Source: a virus | IMG/VR virus record: IMGVR_UViG_3300019776_000194 | Location: 1 to 64,000 of that record | Reading direction: 5' to 3' (one strand) | DNA length: 64,000 nt | Part shown: positions 1 to 64,000 of the stretch, in pieces | How the letters are laid out: every line of letters begins with the position of its first letter | How positions within the stretch are numbered: position 1 is the stretch's first letter | Made by a program: the position numbers and the translations under genes | Notes under the pieces: model-generated | What the model was told of the DNA's origin: nothing | What the model saw: only the letters and a program-made list of their open reading frames with translations | The model's database searches: none

Positions 1-34
1 GTAGAACGAAGTACAAAGGATTTCCGGTGGGATT

Positions 35-208
35 ATGAGCAAAATAATAAAAGCAAACTTCAATAAAAACTATCAAGTTGAGTCAGAAATGCGCGATGCG
101 ATCAGAGAGACCATTTTTAAGTTCGATGGACAAACCTCACTTGTAAGCGCAATCGGCGTCCTTGAGTTGGTCAAAACAGAATTGATTCAGGAGGTCGGAA
201 ATGATTGA
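35..208 (+). CDS. hypothetical protein (57 aa, not in ORF track)
   Basis: Hand-translated open frame MSKIIKANFN...; stop overlaps the next ATG. Confidence 0.55.
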   Translation: MSKIIKANFNKNYQVESEMRDAIRETIFKFDGQTSLVSAIGVLELVKTELIQEVGND

Positions 209-395
209 ACTAACCATGGATCAGATTAGAAAAGTATGCGCCGAAGAAGCCAAATATCAGCTAATTATTATGCGGCAATACTTAGATGAGAAAGAAGTTG
301 TTTTCTACTTAGAGCTATTGCGCAAAAACACATCAATGATCGAGTTTGACTACTTTAAGAACCATTATGGATTTGGAGATATAGATCATGAGTGA
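201..395 (+). CDS. hypothetical protein
   Basis: ORF with GGAGG RBS, in a chain of overlapping ORFs. Confidence 0.65.
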   Translation: MIELTMDQIRKVCAEEAKYQLIIMRQYLDEKEVVFYLELLRKNTSMIEFDYFKNHYGFGDIDHE

Positions 396-672
396 AATAA
401 AACAAATAAGCTCACCAATATCAAGCGGGTGGCGCGGAGACATAAACGGGCATATTGAAAACACCGGATCACATATCCAAGTGTCGGAAATCACCTTAAA
501 ACTTGATAAAGAAACAGCCTATGCGCTTTGCAATGTTCTTGCTGATAGCGCATTTCCGAAAGGGATTCTTTCAAAAGAACAACAAGTAAAGATAAGCAAT
601 CTTGGCGCTGCACTTGGTCGAGTAATTGACCACTATTCTGCGAATAACGGGGAAAGAGAGATTATTAAATGA
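388..672 (+). CDS. hypothetical protein
   Basis: ORF with GGAG RBS, overlaps neighbours. Confidence 0.65.
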   Translation: MSEIKQISSPISSGWRGDINGHIENTGSHIQVSEITLKLDKETAYALCNVLADSAFPKGILSKEQQVKISNLGAALGRVIDHYSANNGEREIIK

Positions 673-1073
673 GTGAAATAAAGCCAGTGAGCATTAAAAC
701 AGCAGAGGAACGCATTCACTCTCTAGCAATTGACGACAAATCTGTTTGGTGCAATGCGTATTTTGACGAGGTTCAAGAACTACGCGCAGCACTAGAAGCA
801 CTGCAAGCAGAGAATGCAAAGCTGAAAGAAGAAAGCCAAAACTACGAAAACGCAGTCAGAATTGTTCAAGAATGGAGTGGTCAACTTACACTAGCAAATG
901 GAGAATTGCGCAACGATAACGCAGCACTCGTGAATGCGAATGAACAACAAGCAAAGCGGATAGCACACCAACAATACTTAATAGACACCCTCATGCTGGA
1001 ATACTGCCCAGATGAGATGACAGAAGAGCAATGGGAAAATTGGAAATCACATCAGAGGAGAGTTGAGTTATGA
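669..1073 (+). CDS. hypothetical coiled-coil protein
   Basis: Heptad-rich ORF, ATGA overlaps. Confidence 0.65.
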   Translation: MSEIKPVSIKTAEERIHSLAIDDKSVWCNAYFDEVQELRAALEALQAENAKLKEESQNYENAVRIVQEWSGQLTLANGELRNDNAALVNANEQQAKRIAHQQYLIDTLMLEYCPDEMTEEQWENWKSHQRRVEL

Positions 1074-1471
1074 AATACATATTAGCCATATCTTTATTAC
1101 TTACTGCTAATTCTGCTATGGCTAATTGTAATGATGAATCTGCGAAGGCTTACATGCTGTGGAAGGAAGCTCGTAATCAGCCTATAGAAGCTCAAAGAGC
1201 TGTGTTGGATGTTCTGCACCACAGACTTCTAAAGTCTCGTCTAACAGCCTGTAAAGAGCTTATGAAGCCATCACAATACCCTTACATGAGATATGGTGTG
1301 AAGAAAGTTAGTAAAGAGTGGTTGACACACTACAGAACAGTACGTAGAATGCCTAAAGTGTTGCAGAGTGAGAAGTATATTTTCTTCAATCACTTTAGAA
1401 GTAAACACAAATGGGCAACAAAACATAAACGTATTGGGGATTTAGTGTTTTCACAGGAAAAGGAGAAGTGA
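1070..1471 (+). CDS. SleB/Hydrolase_2-like cell wall hydrolase with signal peptide
   Basis: Signal-peptide-like N-terminus; EARNQ (EARGE-like) motif, SQY, C-terminal IGDLVF. Confidence 0.7.
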   Translation: MKYILAISLLLTANSAMANCNDESAKAYMLWKEARNQPIEAQRAVLDVLHHRLLKSRLTACKELMKPSQYPYMRYGVKKVSKEWLTHYRTVRRMPKVLQSEKYIFFNHFRSKHKWATKHKRIGDLVFSQEKEK

Positions 1472-1472
1472 C

Positions 1473-1712
1473 ATGGATTTATGTATAGAATGCTCTAGGA
1501 AAGGAGTAGGAGAATACTCTGCTAAAAGCTATATGTGTTTGTGCAGATTTATAGAAAAGACAGAACCTTTAAAACAACCAAGCAACACATCAAAACAGAT
1601 GGTGAAGATTATTCTTGAAGAAGCTAAACGCAGAGGATACTCAGAGAGCTACATTGAACATCAAAAGAAGATATTTAATGTGGATGATAATATTGACAGA
1701 AGTAGTATGTGA
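1473..1712 (+). CDS. hypothetical protein, possible Zn finger
   Basis: CxxC...CxC; AAGGAGAA RBS. Confidence 0.6.
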   Translation: MDLCIECSRKGVGEYSAKSYMCLCRFIEKTEPLKQPSNTSKQMVKIILEEAKRRGYSESYIEHQKKIFNVDDNIDRSSM

Positions 1713-1724
1713 AGGAGGAATAAC

Positions 1725-2060
1725 ATGGGTGTAGATTACACACCAATCTTAGGTATTGGTTTAGAGTTTGATGGTCGGTTAGAAGTAATAGAGTTCTTAG
1801 CAAAACATAGGATTATTTTTGATAAAGACTCTGAAGAAATTGAAGAAGATGGCATTATTGAGTTTATGTCAGGGCATTCAAGCAAACTGGATGTAGACTG
1901 CTTAAACTACTATTCAGGAGATTACTATTGGGTAGGGTTTAGAGTGTATCCGCACAAGCTAGAAGGCTTGGCAGACAGTATTGTACAAGCTGAAAGCAAT
2001 TGGAAAGCTCTGTTTCCGAATGTAGAAGCTGGAGTTGTTTATACAGTGCAAATTAGTTAA
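1725..2060 (+). CDS. hypothetical protein
   Basis: ORF with AGGAGG RBS. Confidence 0.7.
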   Translation: MGVDYTPILGIGLEFDGRLEVIEFLAKHRIIFDKDSEEIEEDGIIEFMSGHSSKLDVDCLNYYSGDYYWVGFRVYPHKLEGLADSIVQAESNWKALFPNVEAGVVYTVQIS

Positions 2061-2069
2061 GGAGAGCAC

Positions 2070-2285
2070 ATGAAAGAAATTGACAAAGTAAAAGCCTATT
2101 GTGTCATCAATGAAGTGACAATGCAACAAGTGTCCCAGTTTTATAGACGTAAGGGAGATGCTGAACGATGGATTAATGACGCTACTAAGTTTGATGGAGT
2201 ATTTGCGGAGGAGTATAAAGCTAAGTGGTGCTACTGCGTGGCAGAGTTCGTGTTTGATAAATATTATGTTGTGGAGAATGTATGA
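2070..2285 (+). CDS. hypothetical protein
   Basis: ORF with AAGGAG RBS. Confidence 0.65.
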   Translation: MKEIDKVKAYCVINEVTMQQVSQFYRRKGDAERWINDATKFDGVFAEEYKAKWCYCVAEFVFDKYYVVENV

Positions 2286-2512
2286 GTGGAACTTATTACG
2301 GGATTAACAGTAAAGTAGCTAAAGCTCTGCAAGAATTCTGTTGTGGCGAAGAATTTGTATTGTATCGAGGAGCCTTCCGATGGTTTAACATGGACGATGA
2401 GGTAATGTCAAATCATTATGAAGGTATGTCTGTTGAGCAAATAGCAGAAGACTTTGAATATGAAATCGTGTACAATGCTAAACACGTAGCTATTTTTAAA
2501 TTGAAAGGGTAA
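2282..2512 (+). CDS. hypothetical protein
   Basis: ORF with GGAGAA RBS and ATGA overlap. Confidence 0.65.
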   Translation: MSGTYYGINSKVAKALQEFCCGEEFVLYRGAFRWFNMDDEVMSNHYEGMSVEQIAEDFEYEIVYNAKHVAIFKLKG

Positions 2513-2514
2513 TA

Positions 2515-2784
2515 ATGATTGTTTTTAGACGCATTAAAAGTTATACTGAGCATGTAGATGAGTGTTGTTATCATAGAAAACTCACTTCTACAGATTGCCT
2601 CGACATAGCAAATAAACTAAACTTATTTAAGCACCAAGAAATTCAAGACTTGCGAGAATATGTTGCTCAACTTGAGAATCATATTAGAGGTCTTACAACG
2701 ATTTATAGTGAATACCCAAATCCACCGTTTATAGGTGTTTATGAATTAAATGAGGCAGAGCCAAAAGGAAAACTTGTACGATGA
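2515..2784 (+). CDS. hypothetical protein
   Basis: ORF packed in operon. Confidence 0.6.
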   Translation: MIVFRRIKSYTEHVDECCYHRKLTSTDCLDIANKLNLFKHQEIQDLREYVAQLENHIRGLTTIYSEYPNPPFIGVYELNEAEPKGKLVR

Positions 2785-3470
2785 TTAAAAGTAATATGGA
2801 AGTAAGTTTGATTGACCACATGGGAAGTGATAGTTCTGTGGTACGCGCAGCACGTGTGAGCTTTGCTGGAGATAATAAAGAGTTTGACGAATTAAAAGAT
2901 GCGAAGCTGATTCGATACTTAGCGAAGCATGGGCATATCTCACCATTTCATCACACGTTTATCACAGTGAAAGTGAAGGCTCCTATTTTTGTTTGTCGCC
3001 AATTGGTAAAACACAAGTTCATGCCTTGGAATGAAGAATCAAGACGCTACATTAACAGTGAACCGGAGTTTTATATTCCGACAGATTATCGCAAACCTGC
3101 TGAGAATGTGAAACAGGGTAGTAGTGAAGATTTAGTAACTACACATCATATTAAGTACTTAGACGACCATCATTGCACTGCGGAAGAAGCTGTAACAGCA
3201 CATGCTAAAAATTCCTACACTTTGTATTGTGAACTGATTGATGCAGGAGTGTGTAATGAACAAGCTCGTATGGTGTTACCACAAAATATGATGGTGAACT
3301 ACTACTGGTCTGGGACGTTGAGTGCTTTTGCAGACATGCTTCGACTACGCTTAGACGGACATACTCAAAAAGAGTCACGAGAGGTTGCTAAGATGATTCG
3401 TGATTTAGTAGAGCCTTTATTTCCTGTATCATTACCAGCTTTGTTAGGAGAAAACTATGAAAACAATTGA
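2781..3470 (+). CDS. thyX: flavin-dependent thymidylate synthase
   Basis: AARVS, HxSPF, RQLVKH..NEESRRY, EQARMVLP, LRLDGHTQKE motifs. Confidence 0.95.
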   Translation: MIKSNMEVSLIDHMGSDSSVVRAARVSFAGDNKEFDELKDAKLIRYLAKHGHISPFHHTFITVKVKAPIFVCRQLVKHKFMPWNEESRRYINSEPEFYIPTDYRKPAENVKQGSSEDLVTTHHIKYLDDHHCTAEEAVTAHAKNSYTLYCELIDAGVCNEQARMVLPQNMMVNYYWSGTLSAFADMLRLRLDGHTQKESREVAKMIRDLVEPLFPVSLPALLGENYENN

Positions 3471-3807
3471 ACAAATATTCTTAGAAACTAAAGCAACACT
3501 AGAACAACAAGCATTATCATCTGTCCAAGAAGCCCTTGATAAACTTTATATTGAATATCTCCCATATGTTGAAAACGATACAGCTTCTAATGTCTATTTC
3601 ATGTCAACAGATTGGATACGTAGATACTTAGCTGGTAATCTCAGAGAAGATGATTTCAAGATTAACATTCTCGCCGAAGATGTTCGTAGAAAGATTTGGG
3701 ATGAGAACAAAGAGGAATTGAAAGAGCTGATTGCTAAGGATGTACAAGACCGTCTAGCTTATTTGGAGAAGGAACTTCGAGCAAGTTGGGAACATAAATA
3801 TTTTTAA
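3457..3807 (+). CDS. hypothetical protein
   Basis: ORF with AGGAGAA RBS. Confidence 0.7.
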   Translation: MKTIEQIFLETKATLEQQALSSVQEALDKLYIEYLPYVENDTASNVYFMSTDWIRRYLAGNLREDDFKINILAEDVRRKIWDENKEELKELIAKDVQDRLAYLEKELRASWEHKYF

Positions 3808-3817
3808 GGAGAACAAA

Positions 3818-4213
3818 ATGTTTAGCATATTCAAATCGAAACAAAAACGTGAAGCAGAAGCTTTAGCTAAATTGAAAGAAGATGAACGCAAGAAGAGTTT
3901 AGCACGTAGTATTCCTCCACAACGTAATCCAAGCAACTCCAGTGATGATACATGGGGTTTTCCTGCTGCAGCTCTGTACCCAAGCAACTACAACATTTCT
4001 GCACGAGAAGTGGAAAGTCCTAGTAATTTCTTGTCAGAAGGCTCTGGAAGCTTCTCTGGAGCTGGTAGTAGTTCTAGTTGGAGTAGTTCTTCAAGTGATG
4101 ATAGTAGCTCTCGTAGCTGCTCTAGCTCTTCGTATTCTAGTAGTTATTCTAGTTCTGATAGCTACAGTAGTTCTTCTAGCGATAGCTCTTCTAGCTGCAG
4201 TAGCTCTGATTAA
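3818..4213 (+). CDS. hypothetical protein with Ser-rich low-complexity C-terminus
   Basis: AAGGAGAA RBS; poly-Ser tail encoded by mixed TCT/AGT/AGC codons. Confidence 0.7.
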   Translation: MFSIFKSKQKREAEALAKLKEDERKKSLARSIPPQRNPSNSSDDTWGFPAAALYPSNYNISAREVESPSNFLSEGSGSFSGAGSSSSWSSSSSDDSSSRSCSSSSYSSSYSSSDSYSSSSSDSSSSCSSSD

Positions 4214-4222
4214 AACAAATAC

Positions 4223-4251
4223 TTGACAAGATTCCTGACATGATCTACTAT
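4223..4251 (+). promoter_or_regulatory. sigma70-like promoter overlapping a terminator-like hairpin
   Basis: TTGACA-17-TACTAT; the -10 lies in the loop of hairpin 4231-4267, followed by a T-run. Confidence 0.6.
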
Positions 4252-4293
4252 TGGTCTTGTTGGGAATTTTTATTTTACAGATAAGGAGAGAAT

Positions 4294-4647
4294 ATGAGTT
4301 GGCTTGAAGAGTTGAAAGTTGGAGACTTAGTGATAGTGTCTGACAGATATGGAGACGAGATAAAGAAAGTATCTAAAGTGACACCGAAACAAATCAAAGT
4401 GTTTGTAGACTCAACAGGGACAGGGTACGATTCATCTTACTGGAAAGAATCTGGTAATCTTGTTGGTCAAGACCCTTTCTACTATCGACACTTAAAAGAA
4501 GCTACACCCGAAAGATTGCAATTGATTAGGGATAAAAATAAGCTGAATAGGCTTACTAAATGGGTAAAAGACAGTAAGTTTTCACTAGAAGAGTTGGAAT
4601 ATTTCAAGACTTATATTGACAGTAAAAAGGAGAATGTTAATGAGTAA
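4294..4647 (+). CDS. hypothetical protein
   Basis: ORF with AAGGAG RBS downstream of promoter. Confidence 0.7.
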   Translation: MSWLEELKVGDLVIVSDRYGDEIKKVSKVTPKQIKVFVDSTGTGYDSSYWKESGNLVGQDPFYYRHLKEATPERLQLIRDKNKLNRLTKWVKDSKFSLEELEYFKTYIDSKKENVNE

Positions 4648-6007
4648 TTTATACACAATTATTAAAGAGCTGCAGAATGCTTCCGGCTCAAATGCTAAGA
4701 CAGCTATTTTAGAGGTTAATAAGGATAATGAGCTGTTGAAGGCTTACTTACGTGCGACGTATGATCCTGCTATCAATTACTACCAATCTAAAGTTTCTAA
4801 GAAGTTAGGGTGGAATTTAGATTACTCAGACTACTACGAGGAAAATGGAAATTATTATCCAAACTACTACCATATTTTAAGTGAGATGGAACGCTTATCA
4901 AATAGGGAACTAACAGGAGATAAAGCTAAAAACTACTTGAACGACTTCTACGCTTCTGTGTCCCCAGAATCAAAAGAGTTGATCGAGCTTATGTTGAAAC
5001 GCTCTATCGGAGCTTCTGTAGGAGATACATTGATTTTGAAAGTGTTTCCTGATTTGTATTTTATTCCACCATATCAACGCTGTAGTTTGATGGATGCTAA
5101 AGTGAAAGATCGTTTTAGTAAGCTTGATAGTTTCTTAGTACAAGAGAAACTTGATGGAAGCTTTTGTTACCTTGTTAAAGAGGCTGGAAAGGCTCCAGAA
5201 GCCATCACACGAGCTGGTAGTCGCTATCCCGCAGAGTTTGCAGAAAAGCTCTCCACACCGCAATGTGAGGGGTTTGTTGTGATTGGAGAACTTGTCGTTC
5301 TTGATTACACAGACAACGAAGATGGTGAGTTATTAGACCGTAAAACAGGTAATGGAATACTCAACAGCATCTTGAAGGGTGGGGAGTTGAATGACAATTT
5401 GGAATTTGTTTTGGTAGCTTGGGATTGTATCAACACTGTAGAATTTAAGAATGGGTACAGTAAAGACCCCTATTGTAAACGATTAGAGATTTTAGAACTA
5501 GTATGGGAAACTCCTGTTAAAACTCATTACGTAGACTCTCTAGAGGGAGCTTATAAGATTTATTCAAAATATACAGCAGAAGGTAAAGAGGGTTGTGTAA
5601 TTAAATCTAAAGATTTCCTCTGGCGCGATGGTACATCAAAAAATTGCATCAAGCTTAAGATCGAGTTTGAAGTGGATTTAGAAGTTGTTGCAATCCATGA
5701 AGGCACAGGGAAAGCTTCTGGAATGATGGGCAGCATCACTCTGAGGTCTAGCGATGGATTGATTGTGACAGATTGTGGTAGTGGCTTCTCAGATTCTGAC
5801 AGAGCTGAGTGGTGGTCTGATAAAGATGCTCGCATTGGTAGCATTGTTACTATCAAAGGAAATGATATTATTTCTAAGCGTGAGAATGAAGTGAAGAGTA
5901 TTTTCTTACCCATTTTCTTGGAGCACAGACTTGACAAGACAAAGGCTGACAGTTATTATCGTTGTTATCAGCAATTGGAAGCTGCTAAGAACGGAGGTAA
6001 ATTGTGA
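4640..6007 (+). CDS. ATP-dependent DNA ligase
   Basis: EKLDG motif I, EGCVIK motif IV, KLK motif V, GSGFSD OB-fold motif; start moved to the ATG after AAGGAGAA. Confidence 0.95.
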   Translation: MSNLYTIIKELQNASGSNAKTAILEVNKDNELLKAYLRATYDPAINYYQSKVSKKLGWNLDYSDYYEENGNYYPNYYHILSEMERLSNRELTGDKAKNYLNDFYASVSPESKELIELMLKRSIGASVGDTLILKVFPDLYFIPPYQRCSLMDAKVKDRFSKLDSFLVQEKLDGSFCYLVKEAGKAPEAITRAGSRYPAEFAEKLSTPQCEGFVVIGELVVLDYTDNEDGELLDRKTGNGILNSILKGGELNDNLEFVLVAWDCINTVEFKNGYSKDPYCKRLEILELVWETPVKTHYVDSLEGAYKIYSKYTAEGKEGCVIKSKDFLWRDGTSKNCIKLKIEFEVDLEVVAIHEGTGKASGMMGSITLRSSDGLIVTDCGSGFSDSDRAEWWSDKDARIGSIVTIKGNDIISKRENEVKSIFLPIFLEHRLDKTKADSYYRCYQQLEAAKNGGKL

Positions 6008-6189
6008 CGATTGATTACAGTAAAGTATCTAGATACACTCCATCAACAAATCATTCAGAATTCTTAGGAATGAAGATGCATGCAAGGGGTGATTATGTTT
6101 TGTACGAAGATTATGATGAGTTGTTGACAGCATATGAAAAGCTTATTGGGAAAGTTGGTGGTGGTAGTGCTTTTGAGGAGTTTTTATGA
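6004..6189 (+). CDS. hypothetical protein
   Basis: GGAGG RBS, GTG start. Confidence 0.6.
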   Translation: MTIDYSKVSRYTPSTNHSEFLGMKMHARGDYVLYEDYDELLTAYEKLIGKVGGGSAFEEFL

Positions 6190-6473
6190 ACAAACAAAAA
6201 CTAATTAGCGCACTACAAAGTAGAATTGCCAAGAGAAGAAACCTCTTAGAAGATGGTTGGGAACTATTTGATGACCTACAAAGAGATGAAGATACAGAGT
6301 ATGATGCTTATTACTTTGTAGTAAGTCTTATCAAAACTGGCTACGAACAGAAAGTTGATAAGCAACTTCTTCGTCAGCTTATTCTGGATGAGAGGGAGTT
6401 GAAAGAGTGGAAGGCTAGGTTTGATACTTCTAGTAAGGCTCTTGGAATTATTGCTAGCATGAGGGAGAAATAA
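6186..6473 (+). CDS. hypothetical protein
   Basis: GAGGAG RBS, ATGA overlap. Confidence 0.65.
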   Translation: MNKQKLISALQSRIAKRRNLLEDGWELFDDLQRDEDTEYDAYYFVVSLIKTGYEQKVDKQLLRQLILDERELKEWKARFDTSSKALGIIASMREK

Positions 6474-6474
6474 T

Positions 6475-6657
6475 ATGATATTCATATTAAGTGTTTGGTT
6501 AATTTGTTGTATTGGTGTGATAGCTATGTTTTCAAGTATTATAAAAACCCAAAGAGAGAATTTATATAAATCTAGTATGTATATTCATAGGCTGAAAACT
6601 GTTGCAAAGATGTCGGGTTGCAATCTGGAAGATGTATACGATGATAGGGAGATGTGA
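6475..6657 (+). CDS. small membrane protein
   Basis: Hydrophobic N-terminal segment, GGAGAA RBS. Confidence 0.55.
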   Translation: MIFILSVWLICCIGVIAMFSSIIKTQRENLYKSSMYIHRLKTVAKMSGCNLEDVYDDREM

Positions 6658-8372
6658 TGGGAACTTATTCAGGGTATGAGAAAGGTGGAAAGATAATGGC
6701 AACAAAGAATTATGCAACAAAATTTGAACCAGTTGAAACAATGGAGGATATAGCGAAGTATCCTATTTTAGCAATCCCAGAACGATTTATTTCTAAACAA
6801 GCTGCAGAGCATTATGGTATTCGTACAGCAGTTAGTCCTAAAGATGGTAAGACACATATTGCTCACTATTTTCCATACACACTTGAAAATGAGATTGTTG
6901 GGTACAAAAAACGCGACCTTAGCAAACCTAAGATGCAAGATGGACATTTCTCAATTGTAGGATTTCAGTCAGCTAAGTGTGACATGTTTGGAGTTACTGC
7001 TGCCAACAAGACAGGTGCAAAGAAGGCTTTTATCACAGAAGGTGAGTACGACTGTGCCGCACTATGGGATGTTATGAAGGCTAAGTATCCTTCTGCAAAT
7101 CCAAATGTGGTTAGTATAAGTAATGGAACAGCTAATGCTGTGCAAAACATTGGACAGAAACACAATCAAAGCTTTTTGAAGAAGTACACAGAAACAATCT
7201 TAGTATTTGATGCAGATAAAGCTACACAAGAAGAACGTGAAAAACAAAAAATTATGAAGGGTAAAGATGCAGTAGCAGCAGTTTATGGTCTTATGCCCGA
7301 CATTTTTGTGGCACAATTACCAGATGATTTAGACCCAATTGATATGATTAAGCAGGGGTTGGAAGATCAACTATACTGGTGCTGTTTAAAGCCAACAACA
7401 TACACACCAGACGGGTTTGTGAAGTACGAGACATTCAAGGAAAAAGCGTCAGAACTTCCTAAGCTTGGCAAACCTTGGCCTTGGCCTTCAATGACTAAGT
7501 TGAGCTTAGGGAGACGACTTGGCGAAGGGCATTACTTTGGAGCTGGTGTTAAGATTGGCAAGTCTGAATTGGTTAATCAGTTATCAGAGCACATCATCAA
7601 AAATGAAGGTGGTAAGATTGCACTATTCAAATTTGAGGAAGAGCCAGAAATAACTTGCAAAAAGGTAGCTGGTAAAATGTTTGGTAAGGATTTCACCAAC
7701 CCTGAGAAAGTTATTTTTATTCAAGAAGATGGCACTCTGAAGGACATTTATGGTAACGAAATTTACGATACATCACGAGGTTATTTTGACCAAGAGACTC
7801 TGACCAATGCGGTAAACTCCGTTGGTGACAACATTATATACTACAACAATTATGGAGCATGTTCTTGGGATATTGTGAAAGGCGCAATTCGACATGCTGT
7901 ATTAGTAGAAGGTGTGCAGGATATTGTGCTTGACCCAATTTCTCGAATGGTGGCGGGTGTAGCTGCAGCAGAAGCTAACACATTGTTGGAACGATTCGCA
8001 GATGAACTTAGCAAGCTCGCCAAAGATTTAGGATTCACTTATTATTGCTTCTGTCACTTGAAAAGTCCTGAAAGTGGTGTACCTCACGAGCGTGGTGGTA
8101 AAGTGTTAAGTCACCAGTTTACAGGAAGTCGTGCTATGATGCGTTCTACTTATTATATGTGGGGTATTGAACGTAACAAAGACCCAGACCTCCCTGCGAA
8201 GGAACGTAATACCTCAACAATTGTACTGTTAGAAGATCGTAAGTATGGACGTAGTGGATACTTTAAAGTGTACTATAATCCTGAAACTGGAGATTACTTG
8301 GAGCCACCTGAAGGATTCTTAGAAAGCAGTTGTGAACGTATCTCCGAATACACAGGTTGTTCAACATTCTAA
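6654..8372 (+). CDS. T7 gp4-like DNA primase-helicase
   Basis: TOPRIM ITEGEYD and FDAD; helicase GxxxxxGKS, IVLDP, HLK, GSRAM, EDRKYG. Confidence 0.92.
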   Translation: MMGTYSGYEKGGKIMATKNYATKFEPVETMEDIAKYPILAIPERFISKQAAEHYGIRTAVSPKDGKTHIAHYFPYTLENEIVGYKKRDLSKPKMQDGHFSIVGFQSAKCDMFGVTAANKTGAKKAFITEGEYDCAALWDVMKAKYPSANPNVVSISNGTANAVQNIGQKHNQSFLKKYTETILVFDADKATQEEREKQKIMKGKDAVAAVYGLMPDIFVAQLPDDLDPIDMIKQGLEDQLYWCCLKPTTYTPDGFVKYETFKEKASELPKLGKPWPWPSMTKLSLGRRLGEGHYFGAGVKIGKSELVNQLSEHIIKNEGGKIALFKFEEEPEITCKKVAGKMFGKDFTNPEKVIFIQEDGTLKDIYGNEIYDTSRGYFDQETLTNAVNSVGDNIIYYNNYGACSWDIVKGAIRHAVLVEGVQDIVLDPISRMVAGVAAAEANTLLERFADELSKLAKDLGFTYYCFCHLKSPESGVPHERGGKVLSHQFTGSRAMMRSTYYMWGIERNKDPDLPAKERNTSTIVLLEDRKYGRSGYFKVYYNPETGDYLEPPEGFLESSCERISEYTGCSTF

Positions 8373-8380
8373 AATAAATC

Positions 8381-8409
8381 TTGACAGCTTCAAAAACTTC
8401 CTATAACAT
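8381..8409 (+). promoter_or_regulatory. sigma70-like promoter within an inverted repeat
   Basis: TTGACA-17-TAACAT; IR TGACAGCTTCAA/TTGAGGCTGTCA. Confidence 0.6.
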
Positions 8410-8439
8410 TGAGGCTGTCATTAACCAAAAGGAGAAATT

Positions 8440-8724
8440 ATGAGCAAACTTCGTAAAGAACGTTGGAAAATTCTGAAGCACGTATTTGAAAACATGAAAC
8501 AAATAGCTGAGACAGAAGGTAATGCTATTCACTATGATGGAGAGAATTATTCAGAATACGTTATCACAATTAATGACACATATATGACTTGTGGATTTGT
8601 ACTTGATCGAAGCTGGCATGGTATTTACGAAGATTGTGAAGAGGATGCCAGAACTCCTGCAACAGAGATTTTGGAGCGTATCAAGGGTAGGATTAGTATT
8701 TATAAACAAACTAATATTTGGTAG
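8440..8724 (+). CDS. hypothetical protein
   Basis: AAGGAGAA RBS. Confidence 0.7.
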   Translation: MSKLRKERWKILKHVFENMKQIAETEGNAIHYDGENYSEYVITINDTYMTCGFVLDRSWHGIYEDCEEDARTPATEILERIKGRISIYKQTNIW

Positions 8725-8732
8725 GAGAACAA

Positions 8733-9035
8733 ATGAAAACTAGCATCTTACAATCAATGCTTGCAAGGAATAAAGGGATCATTTTTGGTTTACATGAGCA
8801 ACAAGAAGACCTTATGCGAGACATCCGGACAAATCGCTCTAATACTAAGAAACTACTCATAAGCATGGAGCAATTAGAATATCTCAATGATTCCTACTAC
8901 CGGAAAAAGAGTTCTTTTGAAAAGAACTCCAAGTCCCTCAAGCAATTAGCAGAAATTCAGAAGGAGATTAAAGAGGAGATTAAGCACAATGATGCTATGG
9001 AAGCTTATTTATTAATGTTGGCTTTGAGGGATTAA
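8733..9035 (+). CDS. hypothetical coiled-coil protein
   Basis: AGGAGAA RBS before ATG 8733. Confidence 0.65.
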   Translation: MKTSILQSMLARNKGIIFGLHEQQEDLMRDIRTNRSNTKKLLISMEQLEYLNDSYYRKKSSFEKNSKSLKQLAEIQKEIKEEIKHNDAMEAYLLMLALRD

Positions 9036-9036
9036 T

Positions 9037-9321
9037 ATGGATTACTTGAAAGTAAAGAAATTACACAGTATTGGAGATAGTGGAGGAAGTGATCTTTGTG
9101 TATATGATGATGGTGGCACATTGAAGTTCTCTATGGCAAGTCCAACACGTCCTATACCAGAGTGTAAACCAACAGCAGAAATGTTGAAGAAGGCTTTGGA
9201 GTATGTTGAGAATTATGCAGATGATTGTGATAAATATCTAAACGATTTTGAGGACGGTAAAGATAGGGCTTACAGAAATGTGGCAGCTCATTTGGAAATG
9301 TTGATTAAGGAGGCTAGATAA
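9037..9321 (+). CDS. hypothetical protein
   Basis: ORF in operon. Confidence 0.65.
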   Translation: MDYLKVKKLHSIGDSGGSDLCVYDDGGTLKFSMASPTRPIPECKPTAEMLKKALEYVENYADDCDKYLNDFEDGKDRAYRNVAAHLEMLIKEAR

Positions 9322-9322
9322 A

Positions 9323-9613
9323 ATGGCTAAATATGTGAAGTGTGTTGATAATGATTTGAACAGTATTCCTTTAACAGTTGGTGGTATTTATAAAGTACTT
9401 GACTATGATTCAGCTTCCTATATGATAGAGGACGACACTAAATGCGTAGAGTGGTGGAATAACTACCGATTTGAGGAACTACCAGAAGCCATCACATTCT
9501 CCTCACAACAAGAGTTTGAAGATGCTGTAATGAATGTGCTTAAGGGTCGCTTGGAAGTATTTGAGTGGAGGGAAGGCTGTAAAGAGTATTTTCATATGGA
9601 GGATAACAAATGA
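9323..9613 (+). CDS. hypothetical protein (N-terminal domain resembles 17014..17397)
   Basis: AGGAGG RBS; KC...VGxIYxV...W...RFE pattern shared with the 17014 ORF. Confidence 0.65.
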   Translation: MAKYVKCVDNDLNSIPLTVGGIYKVLDYDSASYMIEDDTKCVEWWNNYRFEELPEAITFSSQQEFEDAVMNVLKGRLEVFEWREGCKEYFHMEDNK

Positions 9614-9840
9614 AACTAACTAAAGTAGATATTGCAAAAGCACTTGGAATGACTTACAATGGAACTTCTTGGGTGGCTGACAGTGACGAAGAAGAGTATG
9701 AAGCTCACGAGTTTAGCTTTGGTGGCAAGATAATATTTGTTTGGGCTACTTACAGAAACTTAGACGAAGCTTGGGAAGAAGCTGCTGAGAAGTTGTTAGA
9801 GCCTTTGGTAGATTATTTGCTTGGGAATTTGGATGATTGA
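9610..9840 (+). CDS. hypothetical protein
   Basis: GGAGG RBS, ATGA overlap. Confidence 0.65.
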   Translation: MKLTKVDIAKALGMTYNGTSWVADSDEEEYEAHEFSFGGKIIFVWATYRNLDEAWEEAAEKLLEPLVDYLLGNLDD

Positions 9841-9849
9841 TAGGGAGGT

Positions 9850-11988
9850 GTGAGTATGGCAACAGAGCTTGTAGGTTGGTATGTTGATGCAGAAGCTGAT
9901 GATTTATATCTGCAAGCTTCTAAAACTTGGTATGCTAAATTAAAAACATTCGATGGCAGTAGAGAGCTGCAGGTATTCCCTTTCCGAGATGGAGTAGAGG
10001 ATACATACAATAAAATCTCTGAATGGATACATTCGTTTCCTGATGGCACACTTGTAGCTGGACACAACATTCTTGGTTATGACTTATGGCTGTTCTGGAA
10101 ACTTTACGACATTGTACCTCGTGTTGGTAAGCAGTCTAAAGATTGGCTTGATGGTAAGCATGTACAATTTGTTGACACATATGTTTTGTCAATGTTCTTG
10201 AATCCAGACCTACCTAAGCATTCTCTTGAGTATCTATCAGGTGGTGATGAGAACGAAGATGGTAAGATTAACTATCGCAAGAGTCTGATTGAAGTTGGAG
10301 CATTAGCATCTGATGCACCTAAAGGAGCTGAGTTCAAGTTCTTTCACGAGCTTATGGTTCCATACTGTGATCGTGACGTTGACGCAGGTATTGTCGTCTT
10401 GAAGAAGTTATGGAATAAGGCTAAAGAACTCTATAAAGATGAGTGGCTCCATCCTAGCTTCAAGCAGATTCAGAAAGACTTCTGGCTTTACAGTGCTCAA
10501 GCATATACTGGCGTAAAGTTTAACAAAGAGAAAGCAGAAGCGTTAGTAGAGGTTGTCACAATTGAGATGCAGAAGCTTAAAGAAGAAGTAGACCCATTAC
10601 TACCTCCAAGACCTCTTAAAACGGCTGAGGAAGCATTCTACAAGATGCCAGCAAAGCCTTTCACTAAGTCTGGAGAAATGTCTGCTAACATGGTTAAATG
10701 GCTTGAGAAGCACAACGCAACTATTGATGCTGAGGGATACATTCATGCTTATGGTACAAAATGTAAACTTGAAGCTAACAAGGTGTTCCCTATTAAGCTC
10801 CCAATGGAAATCGACGATAATACTGAGCTTAAAGATTGGTTCATTGCACAAGGGTGGGAGGCTAGTGAAGGATTTTGGAACTTCAAGAAAGACCCTGTAA
10901 CGAAGAAAAACATGCGCGATGATAAAGGTAAGCTGATTCCTACAACTCCTAAGATTCAGTCTCAAGGTGTTATCTGTCCAAACTTATTAAAGCTTGAGGG
11001 AGAAATTCCAGCTAAGGTTGTAAAGTTCTTGTCCTACCGTAATCGCTTAGGTGTTGTTACAGGTTGGTTGAATAACTGGAGACTTGATTTTGATGGCAGA
11101 CTGAGTGCTGAGATTAGTGGTTATGCCCCTACAAGTCGTGTTAAACATCGTCTCATCTGCAATGTCCCGAAGGCAGATATTAAGGTGTTACTTGGGAATG
11201 AAATGCGTGACTTGTTCACATGCGAGGATGGTTATCATTATGTAGGTTGTGACGCAGCCGCGCTGGAGGCGAGAACCCTCGCAAGCTATACTTGGAAATA
11301 TGACTACGGTTCGTATGCTAAGTTATTGCTTGAAGGAGATGTTCATACTGCTAATGCGTTTGCTTTTTTTCCTCACTTGCACAAAGAATTCGACATTAAC
11401 GAACCTGAATTGAAAGAAAATCCTAAGTTTAAGCCTTGGAGAAATAAGGCTAAGACAGGGCAGTATTTATTAGCTTTCGGTGGAGGAGCACCAAAGCTTG
11501 CTCAGAGCTTAGGTTTATCATCAACAGAGGGTAAAAAATCTTTCGATAACTACTGGACTACTAATGCAGGATTAGGATTGTTGAAAGAAGCTGCTGAGAA
11601 ATATTACACAACAGTTGGTAAGAGTAAATACATTGTAGGAATTGATGGGAGACAAGTTTCTGTGCGAGGCAAGAACGTCTTACTATCGTGTTTAGGACAA
11701 GGCTTAGGTGCTATCTGTATGTCTTATTCAGCTTGTTTTATGGATACTTGGTTGGGCGAGTTACACCTAGATGATAAAGGCAGACCTCATTATGTTTACA
11801 AAGGATTTATTGTAAAAAGGTTGTCAAAAGTGCATGACGAATACTCATGGGAAGTTGAAGATGGGTTAGAGGAAGAGATTCGAGAAATGGCAGAGAAGGC
11901 TATTGTCAAAGCAGGTGAGTATTTAAAGCTATCTATTCCCTTAGCTGCTGAAGGTAAGGTCGGGAAATCATGGAAGGACGTACATTGA
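9850..11988 (+). CDS. family A DNA polymerase with 3'-5' exonuclease
   Basis: ExoI DAE, ExoII GHNILGYD, ExoIII YCDRD; motif A DAAALEAR, motif B RNKAKTGQY, motif C VHDE. Confidence 0.95.
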   Translation: MSMATELVGWYVDAEADDLYLQASKTWYAKLKTFDGSRELQVFPFRDGVEDTYNKISEWIHSFPDGTLVAGHNILGYDLWLFWKLYDIVPRVGKQSKDWLDGKHVQFVDTYVLSMFLNPDLPKHSLEYLSGGDENEDGKINYRKSLIEVGALASDAPKGAEFKFFHELMVPYCDRDVDAGIVVLKKLWNKAKELYKDEWLHPSFKQIQKDFWLYSAQAYTGVKFNKEKAEALVEVVTIEMQKLKEEVDPLLPPRPLKTAEEAFYKMPAKPFTKSGEMSANMVKWLEKHNATIDAEGYIHAYGTKCKLEANKVFPIKLPMEIDDNTELKDWFIAQGWEASEGFWNFKKDPVTKKNMRDDKGKLIPTTPKIQSQGVICPNLLKLEGEIPAKVVKFLSYRNRLGVVTGWLNNWRLDFDGRLSAEISGYAPTSRVKHRLICNVPKADIKVLLGNEMRDLFTCEDGYHYVGCDAAALEARTLASYTWKYDYGSYAKLLLEGDVHTANAFAFFPHLHKEFDINEPELKENPKFKPWRNKAKTGQYLLAFGGGAPKLAQSLGLSSTEGKKSFDNYWTTNAGLGLLKEAAEKYYTTVGKSKYIVGIDGRQVSVRGKNVLLSCLGQGLGAICMSYSACFMDTWLGELHLDDKGRPHYVYKGFIVKRLSKVHDEYSWEVEDGLEEEIREMAEKAIVKAGEYLKLSIPLAAEGKVGKSWKDVH

Positions 11989-12013
11989 CAATTACCTGTT
12001 TTCGTTGTACAAT
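11985..12013 (+). promoter_or_regulatory. sigma70-like promoter for HNH gene
   Basis: TTGACA-17-TACAAT; the -35 contains the polymerase TGA stop. Confidence 0.7.
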
Positions 12014-12040
12014 ATTGTTTTAACTTTACAAGGAAAACTT

Positions 12041-12610
12041 ATGGAAATTGAAGAGTTGTTTTATTATTGCGAGGACAGCCCAACAGGTCTGCGAAGAAAG
12101 ACTGATTGGGTATCTGGTAAGAATTACAAAGTTATTAGAGGGTTCAGAGGGGATGTAGCTGGAAGTCAAGGGGGAGGTAGATGTCAATACTGGATGGTTA
12201 AGGTTGGAAACAAAACACTACGTTGTCACAGAATCGTGTGGGAGTTATGTCGTGGAAAACTGGATAAGACTGTGCAGATAGACCATATTGACGGGAACTC
12301 TTTGAACAACAGAATTGAGAATCTTCGTGTTGTTACTAACAAAACCAACTCTAGAAACCAGAAATTCAGGAGTACGAATACCTCTGGCGTATGTGGAGTT
12401 GGTCTTCTTATAAATAAAACAAAAAGTGGTGAGAACAGGTATTGGAAGGCTCAGTGGAATAACTTAGAAGGTAAAAGATGTGCTAAGTGCTTCTCTGTGG
12501 CTTTGTATGGGGAGGAAGAAGCTTTCAAACTAGCTTGTAAGTACAGGGAGAAGGTGATGCAAGAACTTAACGAAGCAGGAGCTGGGTATATTCCTAGACA
12601 TGGCACTTGA
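12041..12610 (+). CDS. HNH homing endonuclease with AP2-like C-terminal domain
   Basis: HRIVW...IDHIDGNSLNNRIENLR; C-terminal NTSGVCGV...FSVALYGEEEAF. Confidence 0.88.
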   Translation: MEIEELFYYCEDSPTGLRRKTDWVSGKNYKVIRGFRGDVAGSQGGGRCQYWMVKVGNKTLRCHRIVWELCRGKLDKTVQIDHIDGNSLNNRIENLRVVTNKTNSRNQKFRSTNTSGVCGVGLLINKTKSGENRYWKAQWNNLEGKRCAKCFSVALYGEEEAFKLACKYREKVMQELNEAGAGYIPRHGT

Positions 12611-12635
12611 CAAGTCCAACAGAACGCTCTACAAT
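12607..12635 (+). promoter_or_regulatory. sigma70-like promoter
   Basis: TTGACA-17-TACAAT; the -35 contains the HNH TGA stop. Confidence 0.7.
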
Positions 12636-12665
12636 ATCACTTATTAACAAACAGAAGGAGGAATT

Positions 12666-13178
12666 ATGACAACAGTATCACAAGTAGGAAACATTGACAG
12701 CAACGAGAAAGGCTCTGGTGCTCGTTACAATAGTGGGAAGCCTGATTATTCAATGTTGTTATTGAGTGATTTTGCGGAGTATATTGCCAGCACAGTGTCT
12801 TCAGATTTTTGTGACTTAACCAATGTGTTATTTCAACTTGGGGAGTTTCAGAAGACCCACAGTGCTGTAAACTTGGGGACAATCTTACAGATTCTTGGAG
12901 ACGATGCTATAGAAGAATCTACGCATGTGTTCACTTACGGAGCAGCTAAGTATAAGAAATTTAATTGGATGAAGGGTATGCAGTGGAGTGTTCCTTTAGC
13001 ATGTGCAGTACGTCACACGTTGGCAATCATTAATGGTGAAGAAGTTGATGCAGAGTCTGGACGCAAACATTTGGGACATATTTGCTGTAACGTAATGATG
13101 CTAATTCACTATACGCAATACTACAAAGAAGGTAATGATTTGCCTCCACGAGAGTTGTTTGAGGACAGTTATGAGTAG
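12666..13178 (+). CDS. dATP/dGTP diphosphohydrolase-domain protein (DUF5664-like)
   Basis: GxRYNxGKP, YGAAKY..NWxKG, RH, DxESGxxHLxH..CN motifs. Confidence 0.8.
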   Translation: MTTVSQVGNIDSNEKGSGARYNSGKPDYSMLLLSDFAEYIASTVSSDFCDLTNVLFQLGEFQKTHSAVNLGTILQILGDDAIEESTHVFTYGAAKYKKFNWMKGMQWSVPLACAVRHTLAIINGEEVDAESGRKHLGHICCNVMMLIHYTQYYKEGNDLPPRELFEDSYE

Positions 13179-13464
13179 TCTACAAGAGCCACCTATGTTA
13201 TACTTCCTAGCAATGCTATCAAGCTTTGTATTCGTGTTTCTCAAAGCATGGCAACAGCAAAACATCGCTCATAGAACATACTGGTGGATTATGCCAACTT
13301 CTATGTTAATGGCTGTGACAGAAGTTTACTCTGTTTCCATTATGGCTAAGAATGGGCTTGGGTGGATTGTAGTCTTTGTAGGAGTTGGAGCAGGTCTTGG
13401 TGGATCACTGTCAGCTTACTTGCACCATAGATTCTTAATCAAGGAGAAACCATGCCAACAATAG
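13171..13464 (+). CDS. small multi-pass membrane protein
   Basis: Three hydrophobic segments; GAGG RBS before ATG 13171. Confidence 0.65.
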   Translation: MSSLQEPPMLYFLAMLSSFVFVFLKAWQQQNIAHRTYWWIMPTSMLMAVTEVYSVSIMAKNGLGWIVVFVGVGAGLGGSLSAYLHHRFLIKEKPCQQ

Positions 13465-13637
13465 AGGCTAAGTACAACTACCTCCTATCACTCCTCGAAA
13501 TACAAGACATAGATTTATTTGAGAAAGATGCTTGCATAGGAATGCCAAACAGGATATACTTTCAATTCAATGAGTATGAAGTTGTAGGAATGTCTGTAGA
13601 TGATGTTTTGAATAAGTTAGTAAAGGAGAAAACATGA
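13452..13637 (+). CDS. hypothetical protein
   Basis: AAGGAGAA RBS. Confidence 0.65.
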   Translation: MPTIEAKYNYLLSLLEIQDIDLFEKDACIGMPNRIYFQFNEYEVVGMSVDDVLNKLVKEKT

Positions 13638-13927
13638 AACGAACAGTGAAAGAATTATTGCTCAAAGATTTTAATCTAGACGGATACACTGTCGGAGCTG
13701 CTGTAGATTTATTAAACAATTTTAACAGAGATGCTAAAATAGAATTTCTAACTCGATGGGAGTATGATACGTGCTTTGAGATTGAGTTAGTCCGTGAGCA
13801 AACAGATGAAGAGTATGCTTCAGAGCTTGCCAAGAAACAAGCGGAAGAGACAGCAGAGAAAGTAAGAGAGTATGAAGCGTATTTGAAGTTGAAGGCTATC
13901 TACGACAAACTCGATGAAAATGTTTGA
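13634..13927 (+). CDS. hypothetical protein
   Basis: AAGGAGAA RBS. Confidence 0.7.
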   Translation: MKRTVKELLLKDFNLDGYTVGAAVDLLNNFNRDAKIEFLTRWEYDTCFEIELVREQTDEEYASELAKKQAEETAEKVREYEAYLKLKAIYDKLDENV

Positions 13928-13952
13928 CAAGAAGTTTTAAAGTGTGTATAAT
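13924..13952 (+). promoter_or_regulatory. consensus sigma70 promoter upstream of ssb
   Basis: TTGACA-17-TATAAT. Confidence 0.85.
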
Positions 13953-14058
13953 TACGTTTCAAGTGTAGCACATTCATTCTAATGTGCAGGCAGTGTAGTG
14001 TCTTTAGGCAAGTGCTCTACGCAAATCTAAGTAGCAATTCTATAAAGGAAACTAAACA

Positions 14059-14715
14059 ATGGCAACTAAACAAAAAGCTCAATACGGTACTATCGAAGGT
14101 ACTCTTGTCTACGCTAAAGTAGGTCAACCAGACACCAAATATCAAAGTACAGATAAGGAGTGGAGTATTGAAGTAATCGTAGACGAAGATACAGCAGATG
14201 CATGGGATGCACAATTTAAGAAGCAACCAGCTAAGAAGATTAAAGCTTCTGAGTTTGAAGCTAAATACAAGATTCCTGTACCTGATGCTTTGAAGAATGA
14301 GAAGAACGTCTTTGGTATTAAGCTCAAACGTCAAGCTACAAATGATGGTGTGCCAGTGGATGATGAGTTCCGTCCAAAGGTGTTTGTAGATGATACAGAA
14401 GGTAATCGTACAGAGATTGGTCAAAGTAGATTGATTGCTAATGGCTCATTTGGTAAAGTCTCTTACTACATCTCTACAAATGACTTCGGTACATTTGCTC
14501 GTTTGCAAAATGTGTTGATGGAAGAGGATAATTTTATTGAGTATGAGTCTTCTGGTGGCAGTGGCAAGGCTGGTGATGAGTTTGGCTCTAAGCCAGTGAA
14601 GACAGAAGCTCCTCGTAAGGAAGTTCTTGAAGCACGTCCTGGGAAGGCAGCTCCAGCTAAGAAAGCTAAGCCAGTGGTGTTGGAAGAAGATGACCTTGAA
14701 AGTTCTCCTTTCTGA
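14059..14715 (+). CDS. single-stranded DNA-binding protein (T7 gp2.5-like)
   Basis: IANGS motif, acidic tail ending EEDDLESSPF, replication-module context. Confidence 0.75.
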   Translation: MATKQKAQYGTIEGTLVYAKVGQPDTKYQSTDKEWSIEVIVDEDTADAWDAQFKKQPAKKIKASEFEAKYKIPVPDALKNEKNVFGIKLKRQATNDGVPVDDEFRPKVFVDDTEGNRTEIGQSRLIANGSFGKVSYYISTNDFGTFARLQNVLMEEDNFIEYESSGGSGKAGDEFGSKPVKTEAPRKEVLEARPGKAAPAKKAKPVVLEEDDLESSPF

Positions 14716-14748
14716 GTGTAAAGTAACTTAACCGTATGTAATACAGAC

Positions 14749-14790
14749 AAAGCCCTTGCTCCTCGTGGGGGTGAGGGCTTTATAGTTTTA
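14749..14790 (+). terminator. Rho-independent terminator after ssb
   Basis: AAAGCCCTTGC...GTGAGGGCTTT stem followed by T-rich tail. Confidence 0.7.
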
Positions 14791-14803
14791 TAAGGAGAAG
14801 AAT

Positions 14804-15022
14804 ATGGGAATAGTAAAACATTTTAGAAGTTTAGGTGACGAAGATGAAGTACCTGCAAGAAATCTGTACGTATTAGAGAACACACAAGGATATAACGATT
14901 ATAATAACGGGTATTCTCTGTCTCAGAATCCTTACAATGCTAAGTATTCGGAGGCACAGAACATTGCTTGGCAAGTGGGTTGGTTACGTGCTAAACAAGA
15001 CTTGAACATGTTTGGTATTTAG
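14804..15022 (+). CDS. Rmf/CrpP-like small protein
   Basis: GY..Y..G....NPY......AWxxGW pattern. Confidence 0.5.
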   Translation: MGIVKHFRSLGDEDEVPARNLYVLENTQGYNDYNNGYSLSQNPYNAKYSEAQNIAWQVGWLRAKQDLNMFGI

Positions 15023-15034
15023 TTAGGAGAACAA

Positions 15035-15211
15035 ATGGAAGACATTACAACACTACGACAGTTCACTCTGTGGATGTTCAAGCAACCTCAAGCTGAGGAG
15101 ATTCTGGCAAACTCTCCAATATTGCGACAGGTTTATAGTGAGATTAAACGTAGCACAATTAACAAGCGACAGAGGTTAAAAATGGTTGCTATGAGGAAGG
15201 GGAAGCGATGA
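15035..15211 (+). CDS. hypothetical protein (58 aa, not in ORF track)
   Basis: AGGAGAA RBS; MEDITTLRQF...; stop overlaps the next ATG. Confidence 0.6.
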   Translation: MEDITTLRQFTLWMFKQPQAEEILANSPILRQVYSEIKRSTINKRQRLKMVAMRKGKR

Positions 15212-16314
15212 GTAAACTTGTTTTTGATATAGACTTCATCATTTTTGCAGCAGTAAGCATCGCAGAAGAGAAGTTTATCACAGCAACACATGTTCCTACA
15301 GGTCGTAAGTTTGAATTTGATAACAAGACGAGTTTGTGGGGGCATTACAAGAAAAAAGAAGGTGGCTGGATTGCAGAAGAGAATGCAAAGAACGGTAACA
15401 ACTTCTACAAACCTGAAGATTTTGAAGTGGTAGAGTGTCAACGTCCAAGACCTTTCAAAGTCAAGTATGTAGATAAACTCACAGGTGAGCCTGACCCATC
15501 TAAAGATTATTTCATAAGCCCTTGGGAGGGCGCTAAGAATGTTCTAAACTCTAAGATAGAGAGTATCTGTGAGAAGCTGGGCACAAAAGAGTATTTCGGG
15601 TACACTAGCAAAGGGAAGACATTTCGAGAAGACATTGCAACCATCTTACCCTATAAAGGCAATCGTACAGGACTCAGACCTTTGCTACTTGACAAGATGA
15701 AAGACTACGTATGTGAGCGACACAACATCACTTTGGTAGAGAATATTGAGTCTGATGATGCTGTCAACATTGCAACGCTTGAAGGTTACAATAATTGGGT
15801 CAAGAATGGTAAGAAGGACTGTGACAAAGTTATCTGTGTTCAGGAAGACAAGGATGGCAAGCAATGTAGTGGTTGGCACTTCAATCCTAACAAAGACGAT
15901 AAACCAAGACTTATAGAAGGGCTAGGAAGCCTCTGGTTGGACTCTAAAGGTAAAGTAGATGGTTGCGGTAGGATGTGGCTATTACATCAAGTGTTAAGTT
16001 CAGATGACAGCGATAACTATGCGAGCAATTCAGCATCTGATATTGCTTGGGGTGAAAAGAGTTCTTACAAGTTATTGAAGGACTGTAAGACAGATCGAGA
16101 AGCATTTGAAGCTGTTGTAAAAGGTTACAAAACACTTTACCCAAAACCTATAACTATGGTAAACTTTCGAGGTGATACAATCGTTGTTGATTGGTTATAC
16201 GCAATGAACGAAAACTTCAACTTGGCAAGAATGCTTAGAAAGGTAGATGAAGGTACTATAGATATTGCCACTGTGTTGAAGAAGCTTGACATCCCTCTGG
16301 AGGACACACAATGA
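15208..16314 (+). CDS. 5'-3' exonuclease (T7 gp6/T5 D15-like)
   Basis: FDIDF, FRxxIA...YKGNR, ESDDA, DKD, DxSDNY motifs. Confidence 0.85.
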   Translation: MSKLVFDIDFIIFAAVSIAEEKFITATHVPTGRKFEFDNKTSLWGHYKKKEGGWIAEENAKNGNNFYKPEDFEVVECQRPRPFKVKYVDKLTGEPDPSKDYFISPWEGAKNVLNSKIESICEKLGTKEYFGYTSKGKTFREDIATILPYKGNRTGLRPLLLDKMKDYVCERHNITLVENIESDDAVNIATLEGYNNWVKNGKKDCDKVICVQEDKDGKQCSGWHFNPNKDDKPRLIEGLGSLWLDSKGKVDGCGRMWLLHQVLSSDDSDNYASNSASDIAWGEKSSYKLLKDCKTDREAFEAVVKGYKTLYPKPITMVNFRGDTIVVDWLYAMNENFNLARMLRKVDEGTIDIATVLKKLDIPLEDTQ

Positions 16315-16502
16315 GCTGGAACAACGTACTACCAGCTTGGATGCTATTTGAAGAGTCTGCCAAACGTCATGCTATGTGGAGCTGTGCAATGGAAGAGGAA
16401 TGGGATGCTGGTATTTCTGTAGAGGTTCCTAGGAGCTTGTGGAGCATCTCTAGCGCATGTTTTGAAAGTTACAATGAGGGGAAATGGAATGAAGGCAAAT
16501 AA
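16311..16502 (+). CDS. hypothetical protein
   Basis: GGAGG RBS, ATGA overlap. Confidence 0.6.
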   Translation: MSWNNVLPAWMLFEESAKRHAMWSCAMEEEWDAGISVEVPRSLWSISSACFESYNEGKWNEGK

Positions 16503-17007
16503 AAAGAAGCCTGACATATTCACATGGCTTCGTTCAGGACTTAGGAAACTCTCTCAGCGTCACGCACCAATCTATGAAGCGAAAGCTGCAGCAAAGCGAC
16601 CCTACACAGGAGACAATCCAAGACAACGTGTGTGTTTTGAATGTGCTGAATGCAAAGCTCTTGTAGCTAATTCTGAATGTGCTGTCGATCATATTGAAGA
16701 AGCAGGACAGCTTACATGTTGGGATGATTTAGGAGAGTTTGCACGTAAGTTGTTCTGTGCCAAGGAAGGCTTGCAAGTGCTCTGCCACGATTGCCACAAT
16801 ATTAAGACACACATGGCAAAGAACAAATGCAGCAAAGAAGAAGCAGAGATACAGAAGTGTGTAATCAATATTCTAAAAACAGAATCTAAAGAGGACGTTA
16901 TTAACTTCATCAATATGTGGGATTTTGAAGAAAACTACTTGACCAATAACGAAGCTTCACGTAGAATGAGTTTGTTGGAGATTTACAAATTTATTTATAA
17001 GGAGTGA
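16489..17007 (+). CDS. HNH-type endonuclease
   Basis: CxxC...VDHI...LQVLCHDCHNIKT. Confidence 0.8.
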   Translation: MKANKKKPDIFTWLRSGLRKLSQRHAPIYEAKAAAKRPYTGDNPRQRVCFECAECKALVANSECAVDHIEEAGQLTCWDDLGEFARKLFCAKEGLQVLCHDCHNIKTHMAKNKCSKEEAEIQKCVINILKTESKEDVINFINMWDFEENYLTNNEASRRMSLLEIYKFIYKE

Positions 17008-17013
17008 AACACT

Positions 17014-17397
17014 ATGAGAGCTAAATGTATTCGTAACTATTATGGCGTAAATCGTTTTAATGTTGGGCAAATTTATGAAGTAAGACCATCTCACTCTACT
17101 GGTCTTGTTGATGTGTTGGTTAAAGGGGAGTGGAGTATAGGATGGGCTGACAACAGGTTTGAATTTTTGTATGAAGTATCCGCAGAACCAGAAAAGAAAC
17201 TCAACACAACCTCCTTAGCACAACACTTAGTCTCAAAGCTCTTTGAGCTAGGTAACGAAGGCGATAAGCTTACAAATCGTATTAGCTTCATGGTGGGAAC
17301 ATACGGAGTTGATGATGAGTGTTCTGGTGGAATGAATAAGGTTGCTTTAGAGAAGTTCTTTGAACGTGTTATTGAGAGTTATAAGGAGAATGTATGA
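17014..17397 (+). CDS. hypothetical protein
   Basis: AAGGAG RBS. Confidence 0.65.
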   Translation: MRAKCIRNYYGVNRFNVGQIYEVRPSHSTGLVDVLVKGEWSIGWADNRFEFLYEVSAEPEKKLNTTSLAQHLVSKLFELGNEGDKLTNRISFMVGTYGVDDECSGGMNKVALEKFFERVIESYKENV

Positions 17398-17567
17398 ACA
17401 TACCAGAGCGTTACACAAAAGAGGATGCTACAGAGGAAGATAAGCAAGTGTATGAGCAATACAAAGGCATCCTGAGTAACTTTAAAACAGCTACAGAGGG
17501 TTTGTATATGGTTATGCAACCATTATATGCACCATTAATTGAACATAAGGAGAATGACATTGAATAA
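17394..17567 (+). CDS. hypothetical protein (not in ORF track)
   Basis: AAGGAGAA RBS; MNIPERYTKE... open frame. Confidence 0.55.
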   Translation: MNIPERYTKEDATEEDKQVYEQYKGILSNFKTATEGLYMVMQPLYAPLIEHKENDIE

Positions 17568-18615
17568 TAATAACGACTGGAAACAACTGGCAATCCGACT
17601 TGCCGAGACTAATGCCCTAAGCTGGAGAGGAATTGCACGAGAGTTAGATGTACCTAAAAGCTCTGTATCAGATCACCTCCGAGCTTACTATAAAGAACGT
17701 GAGAAGGTGGATGATGATACGGATGCTGTCAAACGGGTTGATGAGATGTATGAACAAGCTAGTGTAGTTGCTGACAAAGAATCAGTTAGTTATGAGTCTG
17801 TATTCAAGATAGCCACAGACAAAACAAAACAAGAAGGAACACACTTATTCATTCCAGATGTGCAAGCCAAAGAAGGTGTAGATTTTTCTCACTTAGCTGC
17901 ACTAGGTAACTACATTGTTCATAAGAAACCAGATGTGATTATCAATATTGGCGATTTTGCTGATATGGAAAGTTTATCTTCTTGGGACAAAGGTAAGAAG
18001 TCTGCTGAGGGTAAGCGAGTTATCAAGGATATTAATGCAGCTATTGAAGCTATGTGGATTTTATTAGAGCCTTTGTATAATCTGCAACAATTAGAGCTTG
18101 AAGAATTCGGAGAGATTAAATACAAACCTCGGATGGTTTTGTGTCTGGGGAACCATGAGGACAGGATTACTCGCCATGTAAACAGTTGTCCAGAACTTGA
18201 TGGATTCTTAGGAATACACAGTTTAAAGTACGAAGAGTTCGGTTGGGAAGTTTATTCTTTCCTAACTCCAGTAACAGTAGGAGGAATTGCATATTGCCAC
18301 TACTTCCAAAATGTAATGACAGGCAAGCCAATGACAGGTACTGCAGCTAATATGCTCCCTAAAATTGCACGTTCATTTTCGATGGGACACCGCCAAGTGT
18401 TAGATATTGCAACTCGTTATTTGCAGATTGACGGAGAGCAACAGTTTGGATTGATTGCAGGTGCATTTTACATGCACGAAGAAGATTACAAAGGTCAGCA
18501 GGGGAACCATCATTGGCGGGGAATTGTTGTTAAGCATAATGTAAAAGCTGGTAGCTACAACCCTATGATGGTAAGCATTGATTGGTTGTTGGAGAACTAT
18601 GGAGAAACAGTATGA
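17560..18615 (+). CDS. calcineurin-like metallophosphoesterase with N-terminal HTH
   Basis: PDxQ, GDFAD, GNHE, GH motifs; SWRGIARELDVPKSSVSDHL HTH; start codon uncertain. Confidence 0.85.
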   Translation: MNNNNDWKQLAIRLAETNALSWRGIARELDVPKSSVSDHLRAYYKEREKVDDDTDAVKRVDEMYEQASVVADKESVSYESVFKIATDKTKQEGTHLFIPDVQAKEGVDFSHLAALGNYIVHKKPDVIINIGDFADMESLSSWDKGKKSAEGKRVIKDINAAIEAMWILLEPLYNLQQLELEEFGEIKYKPRMVLCLGNHEDRITRHVNSCPELDGFLGIHSLKYEEFGWEVYSFLTPVTVGGIAYCHYFQNVMTGKPMTGTAANMLPKIARSFSMGHRQVLDIATRYLQIDGEQQFGLIAGAFYMHEEDYKGQQGNHHWRGIVVKHNVKAGSYNPMMVSIDWLLENYGETV

Positions 18616-18842
18616 ACAATACTACACTAAAACAAGAGTTAGAAAAGTTATCTGACAAAATCTTTGATAACGCAGATGAATTTATCAGTGTAATGTTTCC
18701 TAATGTCAAACCAGATACAGAACTATGCGGTGTGTACTTTAGTGCATATTCTTGCAGAGTTGAGATGGTATTATATTGTGGTCAGCATATCGTGGATGGA
18801 GTACCTATGGGCGCAGTGTTACAGTGGTTGGAGGATAAATAA
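18612..18842 (+). CDS. hypothetical protein
   Basis: GGAGAA RBS. Confidence 0.6.
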   Translation: MNNTTLKQELEKLSDKIFDNADEFISVMFPNVKPDTELCGVYFSAYSCRVEMVLYCGQHIVDGVPMGAVLQWLEDK

Positions 18843-19159
18843 TGCAATCCATTACAATCCCTCTATTCAGAAACATCCTACTAACACTCTATGAGAGCGG
18901 CTACATATCAATAGCTCCACAAGGGAACGTAGGAGTTCTTGCAGACAAGACAGCTCTCTTTGACGACAAAGGATATTCTGTAGGATGTACACAGTATCAT
19001 TATGGTGTGGCTTATGCGTATAAGAACGAACCAGATTTGTTAGAATATTTGAAAAGCCTAGACTTGAAGCCCCAAACACTGTATAATGCTTTTATTGTTC
19101 AAGAGAAATTACAAGAGCAAATGCGACAGCACATGGGAAATTTTAACTTTAATTTTTAG
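18842..19159 (+). CDS. hypothetical protein
   Basis: GGAGG RBS. Confidence 0.65.
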   Translation: MQSITIPLFRNILLTLYESGYISIAPQGNVGVLADKTALFDDKGYSVGCTQYHYGVAYAYKNEPDLLEYLKSLDLKPQTLYNAFIVQEKLQEQMRQHMGNFNFNF

Positions 19160-19170
19160 GAGGGTTTGTT

Positions 19171-19338
19171 ATGAACAAATCATATCGGATACAATGCACG
19201 ATAGATGTTGGGGACGAGTATTCAGAAATGACAGCCGTACAAAATCTAACATCATTTATAATGGATGACGGAGACAATTGGTGTATAGATAATGTGCAAG
19301 TGATTAATGTGGAAGAAATTACAGAAAAGGGACAATAA
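19171..19338 (+). CDS. hypothetical protein (not in ORF track)
   Basis: AGGAGG RBS; MNKSYRIQCT... open frame. Confidence 0.55.
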   Translation: MNKSYRIQCTIDVGDEYSEMTAVQNLTSFIMDDGDNWCIDNVQVINVEEITEKGQ

Positions 19339-19339
19339 T

Positions 19340-19837
19340 ATGAGCTATGACAAAATGGAAGATACAATTCAAGAGGCTTACAAGAATGTGAAGCTGTTTA
19401 ACCAGATTGCTTCCAACTTAGACAACGTAACACCAGAGAGTATTGATAATCAGATATCATTTATTTGGGAAGAGATGTGTGAGGCTATTGATGCTGTGGA
19501 AGCTAAAGATGAAGTTGAGCTGTTAGATGCTACGTGTGATGTTTTCGTAACAGTGACAGGGCTGATGCAGAAATTAGAGGTAGCTGGCTTTGATGTGTCT
19601 GGAGCTTTGAAGAAAGTGAATGAGAATAACTTGCAAAAGTTTCCTGAGTATGATGTACGCAAAGATGTAAATGAGCTAGCTCCCCCTAATACACGCACCA
19701 TTATTGATGGTAATCATTGTGTATTAGTCTTTAAGGATAAAGATACAGGAAAGATTCGCAAACCAACAAACTTTGTACCTGTTAATCTCTCAGGACATGA
19801 AGTAAAAGGTTTCTTATCAGGAGGTGCTAATGTTTAA
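19340..19837 (+). CDS. MazG-like/all-alpha NTP pyrophosphohydrolase
   Basis: EExxE...ELLDxxxD, VxxNNxxK, GKIRKP motifs. Confidence 0.8.
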   Translation: MSYDKMEDTIQEAYKNVKLFNQIASNLDNVTPESIDNQISFIWEEMCEAIDAVEAKDEVELLDATCDVFVTVTGLMQKLEVAGFDVSGALKKVNENNLQKFPEYDVRKDVNELAPPNTRTIIDGNHCVLVFKDKDTGKIRKPTNFVPVNLSGHEVKGFLSGGANV

Positions 19838-20357
19838 TATTAGTTGTAGTGATCTTTTGAAGTTAGACGACTTTGCAGGAATGAATGAAGTAGAATTGAT
19901 TCACCCTAAGAATGATGAGATAGTTCTTAATCATGCTCGTACAGCGGGCATGGATATCACAGGGGGCTATGAGTATTCTGCATCACAGCATAAAAATATG
20001 TTTGGTAAAACTGTAATAGGTTATCGGTTGGTTGGGGAGCTTAGGAATGACTCTACATTCCGTTCAAGCCTCTTCTGTACTCCAGAAGTGAGAACACTAA
20101 GTCATCTTCGACGTGACGTAAGCTTGACACAAGAGATGGTAAAGCTGTCTGGAGGTTGTTTCTCCTATGGTAAAAATGCTGAGGATGATGCAGAAGATGT
20201 GCGAGAGTATGAAAGTATGTGGGAACCAGATTGGCAGGTTTTAGAGCAACAAATCAACCTGTTAAACCAGATTGCTATTGACATTCGAGGGACACCTTAC
20301 GGAGCCAATGGTGGGTTAAGAACTTGGTATGAGTACCAAGAGACTTGCGGGGGCTAA
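19830..20357 (+). CDS. hypothetical protein
   Basis: AGGAGG RBS. Confidence 0.7.
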   Translation: MFNISCSDLLKLDDFAGMNEVELIHPKNDEIVLNHARTAGMDITGGYEYSASQHKNMFGKTVIGYRLVGELRNDSTFRSSLFCTPEVRTLSHLRRDVSLTQEMVKLSGGCFSYGKNAEDDAEDVREYESMWEPDWQVLEQQINLLNQIAIDIRGTPYGANGGLRTWYEYQETCGG

Positions 20358-20358
20358 T

Positions 20359-20994
20359 ATGGCAAAAAAATTAGTGTATGGTGTTGGTGTAAATGACGCT
20401 GATTATGTTGTAAGTGTCGTGGAAGCTATATCAAATAAAGGGGAGAAACAGGTACAAAGAGTGGTATGGAAGTGTCCTTATTACCAAAGGTGGATGAATA
20501 TGTTAATGAGGTGCTATAGTCCAAAATATCAGGCGAGACAAACCTCTTATGTTGGCTGTTCAGTATGTGACGAATGGCTTTTATTTAGTAATTTTAAAAA
20601 TTGGATGATGACTCAGCAGTGGGAGGGTAAAGCCCTAGATAAAGATATCCTCTGCAAGGGTAATAGAGTATACTCTCCAGACTTTTGTGTCTTTGTTGAT
20701 CAAAACGTAAATAGCCTTCTAGCAGATAGTGCAAAGAAACGAGGAGAGTTCCCAATCGGTGTAAGCCTCCACAAAGAGAGCCAAAGATTGTTAGCCACTT
20801 GCCTAGATGGACGGAGAAAGAAGGTGCATTTAGGTTTCTTCGATAATGCAGATGACGCACATGAAGCTTGGAGAAAATATAAACACGAATTAGCTTGCAA
20901 ACTTGCAGAAACTCAAGTTGATGTCAGGGTCAAGAACGCATTAAAAACAAGAGACTTGGCCTCGGAGTATCAGGAGGTGTTGAATGGAAAGTAA
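20359..20994 (+). CDS. HNH-type homing endonuclease
   Basis: VYGVG..D, WxNMLxRCY, YxGCSVCDEW..FSNF, LDKDIL, HLGFF; paralog of the 60903 ORF. Confidence 0.8.
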   Translation: MAKKLVYGVGVNDADYVVSVVEAISNKGEKQVQRVVWKCPYYQRWMNMLMRCYSPKYQARQTSYVGCSVCDEWLLFSNFKNWMMTQQWEGKALDKDILCKGNRVYSPDFCVFVDQNVNSLLADSAKKRGEFPIGVSLHKESQRLLATCLDGRRKKVHLGFFDNADDAHEAWRKYKHELACKLAETQVDVRVKNALKTRDLASEYQEVLNGK

Positions 20995-21127
20995 CCAGCT
21001 ATATTATTGTAACTCAGGAGTATTAGTTGCAAATATTATAAAGACACTCCATAATGTGTTAGAGCAATATCCAGAAGCAACATTGCATATTACGCAAGAT
21101 GGGTATATTGTTGTTTGTAAATAGGAG

Positions 21128-21156
21128 TTGAAATACTGAAGAGTGAGTGGTATAAT
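21128..21156 (+). promoter_or_regulatory. sigma70-like promoter for RNR, within an inverted repeat
   Basis: TTGAAA-17-TATAAT with TG extension; IR CTGAAGAG/CTCTTCAG. Confidence 0.75.
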
Positions 21157-21209
21157 AGTCGTTCCCTCTTCAGAAAAGAGAATTTAAAAATAATTATTGA
21201 AAGGTTAAC

Positions 21210-23063
21210 ATGGATAAAAAAGCATTAGCAGATATTACAGTATTTAACAAATATGCAAAATTTGTGCCTGAGCTAAATCGACGCGAATTGTGGGGTGAAA
21301 TCGTAGATCGTAATGCAGCTATGCATAAAGAAAAATACCCACACATGGCTGAAAAGATTGATGATGTGTACAGTAAATTTGTGAAGACAAAACGTGTACT
21401 ACCTTCCATGCGATCACTACAATTCGGAGGTCGTCCCATTCTTTTAAATGAAGCTCGTATTTTTAACTGCGCATACGCTCCAGCAGAAAGTCCAAAATTC
21501 TTCTCTGAGTTGATGTTCTTGTTGCTTGGTGGAACCGGAATGGGGTATAGTGTACAGCAGCGACACGTTGGTAAGCTCCCCAAGATTAAGCAACCAGAAA
21601 GTGATGGAGAGTATAAGTTTCAGATTCAAGATTCGATTGTAGGCTGGAGTGACGCAATCAAAGTAGTGTGCAAAGCTTTCTTTAATGCTGGAACACTTCC
21701 TGTATTTGATTACCGTGATATTCGGGAAAAAGGAGCAGACTTAGTAACAACAGGAGGACAAGCTCCGGGTCATGCGCCTTTGAAGGCATGCGTGGAACAG
21801 TTAGTGGCTTTATTGCGAGGAGCTATCGGGCGTAAGTTGAAGCCTATTGAAGTACATGATATGGCTTGTATTATTGCAGATGCTGTCTTAGCTGGAGGTA
21901 TTCGTAGAGCTGCTATGATTTCTTTGTTTGACCGTGACGATGAAGAGATGCTGACAGCGAAAGCTGGTGAATGGTACTTGACTCATCCGTATCGTGCTCG
22001 TTCTAACAATTCTGCAGTGTTGCCTCGTGGTGATGTAACTGAAGAAGAGTTTACAAACTTGATGAAGCGGGTTGAAGAATCTGGCTGCGGTGAGCCGGGT
22101 GTGTATTGGACTAATAACGAAGATTGGGGAACCAATCCATGTTGTGAGATTGCACTACGTCCTTATCAGATGTGTAACTTAACAGAGCTAAATGCTGGTA
22201 AGATTTATACTCAAGAAGAGTTTAATGAAGTAGCAAGTGCAGGAGCTTTCATCGGCACATTACAAGCAGGCTATACAGACTTCCACTACTTGAATCCCAA
22301 ATGGAAGATTGCTTGTGAGAAGGATGCTTTGCTGGGTGTGTCAATGACAGGAATTGCATCTGGTACTGTTGAGAAGCTTGACATGAAAGAAGCTGTAAAA
22401 CATGCGAAAGAAACTAATGCTGAAATCTCTAAGATGATTGGCATCAAGAAAGCAGCACGAGTCACCGCAGTAAAACCTGCAGGAACAACTTCTCTTGTCT
22501 TAGGTACATCTTCTGGTATTCACGCATGGCACAACGATTACTACATTCGACGTATGCGGGCAGGTAAAGACGAAGCATTGGCAATGTATATGATGACAGT
22601 AGCACCTGACTTGGTAGAGCAAGATGTGTTTGTACCACACCAAGTAGTTTTGAGCTTCCCACAGAAGGCTCCTGAAGGTGCAGCATTACGTACAGAGTCT
22701 ATGTTGTCTTTACTAGAGCGTGTGAAGAATGTGTCTTTGAATTGGGTTGCACAAGGACATCGTAGTGGTACTAATAAGCACAATGTGTCTTGTACTATCT
22801 CGGTTAAAGATGGAGAATGGAAAGAGTTGACTTCGTGGATGTGGGATAACCGTGAGCACTATAATGGTATTTCTGTTTTACCTTACTTTGGTGCAGAAGC
22901 TTATCCGCAACTGCCATTCGAGGATATTACAAAAGCGCGTTATGAAGAAATGTTGCCGCTATTAGAAACACTTGACATTAGTCAAGTGTATGAAACAAAT
23001 GGTAAGTCAATTAATTTATCATCTGAAATTGCATGTTCAGGTGGTGGTTGCGATATTATTTAA
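21210..23063 (+). CDS. nrdJ: class II (adenosylcobalamin-dependent) ribonucleotide reductase
   Basis: FNC, GGTGMG, RRAAMISL, NPCCEI, CNLTE, KPAGT and C-terminal CSGGGC; no beta-subunit gene adjacent. Confidence 0.88.
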   Translation: MDKKALADITVFNKYAKFVPELNRRELWGEIVDRNAAMHKEKYPHMAEKIDDVYSKFVKTKRVLPSMRSLQFGGRPILLNEARIFNCAYAPAESPKFFSELMFLLLGGTGMGYSVQQRHVGKLPKIKQPESDGEYKFQIQDSIVGWSDAIKVVCKAFFNAGTLPVFDYRDIREKGADLVTTGGQAPGHAPLKACVEQLVALLRGAIGRKLKPIEVHDMACIIADAVLAGGIRRAAMISLFDRDDEEMLTAKAGEWYLTHPYRARSNNSAVLPRGDVTEEEFTNLMKRVEESGCGEPGVYWTNNEDWGTNPCCEIALRPYQMCNLTELNAGKIYTQEEFNEVASAGAFIGTLQAGYTDFHYLNPKWKIACEKDALLGVSMTGIASGTVEKLDMKEAVKHAKETNAEISKMIGIKKAARVTAVKPAGTTSLVLGTSSGIHAWHNDYYIRRMRAGKDEALAMYMMTVAPDLVEQDVFVPHQVVLSFPQKAPEGAALRTESMLSLLERVKNVSLNWVAQGHRSGTNKHNVSCTISVKDGEWKELTSWMWDNREHYNGISVLPYFGAEAYPQLPFEDITKARYEEMLPLLETLDISQVYETNGKSINLSSEIACSGGGCDII

Positions 23064-23072
23064 GGAGAATAA

Positions 23073-23324
23073 ATGTTAACAGTGTACTCAAAAACAAACT
23101 GCCCTGCGTGTATCAATGTTAAAGTTCTTTTAGATAAATACGGCATTAGTTACGAAGAAATTAATATGGATGAAAATAAGGAAGCTAAAGAGTTTATTAT
23201 CTCTGAAGGACACAGACAAGCTCCTCAGATTTATAAAGGTAAAGATGTGTTTGTACAAGGTGGTTATCTTGGGCTTATTAAGATGACTGAAACAGAAGTT
23301 AAGAAGTTACTTTATGGTACATGA
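23073..23324 (+). CDS. glutaredoxin (NrdH-like)
   Basis: VYSKTNCPAC and PQI motifs; follows RNR. Confidence 0.9.
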   Translation: MLTVYSKTNCPACINVKVLLDKYGISYEEINMDENKEAKEFIISEGHRQAPQIYKGKDVFVQGGYLGLIKMTETEVKKLLYGT

Positions 23325-23387
23325 ATACAATGGGAGGATTTAAAACTTCCTCCTATAAATTTGTGGAATGCTCCTAGAAAATAGTTC

Positions 23388-23416
23388 TTGACAAAGGAAA
23401 GCTCTTAATCCATAAT
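23388..23416 (+). promoter_or_regulatory. sigma70-like promoter within an inverted repeat
   Basis: TTGACA-17-CATAAT; perfect IR GGAAAGCTCT/AGAGCTTTCC. Confidence 0.7.
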
Positions 23417-23447
23417 AGAGCTTTCCAAACAAACTAAGGAGAATAAT

Positions 23448-25995
23448 ATGTGGACATTGATATTTGTTTATAGCTTGTATGGAAGTTATATTCCGCACAC
23501 AACAGGCAATAAAGCAGAGATATCGCACCCTGTCACTGTCACCAAAGACTTCAAGACAAAGCAAGGCTGTGAGTTTGTGCAGAAGTGGCTTGAACAGAAT
23601 ACTGTAAATAATCGTAAACGTATTGATGTATCTATTTGCATTAAAGGAGAATAACATGAGTAAATGGAAATTTACAGACTTTGGTGGTGAACTGTACGAG
23701 GCAGAATATTTAGAAAAGTTTGATTTCTTTGTTATCCAAAGAATTGATCGAGTTACAGACGTAACTTTTGAATTTGATGTTGAAGAAGTTGAAGATTACC
23801 TCAACAGAGGCATTTGGAGACGACTTTCATGAGCCTCAAAGAATTATGGCAACAACCTGAATACAAGGAAAGACTGAAAGAATCTCACAGGCTTGCAAGA
23901 GAACGTATTGCTAAAGTGTTTGATTCAGAATACGACTCCTTAGAGTCGTTAATTCTTGAGATGGCTGATAATCCTCACTATCCGCATAAATTTAAGTTCA
24001 AAGTGCTTAATGAGAGACGCGCTAAGAGTAAGAACAATAGGATTGGGAGTGGAAAGTATTACACCAAGTTTTGTGCGGAAGTGTCTCACTGTGGGAAGTA
24101 TTTTCTAATATCTCCTGAGAGTAGTGAACACGCTAAGGTTGTAATGTCTATGTCAGAGTTAAAGCGTTTGGAAGTTGTAAAGCGGGTGGTAGTCTTTATC
24201 AAGAACACCTATCGTAAATTCAAGAAGGAGGAATGAAATGGATTTTATTAAAGTATGGTGTGAATATGATATGTCTGGACAGTTTGGGGGCAACAGTAAT
24301 GAGGAAGTATTTATTGTGTCGGATTCACTGACAGATGCTGAAATTGATAGTCTAGTGTGTAAAGAACTCCAGTGGATTTGGAAGGATGTAATGGAGGAAG
24401 ATGCACAAGCTGAGAATATCATTGAAGCAAGGTTAGCTGGATGGGAATATATCACAATACAAAATTTGGGGAGTTAGTGATGAGTTTTATTGAGATGGTC
24501 TTTGCCGTAATGGTAGGTGGATTACTTGTAGTAAGCACAGTAGGTTATTGTCTGTACATTGGCTGGAAATGGGTTTGGAAAGACGTTATGAAGGATTTGA
24601 CTATAGCTTATGACGTATATTTGAAACGTAGTTATGAGACATTTGAGGAGAATAGATAATGGCAATCAAAAAGGAAACACTCACATCACTTCGTAAGGAT
24701 GTTAAAGAGTTGAAAGAGCAGTTGGAGAAAACTAATAAAGAACTTGAGTCTGTGAAGTCAAGTAAGGAGTATTACAATAAACGTGCTGAGAAAGCAGAAG
24801 CTGAGACGGAGAGCATCCACAGTTTATTAGATGTCTTACCAAATGCATTAGCTCGTAAAACTGTACCAGACCCTGAACAAACTTGGAAAGTGATTGAACA
24901 TAATTTGATGACTCGATTTGCATCATATTTAGCTTTGCGTTAGGAGAAGAAATGAATATTACAAAAGATACAGTCGTGACATTGACAGTAGGACAAATTC
25001 AAGCAGCATTCACAGAATGGGATAGACGTTATCGTGAAGACCCTGATGAGTTTATGAATGAAGCCTATCGTTTATTGTTTGAAGATGAGAATGACTATGG
25101 TGCAGAAGCTACTCCATATTTCTTGTCTGTTGTCGAAGATTTGAAAGGAGAATAAAGTGAATGACAAAGATTTTATCAAGGAATTGATATCAAGAGGAGC
25201 CAATGCATATGACGGGTACTTTCATTATGCACATTTGGTCGCGGTATTGCTTCCGAAGAACTTACATGGCTCGTTAGAACAGTTATTAACTAATCCTACT
25301 TGGGACGGAGATGTAATTAGTAAGACGTATAGAGATGGGTTATTGCAGTACGGTCTAGCAGTAAGAGTATGTGTAAATAATCAGCAAGGATTTACAGCAG
25401 CAACATACTTTGCGTACACAGTTATGAAAATAATTAACGATATTAAAATGGGCAAGATTGGTGCTTAACTAAGGAGAATAGATGACTAACAATAAAGGTA
25501 AATATCCTGTAGATGATTCAGGGGATATGATTGACTACCCTTGTAATTGGAATAAACCTGATAACTGGTTTGAAATGAAACCATTCTTTGCTACATTAGA
25601 ATACAAAGGATTTCAACAAGGACGCAGCAGTGTACGATTTATTTTACAAGACGTACAAACTGGTGTAACATACTCCTTAATGCGAAATAGCTTTGACACA
25701 TTCATTACAAAAGCTAAGAACGGCATTCTTGGAGCAGAGTATATTGTAGTAAAACGTGGAGCCAATTATGGCTTGGTATTAACAGAGGATTTATAAGGAG
25801 AATATAATGACAAAGTATTACAAAATCGAGGAACAAGAGTTGTTAAGTTTATTATCAGATAGTCGTGAACTAACAGCACTACAAGGAGCTGGTGTGGACA
25901 ATTGGTGTGGTTATGATGATCGTTGGGAAGGTATGGATGAGTGGGAAGAAACCACAGCAGAAGATTTACCAAGTATGTATGAAGAAGCTAACTAG
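23448..25995 (+). other. cluster of 10 small hypothetical ORFs (starts 23448, 23656, 23829, 24238, 24480, 24659, 24952, 25157, 25482, 25807)
   Basis: Contiguous + strand ORFs, most preceded by AGGAGAA; no recognisable motifs. Confidence 0.7.
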
Positions 25996-26019
25996 AAATA
26001 ATGGACAAAGGAGAACGAA

Positions 26020-26292
26020 GTGAAAGATCAACACAAACAAATTAAAGGCTATCGAGACTTATCACAAGAGGAAATCGACTTGATGAATAAGATTAAAGCT
26101 TTAGCAGAGCAAGTTGGAGAGCTTGTGTCGGAAGTAGCTTCTAAGAATGATTGGCTTAATCAGAAGGATGTCTCAATTGCAGATAAACAAGTCTATGATG
26201 ATGCAGTAGATTGGGCAAACAATGCAAAGACAAACTTGCAAGTCGGATTCATGCAGCTCACTCGTGCAGTAGCTAAACCAACAACATTTTAA
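26020..26292 (+). CDS. acb2: anti-CBASS cyclic-nucleotide sponge Acb2 homolog
   Basis: QHKQIKGYRDLSQEEIDLMN...W...AKTNLQVGFM...RAVAKP matches the Acb2 pattern as recalled. Confidence 0.85.
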   Translation: MKDQHKQIKGYRDLSQEEIDLMNKIKALAEQVGELVSEVASKNDWLNQKDVSIADKQVYDDAVDWANNAKTNLQVGFMQLTRAVAKPTTF

Positions 26293-26305
26293 GGAGAACT
26301 AAACA

Positions 26306-26668
26306 ATGAGTAACGTATTTGATGATTTAAAACAACGAGCATTAGAAATTAACAAGAAGCAAGAATTACTGAAAGATTACATTGCGCAATTAGAAGCTGT
26401 ACAAGCAATTGATGCAGAGATTAAAGAATTGCAAGAGAAGCGTAAAGCTGTCATTGCTGCTGATACAGAAATCTTTGCTTTGACAAATGAGATTAAAGAG
26501 TTGTCTAAAGAGTTTGGTAAGGCTGCTAAAACTGTGTCTAAAGGTTTCTCATTTAAACCTGCTGTCACGAAACAGTATGTTAAGGCTGCAATCAAGAGTG
26601 ATGCTGCTGTCGCAGTAGTAAAAGAGAAGGGGAATGCTTTTGCTTTCCTTGATAGTAAATTCAACTAA
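26306..26668 (+). CDS. coiled-coil protein, possibly DNA-binding
   Basis: AAGGAGAA RBS; helical, Lys/Ala-rich. Confidence 0.6.
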   Translation: MSNVFDDLKQRALEINKKQELLKDYIAQLEAVQAIDAEIKELQEKRKAVIAADTEIFALTNEIKELSKEFGKAAKTVSKGFSFKPAVTKQYVKAAIKSDAAVAVVKEKGNAFAFLDSKFN

Positions 26669-26677
26669 GGAGAAAAT

Positions 26678-26848
26678 ATGAAGACAGCTTGGTTTTTAAT
26701 CCTCTTATGGATTACAGTGATTGTAGGTTGGTGCATGAATATTTATCAACTTACTCAAATGGGCGGAGAGGTTACAAGTAAATTTATATTGAAAGTTGTA
26801 GGTATATTTGTAGTACCTCTTGGCAGTATTTTAGGTTTATTTAATTAA
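26678..26848 (+). CDS. small membrane protein (not in ORF track)
   Basis: AAGGAGAA RBS; MKTAWFLILLW... with two hydrophobic segments. Confidence 0.6.
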   Translation: MKTAWFLILLWITVIVGWCMNIYQLTQMGGEVTSKFILKVVGIFVVPLGSILGLFN

Positions 26849-26860
26849 AGGAGAATTATT

Positions 26861-27112
26861 ATGGGTTTCTTGCAAATATTAAAATTAGTACTACAATTGC
26901 TTCCATTAATTTTAGAAGCAATTAAGACAGTAGAAGCAGCTTCCAATGTTTCTGGTAATGGTTCTGCCAAACTTGAGTTGGTTAAAGGATTGCTGACAAG
27001 CACAGTTGACATTGGCAACGATGTTGATAAGAGTCAGTATGGTGCAGCAATCGAGAAAGCCATTGCATTGAGTGTTAGCTTCTTCAATACTGTAGGTGTG
27101 TTTAAGAAGTAA
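26861..27112 (+). CDS. amphipathic small protein, possibly lysis-related
   Basis: AAGGAGAA RBS; N-terminal amphipathic helix; last + strand gene, converging on lysis genes. Confidence 0.65.
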   Translation: MGFLQILKLVLQLLPLILEAIKTVEAASNVSGNGSAKLELVKGLLTSTVDIGNDVDKSQYGAAIEKAIALSVSFFNTVGVFKK

Positions 27113-27119
27113 TAGACGT

Positions 27120-27152
27120 AAAAAGAGGCGGTGTCCCTTTCAGGAGCCGCCT
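27120..27152 (-). terminator. terminator between convergent arms
   Basis: Minus strand AGGCGGC...ACCGCCT stem followed by CTTTTT. Confidence 0.7.
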
Positions 27153-27168
27153 AAGTAGTCCTCTCAGA

Positions 27169-27519
27169 CTAGTAAACACATTGTATTGTAAAGCGGATTC
27201 CTTCGACAGACTCGCTTAACACTACTGTAACATCTTCTACCCTCTTTTGCTCATAGGCTTCTAACAAAGGCTTTAAAGTAATCGAGGGTATTATTTTATA
27301 TACGCAATTACTTGTTCGGGGAGTGATCTTCAATCGGAGCAAGCTCTCTTGGTACGTTGATGGTGTCTGCTTCTGCCAATTCTGGTAAAGCTTCACCTGT
27401 TGGTTTGGCTGGTAATACACCTGCTTTCTTTGAGGTGACGATATGCATAACTGTGGCTGCAAGAGTAAGCACAGCACCAGAGAAAGCTTCAACAGATGCT
27501 TCATCCAATGGAACTTCAT
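27169..27519 (-). CDS. putative exported protein overlapping the upstream membrane gene
   Basis: AAGGGA-7nt-ATG; signal-peptide-like MKHLLKLSLVLCLLL; fills otherwise empty 27169-27307. Confidence 0.45.
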   Translation of the reverse strand: MKFHWMKHLLKLSLVLCLLLQPQLCISSPQRKQVYYQPNQQVKLYQNWQKQTPSTYQESLLRLKITPRTSNCVYKIIPSITLKPLLEAYEQKRVEDVTVVLSESVEGIRFTIQCVY

Positions 27520-27667
27520 ATTGTGTTCCCTTAGTTAGTTTTACGATTGCATACAAGAAAGCTGAAAGAGCTGATACAGAGATAGTACCTTTCTTCCAAG
27601 CTTCTGCGTTGCTGATTTCTTGACCTTTGCGGAATAAATCCCAAAAAGTTGATAATTTACTAAACAT
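27308..27667 (-). CDS. two-TM membrane protein of the lysis cassette (holin- or spanin-like)
   Basis: Two hydrophobic helices; directly after endolysin; AAAAGGAA RBS. Confidence 0.6.
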   Translation of the reverse strand: MFSKLSTFWDLFRKGQEISNAEAWKKGTISVSALSAFLYAIVKLTKGTQYEVPLDEASVEAFSGAVLTLAATVMHIVTSKKAGVLPAKPTGEALPELAEADTINVPRELAPIEDHSPNK

Positions 27668-27668
27668 A

Positions 27669-28106
27669 TTACATTCCTTTTAAAAACAATGCTCTTTCCA
27701 TGTGCCTGCGATTGTCAAGCCCTTTAACCACTTTTCCACCAGCCTTATTCCACATTAGGAAGGCTTCTGCAGCTTCCTTCAAGCTTCCCTCACGAATCTT
27801 CCTAGCCACTGTAGACTTAGCAAAAGCTCCAACACCAATGTTGTATGCAAGTGATGTACAAGCTGCTTGTTGATTAGGAGATAGCTCACAGACTCTAGGA
27901 CAGGCTCTATAGACGTTATTTAAGAACTCCTGAGCACGTATAGCCAATTCACTATCAGCCTTCTCCTGAGTCCATTTAAGACCTTTAACAACACCTTTAG
28001 TTTCTCCATATCCTATAGTCCAGATTCCTACAATGTCTTGATAAGCTTCTAGCTTACAACCTTCAAATTGCTTTAGGAGTGGGATTAGTATTTGTAGTGC
28101 TGTCAT
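27669..28106 (-). CDS. endolysin, GH24 lysozyme
   Basis: FEG...YQDIVGIWTIGYG (E-x8-D-x5-T triad), SLAYNIG, GLxxRR. Confidence 0.93.
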   Translation of the reverse strand: MTALQILIPLLKQFEGCKLEAYQDIVGIWTIGYGETKGVVKGLKWTQEKADSELAIRAQEFLNNVYRACPRVCELSPNQQAACTSLAYNIGVGAFAKSTVARKIREGSLKEAAEAFLMWNKAGGKVVKGLDNRRHMERALFLKGM

Positions 28107-28438
28107 GGTCTGTCCTTCTTCAGTATCTCTAGAATCAAATCAATCTTCTCGCCAAGTCTGTTCTCCATTGCAGCAAGCTCTTTCTCAAAACGATTTTCTA
28201 CGCGATCAATAACTTTGTCATGCTCGAAACGAATCCTATCCATTTCCTTATCCCATCGTCTCTCATTATCTTCCACGACAGTTTTATCTGCTTTAACTTG
28301 TTTTACATGTTCAATAGCAGCATCTTGAGCTTCTTTTTCTTTACGTGTCATACTCCATAACGTACCTAGGAGAATACTAACTACACCAAACAAACCCCCT
28401 AGAATCCAGAAAATTGCACTTATCATATCTTGAGACAT
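28103..28438 (-). CDS. putative holin (one TM plus coiled coil)
   Basis: N-terminal TM, coupled to endolysin. Confidence 0.55.
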   Translation of the reverse strand: MSQDMISAIFWILGGLFGVVSILLGTLWSMTRKEKEAQDAAIEHVKQVKADKTVVEDNERRWDKEMDRIRFEHDKVIDRVENRFEKELAAMENRLGEKIDLILEILKKDRP

Positions 28439-28854
28439 CTATATTTCCTTTTTAAATAAATTAATGATGGTACTGAAAACAGAGCGCAAGATATGATTTC
28501 AAGATGCTCTAAAGCTGGTACGATAATTGTATGGGGTTGCCAGTTGACAGTGGCAAGTAAAGACAAGTGGCATAGTAACATTAGTCCATTGATGAATATT
28601 AGAGGGTAGCTTACTCTAACATTAATGCATATAGCCATAGTAATTTTTATAAGTTCAAACCCCATACAAATAGCAAACCAAATATAGTATTGAGATAGTT
28701 CATGCCCCATAGAGACACTGAAGTTGTGAATACTCTCTAGTGCTATTTGCATAGGTATTAAACTAGAAAAACCCACTACTAGAGTTAGTAGCAGGCTTCT
28801 CTTGCAATCCATATTTAATGCAATAGCAACAATTAATAAGATTGCATATAACAT
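28423..28854 (-). CDS. multi-pass membrane protein
   Basis: Several hydrophobic segments; probable start MLYAILL. Confidence 0.6.
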   Translation of the reverse strand: MLYAILLIVAIALNMDCKRSLLLTLVVGFSSLIPMQIALESIHNFSVSMGHELSQYYIWFAICMGFELIKITMAICINVRVSYPLIFINGLMLLCHLSLLATVNWQPHTIIVPALEHLEIISCALFSVPSLIYLKRKYRCLKI

Positions 28855-28858
28855 AATG

Positions 28859-29425
28859 TTATGGGTTCTTAGGAGGTAAGCTTCCCCCTCCGGTTGAAGG
28901 GTCTGGTTCAGGTATTGTGTAGAACACTTCCAACTCAATCTTGTCTAATGACATCTTTTGGGCTGTTGTGTTACCATTACGGAACAGAGCATACAAACCA
29001 AATGCATCGTCATTAACTTCTGCAGGAGTGATAGAAGTAGCACCCCACAAGTCAGCATCACCACCAACAACTTTAGTTACCAAGGAGTTCAATGTGAAAG
29101 CTGTCATACCCCGCCCAACTGCTCCTGTCACACCGCGCAGTTGTAGTCCACCACTATTACCATTTCCTGCACCTGCTGCCAAGAAGCCTGTGCTATATGT
29201 AAACTCATTCTTACCTTTGATACGGGCTACTACACCTACTACAGTCGCATCAAGAGGGATGTCAAAGCCAAAAGCACTCAACTTTAAATATGGTGCATTT
29301 GTGTTTTGTGCTGTAGTTTGTGAGACAGCTAACACACCGTCATCTGCCATAACATTAGCTAGGTTAGTCCAGCCAGCCAAAGAGCCTGCTGTAGATGTTG
29401 CGAGCTTTACTTGTGAATAAATCAT
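28859..29425 (-). CDS. putative tail-associated beta-sandwich protein (paralog of 29464..30018)
   Basis: Shares WTN..N, ATxxG, LWG, FG, RNGNTTxQ motifs with neighbour. Confidence 0.6.
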   Translation of the reverse strand: MIYSQVKLATSTAGSLAGWTNLANVMADDGVLAVSQTTAQNTNAPYLKLSAFGFDIPLDATVVGVVARIKGKNEFTYSTGFLAAGAGNGNSGGLQLRGVTGAVGRGMTAFTLNSLVTKVVGGDADLWGATSITPAEVNDDAFGLYALFRNGNTTAQKMSLDKIELEVFYTIPEPDPSTGGGSLPPKNP

Positions 29426-29463
29426 TAATTGTTTCCTTCATTGTTATATCTCTTGCGAGACGT

Positions 29464-30018
29464 TTAAAATTCATACATAAAAAATTGTTGTTGGGAGCCT
29501 GACACACCTGCAACTGTGTAATACACTGTTATTGATACGTATTTGAGTGAAAATGTTTGTGTTGTTGTATTCCCGTTCCTCATCTGGATATGTACACCAA
29601 AAGTCGAGTCATTTAAGTCTGCACCCGTTACCCCTGAGAGACCCCATAAAAATGTGCTTCCGTTGGTTGAAGGTATCGTCTTAGTTTGATCGGTAGTCCC
29701 TACAAAATTTGCTGACCCTGTATTTGATGACCCAGTGTACTGTGTACCGCCCTTCCTAAGAGTGCATTGGTAAGCAAAAAAACCCGTGCCACTTACACCG
29801 TTTTTACCTGTAATTGATATCTCAATACCATCAATAGTTGCGGAGGATGGTAAAGGGTTTGATCCAAATGGGTTAAACCCCCTCCAAGGTGTTGAAATAG
29901 TGTTCTGCGCCACACTTGCGGATACTGCGTAATCAGCATCGTTTGTAAGAGCATTATTAGGGTTAGTCCAACTAACTGTCCCAGTGGTGTTTGCAAAAGG
30001 TTGAGTGGAAGTGGTCAT
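29464..30018 (-). CDS. putative tail-associated beta-sandwich protein
   Basis: Follows fibre gene; paralogous to the next ORF. Confidence 0.6.
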   Translation of the reverse strand: MTTSTQPFANTTGTVSWTNPNNALTNDADYAVSASVAQNTISTPWRGFNPFGSNPLPSSATIDGIEISITGKNGVSGTGFFAYQCTLRKGGTQYTGSSNTGSANFVGTTDQTKTIPSTNGSTFLWGLSGVTGADLNDSTFGVHIQMRNGNTTTQTFSLKYVSITVYYTVAGVSGSQQQFFMYEF

Positions 30019-32456
30019 TTCTCATCCGTTCCAAATATATGATAATTAGTGCCATCATAGAAAGCATTAATCATAGCCCCTTTATTAGCAGTAGTAGTAG
30101 TGAATGGTGTTGAATACCACTTTACATTAGCTGGGTATGTTATAGTAAATGCACTGCTCGTACCATCGCTGAGAATAAGAATCTGCACCCTAGTATTAGC
30201 AGGAGGGGCTGTAAAGGTATAGGTAATATTGCCTGTCAACTCATTTTGAATCTTTAAGCTTCCTGTGGAGAAATCTAAAGTAATCGCACCAGTAGTAGTT
30301 GTGATCGTCTCAGGGGTATCCATCACAATGTTCTTCACACCGCTGATTGAATTACTTCCAAAGTTAGCATTAGTAGTAGTAATCACAGTACCACTTGTAG
30401 GAAACGTAACACTTGTAGTTCCTGTAAATGTGAACGTACTAGCGAAAGCACCAGAGTTAGTGTGATTACCACCCAATGTAAGAGTGCTGCTACCATTATT
30501 TACTCCAGTACCACCATACGTGCTTCCAATAATACCCGCATTCCAAGTGCCTGTAGTCACTGTGCCAAGAGTTGTGACACTAGCACTACCAGCAGCAGGA
30601 GCATACGATGCGGAAGCTGTGTAAGCTGCTGTACCTAATGTACCACCTGTACCAACATTCAATGTACTGCCATCTGTACCAGACAGTGTTAATGTATTGC
30701 TAGATGTAAATGTCTTTCCATCTGCTATTGTTAATGTGCTACCTGTTGCTGGGGATGTAATAGCCACCTTATTAACACTTGTAGCACTAGCCACACCGAG
30801 GACAGGGGTAGTCAATGTTGGAGTGTTACTTAGTACAACACTACCAGAGCCTGTAGAGGTTGTAACCCCCGTACCACCATTTGCTACAGCCACTGTACCA
30901 GTTACGTTAGCAGCAGTTCCTGTTGTGTTTTGGTTTAGAGTAGGAAAGTCTCCTGCCACAGCAATACTCAAAGCACCTGTAGTAGTTGTGCTCTTCAGAA
31001 TGCCCGTTGCTAAAGCTGATGTACCTGCGCTATAATCTGTACCAGAAGTAGCTGCACTGATTGCTGTACCATTACCTTTGACTAATCCATTAACTGTCGT
31101 AGATAGAGTAATAGCTGGAGTTGTTGTTGCTGTAGCTACAGAACCTGCAAATCCATTCGCACTAACAACAGAAGCACTTGTCACAGTACCGCCACTGCCC
31201 CCACCTCCTGTAATTGTCACAGTGACAGCACCACCTGTATTAGAAGCTGAAACACCAGCTCCTACAAAGTCTAAGCTTGTCAAGCTACTTGTTAATGTTG
31301 TGCCTTCATCTTTAACAGTGATAGCACTACCACCTGCTGCAGGACTACTAACCCATGTTGTTCCATTGCTTGTAAGAACATTGCCAGATGTACTAGGAGC
31401 TACCAATGTGGGAGAGCTTGTACCATTACCAACCAATACACTACCAGAAGTTAATGTGGTCAGTCCAGTGCCACCTTGAGCTACTGTTACCGCTGCTGCT
31501 GTAGAGAGTAGAGTTCCACTTGTAGGGAATGTGACACTTGTAATTCCTGTGAATGTGAACGTAGAAGTGAATGCACCAGACAACACATGACTACCAGCCA
31601 TTGTCAATGTACTAGAGCCATTATTAACTCCTGTACCTCCATTAGCACTAGCAACTACACCTGTAACATTCCCCGCTGTTGTAGCTGTGGAAGCATTCCC
31701 TGTCAAAGCTCCTACGAACGTAGTAGATGTTACAGAGGACAGTCCTGCAAATGTTGTCACTGTAGAGCCAAGCGAAATACTTGTACTACCGATTGTGACA
31801 GAGCTATTTGTTAAGGCTCCATTAGGAATACTTGTAAGGGAAGCACCACTACCAGCAAATCCTGTCGCTGTCAATATACCTGTACTTGGAATGAATGAAA
31901 GCTTTGTGCTAGATGTCTTAACTCCGTTGTTACCGCTGTTAGCACTAGACCATAAGGGATATACAGGGGTTGCTGTAGCTACATCATTTGTAGTTGTGGC
32001 TGTTGTAGCAATGGCTGCTGTACCAGTGGTGTTCTGATTAAGGGTTGGTACATCTGCAGCTTGAATAGCTGACATAACAACATTAGTGCCATTCCCTCGT
32101 AAGTAAGAACCTGTCGTAACAGCAGCAGCTAAAGCATTCATTGCGGCTTGTTGTGTAGTCTGTCCTGTACCACCTTTGTCAAATCCTACAGTTCCTGTGA
32201 GATTAGTAACAGTAATATCAGATATACTGGCCTTACCATTGAATGTATTCCAATTGGTACTAGTTAAATAACCATTGACAGATGTAGTTGCAGCAGGCAT
32301 ACTAATCACTGGAGTAGTGCCACCAGAGGATACTACAGGAGATGTAGCTGTTACAGAAGTAACTGCACTGCCTCCTCCACCAATCTCATCTACTGTAAGG
32401 TTGAGCTTATCAATGTAGTCTTGTTGTCCTGCATAAAATCTTGTTGATGTTGGCAT
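30015..32456 (-). CDS. putative tail fibre (Thr/Ser/Gly-rich, repetitive)
   Basis: Repeated GGTG, PTLNQNTTGTAA x2, GGTGVNNGSSTLT x2; position in tail module. Confidence 0.7.
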   Translation of the reverse strand: MPTSTRFYAGQQDYIDKLNLTVDEIGGGGSAVTSVTATSPVVSSGGTTPVISMPAATTSVNGYLTSTNWNTFNGKASISDITVTNLTGTVGFDKGGTGQTTQQAAMNALAAAVTTGSYLRGNGTNVVMSAIQAADVPTLNQNTTGTAAIATTATTTNDVATATPVYPLWSSANSGNNGVKTSSTKLSFIPSTGILTATGFAGSGASLTSIPNGALTNSSVTIGSTSISLGSTVTTFAGLSSVTSTTFVGALTGNASTATTAGNVTGVVASANGGTGVNNGSSTLTMAGSHVLSGAFTSTFTFTGITSVTFPTSGTLLSTAAAVTVAQGGTGLTTLTSGSVLVGNGTSSPTLVAPSTSGNVLTSNGTTWVSSPAAGGSAITVKDEGTTLTSSLTSLDFVGAGVSASNTGGAVTVTITGGGGSGGTVTSASVVSANGFAGSVATATTTPAITLSTTVNGLVKGNGTAISAATSGTDYSAGTSALATGILKSTTTTGALSIAVAGDFPTLNQNTTGTAANVTGTVAVANGGTGVTTSTGSGSVVLSNTPTLTTPVLGVASATSVNKVAITSPATGSTLTIADGKTFTSSNTLTLSGTDGSTLNVGTGGTLGTAAYTASASYAPAAGSASVTTLGTVTTGTWNAGIIGSTYGGTGVNNGSSTLTLGGNHTNSGAFASTFTFTGTTSVTFPTSGTVITTTNANFGSNSISGVKNIVMDTPETITTTTGAITLDFSTGSLKIQNELTGNITYTFTAPPANTRVQILILSDGTSSAFTITYPANVKWYSTPFTTTTANKGAMINAFYDGTNYHIFGTDEK

Positions 32457-33289
32457 TAAGCCTCCTCTATTTCAATTGTTGTGCTGTACAAATTCCAATT
32501 AGGAAGGGTCAATGCTGGTTGACTTGCAAGCTTTCCATAAATCTGATATGCTTGTTCAGCAGAGCTGTCACTATCTTGTGGGAATAAGCTTAAGAATATT
32601 GGTCTTGACATGCCGTTACCACGTAAGACATTCATCATTGAGTTTCTATCTGATGGAGTCATAACAGGGAGTGTCAATTGAAGCTTCTTGTTCAATGTGC
32701 CAATATCTGAGACTAAATCACTAGCATCATTGCGAGTGCTTGTAGTGGTTTCTATAGGCTGCCACACAGGAGATAGTTCAGCATCATTCTCAGGACTCCA
32801 ATAAGCTCCCATCACAAGACGAGAAGCTTCTATATATCCTGCAGCATTAGATGTATCTAAGATGATGATTTCAACCTTCTTCACAGACTGTGTTGCAAAC
32901 CAAACAACTCCGTATGAAGCCCCCCCATAACTATATGAATTAACTCCAAGAGGAACATTACCCCAATCCCACATACCGAGGGGTGTTGGAGCTGCTGCTA
33001 GAACAGCTCCTGTATCTAAAACAGCACTAACATCACCAGAGTTTGTGTAACACTTGACTTGGATTGTGGCAGAGGGTGTAAAGTTGCAGAAAGGGAAAGC
33101 AACCATAGACACCATTTCACTGCTGGAAAAGATAACAGTAATTGTTGCAGATGTTCCTGTTGCTCTCCATGTATCAGCTTTACTATCAGTCAACAAGTTA
33201 CTTGCAACTAAAGTTCCTGCTGTGCTAGAGGCTGTCAATATACCTCTATTAGCAGCATTATTATATACTACTCGTAACTTATTGCTCAT
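32456..33289 (-). CDS. minor tail protein
   Basis: Tail module position and beta-rich composition. Confidence 0.6.
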   Translation of the reverse strand: MSNKLRVVYNNAANRGILTASSTAGTLVASNLLTDSKADTWRATGTSATITVIFSSSEMVSMVAFPFCNFTPSATIQVKCYTNSGDVSAVLDTGAVLAAAPTPLGMWDWGNVPLGVNSYSYGGASYGVVWFATQSVKKVEIIILDTSNAAGYIEASRLVMGAYWSPENDAELSPVWQPIETTTSTRNDASDLVSDIGTLNKKLQLTLPVMTPSDRNSMMNVLRGNGMSRPIFLSLFPQDSDSSAEQAYQIYGKLASQPALTLPNWNLYSTTIEIEEA

Positions 33290-33313
33290 AATACTCCTTC
33301 TTATTTTCGTATG

Positions 33314-33342
33314 ATTATATCATGTTTATAGTGAAATGTCAA
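33314..33342 (-). promoter_or_regulatory. consensus sigma70 promoter
   Basis: Minus strand TTGACA-17-TATAAT. Confidence 0.8.
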
Positions 33343-33348
33343 TCTAAA

Positions 33349-36042
33349 TTAGCCTATAGCTGTCCATCTAAATCCTACAGTTGCTGCTGCTGCTCCCGTG
33401 CTAGATGTCTGTGATTGTACAACTACGTCATAGTTACTACCACCTGTGTTTGTTACAGATGTAACAGTGATAATCTTTCCTGATGTAGCGCAAGCACTAA
33501 ACCCAAAGTTAGAGTTAGGCATAGTTACAGAGATTGTTGCATTACCACTACCATCTGTTGTAGCAGCTCCACCAGCTAATGTCTTACCCCATGTTGGTGT
33601 AGAAGAACTACCTGCACTTGTGAGAACTTGTCCAGTTGTTCCTGTACTACCATTTAGGTTAAAAGGAATAGCAGAACCTGTTTCAAACTTACCTGTGAAT
33701 AATTTTAGAGCATACGTAGAAGATGGAGCTGATAGTCCTAATGCACCGCCTGCAGAAGAAGTAAAACCAACTAGTTCAGTACCTGTGAAGCTTGCTGTAT
33801 TAGTCACAGAGAACGCCTGAGTTGCTGCAGAGCTGCTGTCATAGACTGCAAATGCAGGTTGAAGTCCACCTCCTGTCGAAGTTCTCTCAACAATAGCTAC
33901 TCTATCATTAGTCGAATTACCTATGGTCATACTACCAACGTTTGAACTAATTACTAGAGTTGTACCGTTGTACAAAAATTTAGTACTAGCATTACCAATC
34001 GAGAACTTATAAGAGCCTCCGTCATATCCAAGCCAAAAACCTGTGCCTGTGTTATATGCTGTTTGTCCACCTTTTACGTAACCTGCTGAGTCTACTTCCA
34101 GTCCTCCTGTATAGACTACTAACGTTGAAAGACTTCCAACCTTGAGGTTACTCAGATAAGGAACAACCCACACTGTCTGATTTAATGTAGAATCAAATAG
34201 TGCCGTGGATTGAAACTGTGATTCACCTGTAGCCAGAGTAAACGGAGTTGTCTGCCAGTTAGCAAGCTGTGTTCCCCAATATCCGTTAGTGGGGAGATTG
34301 TCACCACTTACTGTAAGGGATGAATTAGGACTAGGAACAAATCCATTACTCACTTTTACGTAAGCAATTCTCGCCTGAGCACCTGTGGCTCCTGTTGTGC
34401 CTGTGCTACCTGTATTACTCTTAGACAAAGAGAAAATCTTATCCACTGTAAACACAGTACCAAAAGCATTTGTGTATGTTGCTCTGTATGTTACATTAGA
34501 GTTAGTAACACTGCTCATACCACTTGTCACACTATACTGACCTGCACTTGCACCACTTCCTACGATAGTTGTAGATAAACTGTCAGGATTAGCTTGAACA
34601 GAAAACGTACAAGATGTTGTAACATTAGCACTGCCATAATAGACGATAAAACTACCTGTTGCACTTGAGTAACTAGAAACAACGCCTGCAGAACTAGCAG
34701 GAACTGTCACACTATCGTTTGTCAGAATACCTGATAAACTGTCAACACCCTCTCTTACTTTAATCACAGTGATTGTGTCTGCATATGTATTTGTGTTGTC
34801 AGCAACACGAATTGTTGCAGTATCTGTAGTAAGGTTAGCATATGTCAATGTAGCGTTATTACCTGCCACAGATGTAAGAGTTGCTGTACCACTTGTGACA
34901 GTGTAGTTTGCACCTGTAACATTATTAGGTTTAGCAGTGAACGTAATACTACTTGGTGTTACTGTATTGCTCTTACTAATCTGAAACACTTGACTACTTG
35001 CAGACATTGACATTAGCAATGCATTTGAACCGTTCGTTCCATTAGTGCCATTGGTTCCAGCGTTAGACTTAGCAATAGTAAATGTTTTATCTATCGTATA
35101 TGTATTACCTAGAGGACTTGTGTAAGATGCTCTGTAAGTAACTGTAACCACAGGAGTGCCATTAGGAATACCTGCTGTGACAGAATACACACCTGTCGTT
35201 GAGCCAATTGTTGTTGTGACAGCACTGGCATTCGTCTGAACAGAGAACGTACAAGAAGTTGTTACGTCTGCAGCACCATAATACACTTTAAATGTGCCAC
35301 TAGCTCCTGTGTAACTTGACACAACACCAGTGTCAGATGCTGGAAGAGTGTGAGCCTCATTGGTTAGATAACCAACAACAGCATCAATACCTTCTCTTAC
35401 CTTAACAACAGTGATGCTATCTGATATACCACTACCACCACTGTCAAGTGCTCTCACTGTCACTGTGTCAGATGTCATGTTAGCAAATGTTAGTGTGGCA
35501 CTATCTCCCGCAACTGATGTGAGTGTGCCTGTACCAGAAGTGATAGACCACGTTGGATTGATTGGTAGATTCTCACGTTGAGCTGTGAATGTGACACTAG
35601 AAGGACTATTCACACCAGCTTTGCTTATCTGGAACAACTGAGATGAAGCTGTCACAACAATACTCTTTGTGGTTGGAACAGCAGTGACACCAGCATAAAT
35701 AGCTGCTTTAGCTGTAGCCACATCTGTAAACTTTTGACGGAATGTAACACCACCATTACTACCTGCTGAGAGAACAGTAATGTTAGTGAGATTATTCCAA
35801 GCTACAGGTGTTGTCAGTGTCGCTAGATATGTGGTAAGTGCTGTGACAGCATTATCATATGTTGTTTTCTGTGTTGTCAATCCCCACTTAGTTGCTTCAG
35901 CATCAACAGATGCTTGCTCTGAAATGATATTAGCGTATGCTGTAATCCAACTAGGTTTTTCTTCAATTGACAATATGTTGTCAGAGATGAGCCGTGTTGA
36001 GGCTTGAAGAAGTACATCTCTTGCATTTACAATTGTAGCCAT
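33349..36042 (-). CDS. tail tip/fibre protein with tandem ~216-aa duplication
   Basis: Tail module position; two ASSQxFQISK...DKxFxxxKSNxG units. Confidence 0.7.
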   Translation of the reverse strand: MATIVNARDVLLQASTRLISDNILSIEEKPSWITAYANIISEQASVDAEATKWGLTTQKTTYDNAVTALTTYLATLTTPVAWNNLTNITVLSAGSNGGVTFRQKFTDVATAKAAIYAGVTAVPTTKSIVVTASSQLFQISKAGVNSPSSVTFTAQRENLPINPTWSITSGTGTLTSVAGDSATLTFANMTSDTVTVRALDSGGSGISDSITVVKVREGIDAVVGYLTNEAHTLPASDTGVVSSYTGASGTFKVYYGAADVTTSCTFSVQTNASAVTTTIGSTTGVYSVTAGIPNGTPVVTVTYRASYTSPLGNTYTIDKTFTIAKSNAGTNGTNGTNGSNALLMSMSASSQVFQISKSNTVTPSSITFTAKPNNVTGANYTVTSGTATLTSVAGNNATLTYANLTTDTATIRVADNTNTYADTITVIKVREGVDSLSGILTNDSVTVPASSAGVVSSYSSATGSFIVYYGSANVTTSCTFSVQANPDSLSTTIVGSGASAGQYSVTSGMSSVTNSNVTYRATYTNAFGTVFTVDKIFSLSKSNTGSTGTTGATGAQARIAYVKVSNGFVPSPNSSLTVSGDNLPTNGYWGTQLANWQTTPFTLATGESQFQSTALFDSTLNQTVWVVPYLSNLKVGSLSTLVVYTGGLEVDSAGYVKGGQTAYNTGTGFWLGYDGGSYKFSIGNASTKFLYNGTTLVISSNVGSMTIGNSTNDRVAIVERTSTGGGLQPAFAVYDSSSAATQAFSVTNTASFTGTELVGFTSSAGGALGLSAPSSTYALKLFTGKFETGSAIPFNLNGSTGTTGQVLTSAGSSSTPTWGKTLAGGAATTDGSGNATISVTMPNSNFGFSACATSGKIITVTSVTNTGGSNYDVVVQSQTSSTGAAAATVGFRWTAIG

Positions 36043-37517
36043 TAAATCATAACCTTTACATTAACTCTCACTTCATTTCCCCACTGAGGCTCTAACCCTA
36101 CAATCACACCAAGCTTGCCTGCACTCAAACCAAATCGACTATGTTTCAATGTGACAGCTTGACCAAGTGTAAGCTCTAGGCTCTTTGCAAAACCTACAAA
36201 TTCATACACAGTTCTCTGCGTCTTCACAACACCCAACAAGCGAGTAGCCTCTGCTGTAGCGTCTGCTGCTGTTAGTAGTAGAGTATCTTTCTGAGTAGGT
36301 TCTGTCTGTAATTTATATTTTGTGTTGACAGCACTATCAGTTGATTTGACAGTGAGCCATTCCCTAGCATACAATTCCTTGTGTTCGTCTGGAATGATTG
36401 TGTCTAAGTTGTCTTGAACTGTGTAATTCTTACAATAACCGATTTGCACTGTCGATTGTACAGGTTCTCTACTAGACACTTTCAAACTTCTCTCAACCAT
36501 GTCAGAAGCTGTGATAAGCTTAGGAGTGCCACTAGGAGGAAAGTCAATCCGTAAGAGCTGTAAAAGCCCTGTACGAGACATTGTAATCTGAGCACCAACA
36601 GAGTTAGCTAATTGCTGACATACTTCTAGGACATTAGCTTTGTTGTCTAAGTAAATACCAACAGGCGCTGTGTTAGCTGCTGCAAATGCTGTGAAGTTAG
36701 CTGAGTCAATATCAGCATCTACTAAACGCTTATCAGCTTGCCCCCAATTCTTGACAATGTTTTTAATAATGTCAGTAATTTGATTAGAATATGTTGAAGG
36801 CTTACTTCCTTGAATAGAAGCTGTGATGTTTCCTTTCGGACTGGCTGTAAGACGAACAACACCTGTACCGAGAGTGGGAGTCACTGTGATAGGAACTCCT
36901 TCATCTTTAAACTCAATTACACTTTCAATAGCCCCGTTATGAACTTTGTAATCGTGCAATGTCGCATCAATAAGCAATGGTGTGATATTATGTACTTCAC
37001 CAAAAACTAACGGAAGAAGCTTATCTTTGTTGACAGAACTACCTCCAAGTTTAGCATCTGTAATAGGTGTGTTCAAACGTTGCAAGCTATCACGAATAAA
37101 GAGAGTTATTTCATTTCTGCTTTGACTCCCTATTCCTGAAATCATTCCTTTGACAATCAATCTGAAATCACTTCTATCCCACTTCATATCACCAAAGTAG
37201 ATTGAAATGTCTCTGCTTTCCCAGACATCATCAAGCCAGCCATCCAACTCGCCATTAGCATTTGTAATAGTCACATCACCTACAGAGATTGTAGGTTCTG
37301 AGTCGATAGATAAACTCTCTGTGAGCTTAACACCTCCTGCAATAACACTCCTATAAGAAGTGTTAGCAGGAGTAGCTGAAGGGCTGGTGACATATCCACG
37401 ATTAGACATATATCTAATAGTTTCTGTGCCACCAACGTTTGCTGTTGCTTCAACTAGAATACACCTCATCGCGGAGGGTGTTGAAAGCCATGTTGTGTAT
37501 TCTGCGTCTGAAATCAT
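36042..37517 (-). CDS. tail tip/hub protein
   Basis: Directly after tape measure; LPLVFGEVHNITP. Confidence 0.65.
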   Translation of the reverse strand: MISDAEYTTWLSTPSAMRCILVEATANVGGTETIRYMSNRGYVTSPSATPANTSYRSVIAGGVKLTESLSIDSEPTISVGDVTITNANGELDGWLDDVWESRDISIYFGDMKWDRSDFRLIVKGMISGIGSQSRNEITLFIRDSLQRLNTPITDAKLGGSSVNKDKLLPLVFGEVHNITPLLIDATLHDYKVHNGAIESVIEFKDEGVPITVTPTLGTGVVRLTASPKGNITASIQGSKPSTYSNQITDIIKNIVKNWGQADKRLVDADIDSANFTAFAAANTAPVGIYLDNKANVLEVCQQLANSVGAQITMSRTGLLQLLRIDFPPSGTPKLITASDMVERSLKVSSREPVQSTVQIGYCKNYTVQDNLDTIIPDEHKELYAREWLTVKSTDSAVNTKYKLQTEPTQKDTLLLTAADATAEATRLLGVVKTQRTVYEFVGFAKSLELTLGQAVTLKHSRFGLSAGKLGVIVGLEPQWGNEVRVNVKVMI

Positions 37518-40500
37518 TCCATTGTCACCTTATTCCAATTTGGGTTATTTTTATCTAAGCCCTCTTGAGTACCTTCTACAATTGTTTCAGCATTAGTTCT
37601 GCTAGTCTCAATCAAGGTATTCATTAAAGCCACTGTTTGTGCTTGTGCATCTTGACGCATCATTGCAATCTCGTTCTTCAAATCTTCCACTTGTAGCTTG
37701 TACTCGTTAGAAGCTGTAGTAGTAGCTGCAGGAGGTGGAGCCATCGAAGCTGCTTTGGCATTCACTTTCTCTACAGAGTCTTGGAAGGATTTGAGAACAT
37801 ATTCTCTTCCATAGATTTCAAACTCACGAGTCCAATATGCCATACCTTCAGCATCAATTTGATTGCCAGTTTTATTAGCAAACTTACTGTACAATGCTGT
37901 GACATAATCTGCACCAGAAGCTCGTCCAAATGTACCGGACAATGCTGCTGCTAATTCAGCAGGAAGTCCTGCTACATCTACAGCAATACCATCAAACACA
38001 CCCATCTTAGTGTACAAATTATTCAACACTGTGAGCTGGCTACTCATTGTGTTAACAGTAGTTGTGTAATAACTTTCCGCTACAGACTCAATAGTGTTCA
38101 TCTGAATAACGAGCTTGATGAGTTCTTGCTTCTGAGCTTCATTGATTGCTACAAGCTTTTCTTCGGCTGAACGACTATCAATGTTCATCGCATCTAGAGA
38201 ATTTGTAATGCTGTTGAAGATTGCTTGATATGCATCACTAGAAGCGTAAGCTGTTCTAGCCAGTTCTAGGTATGTGTTAGCACTACCTGTCAATGCACCT
38301 TGAGCTATTGTATCACCTGCCTGAGCTTTTGTCAATGTTGCTTCATACTGCTTACGTGCTTCTGCAAGCTTCTGTGTCATTGTTAAAGGAGACAAGCTAC
38401 CAAGTTTTAAGCCATCAACATAAGTACGTAATTGTTTCGTAAAGTCAATCATCTTAGTGATAGAATCACGTTCAATTTGGTACTTAGAAATGATACTATC
38501 CTTCAACTCACCAGCAATACTCAATTTCTGTTCAACAGTGATGTCACTAGCCATCATCTTCCATAGCTTCTCTGACTTCTTAACAGCAGCTTCACGAGTA
38601 GCTTCACTACCCCAAAGAACTGTATTGATTTGAGCACGAATGTCACTAGCTTGCTTACTAACACTCAACCACTTCTGAGCTGTCTGAGACAAGTCATTGA
38701 TTGTCTCTTTCAAGTTATCTCTTAGAGTAGTCCAATCAGGGAACATTTGGTCAGTGTTTGTGTAGTCCATCTTTTCTACTACTGCTGTCGTAGCTTCTGC
38801 AGCTTTTTCAGCCCATTGCACCACTTCAGCAAATGCACTAGAAACTTTCATCAAGCCAACAAACAATTCATTGTTACCAGCCTTTTGAGCTGTTTCAACC
38901 ATAGCTCTGAAAGCCTCTCTAGATGTAGGCATTTCTTTACCTAAATCCTTCATAGCTTTTGCCACAGCATCGACTTTGACTTTAGTTTTCTCTTCTTCTT
39001 TGTAGAAGTTTTCATAGTAACTACCTGCTGTTGCTTGGAATTTATCTAGTCCACCAAACAACGTTACAATAGCGTCAGAAGCTTTGATACCTGCTGTGTT
39101 TAAGTCAAATAGAGTATACCCTAAAGCTTTAAACATACCATTCGTAACTGTGATGTTTGTGGCAAGTCTTCCCATTGTGGCAGCAGAAGATTCGTTTTGT
39201 AACGCTAGTTCTTTCAAATTACCTAACAAGTCTTTTGCAATCGAGTTGGTAATCTCTTCAAATGCTTTAGCTACATTTGCAGATGTTTCTTCTGCTGTTT
39301 TACCAAATGTGAAGTTAATAGCATCTGTACGAGACTTAATACTATCTGCATTCATTCCGAGAGCTTTAGCATATTCACTGGTAGTTACCTTGATAGCAGT
39401 GTACATGGAGTTAAGCTGATTTAGCAAAGCTTTGTCAGCCTCTAAATTAGGATTATCTACGTATGATTTACCATCAGATGTAGTTGCTGTACTATTGCTC
39501 AACAGATATTTCCAAGTGTCGGCTCTATCACTTCTCAGTAAACCACCTTCTTGAGTCCAAGCTTGGTTTCTAGTCAAATTATTAGTGCCTAGATTACCTG
39601 TCACAGTTTGTGGAGCAAACTTCTTATCTTCCATACCAATCAATCTTGGCAATACTCCTAGCAGCGCACCAGCATCTGCAGACAGTCCACCAATTCGGAA
39701 TCCTCCATTAATAGCCTTAACACCTTGGAATGCTGCAACAGCCGCTGCAACGTAAGGAGCCATAGAAGCTACAGATGCCCCCATTGAACCTGCTGCTGTA
39801 AGACCTGTAGTAGCACCAGCTCCTATTGTGCTTCCTGTGAGGGCTGCTGTTTCTGCTGCCATTGCTGCAGCAGATGAGCTTAACCCGATTGCTTCACCAA
39901 AAGCACTTGTTGCAAATGATGTGAAGGCTTCTGCTGAAGCTGCAGATGCTGCTGCAAAACCAGTGGTAATAGAGTTATAAAGCGTAGAACCAAGCTGTGC
40001 TATATTACCAATACCGCCTTGAGCACTTGCTGCATTAGGTGATATGATACTTGCTCCGAAGTTAGAAATAGGGTTGATGATTGGACTCAGTACTAGACGA
40101 GCAAACCAAGACTTGATATCTTGAATTAGTTTCTTGACAGCACTCTCACCACTTTTACCAATTGCATTGTACAATCCGTCAGCAATTTTCTTATTAGCAG
40201 CTTGATAGTCTGATTCATATTTATCAGCTAAGTCTTTTAAATTTTTCCTAGCACCTAATTCATCCCTAGCCTCTGATTCTCTTTTTAAATTATCTACAAT
40301 TTTTTGTTGTTGTGTTAGAAGTTCATCATTCAGACCTCTTTGAGCCATATCAGTTAGTTTGTTCTCTTCCTTGACCATCTTCAATCTAAACAACTCACCT
40401 TCGGTCTTACCGTATGCTTCAAGTAACATCTCTTGCTGTTCGGCAGATTTCCCTGTGGCATCAGCTTCCTTAGTTAGAGCATCTAAGTTCTCTTGAAAGT

Positions 40501-42994
40501 TTTTCTGCTTCTTGATTTCAGCATTAATCAAATCTTCTTGGATTACTTTATTTTTAGCAATGACAAGTTGTTTTGCTTTTTCTGCCTTCACCACACCATC
40601 TACAGCTTGCTTATACTCTAGTTGAAGTTTTGTATACTCTTTTTCGGATTGAGTTCGTTTATCATCAACGCCATATTTTTGAAGTTCCTCATATCTTTGC
40701 TTTAGTTCTTGTAAAGTGTTTGAGTACGCAACAGTAGAGTCTCTTAAAGATTTATATACATCGTCCCCTTTGTATTTGTCTTTTATTCCAGCAATAATTG
40801 TATTGTACTCCGATTGCAGTATTATAAGTTTTTTTACTCCGTTTTCTTCCCGATAATACTTTTCATCAATTGCCTTAATTTCTTCCTTCATTTGATTAGT
40901 TTTATCTAGAGACCACTTCTTTAAATCAAGAGCAAGATTTTTCTGCACTTCTGCATTTTCTACCATCATCTGAGTTCCAACACGTAGTCCATTTTGCTTA
41001 GCAGCTTCCTCTTGGATTTTGTTGTATTCAGAAGTAACTTTGGCTAGTCCAATCAATCCGTTCTTGTAGTTCTCAGACTCAGACCCTTCTCTTTTTAAAG
41101 TAGCTGCAACTTCTTGAGATTTACGAATTAGCGCATCATTAGCTTGTTCGAGTTTTGATAAGTCACTAAAATCACGAACTGTTTTTGGAATAGGTGATTC
41201 TTTAATTAGACCATTCTTCTTAGCTATGAGCATGTATTGTTGCTCTAATTCGGCTGTCTCTTGCTCCATTGACTTGACTAAAGCAGGAATTCCTTCTTTT
41301 TGTCTCTCAGCTAATTTAATAGCTTCTTCCTGTGACTCGTTGTATTTATCGTAAGCCCACTTACCAGCCATAATCACAGCAGCTAGTCCAGTCAGTACAA
41401 CTCCGAGAGGTGTTGAAGCTAGAGCAATTGCAGCCTTGGCAATACCGCCTATACCATCAGCTACTTTAATTAATACATTACTTTTTACTACTAATGAAAT
41501 TCCCTCGAATAAATTTGTCAAATATGATATCAAACCACCTGCTACCAGACCTCCAGCAACAATTGAGATAGTGCCTAAATTTTGAGCAACAAAATTAAAT
41601 GCTATACCTAATGTTCTGGCAATTTTTGGAACCATATCTTCTAAGTTCCTAAGAGATTTTACCATTTCTTTAGTAAAACCTTCTTCCTTTGCCATTTCCC
41701 CAACAGCTTTTTCCCAAGCATTTTTTAGTCGAGTCAAGGCACTGTCAAAGGTGATAGGTAGTGATTCAAAATCTTTTCTCATTTGAGGTAGAGCATTAGC
41801 TAAAGAACGTTGTAATAATTCTCCTGTAATTTTTCCCTCCGAACCCATCTTCTTCAATGTTTCAGTTGTGTTGGCTCCCCACTGTCCTGTCCTTCTTAAT
41901 TCAACTTCAATTGCCCTTAGAATGTTAGGAGAAGCTTCTGCTATAGAATTGAACTCGCCGCCATTCAACCTGCCAGCATTCATAGACTGTGAGAATTGCA
42001 ACATAGCAGAAGCTGCCTCTTGTCCTGTTGCACCAGATAACTTCAATGCAGTTCCTAGGGATTCTACCATATCTTTTGTATCTTTACTACTCTTACCCAT
42101 CATCATTAAAGGATGAGATAATCTTGTGTAAAGTTTAAGAGAATCTTCTAATGGAATTCTAATCTTCTGAGACAAGTCAAATAACTCTGATTGAGCTTTT
42201 ACTGCAGATTCCTGAGAGCCTGTAGCAATTTTTAACTTAGCTTCCATCATACTCCAAGCATCTGCTTGTTTTACAATACTGCTTACAAAATTAACACCTA
42301 CATAAGCTAAAGCTGCAGTAGCCATAGAGCGCAGAGTATTAACGTAAACATTTCCTCTGGTATTAACTTCTTCTAACAGTTTTTTCTTCTTGTCAAAAGC
42401 ATCATTCATCTTTAAAGCTTGCTCATGTGCTTTTACCATAGCTAACTGTTGATCTGTGACTCCTCTTGCATTTATTTTCAATGCGTTAGAAGAACTGTCA
42501 AGAGCCTTGATACGTTCTTTTTCAGCAGCTACAGCATCTTTAGTTCTCTGAATATGCATTTCATAATCACGCTTCTCCTGTATAGCTTTTTGTCTTGACA
42601 GCTCATCTGATAGTTTTTTCTCGGCAGAAATCCTAGCATTAACTGCTTCTAAGTAAGCTTCAGTATCTCGTTTCTGTTGCACAAGTTTCCGAGCATTTTC
42701 AGCCATAGCTAATTGCTTATTTATAGACACAGCTTCTCTGAATGATTCTACATACTGCTTTGTTGCAGCATTGTAGTTCATCATATCTAGTTTTTGCTCT
42801 TGAAGCTTGCGCTTCTTTTCTTCGTCAACAACTGCCTTAGTCGATACAGCGAGCTTCTGTTGGGCAATGACAAAAGCTTTAGTCTCAGCATCCACAGAGG
42901 AAGCTGCTTTGGCTAAATTGATAAGGTCTGTAGTAGCATCTTTAATACCTTGCGACTTTACTACGATTGATAATTCACTTGTTGTCATTGCCAT
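37514..42994 (-). CDS. tape measure protein
   Basis: 1826 aa helical; tape-measure domain AMLQFSQSMNAGRLNGGEFNSIAE; follows chaperone genes. Confidence 0.92.
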   Translation of the reverse strand: MAMTTSELSIVVKSQGIKDATTDLINLAKAASSVDAETKAFVIAQQKLAVSTKAVVDEEKKRKLQEQKLDMMNYNAATKQYVESFREAVSINKQLAMAENARKLVQQKRDTEAYLEAVNARISAEKKLSDELSRQKAIQEKRDYEMHIQRTKDAVAAEKERIKALDSSSNALKINARGVTDQQLAMVKAHEQALKMNDAFDKKKKLLEEVNTRGNVYVNTLRSMATAALAYVGVNFVSSIVKQADAWSMMEAKLKIATGSQESAVKAQSELFDLSQKIRIPLEDSLKLYTRLSHPLMMMGKSSKDTKDMVESLGTALKLSGATGQEAASAMLQFSQSMNAGRLNGGEFNSIAEASPNILRAIEVELRRTGQWGANTTETLKKMGSEGKITGELLQRSLANALPQMRKDFESLPITFDSALTRLKNAWEKAVGEMAKEEGFTKEMVKSLRNLEDMVPKIARTLGIAFNFVAQNLGTISIVAGGLVAGGLISYLTNLFEGISLVVKSNVLIKVADGIGGIAKAAIALASTPLGVVLTGLAAVIMAGKWAYDKYNESQEEAIKLAERQKEGIPALVKSMEQETAELEQQYMLIAKKNGLIKESPIPKTVRDFSDLSKLEQANDALIRKSQEVAATLKREGSESENYKNGLIGLAKVTSEYNKIQEEAAKQNGLRVGTQMMVENAEVQKNLALDLKKWSLDKTNQMKEEIKAIDEKYYREENGVKKLIILQSEYNTIIAGIKDKYKGDDVYKSLRDSTVAYSNTLQELKQRYEELQKYGVDDKRTQSEKEYTKLQLEYKQAVDGVVKAEKAKQLVIAKNKVIQEDLINAEIKKQKNFQENLDALTKEADATGKSAEQQEMLLEAYGKTEGELFRLKMVKEENKLTDMAQRGLNDELLTQQQKIVDNLKRESEARDELGARKNLKDLADKYESDYQAANKKIADGLYNAIGKSGESAVKKLIQDIKSWFARLVLSPIINPISNFGASIISPNAASAQGGIGNIAQLGSTLYNSITTGFAAASAASAEAFTSFATSAFGEAIGLSSSAAAMAAETAALTGSTIGAGATTGLTAAGSMGASVASMAPYVAAAVAAFQGVKAINGGFRIGGLSADAGALLGVLPRLIGMEDKKFAPQTVTGNLGTNNLTRNQAWTQEGGLLRSDRADTWKYLLSNSTATTSDGKSYVDNPNLEADKALLNQLNSMYTAIKVTTSEYAKALGMNADSIKSRTDAINFTFGKTAEETSANVAKAFEEITNSIAKDLLGNLKELALQNESSAATMGRLATNITVTNGMFKALGYTLFDLNTAGIKASDAIVTLFGGLDKFQATAGSYYENFYKEEEKTKVKVDAVAKAMKDLGKEMPTSREAFRAMVETAQKAGNNELFVGLMKVSSAFAEVVQWAEKAAEATTAVVEKMDYTNTDQMFPDWTTLRDNLKETINDLSQTAQKWLSVSKQASDIRAQINTVLWGSEATREAAVKKSEKLWKMMASDITVEQKLSIAGELKDSIISKYQIERDSITKMIDFTKQLRTYVDGLKLGSLSPLTMTQKLAEARKQYEATLTKAQAGDTIAQGALTGSANTYLELARTAYASSDAYQAIFNSITNSLDAMNIDSRSAEEKLVAINEAQKQELIKLVIQMNTIESVAESYYTTTVNTMSSQLTVLNNLYTKMGVFDGIAVDVAGLPAELAAALSGTFGRASGADYVTALYSKFANKTGNQIDAEGMAYWTREFEIYGREYVLKSFQDSVEKVNAKAASMAPPPAATTTASNEYKLQVEDLKNEIAMMRQDAQAQTVALMNTLIETSRTNAETIVEGTQEGLDKNNPNWNKVTME

Positions 42995-43006
42995 ATTAGG
43001 CTTCCT

Positions 43007-43848
43007 TTATCTACTTTGTTTTGCAGCCTCAATTGAAGCCCTAAATTTACTTGCTACTGATTTTCTACGTTCTACAGTCATATCTATTTCAGAGTACGGA
43101 GCGGGTCTGCCCATATCTGTTCCTGCATGAACCTCTGAGACGTAAGCACAACTCATCTCGTACAACATATTTGCTTCCCAAGGAGTTAATCGCTTATCAG
43201 CAATCTCATTCCATGAATATAATTCTTGCCACGTTATCGGAGTAGCCCCATTCATACCCTGCCCACAAAGCCCCATCTCATAAAACAAAAGGACTAGAAA
43301 CTCGGCTGTGCATTGCGGCAAAGAGAGTTCTAGTCCTAATTCTTGTTCTAACAGTTTTGCAGCTCTAGTCTTCTTTTCTTTCTCTGGTACGCTGTGATAC
43401 CATCCTAATTGTTTTGCAAAGAGTAGAAGCTCTTCAGACAGGGTTAGAAGAAATTTGCGTTATCTTCCAGAGCTGATTCAGCAAATTCTAACAACCAATG
43501 GTACTCTGGATTGCCGTATAATTCTTCCAGTGCTGCTGTGTTATCATACTTGCTACCATCATCTGCTTCGAGATGTTCAATCTTAGCTGTCATAGCTGCG
43601 ATGAACTTTACACGGTCTGCCAACAATTGCTTGCCAGTGGTTTTAGATTTTACTTTTGCTTGCTGTTTTGCAATGAAGCTATCTGTCTGTGCTTCAGTGA
43701 AATCACGATATTGCTTAGAGGCTTTACCGTAGATGTGAAGAGTGACTTTATTACCTTTATCATCTACTAATTCACCTACGGATGGATGCAATACAGTAAC
43801 TGCGACAGCAGATGTTTTAGCTTTGAGGCTTGAGAGTTTAAATGACAT
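43007..43848 (-). CDS. tail assembly chaperone G-T fusion via -1 frameshift
   Basis: Slippery A AAT TTC at 43456-43450; the -1 frame is open and joins ORF 43007..43321. Confidence 0.75.
43444..43848 (-). CDS. tail assembly chaperone (gpG-like)
   Basis: Between tail tube and TMP; ends ...NANFF. Confidence 0.8.
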   Translation of the reverse strand: MSFKLSSLKAKTSAVAVTVLHPSVGELVDDKGNKVTLHIYGKASKQYRDFTEAQTDSFIAKQQAKVKSKTTGKQLLADRVKFIAAMTAKIEHLEADDGSKYDNTAALEELYGNPEYHWLLEFAESALEDNANFF

Positions 43849-43893
43849 GTTATTTATATCCTTATAGTTTGAGAGAATTTTAATTTATGTTGT

Positions 43894-43921
43894 AAGAGGG
43901 GAATCTATGTTCCCCTTCTTG
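43894..43921 (-). terminator. hairpin/terminator after major tail gene
   Basis: AAGAGGGGAA/TTCCCCTTCTT inverted repeat. Confidence 0.5.
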
Positions 43922-43931
43922 TTGCTAGTTA

Positions 43932-44384
43932 TTAAACAGGTACTTCAACGATCACAGAAGTAATCTCGTAGTTTGCACTACCAGCTACAACGTTATCAAT
44001 CGTACCAATTTTCTTAACGAATGATGTAAACAAGCACATGAAGTATGTTACAGCACCATCTTGTTCTTCTACTTTAACTGCAAATGGCAAGTCTGATACA
44101 GAAGCTGCTTTAACGAGAATCTGACCTGCATCAGAAGCTTTAGAAGCAAACTCGTAAGAGCCTGAACCATTGTTAATACTACCTTTAAATTTCTTAATAA
44201 CACGATTGCTCAATGGGCTATGGTTAATAACGTTAACTGTTGCACCAAAGTCACCTACGTTAGTGATTTCACCAACTTCAACGTATGTTTTAGCTGCAAA
44301 ACCAGCTTGGTCAAATGTTGCTGGATCACCACCTACTGTTGCAATAGAGAGCTTCGTACCTGCTGCGCTGTGAATTTCTGACAT
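43932..44384 (-). CDS. major tail tube protein
   Basis: AGTKLSI, VGEITNVGDFG, KFKGSxNxG, DAGQ motifs typical of siphovirus tubes. Confidence 0.8.
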   Translation of the reverse strand: MSEIHSAAGTKLSIATVGGDPATFDQAGFAAKTYVEVGEITNVGDFGATVNVINHSPLSNRVIKKFKGSINNGSGSYEFASKASDAGQILVKAASVSDLPFAVKVEEQDGAVTYFMCLFTSFVKKIGTIDNVVAGSANYEITSVIVEVPV

Positions 44385-44404
44385 GTTGTTTCCTTTTAAT
44401 TATA

Positions 44405-44764
44405 TTAAGCGTATACTGTGATTTTTAATGTTGCTGCGCCTGAAAGGGTAACAACGCCTGTTGTGCCTGCTAAATAAGCTTTAATCTTATCTAAGTTGAT
44501 AATTTTCTTTGCACCTGCTGCGATAGTCACGTTGTAGCCTGCTGACAAGTCAATCGTAGTAGAGGTATTCGGTACAGGGTATGTTGCTGATGGAGACGTA
44601 CCTTTGATGTTCAATGTCAAACTACCGCCTGTAGTATTATCCATCTCTACCAATTGACCACTACCCGCAACGTATGTTAATGTGTCAGAAGCAGATGCTG
44701 TATTGACAGTAGCTGTTGCCACACCTGTTGCACTTTGTAACACTGTGCTTGTTAATGCTGCCAT
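44405..44764 (-). CDS. putative virion structural protein
   Basis: Thr/Ala-rich; strong AAAGGAAA RBS; structural module. Confidence 0.6.
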   Translation of the reverse strand: MAALTSTVLQSATGVATATVNTASASDTLTYVAGSGQLVEMDNTTGGSLTLNIKGTSPSATYPVPNTSTTIDLSAGYNVTIAAGAKKIINLDKIKAYLAGTTGVVTLSGAATLKITVYA

Positions 44765-44827
44765 TTTATTTCCTTTATTAAATTTGCCTTACGGCTAGAT
44801 AAAGCCCTTGAGGGGCAAATTTTGCTG

Positions 44828-45229
44828 CTAATAATTTTCTTGCCTGTATCTGAAGCGTACAGGTGTTACGAGCCACTGTGCTTCATAAAGTGTGTTCATA
44901 ATGCTACCTGTTTGTTCTATAGAGACTGTTCCAGTCTTGGGAACGACAGGGAAGAGGTCTATGAGAGCTTGTGCGAGTTCTTCTGACTTCTTTGTACCAA
45001 CACCTTCTTTTGTGTATATGTTAAACTGTATCAATCCTGTCAGAGTTTTTCTTGCTGCGCTTACAGTTTGGTTGACAGTTGTAGCAGGAATGATGTATAG
45101 TTCTATGAATGTTGTGTCAGGTTTTGTGAAAGCTACATTCTCGTAAGCAATTGGAATTGCAGGAGATTGAGCTGCTGCCCAAGCTTTCACTTTAGCTTCT
45201 ACTTCTAAGCGTATTGTTCTTTGTGTCAT
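44828..45229 (-). CDS. tail terminator-like protein
   Basis: IAYENVAF.KP, G..Q.NIY...GxG pattern and position. Confidence 0.7.
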   Translation of the reverse strand: MTQRTIRLEVEAKVKAWAAAQSPAIPIAYENVAFTKPDTTFIELYIIPATTVNQTVSAARKTLTGLIQFNIYTKEGVGTKKSEELAQALIDLFPVVPKTGTVSIEQTGSIMNTLYEAQWLVTPVRFRYRQENY

Positions 45230-45231
45230 GT

Positions 45232-45729
45232 TTAGCCTATCTTAGCCTTGATCTTAGCAATACTTGTGTCTATCATTGCATATGGCTTGCTGTGAGAACC
45301 GTTCCAATAAGACCAATCACCATAACCCTCAATAACAACAGCCTCACCCTTAGGATACCCTATAGAATCTACACGATAAGCATACGGCACATTATTTGTT
45401 AGTGATAGATATCCATCTTTGGCAACAAATGTCTTAGCTGATTTCATTGCCTCAATTCTTGTTATGCTGTCACCACCGTTGTCAGATTTATCAGAAGTCT
45501 CTTCTTGAGAGATTTTATTCTCTGCAGGATACCATTGATTTGCTAACAAACCATCTGTGTATTCAGGACTGCTAGGAGAAGCTCCTCTAGTTTGTCCTTT
45601 CCAAGAAGGACTTGGTGTGAGGTGAACAACAGACAATGAAGTTTCTACAAACACATCGACTATCTTATCATTAACTTCCTGTTGAAGCTCTTTGATGTTT
45701 GCTTTAATGCTGTCTGCAAAGCTTCCCAT
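45232..45729 (-). CDS. neck/tail completion protein (HK97 gp10-like)
   Basis: GLLANQW, LTNNVPYA motifs and position. Confidence 0.65.
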   Translation of the reverse strand: MGSFADSIKANIKELQQEVNDKIVDVFVETSLSVVHLTPSPSWKGQTRGASPSSPEYTDGLLANQWYPAENKISQEETSDKSDNGGDSITRIEAMKSAKTFVAKDGYLSLTNNVPYAYRVDSIGYPKGEAVVIEGYGDWSYWNGSHSKPYAMIDTSIAKIKAKIG

Positions 45730-45743
45730 TTGTTTGTCCTATG

Positions 45744-45772
45744 ATTATACTATGATAGTGGTTAAAAGTCAA
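45744..45772 (-). promoter_or_regulatory. sigma70-like promoter
   Basis: Minus strand TTGACT-17-TATAAT. Confidence 0.75.
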
Positions 45773-45779
45773 TAGCTGC

Positions 45780-46058
45780 CTATCGTTGCTTGCAAAATAA
45801 AAATATAGTTCTAGAATCTTTTCTTCCAACAGATGTGGTAATTGAATTTATTAGTTTATACCTAGACTTATCAATCCCGCCTTCTACTAAAATAGAAGTA
45901 ATTGTCCCTGAGTTCTGAGGAGAGGAAGCTGATAAACTCCCCACATCCCATGTACTCTCTACAATTGTTTCACCGTCCTCAAGCCAACCTTCTATCTGCC
46001 AGTTAAGCCCATAATCTAGCTTTGCTCCAACAGAATGTTCAAACTCTTTATCCATCAT
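45780..46058 (-). CDS. putative virion adaptor protein
   Basis: LDYxxxW..WL..GETI..S.W...ITTSxGRxDSRT pattern common in phage structural modules. Confidence 0.6.
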   Translation of the reverse strand: MMDKEFEHSVGAKLDYGLNWQIEGWLEDGETIVESTWDVGSLSASSPQNSGTITSILVEGGIDKSRYKLINSITTSVGRKDSRTIFLFCKQR

Positions 46059-47119
46059 TTCACCCTTAATATTCTAATTTCTTTTTTAACATTATCTATC
46101 CTGTTTTCAGCAGTTACGTTAGAGAATCTATTTTGTCTCTTAACATTCAATGTTCTTAGAACATCAAGTACATAAGTGATTGGGGTTTCTACAGTTGCAT
46201 CAGCTACCAACGTATCAGTATCTTCAGAAGCATTTAAAGATGCACCAATACTAGAAGAAACTTCAGAAATACAAGTGTCTCCATCATCGTACACATTAGC
46301 ATTAGCAGCTACAACATTCATAGCATATGATGCTAATGTGTCTGCAACTTCTCCAACTGCAAACGATGCTTGAATTAATGTCGCAGCAGAGGACGTTACA
46401 CTGTCACTGCTTTCTGTTATATTTGCACTACCAGATATGGGTGCGAATCCTGCAGTGGCTGAAATAGTGTCAGCAAGCTCTTGAGCATTTGCTGTGGCAA
46501 CTATTGCAACAGTACCTCCACTTACAACAGAATCAGAAGCTTCAGTTCTGGATACATTTCCAGAAATAGCCACCGTACCAGCAGACGTTACAGTTGTAGC
46601 AGACTCTGTTATTGATGCTGCACAAGAAACTAAAACTCCACCACTACTTGTTGCGCTTGTTGCGTCTTCTGTCATCGAAGAACTTGCAACAATGGCTACA
46701 GTGGAGCTACTTGAAACATTGTCAGCAGATTCTGTGATGTTAGCGTCTCCAGTTATAGGAGTGCTACCAACCGATCCACTACTTGTAACAGTATCTGATC
46801 CTTCTGTAGTACTTGAAGTGCCGACAACAGCCACACTAGAAGTAGAAGACAAGCTTGTAGCTGATTCAGTTATTGTAGCTGTTCCAGATATACTAACAAC
46901 TGTTGCGTTAGTTAGCGAGTCTGCCGATTCAGAAATACTTGCATTACCTGAGACATTCACACTGGAAGTGTTTACAAGAACATCAGCACTCTCTGTTATG
47001 TTCGCAGAAGAGCTTACAGAAATACCGGAGCTTGATGTCAGATTGTCTGGAGACTCTGGGATATTTGCATTAGCAGATATCCCAGAGCCGCTATCTAATA
47101 GAGCTAGTAATAACGACAT
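46055..47119 (-). CDS. repetitive Ser/Ala/Thr-rich virion protein
   Basis: Tandem ~19-aa ANITESAD-like repeats. Confidence 0.7.
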   Translation of the reverse strand: MSLLLALLDSGSGISANANIPESPDNLTSSSGISVSSSANITESADVLVNTSSVNVSGNASISESADSLTNATVVSISGTATITESATSLSSTSSVAVVGTSSTTEGSDTVTSSGSVGSTPITGDANITESADNVSSSSTVAIVASSSMTEDATSATSSGGVLVSCAASITESATTVTSAGTVAISGNVSRTEASDSVVSGGTVAIVATANAQELADTISATAGFAPISGSANITESSDSVTSSAATLIQASFAVGEVADTLASYAMNVVAANANVYDDGDTCISEVSSSIGASLNASEDTDTLVADATVETPITYVLDVLRTLNVKRQNRFSNVTAENRIDNVKKEIRILRVK

Positions 47120-47136
47120 CTAAAGCTCCTATTAAA

Positions 47137-48609
47137 TTACTCCCAACCGTACACAAACGTTACCGTATGAGCGATTGTTCCCGATGTACCAACTGTCCCA
47201 ACGTGCTTTGTTACCAATTGAATAAACTCGCCTGCATTGACAAAGATAGGTGCATCACCTAGGTCACAGAATGTTGTGGCTTGTTGCACTGCTGTACTGA
47301 CTGCTTGGTTAGCTGTCACTACTTGAGTGAAAGGAAGTGCAATACGCCTTGGTGCTTTTGCTGCGACACCTTCTACTGTTGCTAAAGAAACGTTTGTATG
47401 CCCCCAAGCTAAAGAGTATTGAGCGATATATGGAGCACCAACAATTACTGTTTGTACATAACTTGTCAGATACAGCCCACGCACTATAAGTCTACGAGAA
47501 GTACCATTTAGTGTAATAGAAGGAACTTGATACGAACAAATAATACCGTCTGTATTCACTGCAAGAGATACTGTCTCCCAGAATTGTCCTCCTAAACCAG
47601 AACCTAAAGCCGCTGTGGTATTTGTTGGAACTGCTGCTGTTGGGTTGGCACTATTAGCATAGTTTGCCAAGCTACCCATTGTACCACCAGACTGACCTTG
47701 ATAACCACCGTAAATTCTATTGCCTTGTGTGGACAATGTTGTGGAAACATTAGAGCCACCTAGACGTACATTGTAAGACCCTAGTTGTGCTTGTAATACA
47801 GACCCTGCACCACCACCTGTAATTCTGTGCTTAAAGCCAAACTGCACACCAGTTGCCATTACGAGACGACCTTGACCTAAAGGCAGGGGTATGCTGCCTA
47901 ATAATTGAGTAGAGATACCGTCATTAACCCAGAAGTATGCTGCCACACCACCTAAGTAACAAATAAACTGATACTTTTTATTATTCGTATAAGTCCAAGT
48001 ACCAGCACCATCTGCTAACGGAAACACTCCTGTCAAAGTTTCAGTTCCGCTATTAGACAATACACCCATTAGTCCTGCTGAGGTAAGCCTAAAGAAGCAT
48101 CCATCTGTAGGTGCTGCAGTAGTTGAAGATGATTGCATTAACCCAAATTCTACAAAAGTGTTGGCACTAGGTTGAGCACTAAAACCAACAGTCATATCAG
48201 CACTCAATGTCTGAGTTCCTGTGTTCGGGAACGTAGCATAAGTTAGCAGTTGTACGCCTGTAGTTGTTGTGGTGATACTAGCAGAGTTCGTAGTAAACTG
48301 CCCTGCTGTCCACGTACTAGCCATTGTAGTGACGTTATGAGAATGCTTACCTGTGTTTTGTGCTGTGTAGTTAAATACTTCTTCGTCAAGAATCAAGTCT
48401 TGAGATACTCGAAGACGGAAATCTGTGTCCACTTCAGAAGAATACAACCAAGGAGTACCTGTTATATCTCCAGTGTCATTCTCATTAAACTGCCTCTGTC
48501 CACCCATATACAACGGATCAAGAGATGATGTGGTTTTTAAGTGCCCACCAGCATCTACTTCAGCTCCGTTGTTGCTTGTGCTGCCAAAAATTTTGCTATC
48601 CAGCGCCAT
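47137..48609 (-). CDS. putative virion appendage protein
   Basis: 490 aa, beta/Thr/Gly-rich, structural module. Confidence 0.6.
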   Translation of the reverse strand: MALDSKIFGSTSNNGAEVDAGGHLKTTSSLDPLYMGGQRQFNENDTGDITGTPWLYSSEVDTDFRLRVSQDLILDEEVFNYTAQNTGKHSHNVTTMASTWTAGQFTTNSASITTTTTGVQLLTYATFPNTGTQTLSADMTVGFSAQPSANTFVEFGLMQSSSTTAAPTDGCFFRLTSAGLMGVLSNSGTETLTGVFPLADGAGTWTYTNNKKYQFICYLGGVAAYFWVNDGISTQLLGSIPLPLGQGRLVMATGVQFGFKHRITGGGAGSVLQAQLGSYNVRLGGSNVSTTLSTQGNRIYGGYQGQSGGTMGSLANYANSANPTAAVPTNTTAALGSGLGGQFWETVSLAVNTDGIICSYQVPSITLNGTSRRLIVRGLYLTSYVQTVIVGAPYIAQYSLAWGHTNVSLATVEGVAAKAPRRIALPFTQVVTANQAVSTAVQQATTFCDLGDAPIFVNAGEFIQLVTKHVGTVGTSGTIAHTVTFVYGWE

Positions 48610-48624
48610 ATTTATTCCTTTTAA

Positions 48625-48915
48625 TTAAGCCCACACCCACCGAACTTTTACCTTGCCAGTAATCTTCTCTGTGGACGTACCATATATTGTAAAACCAACA
48701 CCGTCAGTAGGTACTCCACAAGTTATACTCGTAAAGACTGCTATATAGGCTTGATCGTTTGCTGTGTGATTTGTGGAATCTTCTCTCATTATCCAAGCCT
48801 CAGCAGCACTTGTAGAGAGGATGGCAGATTGACCTGTTACAGCAACAGAAGCTTCATTTGCTCCGTTACTACCAAGTACTCCAAAATCCAGTTCTGCATT
48901 TCCAGTAGCTGACAT
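48625..48915 (-). CDS. putative virion protein
   Basis: Structural module; beta-rich. Confidence 0.6.
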   Translation of the reverse strand: MSATGNAELDFGVLGSNGANEASVAVTGQSAILSTSAAEAWIMREDSTNHTANDQAYIAVFTSITCGVPTDGVGFTIYGTSTEKITGKVKVRWVWA

Positions 48916-48925
48916 AGTTTACCTA

Positions 48926-49324
48926 TCAGGTGTTGGCTGAGTTCAGTGTAAAGGAATTTACTGTAACTACCTGAGATGTTGCGATTGAACTATTATCTAA
49001 GATGAGGTCTGTACCAGACATACCTGCAGTACCTTGTAACCCTGTTGTGCTTCCAGCGCTATCTACGATACGGAAGTAGCCTGCGGTTCCGGTTCCAGAC
49101 GCAGTTCCCGACCAAGTTCCAGATTTAGCTTTAGAAGCACTAGAAGCTGCTGCCATCCAATCTGAAGGGAGTGCCATTTCTACTAGCAAAGTCCCTGTAG
49201 CCGCTGCTGCACAGTTAGCAGGAGCACTACCAGTATAGATACGAAGCTTTGCAGATGTGCTGATTGTAGTTTCGATTGCGTCAAGACGCGCATTGTTTAC
49301 AGCGATAGAATATTGTAAAGCCAT
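48926..49324 (-). CDS. putative virion protein
   Basis: NARLDAI...LRIYTGSAPA...GTAGYFRI pattern, structural module. Confidence 0.65.
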   Translation of the reverse strand: MALQYSIAVNNARLDAIETTISTSAKLRIYTGSAPANCAAAATGTLLVEMALPSDWMAAASSASKAKSGTWSGTASGTGTAGYFRIVDSAGSTTGLQGTAGMSGTDLILDNSSIATSQVVTVNSFTLNSANT

Positions 49325-49326
49325 TA

Positions 49327-49743
49327 TTATTTCCTAAGATGAAATTCAAATAAAAAATCATTCCCATTCACACCACTAGGATTGACTGTCTTTAGTGCAA
49401 AGATTTTCCACTCTACACCGTCTATTGTTATTGTGTCACGGTTAGCTTTAATCACAGGAGGTGTTGCATCAGGGTCTGTTTGATTGACAGGACGCATCAT
49501 ACAATATTTATCACCGTCACCAATCATCGTATTGAACTTAGAAGATAGGCCAGCATTACTCTGTGGGAAATCGAACATCCCTTGTTCTACTTGGTACGTA
49601 GTTTTTGTTCTTACCACTTCACCGTCAACGTATTCGTCAGTGTCTGAGTAGATATTCAATACACCAACACCACTGAAAGCACCTAGCATATCTCGTACCA
49701 CATTATGAAATAAATTTAAGTTTATTCTCATACAGGAATCCAT
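49327..49743 (-). CDS. head closure/head-tail joining protein
   Basis: Position; GDK, D.I.IDGVEW.I...VNPSG pattern. Confidence 0.6.
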   Translation of the reverse strand: MDSCMRINLNLFHNVVRDMLGAFSGVGVLNIYSDTDEYVDGEVVRTKTTYQVEQGMFDFPQSNAGLSSKFNTMIGDGDKYCMMRPVNQTDPDATPPVIKANRDTITIDGVEWKIFALKTVNPSGVNGNDFLFEFHLRK

Positions 49744-50162
49744 GCATCTGTTTTAGCAGCATTGTCAAGTTCCATCTGTTCACTTTGAGTTCCTGCAACA
49801 AAACCCTCATACCAGTCGTCTTGAAATTGCACAAGAGGGTGCGTTGTGTTATTGCTTGCAGAGTATGGGATTGGACAGGTTTGAGAGATGCTTGGGTTGA
49901 GAACTACTTTCGTTAAGAACGTCATGTAGTTGTTAAAAGCTTCGCTCCCCCAGATTTCTATATTAACAAGGCGTTGATGAGTGTTCTGTGATAGTAGAGC
50001 TAAAATGTACTGAGCACATGTTGCTGTAGCTCGTGATAAGCTGTTGTTGCAGTCTGTATAAGTAGTTTCATATACAGAATCAGAAAGCATTGGCAAATCA
50101 GAGGTGTCACCACAACGCAATCTTAGCTTTCCGACAACTGTGGTTGGATCAATTATTGCCAT
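49728..50162 (-). CDS. head-tail adaptor/head completion protein
   Basis: LRLRCGD...LSD pattern, directly after capsid. Confidence 0.65.
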   Translation of the reverse strand: MAIIDPTTVVGKLRLRCGDTSDLPMLSDSVYETTYTDCNNSLSRATATCAQYILALLSQNTHQRLVNIEIWGSEAFNNYMTFLTKVVLNPSISQTCPIPYSASNNTTHPLVQFQDDWYEGFVAGTQSEQMELDNAAKTDAWIPV

Positions 50163-50192
50163 TTGTTTTCCTTTAGATTAGTTTACTAACTG

Positions 50193-50224
50193 AAATACCC
50201 TCCCATTTCTGAGAAGGTATTTTA
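50193..50224 (-). terminator. hairpin after major capsid gene
   Basis: AAATACC/GGTATTT inverted repeat. Confidence 0.5.
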
Positions 50225-50240
50225 TTAGTAGACTAAGTTA

Positions 50241-51272
50241 TTAGTTACTTGTGTAAACACGAACTACTGCTTGTGGACGGAGCAATGCTGAAATGTGATT
50301 TGACTCAGTCTCAATATTGATCTTAGTGCCGTCTTGTGATGCTTGTTGGAATGCATACATCTTTTCACCAGCAGTGTTAACGAGTCCAAAACGTTCTGCA
50401 GGAGCAAAGTAGGTCTTAAACATATCAGAACCAGTTGGAACTGCAACACCTTCAGAAGCTGTCACAATCTTAGTGCCATTGTAACTATCACGAACTTCTT
50501 TGAAAGTCAAACCACCGAAGAAGAATTCACGACCATTTGGCAATGGGCTACCACCTGCTGCTAAACGGCTACGCATTGGGTCTAAACCAGCTTGAATAGA
50601 TGTGAATGAGCGATAAGCATCTTTAACCAGTGGATGAATAATCAAAGCATTGAAGAATGCTGTGTCACATGGTACAACAATACCATTATAATTTTCACCA
50701 GCCATACCGTCATAGATAGCAGCGATTACTAACTCAATTTTTGCCAAGATTTCTGTAGTAGTTGTACCTAATACAAAGTCAACAGCAGTACGAGAAACAC
50801 CAAACTCAGTATTCCAGTTTTGAGAGATTGTGCCATTTGGAGCATATGCGGTTGCAGAGAACAACGCCTGAGCACGGGCTTTATTCAATGTCCAATCATG
50901 ATTCTGACGCAAACGTTCCAACTTGCGCATTTGAACTTTTTGCAATTGTTCAACTTCATTGAAGTTGTCGTAAGCAGACTTGTTTTGCAAGTCTTTTGGT
51001 GTAATGTAGTCATCTTGTGGGAAGTGACCTACATTAAAAGAATGCAACTTACGAGTTCCATCTTTACTTACAGTGTTTTTCTCACCACGTACACGGTCAA
51101 CAATTAATGCGCCGTTTTGAGTGGTTTCTTCAAATACAACAACGTCAGAAGCAACACCTTCTTCTGCAAAAATACCCATGGTATTGAAAGTACCATACTG
51201 GATAGGGAGGTTACGAACAGCAGACGTTAAATCAACTACGTCAAAGTTATTTAATGGGCTACGAATTAGCAT
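50241..51272 (-). CDS. major capsid protein (lambda gpE-like family)
   Basis: 343 aa after decoration gene; YFAPA..VNTxG..Y and ESN.....RPQAV motifs. Confidence 0.88.
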   Translation of the reverse strand: MLIRSPLNNFDVVDLTSAVRNLPIQYGTFNTMGIFAEEGVASDVVVFEETTQNGALIVDRVRGEKNTVSKDGTRKLHSFNVGHFPQDDYITPKDLQNKSAYDNFNEVEQLQKVQMRKLERLRQNHDWTLNKARAQALFSATAYAPNGTISQNWNTEFGVSRTAVDFVLGTTTTEILAKIELVIAAIYDGMAGENYNGIVVPCDTAFFNALIIHPLVKDAYRSFTSIQAGLDPMRSRLAAGGSPLPNGREFFFGGLTFKEVRDSYNGTKIVTASEGVAVPTGSDMFKTYFAPAERFGLVNTAGEKMYAFQQASQDGTKINIETESNHISALLRPQAVVRVYTSN

Positions 51273-51296
51273 TATATATTTCCTTTATTATTTAAA

Positions 51297-51992
51297 TTAG
51301 TATTGAGCCAAAACGTCAATTCGTTGAGCTTCCAATTGTGCTTTGATATCTGCACGTTCAGCGTCTGTATCAACAGATGCACCATATGTCAGAGCAGAGT
51401 CTGCAACTGCACAATCACGATACAATACGAGAGCTTTAACGTCAGTGTTAGCTGCTGCAACAACAGAAACTGGAGCGCCTGTAGCATCACCTACCAAAAC
51501 AACTTTAGCAACTTCAGTGCCATCTGTAGCAGTAGCTTCTACCAATTTGTACTTAACAGTACCAGTAACTGTAATTGGAATTGAATCACCAGCAACGAAA
51601 TCTGTAGCACCGTCAGCTAATGTAAATGCGAAACCAGCTTGGTTGAATGCTGTAGCAACTTGACCTACACCAACAACTTTACCTTGTGGGTCGAGCAATG
51701 CGAAATCACCTGCATTAGCAACTGTTTTAGTAATTTTTACAGTGTACTTACCTAATTGCATATTAGCATTAGAAGTCAGAGTAATAGTACCCATAACACC
51801 ATTACCAGTACCTACTGTTGCACCTGCTGTACCTACTGGAGATGCGATGAAAGAGCCTAATACAGAGCCAATTGGCAATGTAGCTGCTGCTTGGTTAATT
51901 GTTACAACTTTCTTAGCTTTACCCCAAGAGATACCTTCTTCTTGTTTTACTACGTTTGAGTAGTGTTGTGTTTCCTGTGCTATAATAGCCAT
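51297..51992 (-). CDS. head decoration protein with inserted domain
   Basis: GSVLG and DGTEVA motifs flanking an insert ending DGATDFVAGD. Confidence 0.7.
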   Translation of the reverse strand: MAIIAQETQHYSNVVKQEEGISWGKAKKVVTINQAAATLPIGSVLGSFIASPVGTAGATVGTGNGVMGTITLTSNANMQLGKYTVKITKTVANAGDFALLDPQGKVVGVGQVATAFNQAGFAFTLADGATDFVAGDSIPITVTGTVKYKLVEATATDGTEVAKVVLVGDATGAPVSVVAAANTDVKALVLYRDCAVADSALTYGASVDTDAERADIKAQLEAQRIDVLAQY

Positions 51993-52060
51993 ATTTATTT
52001 CCTTTTAATTAGTTGTGGCAGATTGCCATTTTATTGAAGGCTTATATCCAGATGTTCTGG

Positions 52061-52786
52061 TCAAAGCTTACTGCTGAATACAAGCCAATCTTCATCCTCA
52101 AGAGGATTCCAACCTGCTTTGATATTTTTATAAATCACAGCTAACTTAGAGTAAGTTGTATCAAACTCTTTTGCTAGTTTTCTGCTTCCAATCGTGTTAT
52201 CTTGGGTGATTCTGTTAAATACTTTGTCAGCAATCTTCCAAACTTCGATTGATGCATTGGGTTTATTCCAAGGCTTTATTAGTCTATTAGCTTCTGAAGC
52301 TTTTGAAATGTTTATTGAATTATCCCTCTTCTTAGCTAGATTACTCATCAACTTTAAAGTTTCCTCTGAGTGCTTGTAATTTCTAGCAAGGGATGCTACA
52401 CTCATGCGAATCTTTGTCTCTTCAGATGCAACCCTACCTTTTTGAGACTTAGACATTTTCGCCCTAGACTCGGCAGAGAAAACTCTACCTCTGTTTATCT
52501 CAGTCCCACCAATAGATACGTTATATCCAATACTAGGAGTTGGTCTAAGTTTATACTCTAGCTCTAGACAATACTCATAATCAGCTTGAACAATAGTGTC
52601 ACAAACAATGTCGTCACCGTACTTTCTCATTGCATTATGTACTGGAAGATTGCTACCGCTTCTAACTGCATGTAAGTGTTGGGTAAATCGAGTACGTGCT
52701 CCTTTACAGGAAATACCGATGTACCCTTCATTAAACATATCTGTTTGCGTCTTAGAGTGAATCCAATAAACACAGCTTTTATTCAT
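52061..52786 (-). CDS. GIY-YIG homing endonuclease with NUMOD3-like repeats
   Basis: VYWI...GYIG, RFxQH, GYN, SAESRAKMS and SEETKIRMS repeats. Confidence 0.82.
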   Translation of the reverse strand: MNKSCVYWIHSKTQTDMFNEGYIGISCKGARTRFTQHLHAVRSGSNLPVHNAMRKYGDDIVCDTIVQADYEYCLELEYKLRPTPSIGYNVSIGGTEINRGRVFSAESRAKMSKSQKGRVASEETKIRMSVASLARNYKHSEETLKLMSNLAKKRDNSINISKASEANRLIKPWNKPNASIEVWKIADKVFNRITQDNTIGSRKLAKEFDTTYSKLAVIYKNIKAGWNPLEDEDWLVFSSKL

Positions 52787-52787
52787 A

Positions 52788-53303
52788 TTACTTAGCAGAG
52801 TATTTCTCTGCAAATGCTTTTTCTAAGGACTGAACTTGATCTAACTCAACAACGTTCGCTTCTGCTGCCACGCCAGTTTCTTGAAACAGGGGGCTAGAAG
52901 CCTCTGTCGCTAATGCTGTTGCTTTCGCATCAACAATAAGGTTGAATGTAGCGTCATCTAAAGACTCTGTAGCAGCCATTAAAGCTTCTGCTTTTTCGTC
53001 CCCTACAAATGCTACAATACGTTCTTTACGTGCTGTCATTTTTGCAGTATGAGCATCTACTTCCAATTGTTTCTTAGCTGCGTCTGCTGCTGTTAAAGCT
53101 GCTTGAGCTACTTCTAATTGGGATGTCAGTTCTGCAAAAGAAGCTTCCAAAGAAGCATACTTAGTTGACAGTTCTGAGAATTGAGCTACTTGAGCTTCAA
53201 GAGTTGTTTTGGTAGTAGTGAGTTCAGTAGCAAGCTCTGCTGCAGACATCTCCACATCACCTTCTTTTTCTTTGTTCATGAGTTTTTGAATACCTTTTAG
53301 CAT
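52788..53303 (-). CDS. capsid scaffolding protein (putative)
   Basis: Coiled-coil, Ala/Glu-rich, directly after protease. Confidence 0.7.
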   Translation of the reverse strand: MLKGIQKLMNKEKEGDVEMSAAELATELTTTKTTLEAQVAQFSELSTKYASLEASFAELTSQLEVAQAALTAADAAKKQLEVDAHTAKMTARKERIVAFVGDEKAEALMAATESLDDATFNLIVDAKATALATEASSPLFQETGVAAEANVVELDQVQSLEKAFAEKYSAK

Positions 53304-54175
53304 TACATGGTTCCTTTTTGTTTATCTACTACATATTTGACAAATTCTTTATTTGTCATAATTCCTGTTACTAATCCGTTTGATAACGAGTCTTCTGCAT
53401 CAAACACCTCTGCTTCAAAACCTTTAATATCAGATATTGAAAGTCCTGTATACTTTGCTACGTGGTCTGTAAACTCATTGTTAAGTTTGTCTACTGATTT
53501 CTGCAAACTTTCCAAGAAGCTCTTCTTAAATGCCCCTGTCTCATCGAATGGGACTTTGTTTTCGCCAGAAGTAATATAAATACGTTTATATCCTTCCATC
53601 TCCATTGCCTTAGAAGTATCAAGCAGGGAAATTACGCAACCAATTGAACCACTAGAAGCCGAAGGATTAATGTAAAGCTCATCACAAACAGCAGCAATCG
53701 CATACGCAGCAGAACAAGCCATTGTGTCAATGTACCCAAGTAAAGTCACACCTTCTTCGTCACACATCTTGCGAATTTCTTCTACCGTTTCAAATACATG
53801 TGAAGCTTCCCCACCTCCTGAGGAGAAATTCATGATGATTGTTGTAGCACCATCTTCAATCGCACTTTCAACATCGTCTTGGAGTGATTGATAACTTGTA
53901 CCAACCTCTCCACATATTGTCTCTACTGGTTTGTAAGTTAAAGTCCCACAAACATCAATCACCACAATAGGAAGTGGACTTTCATCAAAATCATCCATAT
54001 CATCAGGTGTATCTTCCTCTTCTGGAGAATCATCTCCCATAGGAATTAGCATCTGTATACCCTTAGAATTACGAGCCTCTAAGTAATCTAAAATAACATC
54101 AAACGCCTGAGTTGTGATAAGATGGGGTGTATTATGTATTTTTGTCGAGAGCCTTAAGAGGCTATGTTTTGGCAT
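53303..54175 (-). CDS. prohead protease, S49 family
   Basis: SGGGE, ACSAAYAIA, GSIG, GENK motifs. Confidence 0.9.
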   Translation of the reverse strand: MPKHSLLRLSTKIHNTPHLITTQAFDVILDYLEARNSKGIQMLIPMGDDSPEEEDTPDDMDDFDESPLPIVVIDVCGTLTYKPVETICGEVGTSYQSLQDDVESAIEDGATTIIMNFSSGGGEASHVFETVEEIRKMCDEEGVTLLGYIDTMACSAAYAIAAVCDELYINPSASSGSIGCVISLLDTSKAMEMEGYKRIYITSGENKVPFDETGAFKKSFLESLQKSVDKLNNEFTDHVAKYTGLSISDIKGFEAEVFDAEDSLSNGLVTGIMTNKEFVKYVVDKQKGTM

Positions 54176-54858
54176 GAAGCCTCCTTATAATTATCTAACC
54201 AAACAGAATAACAGTTATCTTCACTAGGATTCCAACCTGATTTTATTTTGTTTACAACTTTCATAGCAGAGTCGGGCGTTATGCCGAATTCTTTTGCCAC
54301 TGAGCGTCTTCCAATAACTTCACCCTTTGAAAACTTTGCGTAAATATCTAAAGCCAAAGACCAACAATATTTATTAGAGTGAGGATGCTCCCAAGGATTC
54401 TCAAAAGTCATGACAGCCTTACCAATTACTCTCATTCTGGCTAAGTGTTCCTCAGCTACTTTTCTTCCAGTTCTTTTACTGGCAGATTTTTGAATAGCAT
54501 CTGCTGACATTTTCTTGCCAGTATTTATAACCCTCAACTTTTCAACAGCTTCTTTAGAAAGTTTCCTTCCCTCATTCCTAGACTCACCTCCAGCACATAT
54601 ATTCCATGCAATATTAGGTTTACTTCGATAAGCCCATTCTAATAAGTTACAGAATTCTGAGTCATCCTCTGCTAAAATAGTCACTTTAAAGTCGGGATGT
54701 TTTCTCATAGCATTATAAAGCGTATTTTTACAACCTTTTCTAAGCATGTGCATGTGACCGCTCATCCTTTTATTTAAAGACCTAGTAGTAACACCTATAT
54801 AGCCTTGAGTTTTTGGGTTAGTGTGATCTGGACTATGAATCCAATATAAAATTGCCAT
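54154..54858 (-). CDS. GIY-YIG homing endonuclease (paralog of the 52061 ORF)
   Basis: LYWI...GYIGVT, RMxxH, WN..GG; C-terminal IKxGWNPxED shared with paralog. Confidence 0.82.
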   Translation of the reverse strand: MAILYWIHSPDHTNPKTQGYIGVTTRSLNKRMSGHMHMLRKGCKNTLYNAMRKHPDFKVTILAEDDSEFCNLLEWAYRSKPNIAWNICAGGESRNEGRKLSKEAVEKLRVINTGKKMSADAIQKSASKRTGRKVAEEHLARMRVIGKAVMTFENPWEHPHSNKYCWSLALDIYAKFSKGEVIGRRSVAKEFGITPDSAMKVVNKIKSGWNPSEDNCYSVWLDNYKEASCQNIAS

Positions 54859-54861
54859 TCA

Positions 54862-56373
54862 TCACCCCTTATTGTTAGCATTTTGTGCCGAATTGTCTTT
54901 TCCACCTTTATTAGATGTACTCGTACCACCATTGACAAGACCTGTCCCAACTGCCATACCCTCTGCGGAACTAGATGATTTACCTGCCAATGTGGTAGAT
55001 AGGTTATCAACGTCTACTGGTGCGTTTTCATCTAAAAGTTTGAATCCACCAATTTCACGAATCTTATTCAATACGTCGCGGGTAACTTCTATACCACCAA
55101 CACTGAACACACGTTGCACAAACTTGGAGAACTCTTCTAAACTTGTAGAACTGACATCTTTAAATTTAATTTGTGGAAGCTCTGCTAAGTCCCATCCGTT
55201 TAATGACCACAACTGCTGTACTAAATCCTTGTTCAATGCATTTGCAATTTCACCTAGTCTGTAACTAACAGCCATTGCTAGTAAATTTGTGTCACCATCC
55301 TGTAAACTCAACGACCCAGCAGTATCACTACCCATCTTGACAGCATCACATGACAACACAGACAAAATATTTGCTTGCAATGTCTTAATGATTTCGAGTA
55401 CATTATAGGCTTTACCGCCTTTGGACTCTAACAGTGATACATTGAATAGTTTGCCTTTAGTATCAGGGTCATAAGCCATTGGGAATACAATTCCTCGTTG
55501 CTGACCACTTGCTAAGTCATCTACTATCTTACGGCAAACCTCGTACATTGCTTTTTGGTCATCGGATGCGTCTGGAGCCATGTACTGCGGAGGAATCTCT
55601 AATAGCGGGAGTCCTTGTGTATCTTTGGCAACACCTGTCATCATATTATCTGTAAGCAATGTTAGTTGCTTATAAGCTAAATATGCTGCTTTCAGGATGC
55701 TGTTACCTTCTGGATTACCATTCGTAGGGTCTACGTTGAATAGGATGAATTTCTCACGAGGGATTTTAATTAGACCATTCTCGTCCATGAGGTTAGAGAA
55801 TCTATACCCATTTTCTAAGTTAGCTAGTGACTGAGATACACCGATAAGTTCTCTACCATCTTCTGAGAAGTTCCACTTTTCAATAGTAGCTTGAGGTCGT
55901 GTGCGTAATGCTTTAATACCTACAAGTCCATCGTTATACTTACTTCCGTTAGAACGTAAACGTCTGCGGTAGATTTTCTCTGAAATATGAAAGCCATATT
56001 CTAATACAGGGAAAGTGTTCTGCAATGTTTGCTGGAAAGTGTCTTCCATATCGTGCAGACAAGAATGTAAGAACTTCGCTCGTTCTCTATGCTTAGGACT
56101 ATCATCAAAAGGCTCTACATACATTTCTGCACGATTCATGAGCATTCTGATAGCATTCATCCCGATAGCCACGGGAGGTGACAACCTCATTTCATCTACT
56201 ACTTTGATCCTTGCTGGCATACGAAAAGCTTGATTAGCTTCTTCGTAAATTCTGCCATTAGAAGTTTTTATTACGTTAAATCCTTGCGCACCTAACTTAA
56301 TACGTGGTATAATAGTGCCACTGTCAGGTTGCAGAGCTGTTGAAACGCCATCAGGCGAGTTCGCTTCTGGCAT
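54862..56373 (-). CDS. portal protein
   Basis: 503 aa between terL and protease; YGFxxxEK, NPEGxSIL. Confidence 0.85.
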   Translation of the reverse strand: MPEANSPDGVSTALQPDSGTIIPRIKLGAQGFNVIKTSNGRIYEEANQAFRMPARIKVVDEMRLSPPVAIGMNAIRMLMNRAEMYVEPFDDSPKHRERAKFLHSCLHDMEDTFQQTLQNTFPVLEYGFHISEKIYRRRLRSNGSKYNDGLVGIKALRTRPQATIEKWNFSEDGRELIGVSQSLANLENGYRFSNLMDENGLIKIPREKFILFNVDPTNGNPEGNSILKAAYLAYKQLTLLTDNMMTGVAKDTQGLPLLEIPPQYMAPDASDDQKAMYEVCRKIVDDLASGQQRGIVFPMAYDPDTKGKLFNVSLLESKGGKAYNVLEIIKTLQANILSVLSCDAVKMGSDTAGSLSLQDGDTNLLAMAVSYRLGEIANALNKDLVQQLWSLNGWDLAELPQIKFKDVSSTSLEEFSKFVQRVFSVGGIEVTRDVLNKIREIGGFKLLDENAPVDVDNLSTTLAGKSSSSAEGMAVGTGLVNGGTSTSNKGGKDNSAQNANNKG

Positions 56374-56414
56374 GTTTATTGCTCCTTGTAATGCTTATTA
56401 TGTTTATGGTCGTA

Positions 56415-56443
56415 ATTATACCACAAAAGTGTCTTGTTGTCAA
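56415..56443 (-). promoter_or_regulatory. consensus sigma70 promoter for portal operon
   Basis: Minus strand TTGACA-17-TATAAT with TG extension. Confidence 0.85.
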
Positions 56444-56461
56444 GATGTTTCTGTAGTATGA

Positions 56462-58133
56462 TTATATAGTTGGTATTGGGGATGGTCTAGTAAAGGACGG
56501 TAAACTGAAGGTCGGAAGTGTGTGGGTTCGCATCAACGCCTTACATGCCGTACCAGTTGCGTCCCAATAATCGTCCTTCTGCTGTCGCTTTCCATCTACA
56601 AAATCTTCTAATTCTGATAACAGTGGCTCAGTATCCCAACTTCCATCATCTAGAATTTTGACAAAACCTGCCTCAGCTAATGTCAAGAATGGCTGCATTC
56701 TGTGTAGTTTACTTTTTGTACCGCCAGACTTATCAATTCTTGCATCGACACCAGCTTCAATTAATGTCTTAACAAAAAACATAGTGGCTGCTTTAGCTGC
56801 TACACCTACGTCTTCAGGTAAGTACACTGCAGGTGAATGTCCTATAGCCTTATCTCTACGGTCTGTTTCTGCAATGTGTTCCATTACACCGTTAATTAGA
56901 GACCTGTATCGTTCTCCGTGATGGATAATGTAATAGCCCGATTTTGTCTTAGACATCATTACAGATGCAGTCCAGTCAGGGTCTGGATAAGCTTCAGAAG
57001 GTAAACTACCTGCAATATCCATACCACGAACTGTTGCTACAATGTCATCAGGAAGTTCTGTAATTACTTCGCACCAATCTCTTTTAAAAAATCCTCTTGA
57101 CTCTTCTTTCGCATGCCACGACCCTAAGTAGAGACGTTCACGTTCAGTGCGCTTCAAGTTCTCCAAACGAGCTACGTAGTTTGGATTCAAGATTTTCATG
57201 ATGGGGTTATCTTTAACCGTAGCAGAAATATAAGTATATGTTTGAGCTTGGATTTTATCTCCATACTTCTCAATCAACTCTTCTTTTGTATCTGCTGTTA
57301 CTGTCACACCGCCATAAGTAGCGTAGTATCTCTCTTTACCAGACAATTCAGGAATGGGAATACCTGTTTCCATATCTAAATACGGCTGTACGAATTGGTA
57401 AAGGTAGGAGGCTCTTGATGGGTTAGCTGTACAGATAAGTTGGTGAGGAGCTTGTGCTTTAGAGCGAATACGAGACTCTAGGTATTTGATTTGAGTTTCA
57501 CTATGCCATTGAGCTTCATCGAAACAAACTAGTGAGAATTGCCCACCGTCAAAGTTGTTAATATCCCTATCTGCTTGACACACTTTAAACTGCACTTGTG
57601 CTCCACTTGGGAATGTGGCTGTCATCTGTGGATGTGTCTTAAACTTTGCTCCGTAATCTTTCCACATATCTTGTGCTTCCATGAACAAACCACCAGCTTG
57701 TGAAAGCTGTGTGGATGTCTCACGAATGAATACACCTCTAAAATATGGGTCGTGAATGTATTTTAGAATTAACATTAACGCTTGGTGCGATTTGCCAGAA
57801 CCTGCCATCTGACGTATTCAAAAGGGGTCGTTACACCCTTCCCGCTTTATTCAAGCTGCTGAAAGTCGCCTTTCAGATTAGACTATATCTTCTGACTCCC
57901 CTGTTTCCACTCACTTGAGTGTACGGCTTTCGCCTAGTCGTTGAACCTTCCTGCAAACAGGCTTGGCTGCGGATTGTCTCTGTGAGAGTTTCCCGCAATT
58001 GAAGGGATGTTTTTAACGTGGAGGCACAGGATTATCTACCACCACCGAATATCACGAAATTAGACTTGCAATTCAGAAACTTCCTGTGAGCTTCTGAAGC
58101 AGGTGCTAATACTTTACGTTCTTTTTTGCTCAT
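56462..58133 (-). CDS. terL: terminase large subunit, two exons (58133-58038 and 57805-56462; 479 aa spliced)
   Basis: Splicing restores Walker A FGGG|AGSGKS; Walker B FDEA, TANP coupling motif, nuclease GMDIA...DDYWDA; AAGGAG RBS before 58133. Confidence 0.92.
57806..58037 (-). mobile_element. group I self-splicing intron, 232 nt, no ORF
   Basis: P AATTGCGGGAAA, Q AATCCGCAGC, R GTTCAACGACTA, S AAGATATAGTCT; P1 with U.G pair; P10 CCUGU/GCAGG; terminal G. Confidence 0.92.
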
Positions 58134-58220
58134 TTTACTCCTTTAAATTCTGATAGCACACCACACTAACCTTGCTGCTATCTTAGGAGAACATATCTTC
58201 TCCTCTCACCTCAAAACAAA

Positions 58221-58314
58221 ATTGCAAACAGAACGGCTCTACAACGTCACAGGAGAAAGCACGAAGGAGGAGAACGTGCCAAGGAGAATGACGGAGAGCC
58301 GTTGTATTTACAAT
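58221..58314 (-). ncRNA. putative structured small RNA displaying three UUCUCCU (anti-SD-like) segments
   Basis: Nested stems AUUGUAAA/UUUGCAAU, AACGGCUCU/AGAGCCGUU, CGUCA/UGACG, GCACG/CGUGC; a G.U pair favours the minus strand. Confidence 0.6.
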
Positions 58315-58372
58315 CTAAAGAGGTTTATAAGGAACTCCTCAATCCTACACGATGGCTGCAACCTACGAATAT

Positions 58373-58445
58373 TGGATGCGGTCGCCTGACTTGAACAGGA
58401 CTGAAAGCTTATGAGACTTTCGTGCAACCTTTACACTACCCCGCA
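58373..58445 (-). tRNA. tRNA with CAU anticodon (Met or Ile2), imperfect acceptor stem
   Basis: D arm GTGT/GCAC, anticodon arm AAAGT-CTCATAA-GCTTT, T arm CCTG-TTCAAGT-CAGG, encoded CCA. Confidence 0.75.
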
Positions 58446-58536
58446 ATTGTTCTTGCAGACCTCTCATCTACTCGTATGTTTTAATCTAAACATATAAAAT
58501 CAAGGGTTGGCTGATTCCATCCCATATTCTTTACAA

Positions 58537-58911
58537 TTAATCAACTTCAGCGATATTCTCAAAATCTAAAAGTGGTTGACTTTCATCATCTTCATCATTA
58601 TCATCTACAATAATACCGCCATTACGTTGAATACTTAAAAGCAACTCATGATGTTTTGCTGCAAACTCTTTATTCCTAGCTTTCTCAGCAGACTCAACTT
58701 TAATAGACTCCATGTGCATAGTCATAAGAAACTTTGCTGCTTCCATCCTATCTTTCCTACTTGCTGTAGGGTCATCTCTTACAGATACCAAGTATGCCAT
58801 AGATGGTTTATTTTCCTTGTTTAGCAATCGCTTCTGTATAGTAATCGAGTTCTTCTTGCTCTGAACACCTGTCCTTACTATCTCTCCTACTGAATTATCT
58901 ACATCACTCAT
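58537..58911 (-). CDS. putative terminase small subunit
   Basis: First gene of late arm, upstream of terL; helical with acidic tail. Confidence 0.5.
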   Translation of the reverse strand: MSDVDNSVGEIVRTGVQSKKNSITIQKRLLNKENKPSMAYLVSVRDDPTASRKDRMEAAKFLMTMHMESIKVESAEKARNKEFAAKHHELLLSIQRNGGIIVDDNDEDDESQPLLDFENIAEVD

Positions 58912-58943
58912 ACATCTCCTGCTATTATTGTTCTGTTACGCTC

Positions 58944-58972
58944 ATTATACATACAAGATAGTCGTTTGTCAA
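58944..58972 (-). promoter_or_regulatory. consensus sigma70 promoter starting the morphogenesis arm
   Basis: Minus strand TTGACA-17-TATAAT. Confidence 0.85.
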
Positions 58973-59014
58973 GCCCCTTGCAAGAATATTAACAAATTTC
59001 TTAGAAGAAAGCAC

Positions 59015-59043
59015 TTGATTTTATTCACTTTGGGTGCTATAGT
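59015..59043 (+). promoter_or_regulatory. divergent sigma70-like promoter
   Basis: TTGATT-17-TATAGT with TG extension. Confidence 0.6.
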
Positions 59044-59075
59044 TTAATTTCTAGAAATGCTGACAAGGAAATTTA

Positions 59076-59285
59076 ATGGATAACACTATTGAAATTACAA
59101 AACATGGAGATTGGGAAGTAGCAACAAAGAAATGTAAACTTGGGTATACTTCATGGGCAAAGAGGGGTAAAATTCAAGGAACAAATGCCGTAAATGAAAC
59201 AGGACAACATGTATGGTTCAATTTTGGTAATACTCGTGAAGAAGCTCGTAAAGCAATAACAAAAGAACTCAATATAGGAGAATAA
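59076..59285 (+). CDS. hypothetical protein
   Basis: AAGGA RBS after promoter. Confidence 0.65.
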   Translation: MDNTIEITKHGDWEVATKKCKLGYTSWAKRGKIQGTNAVNETGQHVWFNFGNTREEARKAITKELNIGE

Positions 59286-59385
59286 TATGGAAGAATACAC
59301 AGAATTAGAATACCTAGATGTAAACGACTTTGTAGAGCACATGCTCGAAGAAGATGAATTTGATAATTAATAGAAAGGAAACACA

Positions 59386-59694
59386 ATGCAAGAAAAAACA
59401 ATCACAGGAATGAACTTTGTACGCTTCATGCACGAAGTAGTATCAGCAGTAGAATCTGGCTATACACTCACACTGGAACCTCAACACGCTCCTGTAGGAT
59501 ACCCAAATTACAGTGTTACACTCGTACAATTGCAAGAGGATGAAAGCCTGTCAGTACAAGAGAAAGCAATTCTACAGGAGGTGGTAAATGAAACTAAAGA
59601 GGAAGTTCCTGCTAAAGAAGTTCCAAATACTACTAAAGAATCTCCTGTCGAAGAAGCTCCGAAGAAACAGCAAGGACGACCTGCAAGGAAATAA
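59386..59694 (+). CDS. hypothetical protein with basic GRP tail
   Basis: AAAGGAAA RBS; ends KKQQGRPARK. Confidence 0.65.
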   Translation: MQEKTITGMNFVRFMHEVVSAVESGYTLTLEPQHAPVGYPNYSVTLVQLQEDESLSVQEKAILQEVVNETKEEVPAKEVPNTTKESPVEEAPKKQQGRPARK

Positions 59695-59695
59695 A

Positions 59696-59860
59696 ATGAA
59701 ACGTGTAACGTATCGTCTTGATAACGATGTCTATGACGTTGTAGAAACTACATCAGAATGGCTACTTATCGAATACACAGACGATGATTTTAATACAACT
59801 CTGAAACTAGAGTCTCACAAATATAGAAAGGAAGATGACGATGGGGGCGACAGCCGTTAA
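59696..59860 (+). CDS. hypothetical protein
   Basis: AAGGAAA RBS before ATG 59696. Confidence 0.55.
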   Translation: MKRVTYRLDNDVYDVVETTSEWLLIEYTDDDFNTTLKLESHKYRKEDDDGGDSR

Positions 59861-60092
59861 TGAAATCACTGGTAAGATTATTAAAAGTGGTGTAGACAAT
59901 TACAAAGACTATTGTGCTAATTTTGATTTGATTGGCAGTGGTGTACAGTATAAGCAACCTGAGACATTGTTTCCAGTAACTGTGCGAATTCCTAAAGATG
60001 TGTATAAAGCTTTCACAGAATTAGCAATTGAAACTGGAACAACTTTAGAGAAGTTGTTAGAGAAACAAGTTCTTAGTAATTTTAATAAATAG
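59835..60092 (+). CDS. putative ribbon-helix-helix DNA-binding protein
   Basis: C-terminal VTVRIPKDVYKAFTELAIETGTTLEKLL. Confidence 0.55.
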   Translation: MTMGATAVNEITGKIIKSGVDNYKDYCANFDLIGSGVQYKQPETLFPVTVRIPKDVYKAFTELAIETGTTLEKLLEKQVLSNFNK

Positions 60093-60160
60093 TATTTTGT
60101 AGTAATAGCCAAGTATGCATCAAGTGCTTGGCAGTTTAACTTTAATGTGGAGGTATCTAC

Positions 60161-60901
60161 ATGGCTCGCGTAATTAGCAAAAAAACTAAAAAATCCCCTG
60201 AAACTGCACCTGTAATCAAAGAGAAATTCTTGGAACAGCGTAAACTTGAAATTGAAAGTAAACCAATTGTTCCGATGAACGAACGGCAAGCCGAATACTT
60301 CAAAGCTATCAAAGACTATGATTTGATTGTTGCAACAGGTTTCGCAGGTTCCTCGAAGACATTTATTGCAACTTGTATGGCTGCAGACGCATGGCGAACA
60401 GGGGTTTGTAATAAGATTGTACTTACTAGACCCTCTGTGTCAGACTCTAAGAGTCTTGGTTATTTTGGTGGTGATAAGGACATGAAAGTGAAGAACTGGA
60501 TTATGCCAATGTTATCTGTGTTGTATCAACGCATGGGTAAAGATGTAGTTGATGAAGCAATTGCAGATGGTAATATTCAACTACAGCCTTTAGAGACAAT
60601 CAAAGGGATGAGTTATGGAAGAGGTACATGGGTTATAGCGGATGAAGTCCAAGACTGCAAGATTTCTGAAATTAAGTCTATTATCACTCGTGGTGGTGGT
60701 TGCAAGATGATTTTATGTGGAGATGTTGCACAATCTGCTTTAAACAGTGATAGCGGGCTTGCCATTTTTTCAAGAATTATTGAAAAGAATCCTCGCTTAA
60801 AAGAGTCTGTGGCACGTATTGACTTTGACTCTTACGAGCATATTGTACGCAGTAAGACATGTAAAGATTTGATTATTGCATTTGATAAATCAGGGTACTA
60901 A
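60161..60901 (+). CDS. phoH: PhoH-family ATPase
   Basis: GFAGSSKT, LTRP, LGYFGG, DEVQD, GDVAQS, IVRS motifs. Confidence 0.9.
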   Translation: MARVISKKTKKSPETAPVIKEKFLEQRKLEIESKPIVPMNERQAEYFKAIKDYDLIVATGFAGSSKTFIATCMAADAWRTGVCNKIVLTRPSVSDSKSLGYFGGDKDMKVKNWIMPMLSVLYQRMGKDVVDEAIADGNIQLQPLETIKGMSYGRGTWVIADEVQDCKISEIKSIITRGGGCKMILCGDVAQSALNSDSGLAIFSRIIEKNPRLKESVARIDFDSYEHIVRSKTCKDLIIAFDKSGY

Positions 60902-60902
60902 C

Positions 60903-61700
60903 ATGAAGATGTCCTCCGCACAACAGAAATCTATCAAAACAAAAGCTACCTTTCTTGGAAAAACTTTTAAAAGTAAAGACTGTGGGGATTTTACAGTATT
61001 AGACTATTTAAATTCTAAACAGGTACTCATACAATTTAATAAAACAAAGTCTCAAAAATGGTGTGAATTGAAAGCAGTCAGAAGTGGCGGTGTTAAAGAC
61101 CCTAATTTCCCATCTATATACGGAGTTGGATTTATAGGAGAGGGTGAATTCTCTTCTAGATTTGTGGGCGGTGCAAATACACCGTGTTATGACTCATGGA
61201 GAGGGATGCTCAGACGTTGCTACTCTGAAGAAAGTCTTATTAAAAGTCCTACTTATGCAGGATGCTCTGTGGCAGAAGAATGGCACAACTTTCAAAACTT
61301 TGCTGCATGGTATTATGAAAACTTAAAAGGTGTATCTGGAAAAGTTCACCTAGATAAAGACATTCTCAAGAAAGGGAACAAGATTTACTGCAAAGAAAAT
61401 TGCTGCCTTGTTAACGTCCAAATCAATTCATTATTTACTGGAGCTAGTATAGTAAATAGGGGTAAGTACCCACTAGGGGTGTTTCTAAGGAAAAGAAATG
61501 GAATGTTTGTTGCGCAAGTAACTAAAGGAAATGGTGCGCAGGAATTTTTAGGTGAGTATAATACACCTGAACAAGCTTTTTATGTCTATAAAAAGCACAA
61601 AGAAGATTTTGTAAAGCAAGTCGCAAACAAGTACAAAGACAGTATTAGAGAAGATGTTTATTTAGCTCTAATGAACTACACTGTCTCAATCGAAGATTAA
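60903..61700 (+). CDS. HNH-type homing endonuclease
   Basis: YGVG, WRGMLRRCY, YAGCSVAEEWHNFQNF, LDKDIL, FLGEY; paralog of the 20359 ORF. Confidence 0.8.
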   Translation: MKMSSAQQKSIKTKATFLGKTFKSKDCGDFTVLDYLNSKQVLIQFNKTKSQKWCELKAVRSGGVKDPNFPSIYGVGFIGEGEFSSRFVGGANTPCYDSWRGMLRRCYSEESLIKSPTYAGCSVAEEWHNFQNFAAWYYENLKGVSGKVHLDKDILKKGNKIYCKENCCLVNVQINSLFTGASIVNRGKYPLGVFLRKRNGMFVAQVTKGNGAQEFLGEYNTPEQAFYVYKKHKEDFVKQVANKYKDSIREDVYLALMNYTVSIED

Positions 61701-61709
61701 GGAGAACCC

Positions 61710-62483
61710 ATGAAAGAAAAATTCAACAAACAATTAGCTAAGAACCCATTCTTTGACGATAACAAAGTCCCTGTTAGCTATTCTCCAAGCAAATGTGGGC
61801 GTTTCACTGTAGACATCTATGACTATATCGAATCTCCTTCACAGTTCTCCGACATGATAGATGCCCTAGGTATGATGGAGCAAGATGATGAAATGGTAGT
61901 TAATTTACAATCAGGTGGAGGTTGTCTTAACACTACTGATACACTTCTACATGCTCTACGTAAGACAAAGGGACAAGTTCACTTTATTGCTACAGGATTC
62001 AATGCCTCTGCTGCAACAATTCTCTTGCTGGACGCACCATCCTTTGAACTCAGTGAAGACTTCACAGCTCTGATACACTGTGGGTCGCTTGGAGACGCTG
62101 GCAACTTAAATGAGATGCGCCAGAGTGCAGCTTTCCACATCTCACGTATGGAGAAATTGTTACGTAATACTTACGCTGGATTTATGTCTGAGAAAGAAAT
62201 TGAAGACATGCTGAATGGCAAGGATTTGTTACTTGATAGTGAACAGTGGTGTGAACGACACGAACAGCGCAACAAGTGGATGCAAGAGCAAGTAGAGAAG
62301 TTCGAGAAGGCTGCTCAGAAGGCGTTAAAAGCCCCTAAGAAACCACGTAAGAAGAAAGTTGATAGTGAGGTAGCCAAAACTGATACGAAGGCTTCTGAGA
62401 GCTTTAAAGGCTTGGAAACAGGCTTTGATATGCCAGAAGAAGAGTTGATGTTTTTGGAGAAAGCTGTAAATACTAAGAAGTAA
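61710..62483 (+). CDS. ClpP-like protease
   Basis: SGGG, ASAA (catalytic Ser), LIH, D pattern. Confidence 0.75.
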   Translation: MKEKFNKQLAKNPFFDDNKVPVSYSPSKCGRFTVDIYDYIESPSQFSDMIDALGMMEQDDEMVVNLQSGGGCLNTTDTLLHALRKTKGQVHFIATGFNASAATILLLDAPSFELSEDFTALIHCGSLGDAGNLNEMRQSAAFHISRMEKLLRNTYAGFMSEKEIEDMLNGKDLLLDSEQWCERHEQRNKWMQEQVEKFEKAAQKALKAPKKPRKKKVDSEVAKTDTKASESFKGLETGFDMPEEELMFLEKAVNTKK

Positions 62484-62487
62484 TTTA

Positions 62488-62523
62488 GAAGCCTGCTACT
62501 TAACTGTAGCGGGCTTTTATTTT
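62488..62523 (+). terminator. Rho-independent terminator
   Basis: AAGCCTGCTAC/GTAGCGGGCTT stem followed by a T-run. Confidence 0.8.
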
Positions 62524-62536
62524 ATGGAGAATTATG

Positions 62537-62565
62537 TTGACAAGGATAATTGAGTTGTGTAATAT
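62537..62565 (+). promoter_or_regulatory. sigma70-like promoter
   Basis: TTGACA-17-TAATAT. Confidence 0.6.
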
Positions 62566-62604
62566 ACGTGCTGTCGCTGTGACAAACAGTTTAAAGGGGG
62601 AAAT

Positions 62605-62802
62605 ATGATTTGGATTGTCTTATACTTAGTGTCTAGCTTAATAACATTAATTCTAATTATAAAAGAGGAATATGATAGAGGTATTGATTTGAAATTAGGT
62701 TGGTTACTGCTGTTTATTATAGTCTGCCTTGTTCCAATTGTAAATTTAGCTTGGTTGAGTAGTGTCAGAGAAATAACTATTTTGAAAGGAAAGAAACAAT
62801 GA
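62605..62802 (+). CDS. small two-TM membrane protein
   Basis: Two hydrophobic segments, PIVN motif. Confidence 0.6.
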   Translation: MIWIVLYLVSSLITLILIIKEEYDRGIDLKLGWLLLFIIVCLVPIVNLAWLSSVREITILKGKKQ

Positions 62803-62956
62803 ACGTGTATTACTATTACAGGAAACAAGACGGAACACTAGGTAAATTACTGGATGAATCTCCAGAGGCTATCGAGAATATTGATGATACATTAGCATTT
62901 GCTAAAGAGGAGTGGAAGTCTACTCGTGTGTTGGCTGTTATTGAAGGGGGTAAAGA

Positions 62957-63253
62957 GTGAGTAAAACATTACAGGAGCGTGCTATAAATAAACTTAACTC
63001 TATGACTTCAGATGAATTAGTAGAATCAATGAGAAAGCACGGATTTAAATTTGAAGGAGATGAAATGACTCGAAAACTAGCGACTGTCAGAGATTTACAC
63101 AAACTCTGTACCTCGTTAATTGAAGATGGATTTATAGAGGCTGAATTATCATTTAATGATGAATATGGAATAGACTTAGGAGATTTTGGTTACATAGACT
63201 ATGAAGTATTCAAATCTGTAAATGGTAAGACATATATTGATATTCAACCTTAA
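62957..63253 (+). CDS. hypothetical protein
   Basis: ORF with G-rich RBS, GTG start. Confidence 0.6.
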   Translation: MSKTLQERAINKLNSMTSDELVESMRKHGFKFEGDEMTRKLATVRDLHKLCTSLIEDGFIEAELSFNDEYGIDLGDFGYIDYEVFKSVNGKTYIDIQP

Positions 63254-63262
63254 GGAGAGCGT

Positions 63263-63565
63263 ATGAGTTACAAGCACGTAAAACTATTAACAGAAGCTGT
63301 GAAGCTTCCTCGTACAAAAGCTAATAACGACCAGCTCTGCACAAAGATTGAAGAGATCATTGCTTCTGTGCAATACACTACTAAAGAATACACATATACA
63401 CAAGGACGACAGCTCAAGAATATGATATGCTTGTGGATTACTGATAATATGACGACAGTAGGTATGACTTTTGAAGCTACTAAGCAATTTAAACAAGGCA
63501 CGACTCGCGTTAAGTGGGTTGAGAGTGTACTAAAACCGTTAGCATTACAATTGGAGGATTTATGA
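63263..63565 (+). CDS. hypothetical protein
   Basis: AAGGAG RBS. Confidence 0.65.
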   Translation: MSYKHVKLLTEAVKLPRTKANNDQLCTKIEEIIASVQYTTKEYTYTQGRQLKNMICLWITDNMTTVGMTFEATKQFKQGTTRVKWVESVLKPLALQLEDL

Positions 63566-63990
63566 TTAAAGAGTTTCAAGGGGAGTTCCGCTGGTTGAGT
63601 AACTTCACACAAGTTGCTATTGAGCTAGACGGTAGAATGTTTCATTCTGTAGAACATGCCTATATGTCTGCTAAAAGTGATGATGAAGAGTGGAAAGACT
63701 TTTGTGAGAATACTTTCTCAGCAGGGCAAGTGAAGAAAGCCAGTAGAAGCATTACTTTGGTAGATAATTGGGAAGATATTAAAGTAGATATCATGCGGGA
63801 ATGTATAAATCAAAAGTTTAACCAGCCATTCTTTAAAGCCAAACTACTAGCAACTGGAGATACCATCATTCAGGAAGGTAACATGTGGAATGATAAATTC
63901 TGGGGAGTTTGCCTTAAAACAGGTAAAGGACAGAATATCTTAGGAAAGCTCATAATGGAGAAACGAGAGTCTTTGAAAGGTAATAAATGA
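63562..63990 (+). CDS. NADAR (YbiA-like) family protein
   Basis: LSNF, SVEHAYMSAK, W...K..IM, KFxQ, LLATG, DKFWG, GQNxLGKLIM motifs. Confidence 0.9.
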   Translation: MIKEFQGEFRWLSNFTQVAIELDGRMFHSVEHAYMSAKSDDEEWKDFCENTFSAGQVKKASRSITLVDNWEDIKVDIMRECINQKFNQPFFKAKLLATGDTIIQEGNMWNDKFWGVCLKTGKGQNILGKLIMEKRESLKGNK

Positions 63991-64000
63991 AACCAGAATC

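What the first reader, a model, noticed from the sequence alone, without database searches (positions are those of the whole stretch)
57806..58037. Minimal 232-nt group I intron splitting the terminase Walker A
Seen: exon 1 (32 aa) ends FGGG and runs into a stop two codons into the intron. P, Q, R and S elements are present. The guide GCCUCC pairs with exon GGUGGU through a U.G pair, and CCUGU pairs with 3' exon GCAGG. The terminal G belongs to an ATG that misleads gene callers into a truncated TerL. Established: group I chemistry needs a guanosine cofactor. Inference: packaging depends on splicing, and this is a very compact ribozyme.
Basis: partly seen in the sequence, partly recalled or inferred. 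Interest (0 to 1): 0.72.

Follow-up and report, generated by a model that had tools for sequence, protein, structure and literature searches.

The report
Compact self-splicing intron in phage terminase
A real 232-base group I intron with no gene of its own interrupts the ATP-binding motif of a phage DNA-packaging gene; introns in this gene are well known, but this one lacks a core helix (P8) that such ribozymes normally have.

Summary
Rfam RF00028 scores 74.3 bits against a cut-off of 50.

- **Gene layout:** Exon 1 is 58133..58038 (32 aa), the intron is 58037..57806 (232 nt), and exon 2 is 57805..56462.
- **Junction:** Uninterrupted homologues read FGGG|AGSGKS exactly across the predicted junction. 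One of them, L001, has a TerL 97% identical in protein.
- **Structure:** P1, P10 and the helices P3-P7, P7.1, P7.2 and P9-P9.2 are backed by compensatory changes in 12 related introns. 94% of cells are paired against 33-46% in slid controls, and 38 of 52 pairs covary.
- **New points:**
  - The ribozyme has no P2 and no P8 hairpin, whereas 10 of 12 relatives keep a 3-5 bp P8.
  - P8-less relatives recur in other terminases and in a class II ribonucleotide reductase, usually after GGUGGU.
  - The Walker A codons of this TerL family hold at least four intron sites plus an intein.
- **Not shown:** Splicing itself was not observed.

Verdict: a genuine group IA intron of an ordinary kind with an unusual reduced core. 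Interest is moderate.

The parts
58138..58143 (-). Shine-Dalgarno AAGGAG, 4 nt before the terL start codon
   Evidence: sequence; no comparable site lies before the internal ATG at 57808
58038..58133 (-). terL exon 1, 32 aa, ending FGGG (first two residues of Walker A)
   Evidence: 100% identical to the N-terminus of uninterrupted L001
58038..58045 (-). P1 5' strand (exon GUGGUGGU); U 58038 forms the U.G pair at the 5' splice site
   Evidence: covariation at -7/-8 among relatives
57806..58037 (-). group IA intron, 232 nt, no homing-endonuclease ORF
   Evidence: Rfam RF00028 74.3 bits; boundaries from uninterrupted homologues
58026..58030 (-). P10 5' strand CCUGU, pairs with exon 2 bases 57805..57801
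   Evidence: the +3 pair switches U-A to A-U in L037 and L041
58018..58025 (-). internal guide sequence GCCUCCAC (P1 3' strand)
58008..58017 (-). J1/3 single strand; there is no P2 hairpin
58002..58007 (-). P3 5' strand UCCCUU (pairs with 57902..57897)
   Evidence: helix 1, 100% paired, 5 of 6 pairs compensatory
57966..58000 (-). P element/P4 5' strand, P5 hairpin (57988..57978), Q element/P4 3' strand
   Evidence: (helices 2, 3)
57945..57967 (-). P6 and P6a
   Evidence: helices 4, 5
57935..57946 (-). R element with P7 5' strand (GACUA; G-C pair beside a bulged C is the expected guanosine site)
   Evidence: helix 6: 100% paired, 3 of 5 pairs compensatory; the role as guanosine site is inferred
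57925..57934 (-). P7.1 hairpin with GAAA loop
   Evidence: helix 7
57908..57921 (-). P7.2 hairpin
   Evidence: helix 8
57897..57902 (-). P3 3' strand AGGGGA
   Evidence: helix 1
57893..57896 (-). 4-nt linker GUCA where P8 should be; the P8 hairpin is absent
   Evidence: model P8 collapsed to G-U-C; 13-nt gap against L002
57880..57891 (-). S element: J8/7 and P7 3' strand
57859..57876 (-). P9, 7 bp with GCGA tetraloop
   Evidence: helix 9 (6 of 7 pairs compensatory)
57822..57856 (-). P9.1 (57856..57844) and P9.2 (57840..57822) hairpins
   Evidence: helices 10, 11
57806..57806 (-). terminal G of the intron (omega G); last base of the misleading ATG
56462..57805 (-). terL exon 2 (AGSGKSH... to the stop), 447 codons plus stop
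   Evidence: Pfam Terminase_6N/6C, PHROG 979, homologues

Best explanation
An ORF-less group IA intron of 232 nt sits in the large-terminase gene of an about 84-kb phage from a metagenome. It lies between the codons for Gly32 and Ala33, inside the Walker A motif.

**Inferred splicing mechanism (standard group I chemistry):**
1. The guide GCCUCCAC pairs with the last eight exon bases to form P1, with U.G at the cleavage site.
2. An external guanosine bound at P7 attacks that site.
3. The terminal G then enters the site.
4. P10 (CCUGU with GCAGG) aligns exon 2.
5. The exons are joined, giving a 479-aa TerL with an intact P-loop.

**Shown here:**
- Intron identity.
- Exact boundaries.
- All helices except P2 and P8, with covariation.
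- Coupling of the exon's GGTGGT to the guide sequence.
- An intron-free allele in a close relative.

**Inferred:**
- That it splices in vivo, which is required because terL is essential and both exons are intact.
- That it does so without P8.
- That it spreads without its own endonuclease. Possible routes are recombination in mixed infections, help from a free-standing endonuclease, or RNA-level insertion at sites matching the guide.
For: **Identity and boundaries**
- RF00028 scores 74.3 bits. It is the only group I match in the 84,394-base record.
- uninterrupted homologues are contiguous exactly at the predicted junction. They include L001, with exon 1 100% and exon 2 97% identical in protein.
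- of 80 fetched loci, 46 gave both exon matches. Of these, 27 are uninterrupted and 19 are interrupted within the Walker A codons.

**Pairing and covariation**
- P1 and P10 pair in all 12 related introns. There are compensatory changes at -7, -8 and +3.
- 94.4% of 620 cells are paired, against 33-46% when partners are slid. 38 of 52 pairs have changes on both sides, and 0 of 500 shuffles reach the observed score.
- five P8-less introns alone give 95.4% paired, with 24 of 48 pairs compensatory.

**Coupling of exon and guide**
- GGTGGT stands before site A in only 2 of 22 distinct intron-free contexts.
- GGTGGT stands there in 11 of 12 intron-bearing alleles. The 12th has a matching change in its guide.

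**Other support**
- exon 1 differs at 2 of 96 bases from the intron-bearing L002, but at 18 of 96 from the intron-free L001.
- there is a strong ribosome-binding site before the exon 1 ATG.
- contigs of other public runs bridge the exon 1/intron boundary (X3, no differences) and cover the P8-less linker without an insertion (X1).
Against: - No spliced RNA was seen.
- P8 is missing. It is part of the conserved P3-P8 domain of group I introns, so autonomous catalysis is not assured.
- The other P8-less member of this TerL family (L038) has A where the terminal G is expected, so it may be defective.
- MFE folding of the intron alone is not better than shuffles (z -0.96). The MFE fold recovers P4-P6 and P9 but not the pseudoknotted core.
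- The structure tested was derived from the window's own sequence, which favours it somewhat over the slid controls.
Confidence: 0.88

Rival explanations
1. The intron is real but no longer self-sufficient. Having lost P2 and P8, it needs a phage or host protein, or in vivo conditions, to fold and splice.
For: - P8 is absent.
- In Bastillevirinae phages, several introns spliced in infected cells but not in vitro (PMC11878797, passages read).
- In the yeast bI3 intron, a protein stabilises the L2-P8 and L9-P5 contacts (PMC2813881, passages read).
Against: - The rest of the core is intact and covaries.
- P8 in the relatives is only 3-5 bp, so its loss is a small step.
- No candidate cofactor gene was identified.
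Confidence: 0.25
2. The intron is a dead remnant. Loss of P8 abolished splicing, so terL is broken and the record is a defective phage.
For: - A conserved core helix is missing.
- L038, also P8-less, has an irregular 3' end.
Against: - Both exons are intact, with no frameshift.
- The record is rated 98% complete.
- Thirteen loci showing the P8-less form were seen in essential genes of different phages: WIN, L038, L082, L083, L084, L085, L095, L100, L106, L108, L142, L294 and L311.
- Helices are maintained among five of them.
- The exon keeps the GGTGGT that the guide needs.
Confidence: 0.05
3. There is no splicing. The terminase is made as two polypeptides, 33 aa and 448 aa, from two start codons.
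For: An in-frame ATG precedes exon 2, and gene callers use it.
Against: - That ATG has no ribosome-binding site.
- The split would cut the P-loop.
- The intervening 232 nt is a covarying ribozyme.
- In site-B relatives the ATG sits one codon earlier, and other relatives have no ATG at all.
Confidence: 0.01

Closest known systems
Group I introns in phage large-terminase genes (for example SIOphi and other Bastillevirinae, PMC11878797; Escherichia phage JohannBauhin terL, annotated as a joined CDS)
   Same: - Subgroup IA-like ribozyme inside terL.
- Same P7.1/P7.2 layout and same R and S elements.
- terL, DNA polymerase and ribonucleotide reductase are the usual phage targets (PMC3984707 and PMC11878797, passages read).
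   Different: - The JohannBauhin intron has a clear P8 hairpin and a long insertion in P5/P6.
- 32 of 45 Bastillevirinae introns carry an endonuclease ORF.
- The window's intron has no ORF, no P2 and no P8, and sits in the Walker A codons.
Intron directly after the CDS annotated as ribonucleotide reductase alpha N-terminal part in Bacillus phage phiNIT1 (L112)
   Same: - About 70% identical over 200 nt of the window's intron.
- Same helices.
- phiNIT1 reductase introns self-splice in vitro (PMC11878797, passage). I did not verify that the tested intron is this one.
   Different: It keeps a 5-bp P8 with a UUCG loop, and it has a different host gene and guide sequence.
Classical phage subgroup IA2 introns (T4 td, Twort orf142); recalled, not tested here
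   Same: P7.1 and P7.2 lie between P7 and P3', and they sit in phage protein-coding genes.
   Different: As recalled, these have P2 and P8, and td also carries an endonuclease ORF.
Azoarcus tRNA-Ile intron, the textbook small group I ribozyme (about 205 nt; length recalled, not found in a call)
   Same: Small, ORF-less and self-contained.
   Different: - Subgroup IC3, in a tRNA gene.
- It relies on L2-P8 and L9-P5 tetraloop contacts. That type of contact is documented for bI3 in PMC2813881.
- The window's intron has neither P2 nor P8.
Inteins in the terminase P-loop
   Same: They occupy the same hot spot. L025 carries a 233-aa in-frame insertion between GK and T of the same Walker A. P0026 and P0111 carry LAGLIDADG/Hom_end domains.
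   Different: They are protein-level splicing elements, not RNA.

Membership tests
Group I intron (Rfam RF00028) | Covariance-model score at or above the curated cut-off | tested here: met
   74.3 bits against 50, full model 1-253
Group I intron (Rfam RF00028) | P1 between the 5' exon end and an internal guide, with U.G at the splice site | tested here: met
   U.G at -1, 7 of 8 positions paired, a conserved U.U at -4, and covariation at -7/-8.
Group I intron (Rfam RF00028) | Terminal G and P10 aligning the 3' exon | tested here: met
   G at 57806. P10 has 5 pairs with covariation at +3.
Group I intron (Rfam RF00028) | Core helices P3, P4, P5, P6, P7 and P9 with the P, Q, R, S elements | tested here: met
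   every helix is 81-100% paired and has compensatory pairs. P7 is tested as a pseudoknot.
Group I intron (Rfam RF00028) | P8 hairpin between P3' and J8/7 | tested here: not met
   Only 4 nt (57896..57893) lie there. 10 of 12 relatives have a 13-17 nt hairpin. I treat P8 as a conserved but non-catalytic element, so I file this as a variant.
Group I intron (Rfam RF00028) | Guanosine-dependent self-splicing | not testable with these tools
   This needs an in vitro or in vivo RNA assay. Four public runs gave no spliced read.
Subgroup IA | P7.1 and P7.2 between P7 and P3' | tested here: met
   helices 7 and 8 (97% and 100% paired, 3 of 3 and 4 of 5 pairs compensatory).
Subgroup IA | P2 hairpin after P1 | tested here: not met
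   A 10-nt single strand lies between the guide and P3. The same holds in all 12 relatives.
Mobile intron with homing endonuclease | Endonuclease ORF inside the intron | tested here: not met
   The longest same-strand ORF inside is 41 aa and overlaps the core. The nearest endonuclease gene is free-standing at 60876..61700.
Mobile intron with homing endonuclease | Presence/absence polymorphism at one site among close relatives | tested here: met
   L001 (97% TerL) lacks it, while L002 (96%) has a 245-nt version at the same site.

The most novel reading that the evidence does not exclude
The window's intron belongs to a natural set of ORF-less group IA ribozymes of about 220-260 nt that work with neither P2 nor P8. 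Their insertion sites are set by their guide sequence rather than by an endonuclease.

Members with guide GCCUCC stand after GGUGGU at:
- two registers 3 nt apart in the same Gly-Gly-Gly stretch of TerL;
- three other terminase lineages;
- a non-homologous site in a class II ribonucleotide reductase.

This pattern is what RNA-level insertion (reverse splicing) predicts, and it has rarely been documented in nature.
Probability: 0.3. Interest if true: 0.7.

Novelty: new variant of a known kind. Interest (0 to 1): 0.45.

Why it matters
- **Annotation:** The terL of this phage, and of many relatives, is miscalled as a truncated protein. By my hand count of the best 120 homologues listed, 68 are 451 aa or shorter and only 49 are of full length. 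Part of that shortfall is due to introns in or near the Walker A codons, though some is due to contig ends.
- **RNA biology:** Naturally maintained group I introns without P8 would show that the P3-P8 stack is dispensable once P2 is gone. They would also give a ready-made minimal IA scaffold for comparison with near-identical P8-bearing relatives such as L002.
- **Mobile-element biology:** One guide sequence is found at several GGUGGU sites, and four intron sites plus an intein fall within eight codons. This makes the P-loop a compact natural test bed for how endonuclease-free introns choose and change sites.

Tried and rejected
**RNA evidence**
- One search for sequencing runs found no strong holder; the best share was 0.19.
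- Laying four runs (three DNA, one RNA) gave no joint, so neither spliced RNA nor an intron-free DNA form was seen there. This says nothing either way.

**Searches that found nothing**
- Megablast of the region against named phages gave no match. The nearest named TerL is only about 40% identical.
- Single-sequence folding was uninformative: z -0.96, and pseudoknots are not modelled.
- Literal full-text searches for phrases such as 'lacks P8', 'lacking P8', 'without P8' and 'P8 deletion' together with 'group I (intron)' returned no relevant paper. These searches cannot find other wordings or subscription journals, so the P8-less state may be in print. Supplementary files were not seen.

**Pattern scans**
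- The scan for the guide plus J1/3 was too unspecific. It gave 119 matches, of which 2 were introns: L082 and L142.
- The scan for a short P3'-to-J8/7 spacer also caught P8 hairpins with GAAA loops and three non-intron sequences. Those were sorted by eye.

- Rfam at its gathering score missed L026, L033, L038 and the site-A intron of L037, although they align well. L041-L080 were not scanned with Rfam.
- The first try of the search for related loci failed because the alignment began with the 32-aa exon. It was repeated with alignment A2.

**Considered and rejected:** I considered that the two hairpins after P7 might be a displaced P8. This was rejected because relatives have both hairpins and also a P8.

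Full report
**What is there**

The finding lies on the minus strand. Exon 1 runs from the ATG at 58133 to 58038. It encodes 32 residues ending FGGG, and the frame then reads AGA TAA. An AAGGAG ribosome-binding site precedes this ATG.

Rfam's group I model matches 58060..57859 at 74.3 bits (cut-off 50, E 5e-17). The P, Q, R and S stretches are aligned to the consensus. It is the only group I match in the whole 84,394-base virus record, which is rated 98% complete.

The 448-aa ORF 57808..56462 carries Terminase_6N and Terminase_6C and matches PHROG 979, large terminase. A Mu-type portal gene follows it.

**Boundaries**

Homologues of 472-484 aa read ...NFVIFGGGAGSGKSHQ... without interruption.

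Of 80 IMG/VR loci fetched with a TerL alignment, 46 matched both exon probes. The other 34 are only 33-37% identical, matched neither probe, and were left out.

L001 is 100% identical in exon 1 and 97% in exon 2 at the protein level. In it the two exons are contiguous. The intron is therefore 58037..57806 (232 nt) and the junction is GGT|GCA, between Gly32 and Ala33 of the Walker A G-G-A-G-S-G-K-S. The flanking bases allow no alternative placement.

The last three intron bases are ATG in frame with exon 2. The database cluster identical to the window's product is the truncated 448-aa form.

**Structure**

I aligned the window's intron with eleven relatives from the same TerL family. I then tested a structure written from the window's sequence.
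- 94.4% of 620 cells pair, against 33-46% when 3' partners are slid by 1-3 columns.
- 38 of 52 pairs change on both sides.
- No shuffle out of 500 reaches the observed covariation.

Each of these helices is supported: P3, P4, P5, P6, P6a, P7 (tested as a pseudoknot), P7.1, P7.2, P9, P9.1 and P9.2. The presence of P7.1 and P7.2 places the intron in subgroup IA.

P1 and P10 were checked separately, anchored at the splice sites.
- P1 has U.G at -1, G-C at -2 and -3, and a U.U mismatch at -4. That mismatch is conserved in 11 of 12; L041 has a bulge instead.
- P1 then has G-C at -5 and -6, and pairs at -7/-8 that covary (U-A, C-G, A-U).
- P10 has 5 pairs. Its +3 pair is U-A where the exon reads GCA and A-U where it reads GCU.

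There is no P2. Ten unpaired bases join the guide to P3 in every member.

**The missing P8**

Between the P3 3' strand and J8/7 the window has four bases (57896..57893). Rfam's alignment collapses P8 to G-U-C. Ten of the twelve aligned introns have a 13-17 nt hairpin there, with 3-5 bp and often a tetraloop. The window and L038 do not. Against L002, which has the same insertion site and is 79.5% identical, the difference is one 13-nt gap.

A pattern scan for a short spacer between P3' and J8/7 returned 30 loci. By inspection, nine of them are introns of this type without P8:
- L082 and L083, in two other terminases, again in the Gly-rich P-loop codons.
- L084 and L095, in a class II ribonucleotide reductase, at GG|VRR.
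- L085 and L108, on one 251-kb contig.
- L100 and L106.
- L103, which is L038's contig.

L142 is another terminase example.

So it is a recurrent minority state. I did not examine the gene context of L294 and L311. The linker is similar in most of them (ACUUA-like).

Five P8-less introns alone still show 95.4% pairing, with 24 of 48 pairs compensatory. Some of those changes may predate the loss.

Two named relatives that I read keep P8. They are the phiNIT1 reductase-gene intron and the JohannBauhin terL intron. I looked at only these 2 of the 430 matching phage records.

A plausible reason for tolerance is an inference of mine. P8 commonly serves as the receptor for the L2 loop; the L2-P8 and L9-P5 contacts are described for bI3 in PMC2813881 (passages). 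An intron without P2 has no such contact to keep, while the P9 GNRA loop is retained.

**Signs that the intron is in use**
- Intron-bearing alleles have GGTGGT before the splice site in 11 of 12 cases, and the exception has a matching guide change.
- Among 22 distinct intron-free contexts, that hexamer occurs in the site-A register in only 2 and in the site-B register in only 4.
- Exon 1 differs at 2 of 96 bases from intron-bearing L002, but at 18 of 96 from intron-free L001. This fits co-conversion or shared descent of the intron and its flank.
- Contigs from other public freshwater runs bridge the exon 1/intron boundary and cover the P8-less linker without an insertion. Their independence from the window's source sample is not known.
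- Direct RNA evidence is lacking.

**Wider pattern**

In this TerL family, 19 of the 46 loci are interrupted within eight codons:
- Site A (GGG|A) holds the window's intron and those of L002, L014, L037, L038 and L041.
- Site B lies 3 nt upstream (GG|G). It holds nine loci with the same guide and a closely related ribozyme.
- Site C lies after the first base of the Ser/Cys codon. It holds L003, L032 and L042, whose guides match that site.
- L033 has an intron at a further position.
- L025 has a 233-aa in-frame insertion between GK and T, with weak Hint matches, which I read as an intein.

L037 has a second group I intron about 110 nt further on.

The same guide stands at two registers of a GGT GGT GGT run, and also after GGUGGU in a reductase gene. 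This is what guide-directed insertion would give. Recombinational sliding within the repeat is an alternative explanation for the two TerL registers.

The window's intron is itself mosaic. Its 5' half is closest to L082 and its 3' part to L002.

**Comparison and verdict**

Group I introns in phage terminase, polymerase and reductase genes are well documented. Sources read were PMC3984707 (passages), PMC11878797 (passages) and the listing. As a terL intron, this is therefore an ordinary member of a known kind, and standard tools detect it.

What departs from the known kind is the core without P2 and P8. In two literal full-text searches I found no description of this. The apparent guide-defined choice of GGUGGU sites also departs from the usual picture.

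I rate it a new variant of a known kind. Confidence in the intron and its junction is high. Confidence that it splices unaided is moderate.

Noticed in passing
L001-L048 (relatives), codons equivalent to window 58046..57790: The Walker A codons of this TerL family are an insertion hot spot. There are four intron positions within eight codons (sites A, B, C and that of L033), plus an in-frame 233-aa intein-like insertion in L025. P0026 and P0111 are intein-bearing forms with LAGLIDADG/Hom_end domains.
   Followed up: partly
window 57806..58037 compared with L082:8253-8478 and L002:1330-1574: The window's intron looks recombinant. From the guide to P7.1 it is nearly identical to the L082 intron, which sits in another terminase. 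From P7.2 to the end it is nearly identical to the L002 intron, apart from the missing P8.
   Followed up: partly
L038:2283-2503 and L033 (about 2226-2500): Both introns begin with G and have A at the position of the terminal G, followed by an exon G. Either both cuts are displaced by one base, so the 5' exon would end in G, or the terminal base is A. Neither option is regular for group I.
   Followed up: no
window 58041 and 58022 (P1 position -4), and the same position in 11 of 12 relatives: There is a conserved U.U mismatch in the middle of P1. The exon base is a free third codon position, so it could be A. In L041 the guide lacks the U and the exon base is bulged.
   Followed up: partly
L037:2608-2827: A second group I intron (Rfam 52.1 bits) lies about codon 70 of terL in one relative. 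It may explain database proteins of 394-406 aa that begin at MEA.../MW...
   Followed up: no
window 58377..58444 (-): Rfam calls a tRNA here at 35.6 bits, with anticodon loop reading CAU, just upstream of terL. ARAGORN finds none in 56000..64000. Relatives have tRNA clusters at this place, so this may be a decayed copy.
   Followed up: partly
window 60876..61700 (+), next to phoH 60161..60901 (+): A free-standing HNH endonuclease gene (PHROG 953, E 3e-64; also PHROG 2081) lies 2.7 kb from the intron on the other strand. It is a candidate helper for intron mobility, but nothing links the two.
   Followed up: no
run X20 (RNA library), contig laid on window 57855..57981: A marine metatranscriptome contig carries a P8-less intron core with the L082-type linker. 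It may be excised intron RNA or contaminating DNA.
   Followed up: no
L095:2045-2301 and L084: A P8-less intron with the same GCCUCC guide sits after GGTGGT in a B12-dependent ribonucleotide reductase gene (Pfam RNR-II_ins_dom upstream). In L084 a long insertion with an ORF replaces the P5/P6 region.
   Followed up: partly

Follow-up and report, generated by a model that had tools for sequence, protein, structure and literature searches.

In the passages cited here, NfeR1, one of the cuckoo small RNAs (sRNAs), is described as carrying three redundant anti-Shine-Dalgarno (anti-SD) loop motifs and as silencing mRNAs by ~8-nt pairing at the ribosome-binding site (RBS) (PMC10746234, PMC4615179). 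Phages have small stable RNAs of their own: no function has been assigned to those of phage tRNA islands, although they were recognised in the 1970s (PMC3014915, PMC4933390), e.g., T4 rnaC and rnaD, whose functions are given as unknown in the section cited (PMC3014915), and phage PAK_P3 makes two abundant RNAs of ~100 nt from a syntenic island, reported to be 91- and 12-fold higher late (PMC4933390). The part of a recent review of phage sRNAs drawn on here lists no general anti-SD regulator (PMC12197685). We describe a conserved hairpin in such an island that may possibly act as one.

The stretch of DNA analysed (hereafter the window) is 64,000 nucleotides long and comprises positions 1 to 64,000 of the IMG/VR virus record IMGVR_UViG_3300019776_000194, from an uncultured phage of freshwater. 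An initial annotation, made from the letters alone, had proposed that the minus strand of 58221-58314 encodes an RNA of four nested stems that leaves three UUCUCCU segments unpaired, and that these mask the SD sequences of early mRNAs. The minus-strand sequence it gave agrees with the letters of the window. The hairpin and its surroundings comprise the following features, in the order of transcription:

58944..58972, minus strand: sigma-70-type promoter from a consensus scan (TTGACA, 17 nt, TATAAT; 12/12), ahead of the 124-aa ORF
58537..58911, minus strand: 124-aa ORF in the small-terminase position, RBS CAGGAGA
58377..58444, minus strand: tRNA-like element with anticodon-loop CAU (Rfam RF00005, 35.6 bits; gathering score 29)
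58218..58318, minus strand: conserved hairpin RNA with four nested stems, an apical loop and a symmetric internal loop (model R1, 123.5 bits)
58280..58288, minus strand: 5' strand of the internal loop, UUCUCCUUG, complement of AAGGAGAA
58264..58274, minus strand: apical loop, UUCUCCUCCUU, P(unpaired) 1.00
58250..58258, minus strand: 3' strand of the internal loop, UUUCUCCUG, complement of CAGGAGAAA
58152..58204, minus strand: two small hairpins in the terL leader, AGGAGAA-GAUAUG-UUCUCCU (58185-58204) and GAUAGCA...UGCUAUC (58152-58182)
56462..58133, minus strand: terL, interrupted by a group I intron (exon 1 start 58133, Rfam intron 57859-58060, exon 2 end 56462)

The hairpin is a real fold. 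The minus strand of 58221-58314 forms the single nested four-stem hairpin that had been claimed, with an energy of -38.6 kcal/mol, and none of 200 shuffles was as stable (shuffle mean -14.4, z -9.06, i.e., about -9.1). The bounds 58218..58318 are those of the original interval widened by the covariance model R1. The hairpin is ~100 nt long with a long stem of ~27 pairs; its lower stem has ~21 pairs with single bulges, and in most copies the 3' arm enters a short U-rich stretch. The three segments said to be unpaired were open when folded in silico in a 421-nt context, their mean P(unpaired) being 0.79, 1.00 and 0.79. The heptamer TTCTCCT occurs within them on the minus strand at 58282-58288, 58268-58274 and 58250/58251-58257, and a further time at 58185-58191; across the whole window there are 42 matches against 9.9 +/- 3.4 expected, a number reached in 0/100 shuffles. 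Elsewhere, a second hairpin with a pyrimidine loop, at ~75,810 of the genome, has only 8 nt in its loop and resembles an ordinary hairpin after a gene.

The initial annotation had suggested covariation in related phages as a check on the structure. Across nine aligned copies, 99.3% of cells were paired and 16 of the 31 stem pairs had changed on both sides; 0/500 shuffles reached the observed level, and slid controls paired at 36-49%. The U.G pair noted in the outer stem is present, the copies show G.U or U.G at several stem positions, and stem pair 4-102 is G.U in 8/9 copies. In the window the plus strand folds with an energy of only -27.5 kcal/mol, and in 8/8 copies the sense (minus) strand was the more stable, by 4.9-14.8 kcal/mol. 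Because of the covariation, the recurrent G.U pairs and this greater sense-strand stability in 8/8 copies, we assign the RNA to the minus strand, as had been claimed. The same evidence contradicts the alternative offered at the time, i.e., a plus-strand RNA whose GGA/GGAG loops would serve as a CsrA/RsmA-type sponge or ribosome decoy. On that strand, the only one with GGA words, the three open segments do read as AGGAGAA-type words with GGA cores. However, the plus-strand fold was the weaker one in 8/8 copies, the G.U pairs become A.C mismatches, R1 scores 24-35 bits on the reverse strand against 61-124 bits on the copies, the RNA would run antisense to the operon of the packaging genes, and no CsrB/RsmY/RsmZ-type Rfam match appeared at E up to 10. 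We regard a plus-strand RNA as very improbable.

Copy lengths were 95, 97, 100, 101 and 104 nt; since these differ by non-multiples of three, the hairpin is non-coding. No Rfam family overlapped it at gathering scores, nor at E values up to 10 on 58000-58600, which bears out the remark that no described family matches. Judged from these comparisons, the element is best explained as a conserved, non-coding structured RNA of ~100 nt, transcribed from the minus strand with the packaging genes.

Copies came from several searches. Alignment of the 124-aa ORF against viral loci returned again the seven loci of its IMG/VR relatives described below, and against metagenome contigs four loci, of which one was new; this one, L188, is the tenth copy (66.4 bits). 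The single nested hairpin of ~100 nt was present in 10/10 copies, all from related uncultured phages. A terL-based set of 21 loci added 18 further ones (L019-L036), among which R1 gave a strong match in L020 and weak ones in L022 and L036, and a scan for pyrimidine runs found one-loop hairpins in L019, L021 and L031; in the other 12, whose terL is ~50% identical, neither R1 nor the pyrimidine-run scan gave a convincing hairpin. In a phage collection there were no close DNA relatives of 58100-58560 (blastn) or of 52000-64000 (megablast). The pattern CTCC-N5-9-TCTCCT-N15-32-TTCTCCT matched at least 119 stretches of viral contigs. These were rejected as further copies: among the 80 loci listed, the R1 hairpin was present in one, a contig already known, and the rest were chance matches.

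A search of sequencing runs gave, among the 24 runs listed, none with half of the sampled words, the best reaching 0.21. When contigs of two RNA and two DNA runs were compared with 56400-59100, no RNA contig lay over 58221-58314; one RNA contig covered 58363-58522 and then continued in unlike sequence. As these contigs come from relatives, nothing follows from them on expression of the hairpin either way.

Loop conservation was the second point raised by the initial annotation, and CUCC is indeed kept in 27 of 30 unpaired segments. It is present in the 5' internal-loop strand in 8/9 aligned copies and in L188, and in the 3' strand likewise in 8/9 copies and L188, the exception (L003) reading UUUUCCU; the apical loop has CUCCU in 9/9 aligned copies and in L188. 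The fixed part is the core motif only: mean column identity was barely higher in loops than in stems (0.76 versus 0.73), which we count against the anti-SD interpretation developed below.

More distant relatives carry a simpler hairpin in the same island. In L019 (genome G001), L021 and L031 a single CU loop of 17-21 nt sits on a long stem, and four cultured Pseudomonas phages (ventosus, UAVern, Y1-MI and Bitten) have a one-loop version with the loop UUCUCCUCCUUU and covarying stems; in ventosus, an 11-mer identical to UUCUCCUCCUU lies in the loop of a hairpin. The loop motif is kept through the change of architecture from three segments to one loop. In the Pseudomonas phages the one-loop hairpin lies upstream of the entire tRNA cluster, ~45 nt before the first CDS of the tRNA-terL operon. 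These positions bear on a DNA-level function, in which the TTCTCCT repeats would bind the small terminase as a pac or cos-type site. The location between the ORF in the terS position and terL, and the three direct heptamer repeats, would suit such a site. However, compensatory changes in the stems, like G.U pairs, are marks of an RNA and not of a protein-bound duplex, and the element shifts relative to the packaging genes, to the point of preceding the whole tRNA cluster in the Pseudomonas phages. A DNA site is therefore highly improbable in our judgment.

The island between the 124-aa ORF and terL is a shuffled set of tRNAs and small hairpins. The ORF matched no Pfam family, no PHROG and, by tblastn, nothing in the phage collection; it has seven IMG/VR relatives with 68-99% identity. 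terL was recognised by Pfam Terminase_6N (5.3e-21), with Terminase_6C on exon 2; in L003 and L004 it reads through with no intron. From the consensus scan, the promoter at 58944..58972 is likely the start of the hairpin-carrying transcript: GGCTTGACA and a -10-like box are kept upstream of the ORF in 7/7 relatives, and the scan found no promoter between the ORF and the hairpin. Further perfect sigma-70-type promoters occur in the structural arm at 56443 and 33342. That the element lies on a late transcript, as first proposed, was an assumption; with a perfect TTGACA-17-TATAAT promoter at the head of the operon, the hairpin RNA could be made from the onset of infection.

The element had also been placed just downstream of a tRNA. 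The Rfam match to a tRNA does lie upstream, but it is 62 nt away with another module between, and ARAGORN called no tRNA within the window; the tRNA-like element is possibly decayed. An sRNA of the tRNA-trailer type, such as 3'ETS-leuZ (3' external transcribed spacer type), begins where the 3' end of a tRNA is processed and accumulates as a stable fragment. In L002 and L020 the hairpin begins 1-3 nt past an ARAGORN-called tRNA-Gly(UCC), and in L036 it overlaps the end of such a tRNA. Downstream, the two small hairpins of the terL leader vary: the first stem is altered on both sides in L003 and L008 (AGGAAGA / UCUUCCU), a three-codon frame is not kept in L002, and L004 lacks the module, which shows that the conserved hairpin does not depend on it as a partner.

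These surroundings would also fit a role in processing or stability, i.e., an RNase III site, a 5'-terminal protective stem-loop on the terL mRNA after tRNA excision, or a weak terminator or pause, with the loops secondary. The abutting or overlapping tRNA-Gly(UCC) ends in L002, L020 and L036, the bulged lower stem and the U-rich stretch at the 3' arm all suit it, and the mosaic of tRNAs and hairpins resembles the T4 tRNA region. Scanning 57700-59400 gave 0 terminator-like sites, however, and the U run is not only short but in part paired, and is missing from L003, L019 and L021. Such a role would moreover leave unexplained why CUCC is kept in nearly all open segments beside a stem in which half the pairs have changed, and why the CU loop survives the switch from three segments to one loop. 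We consider it unlikely. An intrinsic terminator as such was rejected on the same scan and U run, together with an outer stem rich in A/U and large loops.

SD usage was compared between gene classes by counting words within 20 nt upstream of 84 plus-arm and 33 structural-arm starts, from crude gene calls. AGGAGAA, which had been described as the RBS of many plus-arm genes and as avoided by structural genes, preceded 25/84 plus-arm and 0/33 structural-arm starts (Fisher 1e-4). GGAG showed the same split (61/84 versus 7/33; 6.5e-7) and AAGGAA the reverse (7/84 versus 11/33; 0.0016); the non-structural genes had mainly AAGGAGAA as their SD, and most structural genes AAAGGAAA. Duplexes calculated in silico between the loops and the translation initiation regions (TIRs) had medians of -9.4 to -10.1 kcal/mol for the plus arm versus -4.8 to -5.7 for structural genes. 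These energies uphold the claim that the segments match the non-structural SD type, as opposed to the AAGGAA type that most structural genes have. A 16S-type anti-SD motif gave the same early/late trend, with medians of -8.7 and -5.6, so that the split may just mirror strong versus weak SDs. The best loop did beat this motif, by a median of 2.4 kcal/mol at plus-arm TIRs versus 0.8 at structural ones (p 0.002). In addition, A is enriched at the two positions that follow GGAG (to 0.62-0.63), which we count in favour of an anti-SD function because UUCUCC pairs there and the 16S tail does not.

The split recurs in genomes G001, G003, G004 and G005, although in G001 the hairpin is of the different, one-loop architecture. 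The word UCUCCU/CUCCU is the exact complement of the commonest SD 6-mers in 5/6 genomes; in G002 the candidate hairpin matches only one of the top three. Because both the loop sequence and the top SD 6-mers are invariant across the six genomes, there is no covariation between loop and target, and this comparison is uninformative. In ventosus, with its one-loop hairpin, no clear SD split was seen, GGAG preceding 7/9 genes of the packaging/head block (crude gene calls, 49% GC); we count this against the anti-SD interpretation.

Proteins that may bind pyrimidine-rich single strands include Rho, ribosomal protein S1, cold-shock and KH-domain proteins and factors specific for the 3' tail of 16S, and the hairpin could instead be a decoy or recruiter for such an RNA-binding protein, of host or phage origin. 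In the predicted fold, accessible pyrimidine tracts recur three times at even spacing on a rigid scaffold, and S1 is described, in the part cited, as a cofactor in the SD-directed early shut-off of T4 (PMC3014915). However, the conserved core is the specific word UCUCCU or CUCCU and not a mere pyrimidine run, and it is this word that complements the commonest SD 6-mers so exactly in most genomes. A protein target is, in our estimate, distinctly unlikely.

A different question is whether the anti-SD segments act in cis. The hairpin could stay in the operon mRNA and throttle it, its segments folding back on the SDs of the 124-aa ORF, terL, inserted endonuclease ORFs and portal, and so hold packaging enzymes at low, catalytic levels. 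Seven of the 33 structural-arm genes have GGAG-type SDs. Those on the transcript of the hairpin include terL, portal, protease and the 124-aa ORF, and with them the first genes of the operon; the SDs at the operon start are CAGGAGA, AAGGAG, AAGGAG and AAGGAGG. The CAGGAGA that precedes the 124-aa ORF is complementary over 7 nt to the 3' strand of the internal loop and is kept in 7/8 copies; the scan gave no separate promoter between ORF and hairpin; and in the Pseudomonas phages the one-loop hairpin has the typical position of a leader. On the other side, the distance from hairpin to next start codon ranges among copies from ~90 to >400 nt, and the next gene is terL in some and an inserted endonuclease-like ORF in others. 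In a leader, a very stable scaffold with three redundant sites would be unusual, and loop and ORF SD do not compensate for each other: L008 has CAGGGGA with the same loop, and L003 has a changed loop with the same SD. We think a cis throttle unlikely. The free position and differing next gene fit a module that acts in trans.

Our leading interpretation, tentative and put at somewhat less than an even chance, is that the hairpin is a multivalent anti-SD RNA like the cuckoo/NfeR1 sRNAs. Its stem of ~27 pairs would be a stable scaffold that keeps three single-stranded UCUCCU segments open. It would be excised from the operon transcript, with tRNA 3' processing generating its 5' end, as suggested by the start 1-3 nt past a tRNA CCA end in several relatives. 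In trans, 6-8 nt would pair with GGAG(A)-type SDs and so bar 30S subunits from the mRNAs concerned. The non-structural class, and probably also strong-SD mRNAs of the host, would be translated less and most virion genes spared; this selectivity would follow from the usage of AAGGAGAA versus AAAGGAAA. Two further points count against an anti-SD RNA: pairing over 6-8 nt requires an abundant RNA or a chaperone, and the seven structural-arm genes with GGAG-type SDs, packaging genes among them, would be hit too. A triple-helix clamp, with the two internal-loop strands closing on a purine target, was rejected on paper, where strand polarity allowed only 6/8 matches.

If the hairpin is an anti-SD RNA, one RNA of a phage tRNA island gains a concrete, falsifiable job, tied to a measurable feature of the genome, i.e., two SD dialects split by gene class; the timing of genes in uncultured phages could then be predicted from such dialects. 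As ventosus, UAVern, Y1-MI and Bitten, which carry the one-loop version, are in culture, Northern blots, reporters and loop mutants would be routine.

Among known RNAs, T4 rnaC and rnaD and PAK_P3 sRNA1 and sRNA2 have a comparable location, amid the tRNA genes of a phage; by GenBank annotation, the PAK_P3 island is upstream of the terminase large-subunit gene and after a DUF5681 ORF. They are positional analogues only. As homologues they were rejected, since none showed CU-rich anti-SD loops when folded, and T4 rnaC and PAK_P3 sRNA2 are tRNA-like. SprX (RsaOR) of Staphylococcus aureus converting phages is likewise a phage sRNA, described in the part cited as pairing through a CU-rich loop at translation-initiation signals (PMC4005690); it differs in belonging to a temperate Firmicute phage and in having a single loop and a host-gene target, the likeness having been compared by Rfam scan only.

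The c4 antisense RNA, an Rfam family, is cut from a longer transcript and acts on a single specific target, the ant mRNA, whereas the present hairpin has three generic anti-SD words and no c4 match. Like the hairpin, c4 (P1, P7) is a phage RNA whose loops pair around an RBS, according to the section of the review cited (PMC12197685). No conserved co-transcribed target of the specific c4 type was found among the copies, the AGGAGAA mini-hairpin being absent from L004. The cuckoo/alpha-r14 RNAs of Alphaproteobacteria (NfeR1, CcsR1-4 / RSs0680) share with the hairpin several unpaired copies of one anti-SD word over variable stems. They are described, in the part cited, as 2-4 adjacent hairpins of 24-50 nt with short linkers and CCUCCUCCC in each hairpin loop (PMC4615179). 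Here, in contrast, a single nested hairpin combines an apical loop with two internal-loop strands, the word is UCUCCU, none of the open segments contains the 9-mer CCUCCUCCC, and Rfam gives no match; the cuckoo RNAs are chromosomal with their own promoter, whereas this hairpin is phage-encoded inside a packaging operon. Judged by architecture, loop word and the Rfam comparison, it is not a member of the cuckoo/alpha-r14 family.

The closest parallel in function may be T4 RegB, a phage sorter of mRNAs by SD type, which is described as cutting GGAG mostly in early TIRs, with the consensus GGAGRAYARAA. A search of the 84,394-bp record gave no match to REGB_T4 (PF10715) at E up to 1, and of 73 GGAG sites only two fit the full RegB consensus and 13 its first eight positions. 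The split between genes with GGAG(A) and genes with no GGAG is nevertheless of the same kind as the sorting by RegB; RegB is a protein nuclease, whereas the agent proposed here would be an RNA that masks instead of cutting. We are doubtful of, and offer as speculation, a broader reading in which the hairpin would be an RNA-only counterpart of RegB, a multivalent mimic of the ribosome's mRNA-docking tail that moves ribosomes away from non-structural and host mRNAs led by GGAG(A) and onto virion mRNAs led by AAGGAA. It would then also represent one variety of a larger, so far undescribed group of anti-SD RNAs that reside in tRNA islands of phages like Felix-O1 and PAK_P3, cultured Pseudomonas phages among them. 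If true, RNA would give phages a means of switching translation between gene classes, a step for which T4 relies on a nuclease.

The candidate anti-Shine-Dalgarno (SD) element, a stretch of about 100 nt termed here the hairpin, is a real, conserved and uncatalogued structured RNA of the - strand. The source IMG/VR record is 84,394 bp long with a completeness rating of 98%, and the window is its first 64 kb (G+C 38.8%). No DNA match to the hairpin region or the wider locus was found in the phage collection, and the genome is without a close cultured relative; the closest identities of terL and portal, about 41%, were to PAK_P3-type and ventosus/UAVern-type Pseudomonas phages. The packaging locus is arranged as follows, in - strand order:

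58972-58944, -, perfect TTGACA-17-TATAAT (sigma-70-type) promoter, heading the operon in the structural arm
58911-58537, -, 124-aa ORF in the small-terminase position
58444-58377, -, tRNA-like element (Rfam, 35.6 bits; ARAGORN calls none)
58366-58319, -, 48-nt module
58318-58218, -, the hairpin
between hairpin and terL, -, two small hairpins
58060-57859, -, group I intron (Rfam, 74.3 bits) interrupting terL (Pfam Terminase_6N + 6C on exon 2)

The label "terS" for the 124-aa ORF is positional only, because the ORF matched no Pfam family and no PHROG. The terL intron is inserted just 5' of the Walker A motif, and its presence varies among close relatives, since loci L003 and L004 are uninterrupted whereas L007 and L008 carry it.

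When refolded, the - strand gave the single nested hairpin originally described, with three open TTCTCCT segments, at -38.6 kcal/mol (z -9.06; 0 of 200 shuffles as good). A further TTCTCCT lies 60 nt downstream. The hairpin was retained when folded in a 421-nt context, with mean unpaired probabilities for the three segments of 0.79, 1.00 and 0.79. The + strand folded at only -27.5 kcal/mol; the sense strand was the tighter in 8/8 copies, by 4.9-14.8 kcal/mol, and recurrent G.U pairs in the stems become A.C mismatches if read from the opposite strand. That the + strand RNA acts as a decoy for CsrA appears very improbable. No Rfam family matched the hairpin, either at gathering scores or at E values up to 10, in agreement with the initial annotation, which knew of no described family.

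Relatives were gathered via the 124-aa ORF, yielding seven IMG/VR loci (68-99% identity), and the hairpin was found 3' of that ORF in all seven. A covariance model (R1), trained on four copies, detected nine strong copies (61-124 bits), including one in L020, a locus reached through terL; a tenth was found in metagenome contig L188 (66 bits). Covariation in related phages, proposed earlier as a check, was evident: in the nine-copy alignment, which was model-fitted and hence biased toward the structure, 99.3% of cells were paired and 16 of 31 pairs had changed on both sides. These values were reached by 0/500 shuffles, and slid controls were only 36-49% paired. Single-sequence folds, performed independently on all eight first copies, nevertheless had this same shape. 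Copy lengths were 95, 97, 100, 101 and 104 nt, so there is no conserved reading frame, and three complete carrier relatives scanned whole had one copy per genome. We regard a DNA site of the pac type as highly implausible.

Although half of the stem pairs had changed, CUCC was kept in 8/9, 9/9 and 8/9 copies across the three open segments (the exceptions being L020 in the 5' segment and L003 in the 3' segment), and in all three segments of L188; conservation of the loops, on which the original proposal depended, was therefore observed. More distant relatives have, in the same tRNA island, one 17-21-nt CU loop atop a long stem instead of three segments. The example in L019/G001 folds at -38.2 kcal/mol (z -7.05) and lies 87 nt 3' of a tRNA-Gly; others occur in L021 and L031, while L022 and L036 retain only an apical CCUCCU-type loop. 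Among cultured phages, Pseudomonas phage ventosus has such a hairpin about 45 nt 5' of the first CDS of its tRNA-terL operon:

L191 1081-1128 (MG018930.1, about 12924-12971), one-loop hairpin with apical loop UUCUCCUCCUUU

This loop includes an 11-mer identical to the apical loop of the window hairpin. In the cultured Pseudomonas phages UAVern, vB_PF_Y1-MI and Bitten, where the hairpin likewise precedes the first CDS of the tRNA-terL operon, the loop is almost invariant (Y1-MI lacks one base) and the inner stem is changed on both sides, a pattern of loop conservation and stem covariation that, in an alignment of four sequences, is suggestive only. The annotation of Bitten has two small CDSs running over the hairpin on the minus strand. 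We take the persistence of the motif through a change of architecture as an argument that function resides in the CU word and its single-stranded state. A decoy presenting this word to a protein would be quite unlikely.

The 48-nt module is also conserved and, compared by eye across L002-L008, comprises a short hairpin followed by an apparent H-type pseudoknot (an AGGA...UCCU helix whose loop GAGG pairs with a downstream CCUC). Both helices are altered in L002 and L003 (GUCAGA/UCUGAC and GAGAAG/CUUCUC), and an Rfam search with the module gave no match. In L003, L004, L005, L007 and L008 more hairpin modules lie 3' of the hairpin, in shuffled orders and subsets, e.g., CAACAGUGUUUCGUCCCAUAUCU...CACUGUUG and UAUUCGCUAUU..AAUAGCGAAU, and endonuclease-like ORFs are inserted in the island in L002, L005 and L006. 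Judged from these arrangements, the tRNA/hairpin island behaves as a cassette site. Outside the window, at 75,804-75,843 (+) of the genome, a hairpin with loop UUUCCUCU directly 3' of a small + strand gene looks like an ordinary post-gene hairpin.

The claim that AGGAGAA precedes many genes of the plus arm (+ strand, non-structural) and is avoided by structural genes held up. Using a crude ORF caller with starts chosen by SD score, and thus SD-biased equally on both arms, AGGAGAA occurred within 20 nt 5' of the start in 25/84 plus-arm versus 0/33 structural-arm genes (Fisher 1e-4), GGAGA in 42/84 versus 1/33, and GGAG in 61/84 versus 7/33 (Fisher 6.5e-7); AAGGAA showed the reverse (7/84 versus 11/33; 0.0016). 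At the two positions 3' of GGAG, A was enriched (0.62-0.63). The split was repeated in related genomes G001, G003, G004 and G005, and was weaker in G002. These two SD dialects, AAGGAGAA for non-structural and AAAGGAAA for most virion genes, are maintained in at least five genomes (G000, which holds the window, G001, G003, G004 and G005) and merit separate study whatever the role of the hairpin. No RegB homologue that might cause the split was found in the genome. Median duplex energies between the three loops and initiation regions were -9.4 to -10.1 kcal/mol for the plus arm versus -4.8 to -5.7 for structural genes. A 16S-type anti-SD motif showed the same trend (-8.7 versus -5.6), so the gap partly just reflects strong versus weak SDs; the median gain of the best loop over this motif was 2.4 kcal/mol on the plus arm versus 0.8 on the structural arm (p 0.002).

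The initial annotation had assigned the element to a late transcript, which proved to be an assumption: the operon promoter matches the sigma-70 consensus at 12/12 positions and is kept in 7/7 relatives. Four perfect promoters occur in the 84-kb genome, three of them in the structural arm; those besides the operon promoter are:

56415-56443, -, TTGACA-17-TATAAT, structural arm
33314-33342, -, TTGACA-17-TATAAT, structural arm
13924-13952, +, TTGACA-17-TATAAT, outside the structural arm

Sigma-70-like intergenic promoters are present on both arms alike. To judge by promoter sequence, both arms seem to depend on promoters of the sigma-70 type, an arrangement with scope for post-transcriptional temporal control.

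Our tentative interpretation, held with somewhat less than even confidence, is that the hairpin is a multivalent anti-SD RNA occluding GGAG(A)-type ribosome-binding sites (RBSs), most likely in trans. It would be excised from the operon transcript and, once freed, would pair with such sites. Action in trans is suggested by the three redundant sites, by the very stable scaffold, and by a position that is free relative to the next gene and abuts the tRNA 3' end in L002, L020 and L036. A hairpin serving the processing or stability of the transcript has a small likelihood. GGAG-type SDs also occur on the hairpin's nearest genes (the 124-aa ORF, terL, portal and protease), which counts against the original account; a throttle acting in cis on the packaging genes is unlikely. 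Nor does that account fit G001, where the SD split accompanies a differently constructed hairpin. In ventosus the hairpin is present and the SD split unclear, gene calls being crude at 49% G+C. No covariation between loop and target was visible, both sides being invariant. The anti-SD reading may be called coherent and testable, and is unproven.

No anti-SD sRNA of a virulent phage was described in the literature searched, parts of which were available as excerpts. T4 RegB with S1 is the known phage device that tells mRNAs apart by a GGAG SD (PMC3014915), the phage-borne sRNA SprX has a CU-rich loop directed against an RBS (PMC4005690), and c4 is a phage RNA with loops pairing around an RBS (PMC12197685). 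In PAK_P3, a distant relative, the syntenic island gives a pair of abundant RNAs of about 100 nt that rise late, both defined by RNA-seq:

L201 25349-25431 (NC_022970), sRNA1
L201 26345-26478 (NC_022970), sRNA2

Their slot is syntenic, lying among tRNAs with a DUF5681 ORF on one side and terL on the other, and sRNA2 has a tRNA-like T arm inside. Location is the sole feature that these RNAs, and T4 rnaC and rnaD, share with the hairpin. Among known systems, the cuckoo/alpha-r14 family offers the nearest working model; it is described (PMC4615179, PMC10746234) as 2-4 adjacent hairpins with CCUCCUCCC in every loop, and its member NfeR1 has three redundant motifs and silences through ~8-nt pairing at the RBS. 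Because the hairpin differs in architecture and motif and lacks an Rfam match, it is not a member, and would be like this family in its proposed action.
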